From assembly GCA_022706625.1 (NCBI GenBank), contig JAKJCD010000001.1:10251-40591 (forward strand): a DNA stretch of 30,341 nt, given 5' to 3'. A program made the translations under genes and the position numbers. Source of the DNA: Bacillota bacterium (GTDB lineage: Bacteria; Bacillota; Clostridia; Peptostreptococcales; Anaerovoracaceae). A model generated the notes under the pieces. The model searched no databases, had not been told where the DNA came from, and saw only the letters and a list, made by a program, of their open reading frames with translations. This document shows positions 1 to 30,341 of the stretch, in pieces. Position 1 is the first letter of the stretch, and the number at the start of each line of letters is the position of its first letter.

Positions 1-1
1 T

Positions 2-2011
2 GCGGCAGTACTCGTCTCTGCCGCCATGATGCTATATGTAAAGGTCAACTATGATCTGAGTGATTTTCTCCCGGAGAGCGTCCCCTCAGTCACGGCATTG
101 AAAGAGATAAAAAAAAGCTTTTCCGGGGAAATACCTAACCTTTATGTTTATGTTGCCGATGTAAGCGTTCCGCAAGCTATGGATGCAAAGCAACGGATAT
201 CTTCTGTCAAGGGAGTTTTTTCAGTTATTTGGCTGGATGATACAGAAGATATATATCGTCCGATCACAAGTCTTGACCCCAAAAGTGTATCAGAATGGTA
301 TAAGGAAGAAGGGGCTCTTTTCCTGGTTGCCGGCGATACAGAACAAAGTACTTCTATTATTACAGAGATACGGGGACTGTTCGATAATGATACGATACTA
401 TCCGGGCCGTTGTTGGATCAGGCCACTATACAGTCGCTTTCGACAGGCGAGGTCTCAAAGATCATATTCTTTGTAATCCCTCTGGTAATGCTGGTGCTGT
501 TTGTGTCTACCAGTTCATGGTTTGAACCTGTACTGTTTCTTGCAGCAATCGGGGCAGCCATACTGCTTAATGAAGGTACCAATGTTTTTATTGGAGAGAT
601 ATCTTATGTGACCCAATCTACCAGTGCTGTGCTGCAATTGGCCGTATCAATGGATTACGCAGTCTTTCTCCTTCACAGTTTTTCCCGATACCGATCGGAA
701 GGAGGCTCAGTTGAAGCGGCCATGAAACATGCTATGAGAGAATCCGTATCGGCTATTGCAGCCAGTGCATCTACTACGGTGTTTGGATTCCTCGCCCTGA
801 CTTTGATGAAGTTCAAGCTCGGGCCTAACTTGGGACTGGTTCTTGCTAAGGGCATTCTATTCAGCTTTTTGTCAGTTATGCTGCTTTTACCTGTTCTTGC
901 CGTTTACACCACCAAACTTATGGATAGGACCCATCATCGATCATTTCTGCCTTCATTTGAGAGCTTCAGCAGGTTTATCATAAGGATCTGCATTCCATTG
1001 TCTTTATTCTTTGTTTTACTGATTGTGCCCAGTTTTCTTGCCCAGATGAACAATCATTTCGTTTACGGTTCATCCGGCATACACAGCGAGGATTCTGAGC
1101 TTGCAAGAGATGCGGAAAGGATCAAAGAAATATTCGGTCAAAGACAGCAAATGGTCCTTCTGGTTCCGGATGAAGATGCGGCAAAAGAAAAAGCTATGAC
1201 AGATGCCATTTCCGAATTTGCAGAAATAAAGACCGTCATATCCTATTCAAATACTGTAGGGACTCAGATACCTCCTGAATTTTTAAATGAGGAACAGATT
1301 TCTATCTTCCGATCCGAAGGAAAAAGCCGCATTATTCTTTATGCGGACACACCCGATGAAGGGAAGGAAGCTTTTGCTCTGGTGGAAAAGCTGCGAGAGA
1401 CGGCGGAAGAGTATTATGGTAAAAATTATTGGCTGGTAGGACAGAGTGTTATCAATTACGATTTGAAGGATACTATCGTAAAAGACGGGCCTCTGGTAAG
1501 CGGGGCGGCTATAATCGCTATCGGCCTCGTTCTTCTTATAACCTTCCGAAGCCTTACTCTTCCGTTAATACTGCTTATTACCATCGAGGGGGCGGTTTGG
1601 ATTAACTTGGGTCTGCCGTATTTTATGAACTCCAGCTTGAATTATATCGGGTTTTTGATCATCAGCTCAGTCCAGCTTGGCGCCACTGTGGATTACGGTA
1701 TCCTTTTCGCGAAGCATTACATGAGAAACCGGTTGTCTGAATCCGGGAAAGAGGCAGCCAGGCTGGCAATACGAAACACTTCAGCTTCGATCATGACACC
1801 GGCCTGCATTTTAGCCATTGCATGTCTTATTCTGGGGTTCATATCATCTAACGGCATTATCAGCGAGTTGGGTTTAATGTTAGGGAGAGGCACGATCATT
1901 TCGTCGATACTGGTGCTGATCCTTCTTCCGTCGCTTCTTATAATTTTTGACAGGGTAATCCAGAAGACTACTCTTGGGACCTGTCGAAAAAAACTGAATG
2001 AAATGGGGTAA
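2..2011 (+). CDS. MMPL/RND-superfamily membrane transporter (5'-truncated)
   Basis: The frame is open from base 2 (AAVLVSAAMMLYVKVNYDL...), so the true start probably lies upstream of the window. Two repeats of a soluble loop plus about 5-6 TM helices; MMPL-type motifs LQLAVSMDYAVFL and VQLGATVDYGIL. Confidence 0.88.
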   Translation, partial: AAVLVSAAMMLYVKVNYDLSDFLPESVPSVTALKEIKKSFSGEIPNLYVYVADVSVPQAMDAKQRISSVKGVFSVIWLDDTEDIYRPITSLDPKSVSEWYKEEGALFLVAGDTEQSTSIITEIRGLFDNDTILSGPLLDQATIQSLSTGEVSKIIFFVIPLVMLVLFVSTSSWFEPVLFLAAIGAAILLNEGTNVFIGEISYVTQSTSAVLQLAVSMDYAVFLLHSFSRYRSEGGSVEAAMKHAMRESVSAIAASASTTVFGFLALTLMKFKLGPNLGLVLAKGILFSFLSVMLLLPVLAVYTTKLMDRTHHRSFLPSFESFSRFIIRICIPLSLFFVLLIVPSFLAQMNNHFVYGSSGIHSEDSELARDAERIKEIFGQRQQMVLLVPDEDAAKEKAMTDAISEFAEIKTVISYSNTVGTQIPPEFLNEEQISIFRSEGKSRIILYADTPDEGKEAFALVEKLRETAEEYYGKNYWLVGQSVINYDLKDTIVKDGPLVSGAAIIAIGLVLLITFRSLTLPLILLITIEGAVWINLGLPYFMNSSLNYIGFLIISSVQLGATVDYGILFAKHYMRNRLSESGKEAARLAIRNTSASIMTPACILAIACLILGFISSNGIISELGLMLGRGTIISSILVLILLPSLLIIFDRVIQKTTLGTCRKKLNEMG

Positions 2012-2015
2012 TATA

Positions 2016-4163
2016 ATGAGACGTTATACCAGAGTCAAAAGGAATACAAGAAGGAATAAAAGGAAAAGAAGGGGACTGATATCAGCCGCCTTGATCTTTG
2101 CGCTTTTGATTTCTCTTTGCGTCCAAAGCTTTGCTCTCTCCGGTACCGCTCCGAAAGAAGAAGTGGTATATGTCAATTTGAGCAAGGGAGGCTCAGTGGA
2201 TGCCATACATGTGGTCAACAGCTTTGAACTGGATCAGGATGGCCGGATCATAGACTATGGCGATTATACGGCTTTCCGTGAAATGACCTCTTCAGGGAAA
2301 TTAAAGCTGGAAAAAGAAACTGTTACAATAGATGCCAAAGCGGGGAAACTATATTATGAAGGAACATTAAGGAAGAATTCAATACCTTGGTTATTTGATA
2401 TACGTTACTTTTTAAACGGAAAAGAGCTGTCGGGAGATGAAACGGCCGGGAAAAACGGCGCTTTGGAAATCAAAATGAGTATTCGGCAAAACCCGAAGAC
2501 CGGAGACGCTTTCTTCAGGCATTATACGCTTCAGGTGATGTTTAAACTGGATACTTCTGCATGTAAAAATATTATTGCAAAGGGAGCAACTATAGCTAAT
2601 GCGGGTAAATACAAACAGATCGCTTTTACGATACTGCCGGGAAGAACAGCGGATATTTCTCTGAAATCGGATGTTATCGACTTTGAAATGCCCGGGATAT
2701 CGATAAGCGGAATCCCTATGGAAATGGATATGGAATTTGAAAATGATCCGGCAATGATATCAAAACTCAGGGATTTAAAAGATGGGGTCATCAAGCTTGA
2801 TGACGGAGCAAATGAACTTCGCGACGGAGCAGAAGAGCTGTCTGAGGGCTCGGGTGACTTAAAAACAGGCGTTTCTGATCTTAAAACAGGTGTTTTAGAA
2901 CTGGCAGACGGAACAATAAAGCTTTCCGACGGTATTGAGGAATTAGCCGAAGGGGTCCGGAAAACAGATGACGGTACCGCTAAGCTGTCCGAGGCCACAG
3001 AGGAACTTACAAACGGAACAAAGGAGATGAATAAAGGGGCAAAGAAACTGCTTTCCGGTTCAGAAGAGATTTATAATGGCATAAAGGCAATAGACTCCGG
3101 GCTTTCACAGCTCACGTCTCAAAACGGCAGCCTTACGGAAGGAGCCGGAGAGATATTTGATTCGGTCCTTGAGGCTGCGAACGCGGAGCTTACAGCGCTG
3201 ATACCCGGTGTGATGGAATTGACGCGGGGGAATTTTGAACAAGTGATCGACGGTATATTAGAGCAGGCGGGAGGGGCTGCTTTGCAGGAAGCAATGGAGC
3301 AGGCAAGAAACGATATCACTTCACAAGTAACAGCAGCTGTTCTTATTCAAATCAGATCGGAAAATCCGGAAGCCAGTGAAGAAGAGATCGCTGGAATAAT
3401 GAGCAGTGAAACGGTACAATCTCAAATAACCATGGCGGTAACACAGCAATTATCCGCTGCTCAGGAGGAGATACTTGAAGCGGTGCAAGCGGGGCTCGCA
3501 GCAGATAGTGATTATATAGCTCTACTTACATTGAAAGGCAAGCTTCGGGGAATCCAGGATTTTTATAACGGACTTAAGGCATATACCGACGGTGTTTCGA
3601 GTATTGCCGGCGGAGCTTCAATCCTGACTTCCGGCATGCGTGACTGGCAAGGCGGGATGAGAGAACTGAGAGATGGCATGATAGAACTTCGTGATGGCAC
3701 AGTAGAACTGCATGACGGAGTCCTCGAGCTAAAAGACGGCACTTCCAAACTCCTGGAAGGGACTTTGGAACTAAAAAAGGGCTCATTGGAACTCAACGAC
3801 GGAATGGTTGAGCTCAAAGATGGCGTAGTAAAGCTTTTAGACGGAGCCATAGAGCTTCATGAAGGAATTGTGGAGTTTCACGACGGAACAGTGACTATGG
3901 CGGAAGGTACACTTAAATTCCGCGATAAGACATCAAACATCGAGGAGGATTTAAAAGATATCGTTAAGAAAAAAATCGACGAAATGTTAGGAAGAAATTT
4001 CAAGACTACATCTTTTGTTTCAGACAAAAATACTAATGTGCTGTCGGTACAATTTGTAATGCAGACCGAAAGCATCAGCATTCCTGAGGTGGAACCCGAT
4101 CCCGCTGAGCCTGATGAAGCCATGACCTTCTTTCAAAGACTTTTGGCGCTCTTCGGGTTTTGA
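2016..4163 (+). CDS. Secreted/membrane-associated protein with X-X-X-Leu-X-X-Gly heptad repeats (YhgE/Pip-like, MMPL-associated)
   Basis: ATG 2016 follows TGGGGT (the track start at 1998 is less likely). Very basic N-region, hydrophobic core and SFA|LS cleavage-like site; two heptad blocks; C-terminal SFVSDKN..SVQFVMQT and an amphipathic FFQRLLALFGF end. Confidence 0.75.
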   Translation: MRRYTRVKRNTRRNKRKRRGLISAALIFALLISLCVQSFALSGTAPKEEVVYVNLSKGGSVDAIHVVNSFELDQDGRIIDYGDYTAFREMTSSGKLKLEKETVTIDAKAGKLYYEGTLRKNSIPWLFDIRYFLNGKELSGDETAGKNGALEIKMSIRQNPKTGDAFFRHYTLQVMFKLDTSACKNIIAKGATIANAGKYKQIAFTILPGRTADISLKSDVIDFEMPGISISGIPMEMDMEFENDPAMISKLRDLKDGVIKLDDGANELRDGAEELSEGSGDLKTGVSDLKTGVLELADGTIKLSDGIEELAEGVRKTDDGTAKLSEATEELTNGTKEMNKGAKKLLSGSEEIYNGIKAIDSGLSQLTSQNGSLTEGAGEIFDSVLEAANAELTALIPGVMELTRGNFEQVIDGILEQAGGAALQEAMEQARNDITSQVTAAVLIQIRSENPEASEEEIAGIMSSETVQSQITMAVTQQLSAAQEEILEAVQAGLAADSDYIALLTLKGKLRGIQDFYNGLKAYTDGVSSIAGGASILTSGMRDWQGGMRELRDGMIELRDGTVELHDGVLELKDGTSKLLEGTLELKKGSLELNDGMVELKDGVVKLLDGAIELHEGIVEFHDGTVTMAEGTLKFRDKTSNIEEDLKDIVKKKIDEMLGRNFKTTSFVSDKNTNVLSVQFVMQTESISIPEVEPDPAEPDEAMTFFQRLLALFGF
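2766..3150 (+). repeat. Coding heptad (7-aa/21-nt) repeat block 1: LKDGVIK LDDGANE LRDGAEE LSEGSGD LKTGVSD LKTGVLE...
   Basis: L-x-x-G period-7 pattern read directly from the translation; boundaries approximate. Confidence 0.85.
3560..3920 (+). repeat. Coding heptad repeat block 2: LRDGMIE LRDGTVE LHDGVLE LKDGTSK LLEGTLE LKKGSLE LNDGMVE LKDG...
   Basis: Same period-7 L-x-D/E-G pattern; boundaries approximate. Confidence 0.85.
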
Positions 4164-4244
4164 TCGATTTCGTTTTTCAGTATGAAAGGCTGAAGATCCG
4201 GATATAACGCATCAACTGATATTATTAGCAGAAAGGAGAACGAT

Positions 4245-4505
4245 ATGAAGACCTTCATTAGGAACTGGACCTGTAAAAAACATATAGCAGCCGGGGTGAT
4301 GTTCTATACCACCCTTGCGATGGTCGGGAATGCATTGTTTAAAAATCCTTACGGTGCCCTGGAAAAAAATCGCAGCTTAACCGCTGCATGTAAAGCTATG
4401 CCAAAGAAGCAAAAGTGTTTTAATCAGATTTTGCTTGGATGCTTTGCCTTAGATATGGCAGCAAGCTGTATTTTGTTAAAAGCTTTGAAAAAGCTGGGAT
4501 CATAA
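4245..4505 (+). CDS. Hypothetical small basic membrane protein (86 aa, 5 Cys)
   Basis: Strong SD (GAAAGGAG) about 7 nt before ATG, two hydrophobic segments, followed by a terminator; no family recognised. Confidence 0.6.
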   Translation: MKTFIRNWTCKKHIAAGVMFYTTLAMVGNALFKNPYGALEKNRSLTAACKAMPKKQKCFNQILLGCFALDMAASCILLKALKKLGS

Positions 4506-4527
4506 CCGGATAAATCTCGATCCGGAA

Positions 4528-4562
4528 ACCCTTGCTCCGGCACGAGCGAGGGTGTTTTTTTA
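4528..4562 (+). terminator. Rho-independent terminator
   Basis: ACCCTTGCTC-cggcac-GAGCGAGGGT stem (one G.U pair) followed by GTTTTTTT. Confidence 0.8.
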
Positions 4563-4568
4563 TCCAGT

Positions 4569-4597
4569 TTGCTTTTTGTCAAGAATTCTTCCATAAT
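4569..4597 (+). promoter_or_regulatory. Putative sigma-A promoter for the DUF5685-dnaJ-like genes
   Basis: TTGCTT(4569-4574)-N17-CATAAT(4592-4597), just downstream of the terminator. Confidence 0.45.
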
Positions 4598-4614
4598 AAA
4601 GCAAGAGGTATGGG

Positions 4615-5505
4615 ATGTTTGGATATGTAGCACCGGATAAACCGGAACTGAGGATCAAAGAATATGAATTGTATTCCGCTTATTACTGCGGGATATGCAA
4701 GTCGGTAAAGGAAAGGTACGGTCAAATACCCCGGTTTGCTTTGAATTATGACTTTGTATTCCTGGCGTTATTGCTGGGCGCACTTCGTTCACCTTCGGAG
4801 GAAATCAAAAGAGAGAGATGCCCCGTACATCCAATCAGGAAACGTAGCGTTGTTTACAACGAGGCAGCAATAGATTATGCGGCGGATATGATGCTGCTTT
4901 TGACATATTACAAACTGCTTGATGACAAGCATGATGAAGGAGGTTTAAAACCTGCCGCAGCATTAGCTGTTCTTAAAAGCACCTACAAAAAGTTGATGAA
5001 AAGTTACGGCGAAAAATGTATAATGATTCAGAAAAAGCTCGTTGAAACAGCATTTATTGAAGAGCAGAAATGCACATCGCTGGACCGGGCAGCAGAGCCT
5101 TTTGCTAAACTGATGGAAGAGGTCTTTGCTGCGGAAGGTATATGCTGCAATAAAACAATACTGATGCAATTTCGAAAAATAGGCTATCATACAGGGAAAT
5201 GGTTATACCTGATTGATGCATATGACGACCTCGAGGAGGATGCCGCAAAAGGTTTATATAATCCGTTGCTGTTGCAGTGGGATTATCGGCCTGCTGAGGA
5301 GAATATGAGTTGTTTTCGTAAGCGGATCAAAGAACGCACAAGGTTTAATCTCTTGTTCTACCTCGCAGAGATATCCAAAGCCTGGGATTGCTTAGATGTC
5401 GAAAGAAACCGGCTGCTGGTGGAGAATATCTTATATTCCGGCTTGCTGAAGAAAACAGAAGAGATACTTGAGAAAGGAAATACAGAAGATGCAAAATCCC
5501 TATGA
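4615..5505 (+). CDS. DUF5685-family protein (Asp-rich motifs reminiscent of the isoprenoid-synthase fold)
   Basis: MFGYV..., YxAYYCGICxxxxxxYGxxPRxALNYD, CPVHP, DDKHD and YLIDAYDDLEEDxxKGxYNP match my recollection of the family; adjacent J-domain gene is its usual neighbour. Confidence 0.75.
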   Translation: MFGYVAPDKPELRIKEYELYSAYYCGICKSVKERYGQIPRFALNYDFVFLALLLGALRSPSEEIKRERCPVHPIRKRSVVYNEAAIDYAADMMLLLTYYKLLDDKHDEGGLKPAAALAVLKSTYKKLMKSYGEKCIMIQKKLVETAFIEEQKCTSLDRAAEPFAKLMEEVFAAEGICCNKTILMQFRKIGYHTGKWLYLIDAYDDLEEDAAKGLYNPLLLQWDYRPAEENMSCFRKRIKERTRFNLLFYLAEISKAWDCLDVERNRLLVENILYSGLLKKTEEILEKGNTEDAKSL

Positions 5506-6085
5506 AGTTCTGGGAATCAAAGAAGGAGCAAGCCCTGAGGAAATCAGAGCAGCATATAAAGAACAGGTAAAAAAATATCATCCGGATCTTCACCAGGATA
5601 ATCCTCTTTACGAATTAGCTGAAGAAAAGCTTCGGGAAGTCAACGAGGCATATGATTATCTCATGAAGAACGGAGGCTACAAGGCTAACAATACCGGTTA
5701 CCAGGGGGAAAAAACATATAGCTGGGAACATAGAAGGCAAAGCCCGGAGTTTCGTCAGGTAAGAATGGATATCGATCGCGGGGATCTGGGCGCTGCTGAA
5801 AATGTATTAAACCGCAGCAGTAACAGAGGCGCAGAATGGTTTTTTCTCAGCGGAATGATCTCTTTGCGAAAAGGCTGGTATGATGATGCAGTAACTAATG
5901 TGCAAACTGCCGTCAGCTTAGATCCTGACAATACCGAATACAGAGCTGCACTTAACAATATGATCATCACACCGGGAAGCTATAGGGCAAATGCTTATAG
6001 CCGAGGATACAGCAATTCTAATGAGGAGCTTTGCCGGATGATGCAATGCTATTGCTGTGCGGACATGCTCTGCGATTGCATGTAA
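5489..6085 (+). CDS. J-domain (DnaJ-like) protein with TPR-like region and Cys-rich C-terminus
   Basis: MQNPYEVLG...YHPD (intact HPD)...INEAY-like VNEAY; TPR-like helices (AEWFFLSG..GWYDDA..AVSLDP); ends CRMMQCYCCADMLCDCM. Start at 5489 after GAAAGGA rather than TTG 5468. Confidence 0.85.
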   Translation: MQNPYEVLGIKEGASPEEIRAAYKEQVKKYHPDLHQDNPLYELAEEKLREVNEAYDYLMKNGGYKANNTGYQGEKTYSWEHRRQSPEFRQVRMDIDRGDLGAAENVLNRSSNRGAEWFFLSGMISLRKGWYDDAVTNVQTAVSLDPDNTEYRAALNNMIITPGSYRANAYSRGYSNSNEELCRMMQCYCCADMLCDCM

Positions 6086-6169
6086 TCCCGACTGACTCTA
6101 TTCTTTTCGCATATCTTTTAGACTTGTCTCATAAAGATAGACAAATGCGGAGCGAAAGAGGGTTACGGG

Positions 6170-6706
6170 ATGAATAAGAGAAAATATGCCGGCAGAAATG
6201 CATCCTTTGGCAAGATGCTCCTTGCTTTTACCATAGTTGTGATATTGGCGGCAGGCGCCGGGTACGGTCTGGCTCAGTATGTCATAACGCCATTTTTCAC
6301 CGGGGAGGATAGCGAGATATCGCAGGAGAAAGGGCAGGAGCAGGATTTTACCGGCTCTGCCATCATAGCAGACCGCGTTGAGGTTGAAACAGAGCAAACA
6401 ACCGCCTCGCCGACAGAGAATACCGTTTTGACCGAGCAGGAGGATAAAGGAATCGATACATACGAAACCGCCTTGCTGTATTGCATACAATATGGCAGCT
6501 TCAGCGACCAGGCAGGTGCAATGACAGCGGCATCTGCACTTGAGTCTTCGGGCATTGCGGTAAAGATCATGAAGAAGGGCGACGCTTATAAACTTGTGGG
6601 TGCGCCGTATTTTTCAAAGGAAGAGGCAAAAATAACTTTAGCAGGAATAAAGAATGTCGAAAGCGATGATGCTTTTGTCACTACGGTGGAGGTGCGAATG
6701 AAATGA
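6170..6706 (+). CDS. Membrane-anchored SPOR-domain (peptidoglycan-binding) protein
   Basis: N-terminal TM, acidic linker, C-terminal YCIQYGSFS..A...A..L..G SPOR signature. Confidence 0.75.
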   Translation: MNKRKYAGRNASFGKMLLAFTIVVILAAGAGYGLAQYVITPFFTGEDSEISQEKGQEQDFTGSAIIADRVEVETEQTTASPTENTVLTEQEDKGIDTYETALLYCIQYGSFSDQAGAMTAASALESSGIAVKIMKKGDAYKLVGAPYFSKEEAKITLAGIKNVESDDAFVTTVEVRMK

Positions 6707-7986
6707 TGCCTTTATCAACTATGATGCGGCCTGAAAAACTGGATGAGTTCGTTGGACAAGGCCATTTTATGTATGATGGATCTTTGTTTTGCAATGCCAT
6801 AAAGAATAAAACATTTGAATCGGCTATTTTTTTCGGACCCTCCGGGACCGGAAAAACTACCCTGGCCAGATTGATCGCCCAAGAGATGGATTTAGATTTT
6901 TTTGAAATAAATGCCTCTACTACAGGAATAAAAGAGCTGAAGGAAATACTGGAAAAGGCAAAGGTCAAGTTTTTTGGGCTTCAGAAGCAAAAGACTTACC
7001 TTTATGTTGATGAATTCCATAGATGGAACAAGCTGCAGCAGGACTCACTGCTTAAGGCACTGGAGGAGGGCGTTGTCCGGTTTATCGGAAGCACTACGGA
7101 AAATCCGTATTTTTCTGTGAACAATGCAATACTAAGCAGAGTGCGTTCGATTTATGAATTTAAGAAGCTTTCGACTGATGATATAGTTAAGATCCTTCAT
7201 AACACACTGGACAACAAGGAACGGGGGCTTGGCAATCATTCACTTGTATGGCAGGAGGAGGCCTTGCATGCCCTTGCCGATCTTTCCGGAGGGGATGCAA
7301 GGATAGCTCTTGATACTCTGGGCTTCATTGCGGACAATATTAAATACGGCCAAACCATTGATATGCAGATCGTCGGCGAAGCGACCCAAAGGCAAATGAC
7401 TTTCTACGATCGAAAAGAGGACAAGTACAATCTGCTTTCAGCTTTGCAAAAATCAATAAGAGGCAGTGATCCGGATGCGTCATTGCACTATCTTGCCAGG
7501 CTTATTGACGGCGGGGCCGACGTTGTTACCATCGGCCGCCGCTTGTTGGTCATTTCCTGCGAAGACGTGGGAATGGCATATCCGCAGGCGGTGTCTATAG
7601 TGACTTCCTGCGTTCAGGCTTCGCAGATGGTGGGTTTGCCCGAGGCCAGGATAAATTTGGCGCAAGCTGTTATTTTGCTGTCTGTCTGTCCCAAATCCAA
7701 TTCGGTCATTTCTGCCATCGACAGGGCTTCCGAAGACCTCAGAACAAAAAACATCGACGATGTTCCGCTTCACCTAAAAGACAATAATTACAGCGGTGCA
7801 AAAAATAGAGGAATAGGCATCGGTTATAAATATCCTCATGCTTATGGGGGTTATGTTAAACAGCAGTATTTACCGGATAGTCTATATAACGCAGGGGTAA
7901 AGTATTATGAACCGACAGAAAACGGAAAAGAACTCTCGTTCAAAAAGTTTTTAGAAAGTATCAGAGGTTTCTGTAATGAAGATTAG
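6703..7986 (+). CDS. rarA: Replication-associated recombination protein A (RarA/MgsA AAA+ ATPase)
   Basis: PLSTMMRPEKLDEFVGQ, Walker A GPSGTGKTT, Walker B YVDEFHR, GSTTENP, SALQKSIRGSDPDA, YKYPH..QQYLP. Confidence 0.93.
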   Translation: MMPLSTMMRPEKLDEFVGQGHFMYDGSLFCNAIKNKTFESAIFFGPSGTGKTTLARLIAQEMDLDFFEINASTTGIKELKEILEKAKVKFFGLQKQKTYLYVDEFHRWNKLQQDSLLKALEEGVVRFIGSTTENPYFSVNNAILSRVRSIYEFKKLSTDDIVKILHNTLDNKERGLGNHSLVWQEEALHALADLSGGDARIALDTLGFIADNIKYGQTIDMQIVGEATQRQMTFYDRKEDKYNLLSALQKSIRGSDPDASLHYLARLIDGGADVVTIGRRLLVISCEDVGMAYPQAVSIVTSCVQASQMVGLPEARINLAQAVILLSVCPKSNSVISAIDRASEDLRTKNIDDVPLHLKDNNYSGAKNRGIGIGYKYPHAYGGYVKQQYLPDSLYNAGVKYYEPTENGKELSFKKFLESIRGFCNED

Positions 7987-10339
7987 AACAGCGGATCATT
8001 CGGGGATATGTTTTGGAGTACGCGAGGCAATACGAAAAACGGAGGAGCTCATATCGGACAATACAGGTAAAAGTACCAGGATTTATACCTGCGGGCCTCT
8101 GATCCATAACAGAGCAGTGACAGATGATCTTCAAAATCGAGGTGTGGAAATCATTGAAAACCTTTCTTCGGCTGAACCGGGATCCGTCATCGTAATTCGT
8201 TCCCACGGGGAACCGGAATCGTTTTACAATGAGGCGGCGCAATCAGATTATAAAATAGTGGATGCGACTTGCCCCTTTGTAGCAAAAATCCATGAACTTG
8301 TATTGAAAGCACAGCTTGCCGGGAGAAATATCGTGGTCATCGGCGATGTAAACCACCCCGAGGTAAAGGGGATCGTAGGCTGGGCCGGAAAAAATTGTGA
8401 AGTGATTAACAGCATTGATGAAGCCGTGAAAATTGATTATGACAATATAACACTTGTGGCGCAAACTACTATTACAGGTTCTCTTTGGGACAGCATAGCC
8501 AACTATCTGACCGGCGTTAAATCGGATGTGATACCGTTAAGGACTATATGCAATGCTACGGATGAGCGTCAGAAAAGCTGCGAAAAAATTGCGCTGGAAT
8601 CGGACCTGATGATCGTTATAGGAGATAGAAACAGTGCAAATTCAAAAAAACTGCTTGAAATCGCTCAAAAGAACTGCAAAAAAACCTTTTTTGTTGAGAA
8701 TATTAATGATTTACCATTGAAACAAATCGAATTATGCGATAGAATAGGGGTTGCGGCAGGAGCTTCAACTCCTGAACGCATTATTAAGGAGGTTATTTCC
8801 ACTATGAGTGAAGCTATCACCGAGATGAAAGAAACGCAGATTGCGGATGCAATTGAAAATTCTGCAGAAGAACCCATTGTAAAAACGCCTGATGATGAAG
8901 CAACAACCGAAGCATCAGCTGCACCTGAAATCGAGCCGGAAGAGGAAGAAACAGAAAAGGCAAAGGAAACTCCTGAAGAAGCACCTCTACAGGAAGATAC
9001 TGCAGCCACAGAAGTCCAGGAAGAAGAACTGCATAAAATGGACGACTTCATGGCTGAGATCGACAAACAAATGATCCTTCCCAACAGGGGGGAAATTGTC
9101 GAAGGGGAGATCGTACAGGTTACCAACAGAGAGATCGTAGTGAATCTGAGGTGTAAAAAAGACGGCATCATTCCAATGTCTGAATTAATCCTTGAGGAAG
9201 GCCGGGAATTGACTGAAACATATAAGGCAGGAGATATCATCCAGGCAAAAGTCATAAAGACTGATGACGGTGAAGGAAATATCCTCTTATCAAAGAAAAA
9301 AGTTGAGATTAATGAACACTGGGACGAAATCAATGAAGCTCTTGATAATAAAACAGTAGTTAATGCGAAAGTGGTCAAGGAAGTCAAGGGCGGAGTAATA
9401 GCAGTATACAAAGAAGTATCCGGTTTTATCCCCATGTCCCAGCTGTCTGATCGGTATGTAGAAAAAGCTGACGAGTTCATAGGCAAAGTATTGCCGGTGA
9501 AAGTGAGCAGGGTGGACCAAAAAAGAAATAAGGCTGTTTTTTCGCACAAGGCTTATCTGTCTGAAGAAAAGCAAAGGAAGGTCCAGGAAATCTGGAATGC
9601 GCTGAATATCGGTGATGTGGTAGAAGGGACTGTTATGCGTTTCACGGATTACGGTGCTTTTGTAGATATAGGGGGTCTCGACGGACTTCTTCATATTTCC
9701 GAAATATCTTGGGGAAAACTCAAACATCCCCAGGAAGCTCTAAAAATTGGGGAAAGGATCGATGTCAAGATACTTTCTATAAATACGGAAAAGGGTAAGA
9801 TCTCTCTCGGACTGAAGCAAACTCAGCCCGAACCTTGGTCTGTGATAGATGACAAATACAAGACAGATCAGATAATAACGGGCAATGTGGTCCAGATCAA
9901 GGAATACGGTGCTTTCGTCGAGTTGGAGCCCGGCCTTGACGGGCTGGTTCATATATCCGAAATTGCGCATAAGCGCGTTACTAACATAGCTGATGAGTTA
10001 TCCGTCGGACAAACAGTACAAGCTAAGATCCTCGACATAGACAAAGAAAGAAAAAGAATAAGCCTTTCAATAAAGGAAACCATTGAACCTTCATTGATGG
10101 AGGAAGGAAAGACAGCACCATCCCGGGATGAAAATGAAGAAATAGCTGACGAAGCTGAGGGCGTTGCTGAGAAGATAGTGGAAAAAACTACAGAGTTCAT
10201 CGAAGAAGTTAAAGAAAATATTGACGAGCTGAAAGAAAAGGCAAAAGAAGTCAAGGAAGCGGCAGAGGATATCTTAGAATCTGTCACGGATAAAGCGGAA
10301 GATATCATCGAGGATATCAAAGAAAAAATTGAGGACTGA
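7976..10339 (+). CDS. ispH: Bifunctional 4-hydroxy-3-methylbut-2-enyl diphosphate reductase / 30S ribosomal protein S1 fusion
   Basis: IspH Fe-S Cys motifs GICFGV, DATCPFV, TICNAT, plus RSHG, SANS and GASTP; then an acidic linker and four S1 domains (e.g. YGAFVDIGGLDGLLHISEISW); acidic C-terminal extension. Confidence 0.95.
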   Translation: MKIRTADHSGICFGVREAIRKTEELISDNTGKSTRIYTCGPLIHNRAVTDDLQNRGVEIIENLSSAEPGSVIVIRSHGEPESFYNEAAQSDYKIVDATCPFVAKIHELVLKAQLAGRNIVVIGDVNHPEVKGIVGWAGKNCEVINSIDEAVKIDYDNITLVAQTTITGSLWDSIANYLTGVKSDVIPLRTICNATDERQKSCEKIALESDLMIVIGDRNSANSKKLLEIAQKNCKKTFFVENINDLPLKQIELCDRIGVAAGASTPERIIKEVISTMSEAITEMKETQIADAIENSAEEPIVKTPDDEATTEASAAPEIEPEEEETEKAKETPEEAPLQEDTAATEVQEEELHKMDDFMAEIDKQMILPNRGEIVEGEIVQVTNREIVVNLRCKKDGIIPMSELILEEGRELTETYKAGDIIQAKVIKTDDGEGNILLSKKKVEINEHWDEINEALDNKTVVNAKVVKEVKGGVIAVYKEVSGFIPMSQLSDRYVEKADEFIGKVLPVKVSRVDQKRNKAVFSHKAYLSEEKQRKVQEIWNALNIGDVVEGTVMRFTDYGAFVDIGGLDGLLHISEISWGKLKHPQEALKIGERIDVKILSINTEKGKISLGLKQTQPEPWSVIDDKYKTDQIITGNVVQIKEYGAFVELEPGLDGLVHISEIAHKRVTNIADELSVGQTVQAKILDIDKERKRISLSIKETIEPSLMEEGKTAPSRDENEEIADEAEGVAEKIVEKTTEFIEEVKENIDELKEKAKEVKEAAEDILESVTDKAEDIIEDIKEKIED

Positions 10340-10364
10340 TTATCTTAAAAGATCAAATACCGCA

Positions 10365-10393
10365 GGGGCAATTCCACATAAAGGAATTGCCCC
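10365..10393. terminator. Hairpin between convergent ispH-rpsA and recN (probable bidirectional terminator)
   Basis: Perfect 11-bp stem GGGGCAATTCC-acataaa-GGAATTGCCCC; the flanking U-tracts are weak. Confidence 0.7.
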
Positions 10394-10414
10394 ATTGCTT
10401 TAAATAAAGGAAGG

Positions 10415-12124
10415 TTATGACAGGGTCACTTGAATAGGTTCTTGCAAAGATTCGGAAATAAGTTCTTTCGCGTTTTTTAATGCGGCTTCAGTCACGTGCA
10501 GCCCGCCCAGTAGGCGGGCGATTTCATCGGTTTTTTCTTCTTGATTTAATAGTTTTACTGTTGTAACTGTCCGTCCCCCTGAAAGATCTTTTTGAATTTG
10601 ATAATGATAATCTGAAAACGCTGCGATCTGTGCGAGATGAGTTATGCAGATCACTTGATGAGAACCGGCTATCTGCTTTAATTTTTTGCCTACGATACTG
10701 GCAGTGATACCGCTGACACCGCTGTCAATCTCATCAAAAATAAGTGTCGGAATACCGTCAAATCCACCGAGCATAGCTTTAAAGGCAAGCATTATTCTCG
10801 ATATTTCACCGCCGGAAGCGATTTTGCTTAAAGGCTTAGGCTGTTCACCTTTGTTTGTGACAATCAGGAACTCAACTTGATCGGATCCCGATTCAGTATA
10901 TTTTTTTTCACCATGCTCCGTCAGGGGAGTAAATGATACGGTCAGTGAGGAGTCTTTGAAGTTGAGTTCACCAAGCTCTCTTGCCATATCAAGTTCCATC
11001 TTTTTTGCCGCATCTTTTCGCAGAGCTGTCAGCTTTTCGCAGGCGGCATCCAAGCGATTTTTAGATATAGAAAGTTCTTTCGCGAGTGTTTGCTGCAACT
11101 GGTCGGAGTTATCTATATGTGACAGAAGTTCAGCCGTCTTTTGTTTATGCGAGAGGACATTTTCCAGCGTTCCGCCATATTTCTTTTTTAACCGGTTCAA
11201 CAAATCGATACGTTCTGAAACAGTATTAATAATCTCGGGAGAAAAAGAGACAGAGTCTTTTGCCTTACGGATATCCATGCACAGATCTTCGAGCCTGTAG
11301 AAACAGTCTGATATGGTCTCGGATAAATATGAAAATTCATTAGAAAAGTTTTTTATTTCACCCATGAGCCTAGAACTCTTACCTAAGGTGTCCAATGAAG
11401 AAGACTGCCCATAAAGAAGCTCATAAACTTCAGACAAAGTCGAGTAAAGCTTTTCGCTGTTTTGCAGAATCAGTAATTGTTCAGAAAGAGAATCATCCTC
11501 TCCAGGAATGGGATCTGCCTGAGTTATCTCCGACAGCTCGTACTGCATAAAATCACGATTTCTGAGTTGTTCGGCCTGCAAGCTCATAACAGTATTAAGC
11601 TCGTTTTCTAAGCCTTTATATTCTTCATATAGCTTATAAACCGATTGCTTGATCGCACCGATGGACTGCTTGCCGTATTCATCAAGCAGTTTAAGATGTG
11701 TGTCCGGGTCAAGAAGGGATTGATGGTCGTATTGACCGTGAATATCGGCGATCCTTCTGCAAATGTTGTTTAAAAAAGACAAAGAGACCAGAGTGCCGTT
11801 AACGCGGCAAATACTTTTTCCGCCGGCATAGATTTCCCTAAGTATGTAGAAACCATCCTCGCTGTTGATGCTGTTTCCGGCGAGTAAGGCCCGAATCCCG
11901 GGATCTTCGATTTCCGCAGCCAATTCTATGATTGCTTTATCTTTTCCCGAACGAACTAAGGTTGTATCCGCTCTCCCTCCCAATGCCATGCTGACAGCTT
12001 CGATTATAATCGATTTTCCAGCTCCGGTTTCGCCGGTCAATATATGCAAACCTCTTTTAAAATCAAGGCTTATATTATCGATAATAGCAAAATCCCTAAT
12101 AGATATATGTGTGAGCATAGCCAT
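10415..12124 (-). CDS. recN: DNA repair protein RecN
   Basis: LTHISIRDFAII, Walker A GETGAGKS, HGQYDHQSLL, ASGGEISR signature, Walker B LIFDEID, CITHLAQIAA. Confidence 0.96.
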   Translation of the reverse strand: MAMLTHISIRDFAIIDNISLDFKRGLHILTGETGAGKSIIIEAVSMALGGRADTTLVRSGKDKAIIELAAEIEDPGIRALLAGNSINSEDGFYILREIYAGGKSICRVNGTLVSLSFLNNICRRIADIHGQYDHQSLLDPDTHLKLLDEYGKQSIGAIKQSVYKLYEEYKGLENELNTVMSLQAEQLRNRDFMQYELSEITQADPIPGEDDSLSEQLLILQNSEKLYSTLSEVYELLYGQSSSLDTLGKSSRLMGEIKNFSNEFSYLSETISDCFYRLEDLCMDIRKAKDSVSFSPEIINTVSERIDLLNRLKKKYGGTLENVLSHKQKTAELLSHIDNSDQLQQTLAKELSISKNRLDAACEKLTALRKDAAKKMELDMARELGELNFKDSSLTVSFTPLTEHGEKKYTESGSDQVEFLIVTNKGEQPKPLSKIASGGEISRIMLAFKAMLGGFDGIPTLIFDEIDSGVSGITASIVGKKLKQIAGSHQVICITHLAQIAAFSDYHYQIQKDLSGGRTVTTVKLLNQEEKTDEIARLLGGLHVTEAALKNAKELISESLQEPIQVTLS

Positions 12125-12142
12125 ACCTCGGGTAAAACAGGA

Positions 12143-12592
12143 TCATTTCAATATGTCGTGAAAGCGTTTTACAAGATCCGGAACATTTGCGGGGTCATCG
12201 GCAATTAAGAGAAGGGTATTATCTCCAGCTACGGTACCCACAACATGATTCATGCTCATCGTGTCGATAGCCTCGCCTGCAGCATTAGCGCAACCCGGGA
12301 GGGTTTTGATCACTATAAGGTTGCCGGAAGAGTCTACCGCTCTGATCGTTTCTTTAAAGATCGTTACAAAACGTTCGGGTGAAGGCTGCTCAGCTGCAGG
12401 GCTCACAGCATATTTATAACGACCTGACGGTGCAAGCACCTTAATGAGCTGAAGCTCTTTGATATCACGTGAGACTGTAGCCTGTGTGGCTTGATATCCT
12501 GCCTTTTTCAAAAGGGATACCAGTTTGTCCTGTGTCTCGACCTCATGAGAGTTGACAATATCCAATATCTTGTTTTGTCTAGCATACCTCAT
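12143..12592 (-). CDS. argR: Arginine repressor
   Basis: TQATVSRDIKEL winged-helix, VIKTLPG.A, GTVAGDNT; classic argR-recN order. Confidence 0.96.
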   Translation of the reverse strand: MRYARQNKILDIVNSHEVETQDKLVSLLKKAGYQATQATVSRDIKELQLIKVLAPSGRYKYAVSPAAEQPSPERFVTIFKETIRAVDSSGNLIVIKTLPGCANAAGEAIDTMSMNHVVGTVAGDNTLLLIADDPANVPDLVKRFHDILK

Positions 12593-12624
12593 GGCATCCT
12601 CCGTGTTTACTTGTTAATGACAAT

Positions 12625-12638
12625 TGAATATTTATGCG
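12625..12638. promoter_or_regulatory. ARG box (ArgR operator)
   Basis: TGAATATTTATGCG, 13/14 match to TGMATWWWWATKCA, 32 bp upstream of the argR start. Confidence 0.65.
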
Positions 12639-12655
12639 GCCGTTTATTTGTTTAC

Positions 12656-12684
12656 ATTATAGCACAGGAAACTTGGATAGAAAA
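12656..12684 (-). promoter_or_regulatory. Sigma-A extended -10 promoter for argR-recN
   Basis: Minus strand reads TGTG-C-TATAAT (perfect TRTG extended -10); weak -35. Confidence 0.65.
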
Positions 12685-12701
12685 GGTTATTATGTTATAA
12701 T
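12673..12701 (+). promoter_or_regulatory. Sigma-A extended -10 promoter for the ruvCAB-spoIID-queA-tgt operon
   Basis: TTGGAT(12673-12678)-N17-TATAAT(12696-12701) with TATG immediately upstream (TRTG). Confidence 0.7.
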
Positions 12702-12745
12702 CATTTTGACTTTTAGAGAGTATTAAAGACCGGCGGGAGATCAGG

Positions 12746-13285
12746 ATGAGGATAATGGGTATAGACCCGGGTTTTGCCATTGTAGGTTACGGTATTGTGG
12801 ACATGGAGGGCAGCCGTTTCACTGCTTGCTCTTATGGTGCTATCACCACCGATAAGGATATGGATATGCCCGACAGGTTAAAACATATATATTGCAGGCT
12901 TATGGAGATAATCGATGAATACCGTCCGGAGACTGTTGCAATAGAAGAACTGTTTTTCAATAAAAATGCAAAAACTGCTATTACCGTAGGTCAGGCAAGG
13001 GGAGTAGCCGTATTGGCATGTGCAAACTCCGGGCTGGAAATCTTCGAATATACTCCGCTTCAAATCAAACAGGGCCTGATAGGTTTCGGCCGGGCAGAAA
13101 AAGAGCAGGTGCAGTTTATGGTAAAGGCCATCCTTCATTTATCGGAGATGCCAAAGCAGGACGATACAGCGGATGCCCTGGCTGCCGCTATCTGCCACGG
13201 TAATTCCTCAACCTGCCTGAGACGTATCAAGGGTGGCATCGGACGGAATGCCGGGAAAAGGAAAAATGGAGGGACATCCATATGA
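12746..13285 (+). CDS. ruvC: Crossover junction endodeoxyribonuclease RuvC
   Basis: [26 protein letters not shown] catalytic acidic residues. Confidence 0.96.
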
Positions 13286-13863
13286 TCCATTATTTACGAG
13301 GGAACATCACCATGAGCTTCGACGGAGGTATTGTAGTGGAGACGTGCGGCGTGGGCTATAAAGTTTTTGTGCCTGATAATTCTCCGCTTTACACATATAA
13401 AAGTAAAGATGAGGTTACGGTTTTCACTGCCATGATCGTACGTGAGGATGACATAAGTATTTACGGTTTTCATGACAGCGACTCTCTTGACCTATTCCTG
13501 CTCCTGCGAACCGTAAACGGGGTGGGAGCAAAGGCTGCGCTCTCCGTTTTATCATGGATCCCAGTAGAGCATGTCAAGAAGGCGATAGCTTTTGAAGATC
13601 CGGCTACCCTCACAAAAGCAAACGGAATCGGTAAAAAGACGGCCCAGCGTATTGTTTTAGAATTGAAAGATAAAATAGGGAGTTTTGGAGAACTGTCGGA
13701 TCTCGCCGGAGATACTGGACTCGAAAGCGGAAGAGCAGAAGCTGTCAATGCCCTCATTGGCCTGGGCTACAGCCGAAGCGAGGCTATCAGCGCCATAGGT
13801 GCAATAAGCGATGACAATCTTCCCACGGAAGAATATATACGCCAGGCCTTGAGAAGGACATAG
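13282..13863 (+). CDS. ruvA: Holliday junction branch migration protein RuvA
   Basis: [18 protein letters not shown], HhH motifs NGVGAKAA and [16 protein letters not shown]; ATGA overlap with ruvC. Confidence 0.96.
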
Positions 13864-13873
13864 GAGAAACACG

Positions 13874-14902
13874 ATGGATTATGAAGACAGGATCGTTGAA
13901 ACCAGGCTTAATAATGATGAAGAAGAACTGGAATCGACTCTCAGGCCTAAGTATTTCAGTGAATACATAGGACAAAAGGGCGTTACGGACAATCTTAAGA
14001 TATATATCGAAGCGGCAAAGATGCGCAGGGAGCCCCTCGACCATGTTCTCTTTTACGGCCCGCCGGGCCTGGGCAAAACGACCTTGGCAGGGATAATAGC
14101 AAATGAATTGGGAGTCGATCTAAGGATCACTTCAGGTCCGGCTATCGAAAGGGCAGGGGACCTGGCGGCAATACTGACAAATCTCAATGACAACGATGTC
14201 TTATTCATTGACGAGATCCATAGATTGAACCGCTCCGTAGAAGAAGTTTTGTATTCCGCCATGGAAGACTTTGCCCTGGATATAATTATCGGAAAAGGCC
14301 CCTCCGCAAGATCTATAAGGCTGGACCTGGCGAAGTTTACTCTTATCGGAGCAACGACCCGAGCCGGCAGCCTTTCGGCTCCCCTGCGAGACCGTTTTGG
14401 GGTTATCAGCAAATTCGATATGTACACCGTGGAAGAGCTTTCTGAGATAATAAGACGCTCCGCCGGGATATTGAATATCAGTATCGATGAACCTTCTTTA
14501 GCGGAACTGGCAAGAAGATCCAGAGGAACTCCAAGGGTAGCAAACCGCCTGCTGAAACGAGTAAGAGATTTCAGCCAGGTAAAGGGTTCCGGCATCATAG
14601 ATACGAAGATAACGGATAAAACCCTGAAAGCACTGGGGATAGACGAGCGAGGTCTGGAAAGCCTTGACAGGGATATTCTTTCGATAATAATCCAACGGTT
14701 TAACGGAGGGCCTGTAGGCATAGATACCATTGCGGCTTCCATCGGTGAGGAACGGATCACTATTGAAGATGTATACGAACCGTACTTATTGCAGGCAGGC
14801 TTCCTTCACCGTACACAAAAGGGGAGAATGGTTTCTGCGGAAGCCTATCGGCATTTAGGTTTAGCTCAGCCCTGCGACGGACAAATATCCTTTGACGATT
14901 GA
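13874..14902 (+). CDS. ruvB: Holliday junction branch migration ATPase RuvB
   Basis: [50 protein letters not shown]. Confidence 0.97.
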
Positions 14903-14928
14903 GTAAAGAGCTGTGATGAGGTGGCAAA

Positions 14929-16247
14929 ATGGTAAAAATTAAGCTTTGTACAGTAATACAAATAGTGGCGCTTTTGGGCACGATTTCGTTATTATCATTT
15001 TTTTATCCGATTGAGGTAAGAGCAGCCGAAGACACGGAGGGCATTAAAATCGGATTAAAATATGGTTTAAATGCCGTAACTCAGTGCGTCATCACTTCTC
15101 CTACAGGTTTTATTCTTGGTACGCTCGAAGACGGAGGCTTTTCCGAAACCCTTCCGCTTCCGGCATATAAAGAAGTTACCGCAGCCGCAAAAAGCGGTCA
15201 TGTGGAGTTAAGGGACGAAGCCGGCGTGCTTCTGTCGGCTGATATAGGGGTCAACGGCTGCATAATGCCTTATGAATCAGCAGAAGGGCAACTGATCTCA
15301 TTGAATGGGCAGAAATACCGCGGTGGAATATTGTTAAAGACAGATAGCGGTAATAAGCTTACAGTGATCAATTACCTGACTATGGAAGAGTATCTTTATG
15401 GAGTGATCCCCGGAGAGATGCATCATGATAATCCGCTGGAAGCTTTAAAGGCGCAGGCTGTTGCGGCAAGGACCTTTGCGATCATTAATAAAGCTGTGTC
15501 TGAGACGAGGGGAATGATGATTTATTATCAGAACGAACCGGCAGCCGCATTTTATTCTAAAAACAGCGGCGGGCACACACAGAATTCCGAGGATGTATGG
15601 TCAACAGCTTCCCCGCATTTGCGCGGTATTGCAGATCAATACAGCCCTGATCTTCCATGGCAGTCGACAATGAGTTTTGAAACACTGAGGCAGAAGCTGA
15701 TACAAGAGGAGGGGGACCCGGGGGCTGTGATATCGGTTCGTATAGGCGAGCGTGATGCCTCGGGGGCTGTCGCTTCTTTGATTATTAAAGGGAAGGATAA
15801 GGAAGTAAATCTGACAAAATCGAGGGTACGGGCTGTTTTGGGAACTTCATTAGTCAAATCGCGGCATTTTTGCATAGGGGATACATACGAAAAAAGCAAT
15901 CAGCCGGATACCGGCAGCCTGGCACTGCTTTCCGCTCAGGGTATCAAAAATGCGACAAACTCGGACCGGGTCTATTTATTAAACGGGGATGGAAAACTGA
16001 ATACATCAGATCTAATCTCGTTGAAAATTACCAAGGAGAACAGGGCAGTGGATTTGGAATCGTTTTCGAGTAATACAGCAAAATTTGATGACAGTAAAAT
16101 AGCTGCTGACGGGTCTTTGACATTGACCGGTTTAGGATACGGTCACGGGGTTGGGATGGCTCAGGATGGTGCGATCATCATGGCAAGGCAGGGTAAAAGC
16201 TTTATGGAAATATTAAAATACTATTATACCGGTATTGAGGTCTATTG

Positions 16248-16248
<1 letters not shown>
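14929..16248 (+). CDS. SpoIID/LytB-domain lytic transglycosylase-like protein, apparently with an internal in-frame deletion
   Basis: Signal peptide; [12 protein letters not shown] (catalytic Glu), [35 protein letters not shown]....EIL.YYY. Confidence 0.85.
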
Positions 16249-18415
<2,167 letters not shown>

Positions 18416-18493
18416 CAGATTAGCCCATCAAGCTGCGTCGATTTAGCAGCATTCCGGCGACAAACGAATACCTGAACAAAAGGAGTGAATCAT

Positions 18494-19417
18494 ATGCCGA
18501 TTATTGTACCAAAAGGCTTGCCAGCATTTGGAGTTTTAAAAGAAGAAAATGTTTTTGTCATGAATCAGCTGAGAGCTGAAACCCAGGACATACGTCCCTT
18601 GGAGATAGCAATAGTAAATCTGATGCCGACAAAAGAGGTCACTGAAACACAGCTTATCAGGCTTCTTGCGAATACCCCCCTGCAAGTTAATCTCAAGCTC
18701 CTCACCATGGAATCTCATGATTCTAAAACCACCAAAAAAGAGCATCTTGAAAATTTCTATAATACCTTTGAAGAAATCAAAAATCAACGCTTTGATGGCA
18801 TGATCATCACAGGAGCGCCGGTAGAGTTTTTACCTTATGAAGAAGTAGATTATTGGAAAGAGCTATCGGAGATCATGGAATACAACAGAAATAATGTCTT
18901 CAGTGTTCTTCACATTTGCTGGGGAGCTCAGGCGGCAATGTACTACCATTATGGAATCGATAAATATGTGCTTCCGGAAAAATTATTCGGAGTTTTTCCG
19001 CATATTGTTAAAGATACAAAGTCAGAGCTGATGCGCGGTTTTGATGAAGTGTTTTATGCCCCGCACAGCCGCCATACCCAAGTCAGAAAGGAAGACATAC
19101 TGGGCATACCCGAGCTGATCATCTTGGCGGAATCGGAAATTGCAGGAGCTCATATCGTTGCAACGAAAGACAAGCGCATGATATTCGTACAGGGCCATGC
19201 CGAATACGACAGCGATACCTTACGCCTTGAGTATGAACGTGACATAAGAAAAGGGATGGATATTGAAGTTCCTTGTAACTATTTTGAAATGGATGATCCA
19301 TCGAAAAAAGTGCTGGTTCGTTGGAAAGGGCATGCAAACCTCTTCTTTGCAAATTGGCTAAATTACGTTTATCAGGAAACTCCATATGATCTTAATAAAC
19401 TGGACGAGTTAAGATAA
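18494..19417 (+). CDS. metA: Homoserine O-acetyltransferase (MetA family, predicted acetyl-specific)
   Basis: [23 protein letters not shown] (Glu at the specificity position points to acetyl-CoA), ICWGAQ, GHAEYD; ATG 18494 is 8 nt after AGGAG. Confidence 0.93.
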
Positions 19418-19463
19418 CAAAACTAATTTCTATCTAAGACTTTGATGAAAGGGGCTAAGGCAA

Positions 19464-20618
19464 TTGGATTTATGTTTGCACCGAGTTGACTGCGGAGGCT
19501 GCATCTATCAGGGAGTGCCTTACAAAGAACAGCTGCAGCTGAAAGCAAAGGATGTTCTCCGCCATTTTAAAGACAATCTGGTGTCATTTGATGATTTTTT
19601 AGGCATTGAGGGCAGCCCGGAGCTTTATGCCTATCGCAATAAGATGGAATACACTTTCGGTGATGAAGTGAAAGGCGGGCCTATGACCCTGGGGCTTCAT
19701 AAGCAGGGGCGATTTATGTCCATTCTTACAACAGACCAGTGTCAGCTGGTGGTTCAGGACTTTAACAGGATAATTAAAGCAACGTTAGATTTTTGTCTGG
19801 AAAAGGGGTATCCTTTCTATCACAAAAGAAGCCGTAAAGGATTGCTCCGGAATCTGATCCTTAGAAAAGGCCGGCGAACCGGAGAAATACTGGTCAATAT
19901 AGTCACCAGCACCCAATTATATTTCGATGGCCCGGCATATGCTGATATGCTCAATGATTTAGAGCTTGAAGATCAGCTTGTCGGAATCCTGCATACAGAA
20001 AATGATAATCTCGCAGATGCAGTAGTGTGTGATAAGTTAAATATTCTATCCGGAAGGGATTATTACTATGAAGAACTGATGGGCCTGAAATTTCGTGTCA
20101 GTGCTTTCTCTTTCTTTCAGACCAACGTTTTGGCGGCAGAACGATTATACACAGAATCACTATCATTGATCTCTGACCTGGCCGGGAAGACGGTCTTCGA
20201 TCTTTATTCCGGCACGGGTACGATCGCCCAGGCGGCAGCGCTGCAAGCAAAAAAAGTCATAGGTATAGAACTGGTGGGAGAGGCAGTGGAGGCGGCAAGG
20301 TCAAATGCAAATATGAACGGCTTGCCAAACTGTAACTTCATAGCCGGAGATGTCAAAATAATTCTAGACCAAATAGAGGAAAAACCGGATGTGATCATTA
20401 TGGATCCGCCAAGGTCAGGCGTACAGCCCAAGGCTTTGGAAAAAATACTGAACTATGGGGTCAAACAAATTATTTACGTCTCATGCAACCCTAAGTCATT
20501 GGCCCAAAACCTTGCAACCGCAATGCTTTTCGGGTACCGAGTCAAAACGCTGAAAGCCTATGACAACTTCCCTTTTACAAGCCATACGGAGTGCGTGGTA
20601 ATGATATCAAGGGATTGA
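19464..20618 (+). CDS. rlmD: RlmD/TrmA-family m5U RNA methyltransferase lacking the N-terminal TRAM domain
   Basis: C-x5-CGGC Fe-S motif, YRNKMEY.F, SFFQTN, DLYSG.G.I, DPPRSG, YVSCNP, F.T.H.E; TTG start after GAAAGGGG with an in-frame stop at 19446. Confidence 0.85.
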   Translation: MDLCLHRVDCGGCIYQGVPYKEQLQLKAKDVLRHFKDNLVSFDDFLGIEGSPELYAYRNKMEYTFGDEVKGGPMTLGLHKQGRFMSILTTDQCQLVVQDFNRIIKATLDFCLEKGYPFYHKRSRKGLLRNLILRKGRRTGEILVNIVTSTQLYFDGPAYADMLNDLELEDQLVGILHTENDNLADAVVCDKLNILSGRDYYYEELMGLKFRVSAFSFFQTNVLAAERLYTESLSLISDLAGKTVFDLYSGTGTIAQAAALQAKKVIGIELVGEAVEAARSNANMNGLPNCNFIAGDVKIILDQIEEKPDVIIMDPPRSGVQPKALEKILNYGVKQIIYVSCNPKSLAQNLATAMLFGYRVKTLKAYDNFPFTSHTECVVMISRD

Positions 20619-20681
20619 GTGCCTGTATCTTTAATTCCCGGCAGTGTATAAAGTGAAAAGTAAGAAGATATTTGAAAGATA

Positions 20682-20718
20682 AGCCAAAACGCCGGGTAAG
20701 TATCCGGGTTTTTTGGCT
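20682..20718 (+). terminator. Probable terminator after rlmD
   Basis: AGCCAAAA...CCGGGT-aagt-ATCCGG...TTTTGGCT imperfect hairpin containing a T-run. Confidence 0.6.
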
Positions 20719-20789
20719 ATTGCTGTAAAATTGGCAGGGAAACCCATAAAACCTGTTGATATGACCAGATATTTGTCTGCGGAAAAATG

Positions 20790-20818
20790 TTGCCTGACAG
20801 TAAGTGAGTATATAGAAT
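20790..20818 (+). promoter_or_regulatory. Putative sigma-A promoter of the SipW locus
   Basis: TTGCCT(20790-20795)-N17-TAGAAT(20813-20818). Confidence 0.6.
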
Positions 20819-20880
20819 TCTATTGAGGGAGTCTTATTGCTTTCTGATCTATTTGATTAATCCACTGGAGGTCGAAGGAA

Positions 20881-21498
20881 TTGAGGGTTCTTATCGTTGA
20901 TAATCAACCCCTGGTGCGGAAGGGAATATTGCAGGTCCTTTTTTCCGAAAGAGAAAATCAACAGTTTATAGAAGCATCCGGTATTGCTGAAGCATCTACT
21001 ATCCATAAGAATAATCCCGTTGATATAATTTTCGTAGAGTTGGATCTGTCCGATGGCAGCGGGTTTGATCTGATAAACAACATAAAGGCAATGGGGGAAA
21101 ACGGACCTAAATTCATATTGATGGCATCCTCGATCAGCATCTTTGAATTCCGAAGAGCCAAAGAATTGGATGTTGAGGGTTATATCCTGAAAGAAACAGA
21201 TGCTGATGATCTTAAATATGCTTACGGCCTTATCCTTCGCGGAGAAAAGTACTATCCGCCAAAGCTGGTGGAAAAAGCACTGAATATGAATGATAAAGAC
21301 GCTATGTGCCTCCTTACAGACAGGGAGATGGACGTCCTTGTTGAACTCAGTAAGGGACTGACGAACTCACAGATCGGGGATAACCTTTACATTAGCGAAG
21401 GAACGACAAAGAAGCATATCAGCAATATTTTATCCAAGCTCAACATGTCAAACAGAATGGAAGTGCTGTTGTATGCAAATAGTATATACGGTAAATAG
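20881..21498 (+). CDS. Orphan atypical NarL/LuxR-family response regulator (Asp->Glu at the phospho-acceptor position)
   Basis: REC domain (VLIVDNQ..VRKG, DIIFVE, GYILK) plus LuxR HTH (LTDREMDVL..LSKGLTNSQIGDNLYISEGTTKKHISNILSKL); TTG start with GGAGG. Confidence 0.9.
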   Translation: MRVLIVDNQPLVRKGILQVLFSERENQQFIEASGIAEASTIHKNNPVDIIFVELDLSDGSGFDLINNIKAMGENGPKFILMASSISIFEFRRAKELDVEGYILKETDADDLKYAYGLILRGEKYYPPKLVEKALNMNDKDAMCLLTDREMDVLVELSKGLTNSQIGDNLYISEGTTKKHISNILSKLNMSNRMEVLLYANSIYGK

Positions 21499-21543
21499 TA
21501 AAGGGCAGGATAGTTGATTTTTTAGTAGCTCCCGGAGGTAAAT

Positions 21544-22332
21544 ATGCATAAGCTTTTCAACAAAACAGGACTTGTCTTATTATCTGTTGCTTTACTCGGG
21601 CTGCTCGGGACGAGTTATGCCGGTTATACCGGAGAGCTATCAGCCGACACAGAGCTTTCGACCGGCAGTATGGATTTTGAGTTTATCGACATGGAAGTAA
21701 ATGAGGATTTTTTAATATGCATTCAAAAAGGCGAAAATGGAAACATCCAGGATATCTGCGCAGATATAGATTACGATGGAAAGCTTCTTAGCGTAACAGA
21801 TATGGGGCCAATCGATATGTCCTGGTTAGAGGATGGGGACCTAAGGATCATTATCCGTTATGCCATAAAGGCTTCTAATGAACATAGTATAATGAAAGCG
21901 GCAGCGACTGGGAAAAATGAGGGCGCAACAAGGTACATCGGCAGTATACCTCTTGAACGGATTTCGAGAACACCTCGGTGGTATATAGAAAACGGCCAGG
22001 ATATTTGGGGATCCGGCGATGATGAAATAGACTCAGTACCTCAAATCGTTTACAGCCTCCTGCCTGAAACCTTGGGTGATTTTGAGATATACCAGGTTCT
22101 GACCGCAAAAGCAGAAGATGACGGAATGCAAGGAATCATCATACTGGTGCAAACGGAAGTTCCTGTAATTATTCCTGAAGGGCAGGTAACCTTAAGCCAA
22201 TTTTATCTGCCGGAAGAATTGCTTCAAGAGATCTCAGCATCCAAAGATTTAGTGCTTTCAGTTCATGGCTGCTACGGTTTTGAGATCCCTATAAATCTTG
22301 ATCAGTTCAATGCGGGAGGGTGGCCGCTATGA
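21544..22332 (+). CDS. Secreted protein with SipW-class signal peptide (putative minor TasA-like fibre subunit)
   Basis: K-rich n-region, h-region, GTSYA|GYTGELSADTELSTGSMDFEF; C-terminal FEIPINLDQFN shared with the 23962 protein. Confidence 0.7.
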   Translation: MHKLFNKTGLVLLSVALLGLLGTSYAGYTGELSADTELSTGSMDFEFIDMEVNEDFLICIQKGENGNIQDICADIDYDGKLLSVTDMGPIDMSWLEDGDLRIIIRYAIKASNEHSIMKAAATGKNEGATRYIGSIPLERISRTPRWYIENGQDIWGSGDDEIDSVPQIVYSLLPETLGDFEIYQVLTAKAEDDGMQGIIILVQTEVPVIIPEGQVTLSQFYLPEELLQEISASKDLVLSVHGCYGFEIPINLDQFNAGGWPL

Positions 22333-22637
22333 AGGGGAAAGTATTATTGTTAATAGCTACGACTGCATTGACTTTATTGATACTAACCACGAGTTACGGT
22401 TATTGGACGGATCATCTGAGCATAGTTGGAGAAGCCGGCTTTGAGTTCCGCTTACCTGTTATCAACGATATCACCATCGAAGACCAAAGCCATGATGAAG
22501 CTTCTGATGATATCGAGAGGTCCGGAGCGCTGTCGGATAAGACAACGGTTACGACAGAGGAAGATTCTGAGCAACAGGGTACGATCCCGGAAGGTTCGGA
22601 GGAACAAGGCGTCGATGAAAGTACAGAATTTCAATAA
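22329..22637 (+). CDS. Small secreted protein with SipW-class signal peptide and acidic disordered tail
   Basis: ATGA overlap with the upstream gene and GGGAGG SD; TTSYG|YWTDHLSIVG; the remainder is D/E/S/T-rich. Confidence 0.7.
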   Translation: MKGKVLLLIATTALTLLILTTSYGYWTDHLSIVGEAGFEFRLPVINDITIEDQSHDEASDDIERSGALSDKTTVTTEEDSEQQGTIPEGSEEQGVDESTEFQ

Positions 22638-23826
22638 GTATCGAAGGGTCAGCGTCACACTGCTGTTCCTTTTTACAGGACTTGCCCTGTTGCCTGTTTT
22701 GATCGAGCTGCAGCAGGGCAGTTCTTATATCTTTAGCAGAAAAGTGATACCCGCTCTTTGGTGTGTTTTTTTAGTCATTATGTTCTTTTTTGTTCCCAGA
22801 GTCCATGCTGCCGGCAAACTGATACAAAGAGAGATAATTTATGTTGAAGCAGGCGTCTGTGCAATAATAATCATCTCTGTAAAAATACTGACGGGATCAA
22901 TCCTCGGTCAGCTCGGAGGTAGCCCTTATGATTTATCTATGACCGGGATCCTTGGAAATCTGTTTTCGGTTTTGCCCGGTTTAGCAGCCAGGGAGACAAT
23001 ACGTAGCTATATACTCTGTACATATTGCAGCAAGCAGAATATAAAAATCTTTATATTTCTTACTATATTTATGACTGCATTCAGTTTGAACTTTTCAAAG
23101 CTGCTGTTATCACTTGATATGGAAAATATATCTGTTTTTCTTTCTACCGAAGCGGGCCCAAAACTAACCGGGAACATTATGCTATCATATCTGGCACTCT
23201 ACGGCGGCCCTTTAGCAGCTATACTTTATGGGGGTATCCAGGAAATATTTCATTGGTGTTCTCCCATACTTTCTTCATTAAACTGGCTTGCAGAAGGAGC
23301 CGTCGGCATTCTTGTCCCTGTCGGTTTTATTTTATTCATCGTTGGAAAATATGAGAATAAGAAACTTCGGTTCAAAGAGGAAAAGGAGCAAAGGAGAGGT
23401 GTTATTGGGTGGTCTGTCACAGCCATATTTTCTATCGGTCTTCTTTGGTTTATAGTGGGAGTGTTTCCCATAGTTCCATCGGTTGTAGCCACAGGAAGCA
23501 TGCAGCCCCTGATATATCCCGGAGATGTTATCCTGCTTCGGCAGATGCAAACAGAAGAACAGCTGAGAAGTCTTTCAGCGGGTGATGTTATACAGTTTCA
23601 AAGAGATCAGATCCGCATCACACATCGAATAACAGAAATACTGGATGATGGTATCGGCAACCTGACCTTCAGGACAAAAGGAGACAACAACTCTGCAGAG
23701 GACAGCCGCCTTGTCCTGCCAAACGAAATTAAAGGAACACTGATAACAGTAGTCCCAAAGGTTGGCTACCCGGCTCTGTTAATTAAGAAATCTCCAAACA
23801 ACAGAAATAGAGATATCGAGTTTTGA
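22615..23826 (+). CDS. sipW: SipW/ER-type signal peptidase I fused to an N-terminal polytopic membrane domain
   Basis: TGSMQP (Ser295), ITHR (His337), TKGDNN..ED, V.KVGY; about 7-8 hydrophobic segments before the catalytic domain. ATG 22615 follows GGAGG; the track's TTG 22426 start is spurious overlap. Confidence 0.88.
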   Translation: MKVQNFNKYRRVSVTLLFLFTGLALLPVLIELQQGSSYIFSRKVIPALWCVFLVIMFFFVPRVHAAGKLIQREIIYVEAGVCAIIIISVKILTGSILGQLGGSPYDLSMTGILGNLFSVLPGLAARETIRSYILCTYCSKQNIKIFIFLTIFMTAFSLNFSKLLLSLDMENISVFLSTEAGPKLTGNIMLSYLALYGGPLAAILYGGIQEIFHWCSPILSSLNWLAEGAVGILVPVGFILFIVGKYENKKLRFKEEKEQRRGVIGWSVTAIFSIGLLWFIVGVFPIVPSVVATGSMQPLIYPGDVILLRQMQTEEQLRSLSAGDVIQFQRDQIRITHRITEILDDGIGNLTFRTKGDNNSAEDSRLVLPNEIKGTLITVVPKVGYPALLIKKSPNNRNRDIEF

Positions 23827-23850
23827 ACATACCTCTAAAGGAGTAGAGAA

Positions 23851-23931
23851 ATGGTCCTAAGAGATTATACAAGTGTGGTCTGTCGTGTAATTCCGGGGCT
23901 CCGGAAGCCGGTATATAATAACTGCAGGTGA
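23851..23931 (+). CDS. Possible 26-aa micro-ORF (MVLRDYTSVVCRVIPGLRKPVYNNCR)
   Basis: AAAGGAG 7 nt upstream of ATG; not in the supplied track; coding status unproven. Confidence 0.25.
   Translation: MVLRDYTSVVCRVIPGLRKPVYNNCR
23891..23919 (+). promoter_or_regulatory. Possible internal promoter for the major subunit, with an inverted repeat over the -35
   Basis: TTCCGG(23891-23896)-N17-TATAAT(23914-23919); palindrome TTCCGG-ggct-CCGGAA at 23891-23906. Confidence 0.4.
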
Positions 23932-23961
23932 AAACCAATTATATTAAAAGGAGAAATAAGA

Positions 23962-24942
23962 ATGAAGAAAAAAGTATTAGCATGTGTACTTGCGTGTGCG
24001 ATGCTGATTCTGGGCATGGGATATGCCTACTGGACAGACAGCCTGCAAATCGACACATCGGTAACCACAGGAGAGCTTGAAGTTAAATTTGTTGATCTGG
24101 CTTTATACGGACAATATGCCGGAACAGACAACGAAAAAACATGGGCTATAATTGATGGCGTCGGATCGCCGGGTTATGTTGACAACTACTTCTTTGATCG
24201 TGGAAACGAGAATAATGCGAATGGCCTGTATAATATCATAGCAACCCCAGCTAAGTTAAACGAATATAAAAACAGAGTTGAAGGCTATACAAAAACAGAA
24301 TTCAATGCGTGGCTGGACGATCCCATTAAGCTGGATGTAACTGTCGGACCTTATGGAACAAATACGGATTCCTCCAGCACTATTAAAATTGATTTGAAGA
24401 AAATGTATCCGGGCTATGCACAGGTCTTCCAATCTGATATTGTAAACATCGGAACTGTAGCTGCAAAACTAAGCGATATCAAGATTACGGGTATAGATGT
24501 TCCTAATGATTATATGAAAGATATTATCGGAGTATCTTTAAGAGTTTTGAGAGAGTATGCAGAAACCCCTGCCGGACCGACACAGGATCATGTTAATGTA
24601 TTCTCAACAGCAGCTCTTCTCCCCACTGACTACTTTACTCTCGGGGGCGTTGATTTTATCCGGCTTTCCGCACTGGAGGAACTGGATTTGGGCGCAGTTA
24701 TTGATGAGAACGGAGAGCTTCTTTATGTGCTGCCTGATAAAAACAGAATGGATGTGTATTTAGGTATAGCAATGGATCCGGATATGGAAGGAAATTATAC
24801 TTCAGGTATTTCCAGCGATCCGAGCGATGTTTCTGATTATTGGACTGAAAACCAGACCGGGGTGAGATTCAGCCTCAACTTCCTGTGGGATCAGTTTAAT
24901 GTCGGTAATCCTACCGGAGGAACACATAATCATTTGGAATAA
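23962..24942 (+). CDS. TasA/CalY(camelysin)-like secreted protein with SipW-class signal peptide (putative major fibre subunit)
   Basis: MKKK n-region, GMGYA|YWTDSLQIDTSVTTGELEVKF, TasA-like MYPG-x9-VNIGT motif, terminal FSLNFLWDQFN strand; strong AAAAGGAG SD. Confidence 0.8.
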   Translation: MKKKVLACVLACAMLILGMGYAYWTDSLQIDTSVTTGELEVKFVDLALYGQYAGTDNEKTWAIIDGVGSPGYVDNYFFDRGNENNANGLYNIIATPAKLNEYKNRVEGYTKTEFNAWLDDPIKLDVTVGPYGTNTDSSSTIKIDLKKMYPGYAQVFQSDIVNIGTVAAKLSDIKITGIDVPNDYMKDIIGVSLRVLREYAETPAGPTQDHVNVFSTAALLPTDYFTLGGVDFIRLSALEELDLGAVIDENGELLYVLPDKNRMDVYLGIAMDPDMEGNYTSGISSDPSDVSDYWTENQTGVRFSLNFLWDQFNVGNPTGGTHNHLE

Positions 24943-24980
24943 AGAAGACTACTTTTAGTAATAGCATTCCTCGAAAGATT

Positions 24981-25007
24981 GGGTGCCTTAAATTCTTTAA
25001 GGCACCC
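24981..25007 (+). terminator. Perfect 12-bp hairpin after the major subunit gene (leaky terminator or mRNA 3'-stabiliser)
   Basis: GGGTGCCTTAAA-ttc-TTTAAGGCACCC followed only by TGTTATT. Confidence 0.7.
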
Positions 25008-25060
25008 TGTTATTACCGGTAATAGTACATATTTGAAGGCAGTGGAAATCGAGGTAAGAT

Positions 25061-26101
25061 ATGAAACTCAAGCTACATAAAAAAACAAAAAAATATATCC
25101 TCTCAATCATGATATTGCTCCTGTTGGTTACAGGGATCCAAATCTACAGTATTGTAAAAAGTGAAAGAACGATAACCAAAGAAAAGGTGCTATTTGAATA
25201 CAGCTGCCAACCCGCCGTGGATTACAGCGTTGTTATCCACCCCAATGAATTATACTCAGGGACAATACTGGAGGAATCAACCTATTACAGCAAACTGCTG
25301 CTGGATTATATCGAGGCCAGTTTCGCTTTCGATTACCAAGGCAGTTATTCAGCACCGTTAAGGATCCAGTATCAGGTCGTTGCCAGTGTCAACGGTTACC
25401 AAGGTCAATCAGACAGTAAAACCATTTACTGGTCAAAGAGCTTTCCGCTGACAGAGGAAAAGACCATAGAAACAGAAGGGGACAGTTTCAGCACAGAAGA
25501 ACAAATAACCTTTAACCTGTCGGATTACGACTCTTTTGCTGTGAGAGCTAAGCAGATTTCCGGCATGAAAGTCTCGAATGAGGTAGTGGCAGAATTGACC
25601 GGAAAGATCATAGCCCAAGCTGCAGGCAAAGAAGTCGAAATCCCTTTTTCTTCAAAGCTGCGGGCTCCGCTTTTGGAAGATGTATTTAAGATAGACAAAA
25701 GTATCACCGAACCTATTAAAGGCACCGTGACGGAAACAGAGGAAGTGGCCGTGCCAATTGATCGGGCCAAACTATCCCTGCTTGCAGTTCTGATGCTGTT
25801 ATTGATTGTCGCAATCCCGGTATTGTTATTCATAATAAAAGAACCCGATGAGCTTACTCTTTTACGAAAAAAAAATAATGGCCTGCTCAAAAACTACGGC
25901 AGTCGCATGGTTGCCATGAAAGAAATCCCCAGCTTCGAATCCTGCAGATTATACCAGGTCTACAGCATAAAGGATATGATAAAAATCGCTGATGAAGTGC
26001 AAAGGCCTATCATTTATATACCTGATGAGAGCACCCTTGTACGTAATAATGAACTGTTGATAATCAATGAAAATAGCCTTTACCGCTGGTATTCCGCATA
26101 A
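25061..26101 (+). CDS. DUF5305-like two-TM membrane protein
   Basis: N-terminal TM; Y.V...PNELY......YYSKL..DYI...F.F extracellular domain; second TM; cytoplasmic YG...V....P.....V.SI.D..KIA.E...PI tail. Family call is from memory and from its position beside sipW. Confidence 0.7.
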   Translation: MKLKLHKKTKKYILSIMILLLLVTGIQIYSIVKSERTITKEKVLFEYSCQPAVDYSVVIHPNELYSGTILEESTYYSKLLLDYIEASFAFDYQGSYSAPLRIQYQVVASVNGYQGQSDSKTIYWSKSFPLTEEKTIETEGDSFSTEEQITFNLSDYDSFAVRAKQISGMKVSNEVVAELTGKIIAQAAGKEVEIPFSSKLRAPLLEDVFKIDKSITEPIKGTVTETEEVAVPIDRAKLSLLAVLMLLLIVAIPVLLFIIKEPDELTLLRKKNNGLLKNYGSRMVAMKEIPSFESCRLYQVYSIKDMIKIADEVQRPIIYIPDESTLVRNNELLIINENSLYRWYSA

Positions 26102-26104
26102 CAA

Positions 26105-27352
26105 TCAAGGCTTAGGAAGGGCTATTTTCCCTTCTATGGCGCTGGCGGCGGCAACTGCAGGAGAACCAAGATAAATATCAACAGAGGCAGGACCCATGCG
26201 CCCGAGAAAGTTTCTGTTGTTGGTTGCTACTATTCTTTCTCCTTCGCTCAGAATGCCGCCTGCCCTGCCGCAGCAGAGTCCGCAGCCAGGGTGTGTTATA
26301 ATTGCGCCGGCACTGATCAGAGTGTTGAGAATGCCGCTTCTTGCTGCCTGTTTATAAATCTCTCTGCTTGCCGGCGTTACTATCAGCCTGACATGGTCGG
26401 CGGCTTTTTTACCCTTCAGGATATCTGCGGCAACCGTAAGATCTTCGAGTCTTCCGTTTGTACAGGATCCGATAAAAACCTGATCGATAGGGATGCCTTC
26501 TAACTCGGCAACCGGTTTAATATTGTCCACAGAAGATGGGCAGGCCATGACCGGAACGATCTCCTCTGCATTATAGTGTATTTCATTTACGTAATCGGCA
26601 TCCCGGTCTCCGCTGATCTTTGGTAGATCTTCAAAAAGGATACCGCAGTATTCTGCAGTTTTCTCATCCGGTTCAAAAATAGCAGCCTTTGCTCCGGCCT
26701 CGACTGACATGTTTGCTATGGTCATGCGGGAAGCAATGCTCAAATCAAAAATCGTACTACCTGTGAATTCAAGTGCTTTATAGTTAGCTCCGTCGGCTCC
26801 CAAATCCCCTATAAGCCGAAGTACAATATCCTTTGCCGTCACGTTGTCCGGCAGCTTCCCATTTACTGTTACCCGAACAGTTTCCGGGACTTTTACCCAA
26901 AGCTGTCCCGTACCCAAAATTGCCGCCATCTCAGTGTAGCCTACCCCGGAGGAAAATGCGCCTATACTCCCATAGGTAGTTGTATGAGAGTCGGTACCGA
27001 ACACCACGTCTCCCGGTTTTACGTAGTGCGCCTCCAACATCAATTGGTGGCATATACCGTCACTCCTGTGGATATTCTTTATTTCGTATTTGTCGGCAAA
27101 AGAATCGCCGATCTTAAAATGACGGATGTCTTCCACACTGCTTGCCGGAACCAGGTGGTCGTAGATAAGCACCGCTTTAGAGGGGTCCCAGATTTTGCTG
27201 AAGCCCATTTCTTCAAATTTTTCGGCCACGAAGGGTATAAAGATATCATGTATCATTACCCGGTCCACATTTACGGTAACAATGTCGTTTGCCTGTATGT
27301 TATCCCTCTTTAAGTTGTTGATTATTATTTTTTCTATACTGGTATGTTTCAT
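26105..27352 (-). CDS. leuC: Aconitase-family dehydratase large subunit (LeuC/HacA/DmdA type), copy 2
   Basis: VMIHD, YDH, GICHQ, GTDSHT, NMSVEAGAK, FIGSCTNGR, GCGLC, TNNRNF.GRMG; 415 aa. Confidence 0.85.
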   Translation of the reverse strand: MKHTSIEKIIINNLKRDNIQANDIVTVNVDRVMIHDIFIPFVAEKFEEMGFSKIWDPSKAVLIYDHLVPASSVEDIRHFKIGDSFADKYEIKNIHRSDGICHQLMLEAHYVKPGDVVFGTDSHTTTYGSIGAFSSGVGYTEMAAILGTGQLWVKVPETVRVTVNGKLPDNVTAKDIVLRLIGDLGADGANYKALEFTGSTIFDLSIASRMTIANMSVEAGAKAAIFEPDEKTAEYCGILFEDLPKISGDRDADYVNEIHYNAEEIVPVMACPSSVDNIKPVAELEGIPIDQVFIGSCTNGRLEDLTVAADILKGKKAADHVRLIVTPASREIYKQAARSGILNTLISAGAIITHPGCGLCCGRAGGILSEGERIVATNNRNFLGRMGPASVDIYLGSPAVAAASAIEGKIALPKP

Positions 27353-27369
27353 CGGACCCTCTATATTAT

Positions 27370-27852
27370 TTATATGTTTTTATTTTTCATCGCCGCCACG
27401 AGCCCTCCGGCTTCAATGATCTCCATAAGATTTGGAGGCAGGGGAGCAAGATCATATTTAGCTTCCTTATATTCAATGTATTCTCCGATCACTGCAGCAA
27501 TGTATTCTCCTTCCGAAATTAGATCCGGGATCAGACTGTGTTCGATCAACAACAGGCCGTTGTTAATGGCATTTCGATAGAAGATCCTGGCAAAGGATTT
27601 AGCGATAACGCAGCCTATTTTAAGTTCCTTTATAATCTCCGGGGCCTGCTCACGAGAAGAACCGCATCCGAAATTCCTGCCTGCGACTATAATGTCTCCC
27701 GGGGCAATTAATTCTGCCAGTTCGGGACGAAGAGGCGAGAAAGCATACTTTTTCATTTCTTCGATTCTTTTCATAGCCAGATACTCCGTTGGTATGATAA
27801 TATCCGTGTCTATGTTATCACCCAATATCCAAATCTTTCCCTTGATTACCAT
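27370..27852 (-). CDS. leuD: Dehydratase small subunit (LeuD/HacB/DmdB type), copy 2
   Basis: DNIDTDIIIP.EYL, NFGCGSSREQAP, SFARIFYRNAIN.GL, GGL; 160 aa. Confidence 0.85.
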   Translation of the reverse strand: MVIKGKIWILGDNIDTDIIIPTEYLAMKRIEEMKKYAFSPLRPELAELIAPGDIIVAGRNFGCGSSREQAPEIIKELKIGCVIAKSFARIFYRNAINNGLLLIEHSLIPDLISEGEYIAAVIGEYIEYKEAKYDLAPLPPNLMEIIEAGGLVAAMKNKNI

Positions 27853-27895
27853 GCGCTACCTCACTATACAACGTTTTACCGGCTCTGTGGAATAT

Positions 27896-29140
27896 TCAGA
27901 CGGCACGAACTATTTTACCAGCCATGGCGGAGGCGGCCACTGTTGCTGCTGAACCTAAATAGACTTTTGACTCCTTATGGCCTGCTCTTCCTTTAAAGTT
28001 TCTTGTACCTGTAGATATAAGGACTTCACCTTCGCCGATAACACCCTGGCAGCTTCCCCAGCATACGCTGCAGTTGCTGTTCACGACCATTGCGCCCGCA
28101 TCAATAAATATACCCATAAGACCTTCTTCCAGAGCTTTCTGATAAACTGAATTTGAAGCGGGAGAGATCAGAAGCCTTACATGGTCTGCTATTCTCTGCC
28201 CTTTCAGGATTTCCGCAGCGATACGAAGATCTTCAATCCTTCCGCTGTTGCAGGAACCAATAAATGCCTGATCGATTTTCACATCTTTAACAGATTCTAC
28301 ATTGACGACATCGTCTATATTATCGGGCCTTGCCACTACAGGTTCAATTTTCCCCAGGTCATAGAAGTATTCTTTTTCATAACGGGCATTCTTATCGCTT
28401 TTGAAAAGGTGTTTGGCCTGACGCCCATGGGCCGAAAGATATTCGACCGCTTTTTCATCCGGTTCAAATATTCCCGTTTTAGCTCCTGCTTCTACCGCCA
28501 TATTTGTGAGTGCCATGCGATGGCCGATGCTCATGGCATGGGCTCCGCTGCCTGTAAATTCCATTGTCTTATAGGAGGCGCCGCCGGCACCTATATCGCC
28601 TATAATTGTTAAAATCAAGTCTCTCGGATAAACCCCCTCTCTAAAACTCCCGGATAAATGGAAAAGCAGGGTTTCCGGCACCAAGACCCATGATCTGCCC
28701 GTGACCATGGCATAAAGGAAGTCAGTATTACCCACACCCGTTCCGAAAGCTCCCAGGGCACCATAGGTGCAGGTATGGGAATCTGCCCCGAAAATTAATT
28801 CGCCTGATCGCACATACTCCTCCATCATGATTTGATGACACACGCCTTTTCCTTCATAAAAAGCGATTTCATGTGTTTTAGCAAAGTCGCGGATCTTCTT
28901 GTGGGCGGCAGCGGTCTTTGGACTGTCTGCCGGCATGTTGTGATCGATGATGAACACAAGCTTACTTTTGTCAGCGATCGCTGGGTTTTTAAGCATAGAG
29001 TTATACATGTCTATGGTCAGATGGGTTGTGCCGTCATTGCTCATCATCCTGTCAATGCTGACCGTGTGGATATCTCCGGCCTTTGCATGGTCGATATTTG
29101 CAGCCGCAGCAATGATTTTTTCACTGATTGTCATTCCCAT
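27896..29140 (-). CDS. leuC: Aconitase-family dehydratase large subunit (LeuC/HacA/DmdA type), copy 1
   Basis: GMTISEKI, MSND, IDH, GVCHQ, GADSHT, FIGSCNSGR, NCSVC, T.TRNFKGR.G; 414 aa. Confidence 0.85.
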   Translation of the reverse strand: MGMTISEKIIAAAANIDHAKAGDIHTVSIDRMMSNDGTTHLTIDMYNSMLKNPAIADKSKLVFIIDHNMPADSPKTAAAHKKIRDFAKTHEIAFYEGKGVCHQIMMEEYVRSGELIFGADSHTCTYGALGAFGTGVGNTDFLYAMVTGRSWVLVPETLLFHLSGSFREGVYPRDLILTIIGDIGAGGASYKTMEFTGSGAHAMSIGHRMALTNMAVEAGAKTGIFEPDEKAVEYLSAHGRQAKHLFKSDKNARYEKEYFYDLGKIEPVVARPDNIDDVVNVESVKDVKIDQAFIGSCNSGRIEDLRIAAEILKGQRIADHVRLLISPASNSVYQKALEEGLMGIFIDAGAMVVNSNCSVCWGSCQGVIGEGEVLISTGTRNFKGRAGHKESKVYLGSAATVAASAMAGKIVRAV

Positions 29141-29142
29141 TC

Positions 29143-29625
29143 TTAAAGAACCTCCTCGTTAAGAAAGCTGACCAGACCTCCATGGTCAAGTATTCTCTGC
29201 ATGATAGGCGATAGTTTTGTGCAGGACAGGATGTTATTTTCGATTTTAAGGGATCCTTTTGACAAGTCAAGCTCCGCCTGATCGCCATGGTGTGCTGCAT
29301 TGTAAGCTTCTTTACATATTATAGCGGGAAGTCCGATATTTATAGCGTTTCTAAAGAATATTCTTGAAAAAGACATCGCAATTACAGCTCTGATCCCCAG
29401 CTCCTTTAATATTCGCGGGGCCTGTTCCCTTGACGATCCACAACCAAAATTCTCGCCGGCAATTATGATGTCTCCGGATTTTACCACCTTTGCAAAATCC
29501 GGCAGAATCGGCTCAAAGGCAAAAGCCTTCATTTCGTCGATAGTCGGAAGAAGCAGGTATTGTGATGGTATAATCTGATCCGTATCTACATTATTGTTGA
29601 ATTTCCATATTTGTGATCTGTCCAC
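29143..29625 (-). CDS. leuD: Dehydratase small subunit (LeuD/HacB/DmdB type), copy 1
   Basis: NNVDTDQIIP.QYL, NFGCGSSREQAP, SFSRIFFRNAIN.GL; GTG start after AAGGAG. Confidence 0.85.
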   Translation of the reverse strand: MDRSQIWKFNNNVDTDQIIPSQYLLLPTIDEMKAFAFEPILPDFAKVVKSGDIIIAGENFGCGSSREQAPRILKELGIRAVIAMSFSRIFFRNAINIGLPAIICKEAYNAAHHGDQAELDLSKGSLKIENNILSCTKLSPIMQRILDHGGLVSFLNEEVL

Positions 29626-29667
29626 GAAGCTTCTCCTTGGTTCCGATAGCTATTAATATTGAAAACG

Positions 29668-29696
29668 ATTATACAGTATCGAGCATAAATATAAAA
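29668..29696 (-). promoter_or_regulatory. Putative promoter of the leuD-leuC-leuD-leuC operon
   Basis: Minus strand TTTTAT-N17-TATAAT, about 40 nt upstream of the GTG start; poor -35. Confidence 0.45.
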
Positions 29697-29739
29697 GCCC
29701 TTTTATTAAAACGAAGATAGGCGATCTGGAGAATAACGG

Positions 29740-29767
29740 TTGCAGGAAGTAACTAAAGTGATATAAT
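29740..29767 (+). promoter_or_regulatory. Putative plus-strand sigma-A promoter
   Basis: TTGCAG-N16-TATAAT with a TG-n extended -10. Confidence 0.4.
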
Positions 29768-30038
29768 TTAACACAGAGAGTATTATTTTATCAATGTTAT
29801 GTATTGACAACGGTGATTAAGATGCCTCCATAGGAATTATAATTAAAAGCACGATAGGATCTGTCTATTCGACAAACCAAGAGTTTAGCATTTTATTTAC
29901 ACACATGCGGAATTTAACAGATAAGGGAAAAGGTTTGTCGGAGGACCGGTTTTTGCTTGTGTCATAGTTAACTGAAAAGCCACATAAATATAACGGAGTC
30001 GAAATCATGATATCTTTGCTATGAAAGGAGGTTATATC

Positions 30039-30341
30039 ATGAAAACATTAAAAGAGATCGCCATAGCAAAAGGGCTTGATATTGCTCTTGATTATCTGGA
30101 CAGGGATATTGAAAAAAACCTTCCGAAAATGGTGGAATGGGTTGAAAGATTTGATGTCAACGGTAACGTCAAAACGGAATTGGATGCGATAAAAAAGACG
30201 GCATTGATATCCGGAAGCAACTGGAACAGTTATGTACTAAATATACGGAATACGGTTGACTTATCTGTTATCAAGCAGTTTTTTACAAATTTTATTGTTT
30301 ACAGCAATATTTTAGGTAAATCTAAACGGCTTGAGATCGGA
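30039..30341 (+). CDS. N-terminal fragment (101 codons, runs off the window) of a probable Firmicutes radical SAM protein
   Basis: Perfect GAAAGGAGGT SD; MKTLKEIAIAKGLDIALDYLDRDIEKNLPKMVEWV...NWNSYV...DLSVIKQFFTNFIV..ILG resembles the N-terminus that precedes the CxxxCxxC motif in a common clostridial radical SAM family. The motif itself lies outside the window. Confidence 0.55.
   Translation, partial: MKTLKEIAIAKGLDIALDYLDRDIEKNLPKMVEWVERFDVNGNVKTELDAIKKTALISGSNWNSYVLNIRNTVDLSVIKQFFTNFIVYSNILGKSKRLEIG

Follow-up and report, generated by a model that had tools for sequence, protein, structure and literature searches.

A putative AbpX-type fibre operon with its own signal peptidase in an uncultured Bacillota bacterium

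A six-gene cluster in the window (the whole stretch of 30,341 nucleotides analysed here), taken from the 81%-complete genome of an uncultured anaerobic-digester bacterium, is best read as a bacterial AbpX-type fibre operon of the TasA superfamily with its own signal peptidase; judging from the sequences, we put the probability of this reading at roughly three in four. An ORF check of the window found all six ORFs intact, co-oriented and on the plus strand, between an upstream tRNA_U5-meth_tr (RlmD-like) gene and downstream, minus-strand Aconitase and Aconitase_C (LeuC/LeuD-like) genes, just as the first-pass annotation had described for a cluster between rlmD and leuCD. The cluster encodes a kinase-less NarL/LuxR regulator, three secreted acidic proteins, a peptidase and a two-TM DUF5305 protein, and domain calls together with hydrophobic segments agree with the Ser/His ER-type peptidase, two-TM accessory protein and LuxR-type regulator named in that annotation. 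The features, in window coordinates, are:

20790-20818, plus strand: weak promoter-like site, TTGCCT, 17 nt, TAGAAT (consensus scan only)
20881-21498, plus strand: orphan NarL/LuxR-family response regulator, 205 aa (Pfam Response_reg and GerE)
21544-22332, plus strand: 262-aa secreted acidic subunit, putative (SipW-type junction, hhalign, AF2 model)
22329-22637, plus strand: 102-aa mini-subunit, putative (sequence; position upstream of the long peptidase)
22615-23826, plus strand: predicted dedicated signal peptidase, 403 aa (TIGR02228, SEC11A/C profile match)
23962-24942, plus strand: predicted major subunit, 326 aa (TIGR04088, AbpX profile match, fold matches)
24981-25007, plus strand: perfect 12-bp hairpin (terminator scan)
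25061-26101, plus strand: DUF5305 protein, 346 aa (PF17231)

The three secreted proteins share one signal-peptide cleavage signature, as had been claimed. The junctions TSYA↓GYTG, TSYG↓YWTD and GYA↓YWTD are all present in the sequence, and a genome-wide scan for the motif (8852 ORFs of at least 50 aa) retrieved only these three proteins and one obviously spurious ORF, arguing that the motif does not recur by chance. The 326-aa protein alone passes the 19-bit cut-off of TIGR04088 (SipW-dependent-type signal peptide), with 23.5 bits; the 262-aa and 102-aa proteins stay below it and are tied to the 326-aa protein by the motif and by alignment (hhalign 96.6%, signal and first strand). In each of the three acidic, Sec-exported proteins an amphipathic N-terminal strand follows the junction, and the pI of 4.05-4.2 and Asp plus Glu content of 15-28% across the acidic secreted proteins resemble those reported for the AbpX family (pI about 4, about 15% Asp plus Glu).

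By sequence, the 326-aa protein belongs to the AbpX clade of the TasA superfamily, among whose members it is long. Its gene has a strong ribosome-binding site (AAAGGAG), and its junction, GYA↓YWTDSLQIDTSV, predicts a mature protein of about 304 aa with a pI of 4.2 and 15% Asp plus Glu. The sole PDB match of its family profile A1 is AbpX of Pyrodictium abyssi (PDB 9SJ2/9RHP; E 3.6e-5 for 9sj2), which is again the top match in single-sequence searches. This profile match spans the donor strand and the YPG core block, about 95 of the 304 residues, and the strand residues W2, D4, L6, I8, V12 and E18 are in register with W2/E4/L6/L8/A10/I12/D18 of AbpX; across 44 homologues, W24 and T25 never vary and the conservation of D26 is at least 90%. 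The protein differs from AbpX in being twice as long, with about 65 aa inserted behind the first strand and with WDQFN at the end of a C-terminal extension, and a syntenic 194-aa Natronincola homologue bridges the two. Moreover, at the positions of the AbpX groove calcium ligands D46, D48 and E52 it has N, D and S, so that one of the three is kept as Asp and calcium dependence is uncertain. A Pfam search with PF12389 (Peptidase_M73) gave no match in the locus proteins, and the 326-aa protein is thus not a TasA/Peptidase_M73 protein in the Pfam sense. Of the originally proposed dedicated SipW-type pathway for a TasA-like hetero-polymeric fibre, the pathway itself is supported by homology, fold and conserved neighbourhood, whereas the clade has to be changed from Peptidase_M73 to AbpX.

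An AF2 model of the 326-aa protein (pLDDT 81.7), in which the donor strand is disordered in the monomer, has the TasA fibre 8aur as its best Foldseek match (E 7e-4). The top three VIA matches are TasA (Z 7.0), the Saci_0406 thread of Sulfolobus (5.9) and AbpA (5.7), scores that are middling and lie under the tool's level for a clear match. The predicted fold appears related to that of TasA, as anticipated, and the three matches, all of them solved donor-strand fibres, support the fibre reading. In contrast, what the 262-aa protein has in common with the major subunit is limited to its two terminal strands: aligned with the major-subunit family by hhalign, it scores 96.6% for the signal and first strand, 74% for the C-terminal strand alone and 5% for the core. 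The junction SYA↓GYTGEL is followed by a donor-strand-like N-terminal segment, a beta-sandwich head and a C-terminal strand whose last residues are DQFN. Pfam and NCBIfam searches returned no match, and its family is small (30 representatives among 1.84 billion) and confined to the source lineage. The closest folds of its AF2 model (pLDDT 82.5) are the adenovirus fibre knob and the reovirus sigma1 head (Z 6-7), and neither fold nor profile comparisons detected TasA-like homology in the core or head. We consider that it may be a tip or minor subunit.

The 102-aa ORF begins with an ATG at 22329, in an ATGA overlap with the preceding 262-aa gene, and its end overlaps the peptidase start by 23 nt. 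It encodes a signal peptide, the junction SYG↓YWTDHLSIVG with one donor strand, and a low-complexity tail; the mature part is 78 aa with 28% Asp plus Glu, and the protein has no match in Pfam, NCBIfam or PDB. A mini-subunit gene lies directly upstream of the long peptidase in 19-20 of the 27 loci examined (17 by regular expression; the window and L006 were added by eye, and L036 is borderline). Across loci the tail is low-complexity, ranges from about 30 to 260 residues and is unconserved, the strand alone being conserved. TapA is the strand-donating initiator of the TasA fibre (PMC10151520, PMC9674648); tapA overlaps sipW, and a fragment of TapA residues 44-57 suffices for biofilm formation in vivo (PMC10151520). 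Judged by analogy, from where it lies and how it is built, the 102-aa protein resembles a TapA-type strand donor, either initiator or groove cap, more than the terminator first suggested, although TapA has an Ig domain that the mini-protein lacks.

Polymerisation of these subunits, that of the 326-aa protein included, is what we infer from sequence, and the three might instead be secreted or surface proteins of an ordinary kind, such as enzymes, adhesins or matrix proteins, that share a dedicated peptidase and do not polymerise by strand donation. The 262-aa head, resembling receptor-binding knob domains rather than TasA, would suit such proteins, as would the result of domain searches, which found no sortase, LPXTG or SLH anchor in the locus, in line with the first-pass annotation, and no usher-like component; one sortase is encoded on another contig and many SLH proteins elsewhere in the genome. 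The named AFDB cluster matches of the 326-aa model are SipW-cognate, camelysin and LPXTG-anchor proteins, in keeping with the fibre reading. One of them is called camelysin metallo-endopeptidase, a point for the alternative; TasA-like proteins were formerly annotated as camelysin metalloproteases, and Peptidase_M73 is not detected here. We regard this alternative as unlikely, since the conserved N-terminal strand that is disordered in the monomer (W2, D4) corresponds to the AbpX donor strand position by position, the closest folds are without exception donor-strand fibres, and no role other than strand complementation readily suggests itself for a strand-only protein that is conserved upstream of the peptidase.

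The 403-aa peptidase scores 63.4 bits with TIGR02228 (archaeal-type signal peptidase; cut-off 51.85). A hydropathy scan shows seven hydrophobic segments in a polytopic domain that extends from residue 1 to about residue 272, and an eighth segment (271-287) that anchors a C-terminal SEC11/SipW-type S26 domain. The catalytic residues S295 (GSMQP), H337 (THRI) and D357 (GDNN) are invariant in 35 homologues, and the family profile matches human SEC11A/C with E values of 1e-17 to 1e-16 and aligned motifs. Full-length homologues of about 400 aa are widespread in Bacillota, and the genome also has a separate LepB-type peptidase. The 346-aa protein matches PF17231 (DUF5305) with 109.6 bits (cut-off 29, E 1.9e-31), and its hydrophobic segments (13-31 and 241-259) delimit an N-terminal TM, an extracellular domain of about 210 aa, a second TM and a cytoplasmic domain of about 85 aa. 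Of 401 genomes sampled from the phylum, 26 have the long peptidase, and DUF5305 is present in every one of the 26. The DUF5305 protein is proposed to be an accessory subunit of the signal peptidase, as in PMC11821415, PMC12337348 and the AbpX preprint (bioRxiv 10.64898/2026.01.04.697558).

At the fold level, the peptidase N-domain resembles CPBP/Rce1-like proteins (ESM Atlas, TM 0.65). Some CPBP/Abi-family members confer bacteriocin immunity, and TIGR04088 proteins appear in some databases under the name 'ribosomally synthesized peptide with SipW-like signal peptide', so the small protein could be taken for a ribosomally made bacteriocin-like peptide, with the polytopic CPBP/Abi-like domain giving processing or immunity. 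However, PF02517 and hhalign gave no link between the N-domain and CPBP, the CPBP catalytic motifs are unconserved, the constant partners are large AbpX-like proteins, and conservation of the strand rather than the tail does not fit such a peptide; we consider this explanation highly improbable.

The gene-neighbourhood survey bore out the expected co-occurrence: the long peptidase adjoins DUF5305 and one to six AbpX-like genes in 27 of 27 loci, about half of which also have a histidine kinase and a response regulator, and some SLH or sortase/LPXTG anchors. A preprint of January 2026 (bioRxiv 10.64898/2026.01.04.697558) describes this bacterial layout bioinformatically, with a ten-TM signal peptidase, DUF5305, AbpX-like major and minor subunits, tip proteins and two-component regulators, and reports such loci in Bacillota and Chloroflexota and the AbpX family also in archaea. 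The content of the 27 loci agrees with that description and therefore supports the AbpX-type reading. Our locus likewise combines a regulator and extra subunits with DUF5305 and a many-TM signal peptidase, but it lacks SLH/LPXTG anchors and a histidine kinase, its regulator has a pseudo-receiver, and its 262-aa subunit family is limited to its lineage. The architecture was initially thought uncharacterised; in fact the signal-peptidase/DUF5305 pairing has been published for haloarchaeal Tafi (PMC11821415, PMC12337348) and the exact bacterial layout in the preprint, so that the locus, its design having been described in 2025-2026, is not a new kind of system. The Tafi peptidase TafD has been tested genetically (PMC11821415; also PMC12337348), and its deletion abolishes processing and fibres there; in the literature searched, we found no experimental test of any bacterial AbpX-like member.

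Tafi (TafA/C/E pilins, TafD and the DUF5305 protein TafG) also has, within a single cluster, a dedicated signal peptidase I, DUF5305, a regulator and several subunits that donate strands, yet its subunits use the Tat pathway in most haloarchaea and belong to different families, and TafD has four TM segments and another extra domain. The Bacillus subtilis tapA-sipW-tasA operon (PMC10151520, PMC9674648) shares the order of strand donor, peptidase and major subunit, the overlap of the first gene with the peptidase start, an ER-type Ser-His peptidase and a jellyroll subunit with an N-terminal donor strand, TasA (8AUR) being the best fold match. It differs in that PF12389 has no match here, the peptidase of our locus has an additional domain of about 270 aa and reaches 65 bits against the 190-bit equivalog cut-off of Bacillus SipW, it is accompanied by a DUF5305 partner, and the regulator is NarL-type rather than SinR/SlrR. 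Chaperone-usher pili (Fim/Pap) similarly rely on donor-strand complementation of an incomplete beta-sandwich and on specialised tip and terminator subunits, but the present locus has no periplasmic chaperone or outer-membrane usher, and in a Gram-positive envelope assembly would presumably be self-driven after signal-peptide cleavage.

By homology to AbpX and TasA, the peptidase would cut after (S/G)Y(A/G) and free an N-terminus of the form x-W/Y-T-D. The freed strand of one 326-aa major subunit would then enter the open groove of the next by donor-strand complementation, W2 serving as a clamp and D4 and E18 lying at the positions of AbpX calcium ligands. The seven-helix N-domain of the peptidase and DUF5305 would act in a membrane module as non-catalytic partners that hold or position the peptidase. 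The 102-aa strand-plus-acidic-tail protein, as in the tapA-sipW-tasA analogy, might donate the first strand and, at the distal end, serve as cap or activator of the open groove, and the 262-aa protein, with its donor strand, DQFN C-terminal strand and different head, might be a tip or minor subunit that possibly receives the mini-protein's strand. The predicted product is a thin, negatively charged fibre that could bundle or gel with cations and form the matrix of biofilms or flocs in anaerobic sludge; because no anchor is encoded in the locus, it would either leave the cell as matrix or be retained by some component from outside the locus. The locus is retained in eight of ten congeners, and sludge metatranscriptome libraries, from runs selected via the same genes and with DNA carry-over possible, contain small contigs with the genes for the major subunit, the peptidase and DUF5305.

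The regulator retains an intact GerE helix-turn-helix, but its receiver is atypical, with Glu53 at the phospho-acceptor position, D7-N8 in the acidic pocket and Ala replacing the Thr/Ser switch residue. In alignment A2 the Asp is kept in kinase-linked homologues and replaced by Glu in the window and L006 and by Gly in L007. Since Glu occupies the acceptor position and no histidine kinase was found within the locus, we propose that the regulator works without phosphorylation. B. subtilis TasA was reportedly first found as a spore-associated protein, and the locus might by that general precedent encode part of the spore coat or an appendage of spores, and not a biofilm fibre of vegetative cells; the GerE-family helix-turn-helix is nevertheless common to all NarL-type regulators, and nothing in the window is spore-specific. 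No sporulation gene adjoins the locus, relatives' loci stand under ordinary HisKA_3 kinase/NarL-type pairs and are linked to SLH or sortase wall anchors, and the AbpX family extends to archaea, which form no spores, making a spore role quite improbable. The weak promoter-like site lies upstream of the regulator gene and is preceded by a terminator-like hairpin of the rlmD-like gene (20692-20707). Within the cluster, the 12-bp hairpin lies 38 nt past the major-subunit stop and has a poor U-tract, and its intergenic region folds at -29.7 kcal/mol (z = -2.3); it probably stabilises the mRNA or acts as a partial terminator, so that the major subunit would be expressed more strongly relative to what lies downstream.

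The locus consists of six intact genes in a single orientation, spanning positions 20881-26101 of the window.

Genes of the locus (window coordinates, strand, assignment and its basis)
20881-21498, + strand, response regulator with a receiver and a GerE-type helix-turn-helix (Pfam)
21544-22332, + strand, 262-aa secreted protein (signal peptide plus junction; no family match)
22329-22637, + strand, 102-aa secreted protein (signal peptide plus junction; no family match)
22615-23826, + strand, 403-aa protein with a C-terminal archaeal/ER-type signal peptidase I (TIGR02228, above cut-off)
23962-24942, + strand, 326-aa protein with a SipW-dependent-type signal peptide (TIGR04088, above cut-off)
25061-26101, + strand, DUF5305 protein (PF17231)

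The 262-aa and 102-aa genes overlap in an ATGA at 22329-22332 and the 102-aa and peptidase genes overlap by 23 nt (22615-22637), showing that these genes are tightly coupled. The 326-aa gene is set apart by a 135-nt spacer; it has a strong ribosome-binding site and is followed by a perfect 12-bp hairpin. On one side the locus is bordered by an RlmD-like methyltransferase gene and on the other by LeuC/LeuD-like aconitase-family genes (Pfam). ORFs, Pfam/NCBIfam domains and flanking families thus bear out the first-pass annotation of six co-oriented genes between rlmD and leuCD. Beyond the locus, on the minus strand (26105-29625), lie two successive aconitase-family pairs with large subunits of 415 and 414 aa and small subunits of 160 aa, and Pfam families were confirmed for the first of these pairs. 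A cleavage signature common to three proteins, also noted initially, is confirmed by a junction motif scan and by profile comparison: in the 81%-complete genome the motif occurs in the three locus proteins and in no other credible ORF, and the signal and first strand of the 262-aa and 326-aa families align with an hhalign probability of 96.6%.

The 326-aa protein, the putative major subunit, has more than 100 homologues at similar length, the fullest name among them being "signal peptide protein". A profile of 44 homologues searched against all PDB sequences matches AbpX, the fibre protein of Pyrodictium abyssi (9sj2, E 3.6e-5; 9rhp, E 0.004), and no other family; the match is partial, covering the donor strand and ~70 core residues around a YPG motif. 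Upon predicted cleavage, the mature N-terminus reads Y-W-T-D-S-L-Q-I, in which the 44 homologues show no variation at W24 and T25 and conserve D26 to at least 90%. The strand register of the mature protein, W2/D4/L6/I8/V12/E18, parallels W2/E4/L6/L8/A10/I12/D18 of AbpX, where the first six residues form the strand and D18 is a calcium ligand (AbpX preprint, bioRxiv 10.64898/2026.01.04.697558). In the AF2 model (pLDDT 81.7) the initial mature residues are disordered, as likewise reported for the AbpX monomer (AbpX preprint). The mature protein has a pI of 4.22 and 15.1% Asp plus Glu, in line with the description of the AbpX family (pI ~4, ~15% Asp plus Glu; AbpX preprint). The acidic cluster that binds calcium in the AbpX groove comprises D18, D46, D48, E52 and E142 (AbpX preprint); in the HMMER alignment E18 corresponds to D18 and N134/D136/S139 to D46/D48/E52, with E142 outside the alignment. 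In the syntenic locus of Natronincola, a 194-aa homologue matches AbpX directly (E 3e-5) and aligns with the 326-aa protein in two blocks flanking a ~65-residue insertion, arguing that the latter is an enlarged AbpX-clade subunit.

Structural searches with the model lead to the same superfamily. The sole Foldseek match in the PDB below 1e-3 is the TasA fibre 8aur (E 7e-4, probability 0.98), and an exhaustive VIA search over 48,161 chains places the TasA fibre first (Z 7.0), ahead of the Sulfolobus 0406 thread (Saci_0406, 5.9) and Pyrobaculum AbpA (5.7); these Z scores are moderate, and each of the three is a donor-strand fibre of solved structure within the TasA superfamily. Named AFDB clusters that match the model are SipW-cognate, camelysin and LPXTG-anchor proteins. 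By profile and model comparison, the 326-aa protein is an unusually large AbpX-clade member of the TasA superfamily. The original proposal of TasA-type substrates therefore holds for the fold of this protein, which matches TasA, Saci_0406 and AbpA, and fails for the Peptidase_M73 HMM: PF12389 is absent from all three secreted proteins at E up to 0.1, which rejects Pfam TasA/camelysin membership. Kinship of the 326-aa protein to TasA/camelysin is at the superfamily level only.

The AbpX preprint, which solved the fibre structure and linked donor-strand complementation to calcium, describes abpX loci in bacteria and archaea that encode a signal peptidase with ten TM segments, an accessory DUF5305 protein, minor subunits and tip proteins, also with SLH or LPXTG anchors and two-component regulators. 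This locus type is the layout seen in the window, where a many-TM signal peptidase I and DUF5305 lie beside the subunit genes. The architecture had been thought uncharacterised at first; the locus type was already set out in that preprint in January 2026, and the locus belongs to a recently described kind and opens no new category. Characterisation of the AbpX branch dates only from 2026 and comes from a single hyperthermophilic archaeon (AbpX preprint), and our literature search found no experimental work on a bacterial AbpX-type member. In the haloarchaeal Tafi system of Haloarcula, the signal peptidase TafD and the DUF5305 protein TafG accompany strand-donating pilins, and deletion of tafD stops processing and fibres (PMC11821415, PMC12337348).

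Neighbourhoods of the long peptidase were compared in Natronincola, Rossellomorea, Dehalobacter, three close relatives and 20 further genomes. Each of the 27 loci (27/27) carries DUF5305 and one to six AbpX-like genes beside the long peptidase, so that the expected co-occurrence of these genes in other genomes is upheld; about half also carry a HisKA_3 kinase and a NarL-type regulator, and some carry SLH proteins, or a sortase with LPXTG proteins. In an even sample of the phylum the long peptidase is present in 26 of 401 genomes, every one of which (26/26) encodes DUF5305. Within the genus, eight of ten other species have the locus, and close relatives share the identical six-gene order at the same chromosomal site, while one congener carries a gene for an EamA-type transporter between rlmD and leuC in its place, indicating a discrete, mostly retained module. 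The rlmD/leuC junction varies within the genus, being occupied by a single EamA-family transporter gene in congener G405 (L080:1683-2675), by ~9 kb of unrelated genes in congener G406 (L081) and by an SSF transporter plus the fibre locus in L007. Four to six tandem AbpX-like paralogues occur in some loci (L037:5316-8872 and L045:1682-6190), and a single major gene in the window. In the Bacillaceae genome of Rossellomorea vietnamensis (L004:13137-14381), a short SipW-like gene (195 aa) stands beside a gene for a protein with a faint Peptidase_M73 match, ~5 kb from the long-peptidase/DUF5305 locus of that genome; a classical TasA-type pair and an AbpX-type module are thus found side by side.

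The long peptidase (P0001, 403 aa) scores 63.4 bits against TIGR02228 (cut-off 51.85), and its catalytic residues S295, H337 and D357 are invariant in 35/35 homologues. A profile of 35 full-length homologues retrieves human SEC11A and SEC11C at E 1e-17 to 1e-16, with aligned motifs GSMQP/GSMEP and THRI/VHRV and a common KGDNN; the motif alignment of homologues and SEC11A/C lacks a Ser-Lys dyad. Together, the profile match, the motif alignment and the invariant residues identify an ER/archaeal-type Ser-His-Asp enzyme. Against the Bacillus SipW equivalog NF046067 the protein reaches 64.9 bits, far under the cut-off of 190, and hence it is not an orthologue of Bacillus SipW, though of the same peptidase type. 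An ordinary LepB-type peptidase is encoded elsewhere in the genome, making the locus peptidase an extra, dedicated enzyme. Hydropathy places seven hydrophobic segments in residues 1 to ~272 and an eighth at 271-287, ahead of the catalytic domain; the call of a polytopic, ER-type Ser/His peptidase accordingly agrees with TIGR02228, the SEC11 motifs and the seven N-terminal segments. The ~400-aa fusion forms a large Bacillota family, found in Anaerovoracaceae, Tissierellia, Natronincola, Desulfitobacterium, Dehalobacter, Niameybacter and Rossellomorea.

In the ESM Atlas the N-terminal domain resembles a PF02517 cluster (TM 0.65/0.64 over 236 residues, versus 0.28-0.36 for unrelated membrane proteins), a likeness that raises the identity of a CPBP/Abi protease. 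This identity is rejected, since PF02517 has no match on the genome or on peptidase residues 1-272, hhalign against 22 CPBP proteins gives a probability of 1%, and the CPBP catalytic motifs EExxxR, FxxxH and HxxxN/D are not conserved. The residues conserved in the domain are P104, Y105, E127, R130, F212, P217 and W224, with H213 variable. What is left is a putative resemblance at fold level, and we read the N-domain as a non-catalytic membrane scaffold. Searching the ESM Atlas with residues 1-272 (window 22615-23430) also returned stand-alone proteins of 221-283 aa with this predicted fold (TM 0.68-0.87) from Bacillota, Chloroflexota, Saccharimonadota and archaea, and the domain therefore occurs unfused too.

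The 262-aa protein has no family match in Pfam or NCBIfam. A word-based search returned the protein alone, and an exhaustive search, required to find homologues, yielded 30 representatives in 1.84 billion. Conservation in this family is found at the junction, in the first strand and in a C-terminal strand whose last residues are DQFN; the first strand has Y at position 2 and, at position 4, D in the relatives and G in the window, followed by E5. The C-terminal strand is common to the 262-aa and 326-aa proteins (hhalign 74% for the C-terminal piece alone), whereas whole cores compare at 5%. In the AF2 model (pLDDT 82.5) the protein is a beta-sandwich whose best VIA matches, at Z 6-7, are the fibre knobs of adenovirus and the sigma1 heads of reovirus; scores of this size, as the tool cautions, may mean merely a common arrangement. 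A TasA-like core is rejected for this protein by these viral heads and the hhalign value of 5%, together with a profile search of the PDB that found nothing, a Foldseek search with nothing below 1e-3 and an AFDB search that returned only its own small family. The first and C-terminal strands of this protein are akin to those of the 326-aa protein and the core is not. We consider it a tip or minor subunit whose head is lineage-specific.

The 102-aa mini-protein consists of a signal peptide, a single strand and a low-complexity tail, and its 78 mature residues are 28% Asp plus Glu. It has no Pfam/NCBIfam family match, and a PDB search returned nothing. Its strand, YWTDHLSI, is near-identical to YWTDSLQI of the 326-aa protein. 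A gene of this mini-subunit type lies directly upstream of the long peptidase in 17/27 loci by strict pattern, or in 19/27 when the window and L006, assigned by eye, are added, with L036 borderline; the design is a signal, x-W-x-x-x-L-x-I-x-G-x-I and a variable acidic or proline-rich tail of ~30-260 residues. The gene is alike in position and logic to tapA of the Bacillus subtilis tapA-sipW-tasA operon, each encoding a strand donor, a putative one in the window, upstream of, and overlapping, the peptidase gene. The tapA stop overlaps the sipW start, the TapA N-terminal strand initiates TasA filaments, and a fragment of residues 44-57 is enough for biofilm formation in vivo (PMC10151520). TapA and the 102-aa protein share no sequence or domain homology in the PDB search, the likeness being one of functional analogy only; by this analogy, the 102-aa protein may supply the first strand, as TapA does, or act as a groove cap. 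Most mini-subunits have Lys or Arg at position 4 of the predicted mature strand (e.g., WQKDL, WEKTL, WKRDL; loci L002, L005, L037-L040, L042, L048 and L049), where the major subunits and the window's own genus have Asp or Glu. Position 4 aids calcium binding in AbpX, and a basic residue there might allow calcium-independent binding of the cap to the groove.

The regulator matches PF00072 (E 3e-14) and PF00196 (E 7e-17). Glu53 occupies its acceptor column, the acidic pocket is D-N and the switch residue is Ala; in the alignment, Asp is kept by kinase-linked homologues, and Glu or Gly stands there in close relatives. The locus contains no histidine kinase gene. In a syntenic locus of another Anaerovoracaceae genome (GCA_050953485.1; L008:4183-4516), the regulator is called as two products, an N-terminal fragment of 50 aa and a GerE-only protein of 81 aa, and it seems to have lost most of its receiver domain, which fits a kinase-less lineage trend from Asp to Glu to Gly to no receiver. 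The Glu53 acceptor, the lack of a kinase in the locus and the Glu, Gly or receiver loss of the relatives together point to putatively phosphorylation-independent control in this lineage. The DUF5305 protein scores 109.6 bits against PF17231 (gathering score 29) and has two hydrophobic segments (13-31 and 241-259), in keeping with its initial description as a two-TM DUF5305 protein.

With its observed domain identities, synteny and strand conservation, the locus most likely builds, at a probability that we put at roughly three in four, a fibre of the AbpX/TasA type from subunits that its own peptidase has cleaved and that join by donor-strand complementation. We predict the cleavage sites and infer the polymerisation, any dependence on calcium, the order of the subunits and what the membrane parts do. 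In this scheme, the peptidase would cleave the precursors, and donor-strand complementation would then form the fibre, with the 326-aa protein as the shaft, the 262-aa protein as tip or minor subunit and the mini-protein, like TapA, as the first strand or as a groove cap. DUF5305 and the N-domain may be partners of the peptidase, and the regulator may be an activator, constitutively "on-like" or ligand-controlled.

No anchor gene is present in the locus. The genome encodes a sortase and many SLH proteins elsewhere, and a hidden anchor or paralogue outside the locus was considered and rejected, as the assembled genome (81% complete) contains no second AbpX-like gene and no further junction-motif protein. 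A bolder extension, which we regard as improbable, is that the long peptidase, combining a SEC11-type enzyme with a catalytically dead CPBP-like domain, does more than process precursors and forms a membrane assembly platform with DUF5305. Cleaving a precursor would then be coupled to insertion of its released strand into the groove of the following precursor, itself still tethered to the membrane, so that the fibre would grow from its base, held by the last uncleaved signal peptide; such a tether would account for anchor-less loci such as that in the window, and the conserved strand-only mini-protein would serve the pathway in general as initiator or groove cap. If true, this would constitute a distinct Gram-positive pilus-assembly route, besides sortase pili and type IV pili.

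Biofilms in Bacillus and several archaea are held together by TasA-superfamily fibres. In the window, AbpX-type machinery is seen in a bacterium that is uncultured and repeatedly found in anaerobic digesters, sludge and biogas reactors, systems in which floc and granule cohesion is of practical importance. As a compact, anchor-less and kinase-less version with one major, one tip-like and one strand-only protein, the locus offers a convenient protein set for addressing in vitro how the fibre starts, whether it needs calcium and what the extra membrane domain and DUF5305 do.

Sludge RNA from four metatranscriptome libraries contains a few contigs of 150-310 nt (depth 2-4) from the major subunit, peptidase and DUF5305 genes, a weak sign of expression that is too thin for a claim on operon structure. 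DNA near-identical to window positions 21544-25100 (97-99% of sampled words) is present in metagenomes. Metagenomes with locus DNA come from sludge, anaerobic digesters, biogas fermenters, wastewater and one soil, in at least eight studies, indicating that the organism is a common digester inhabitant.
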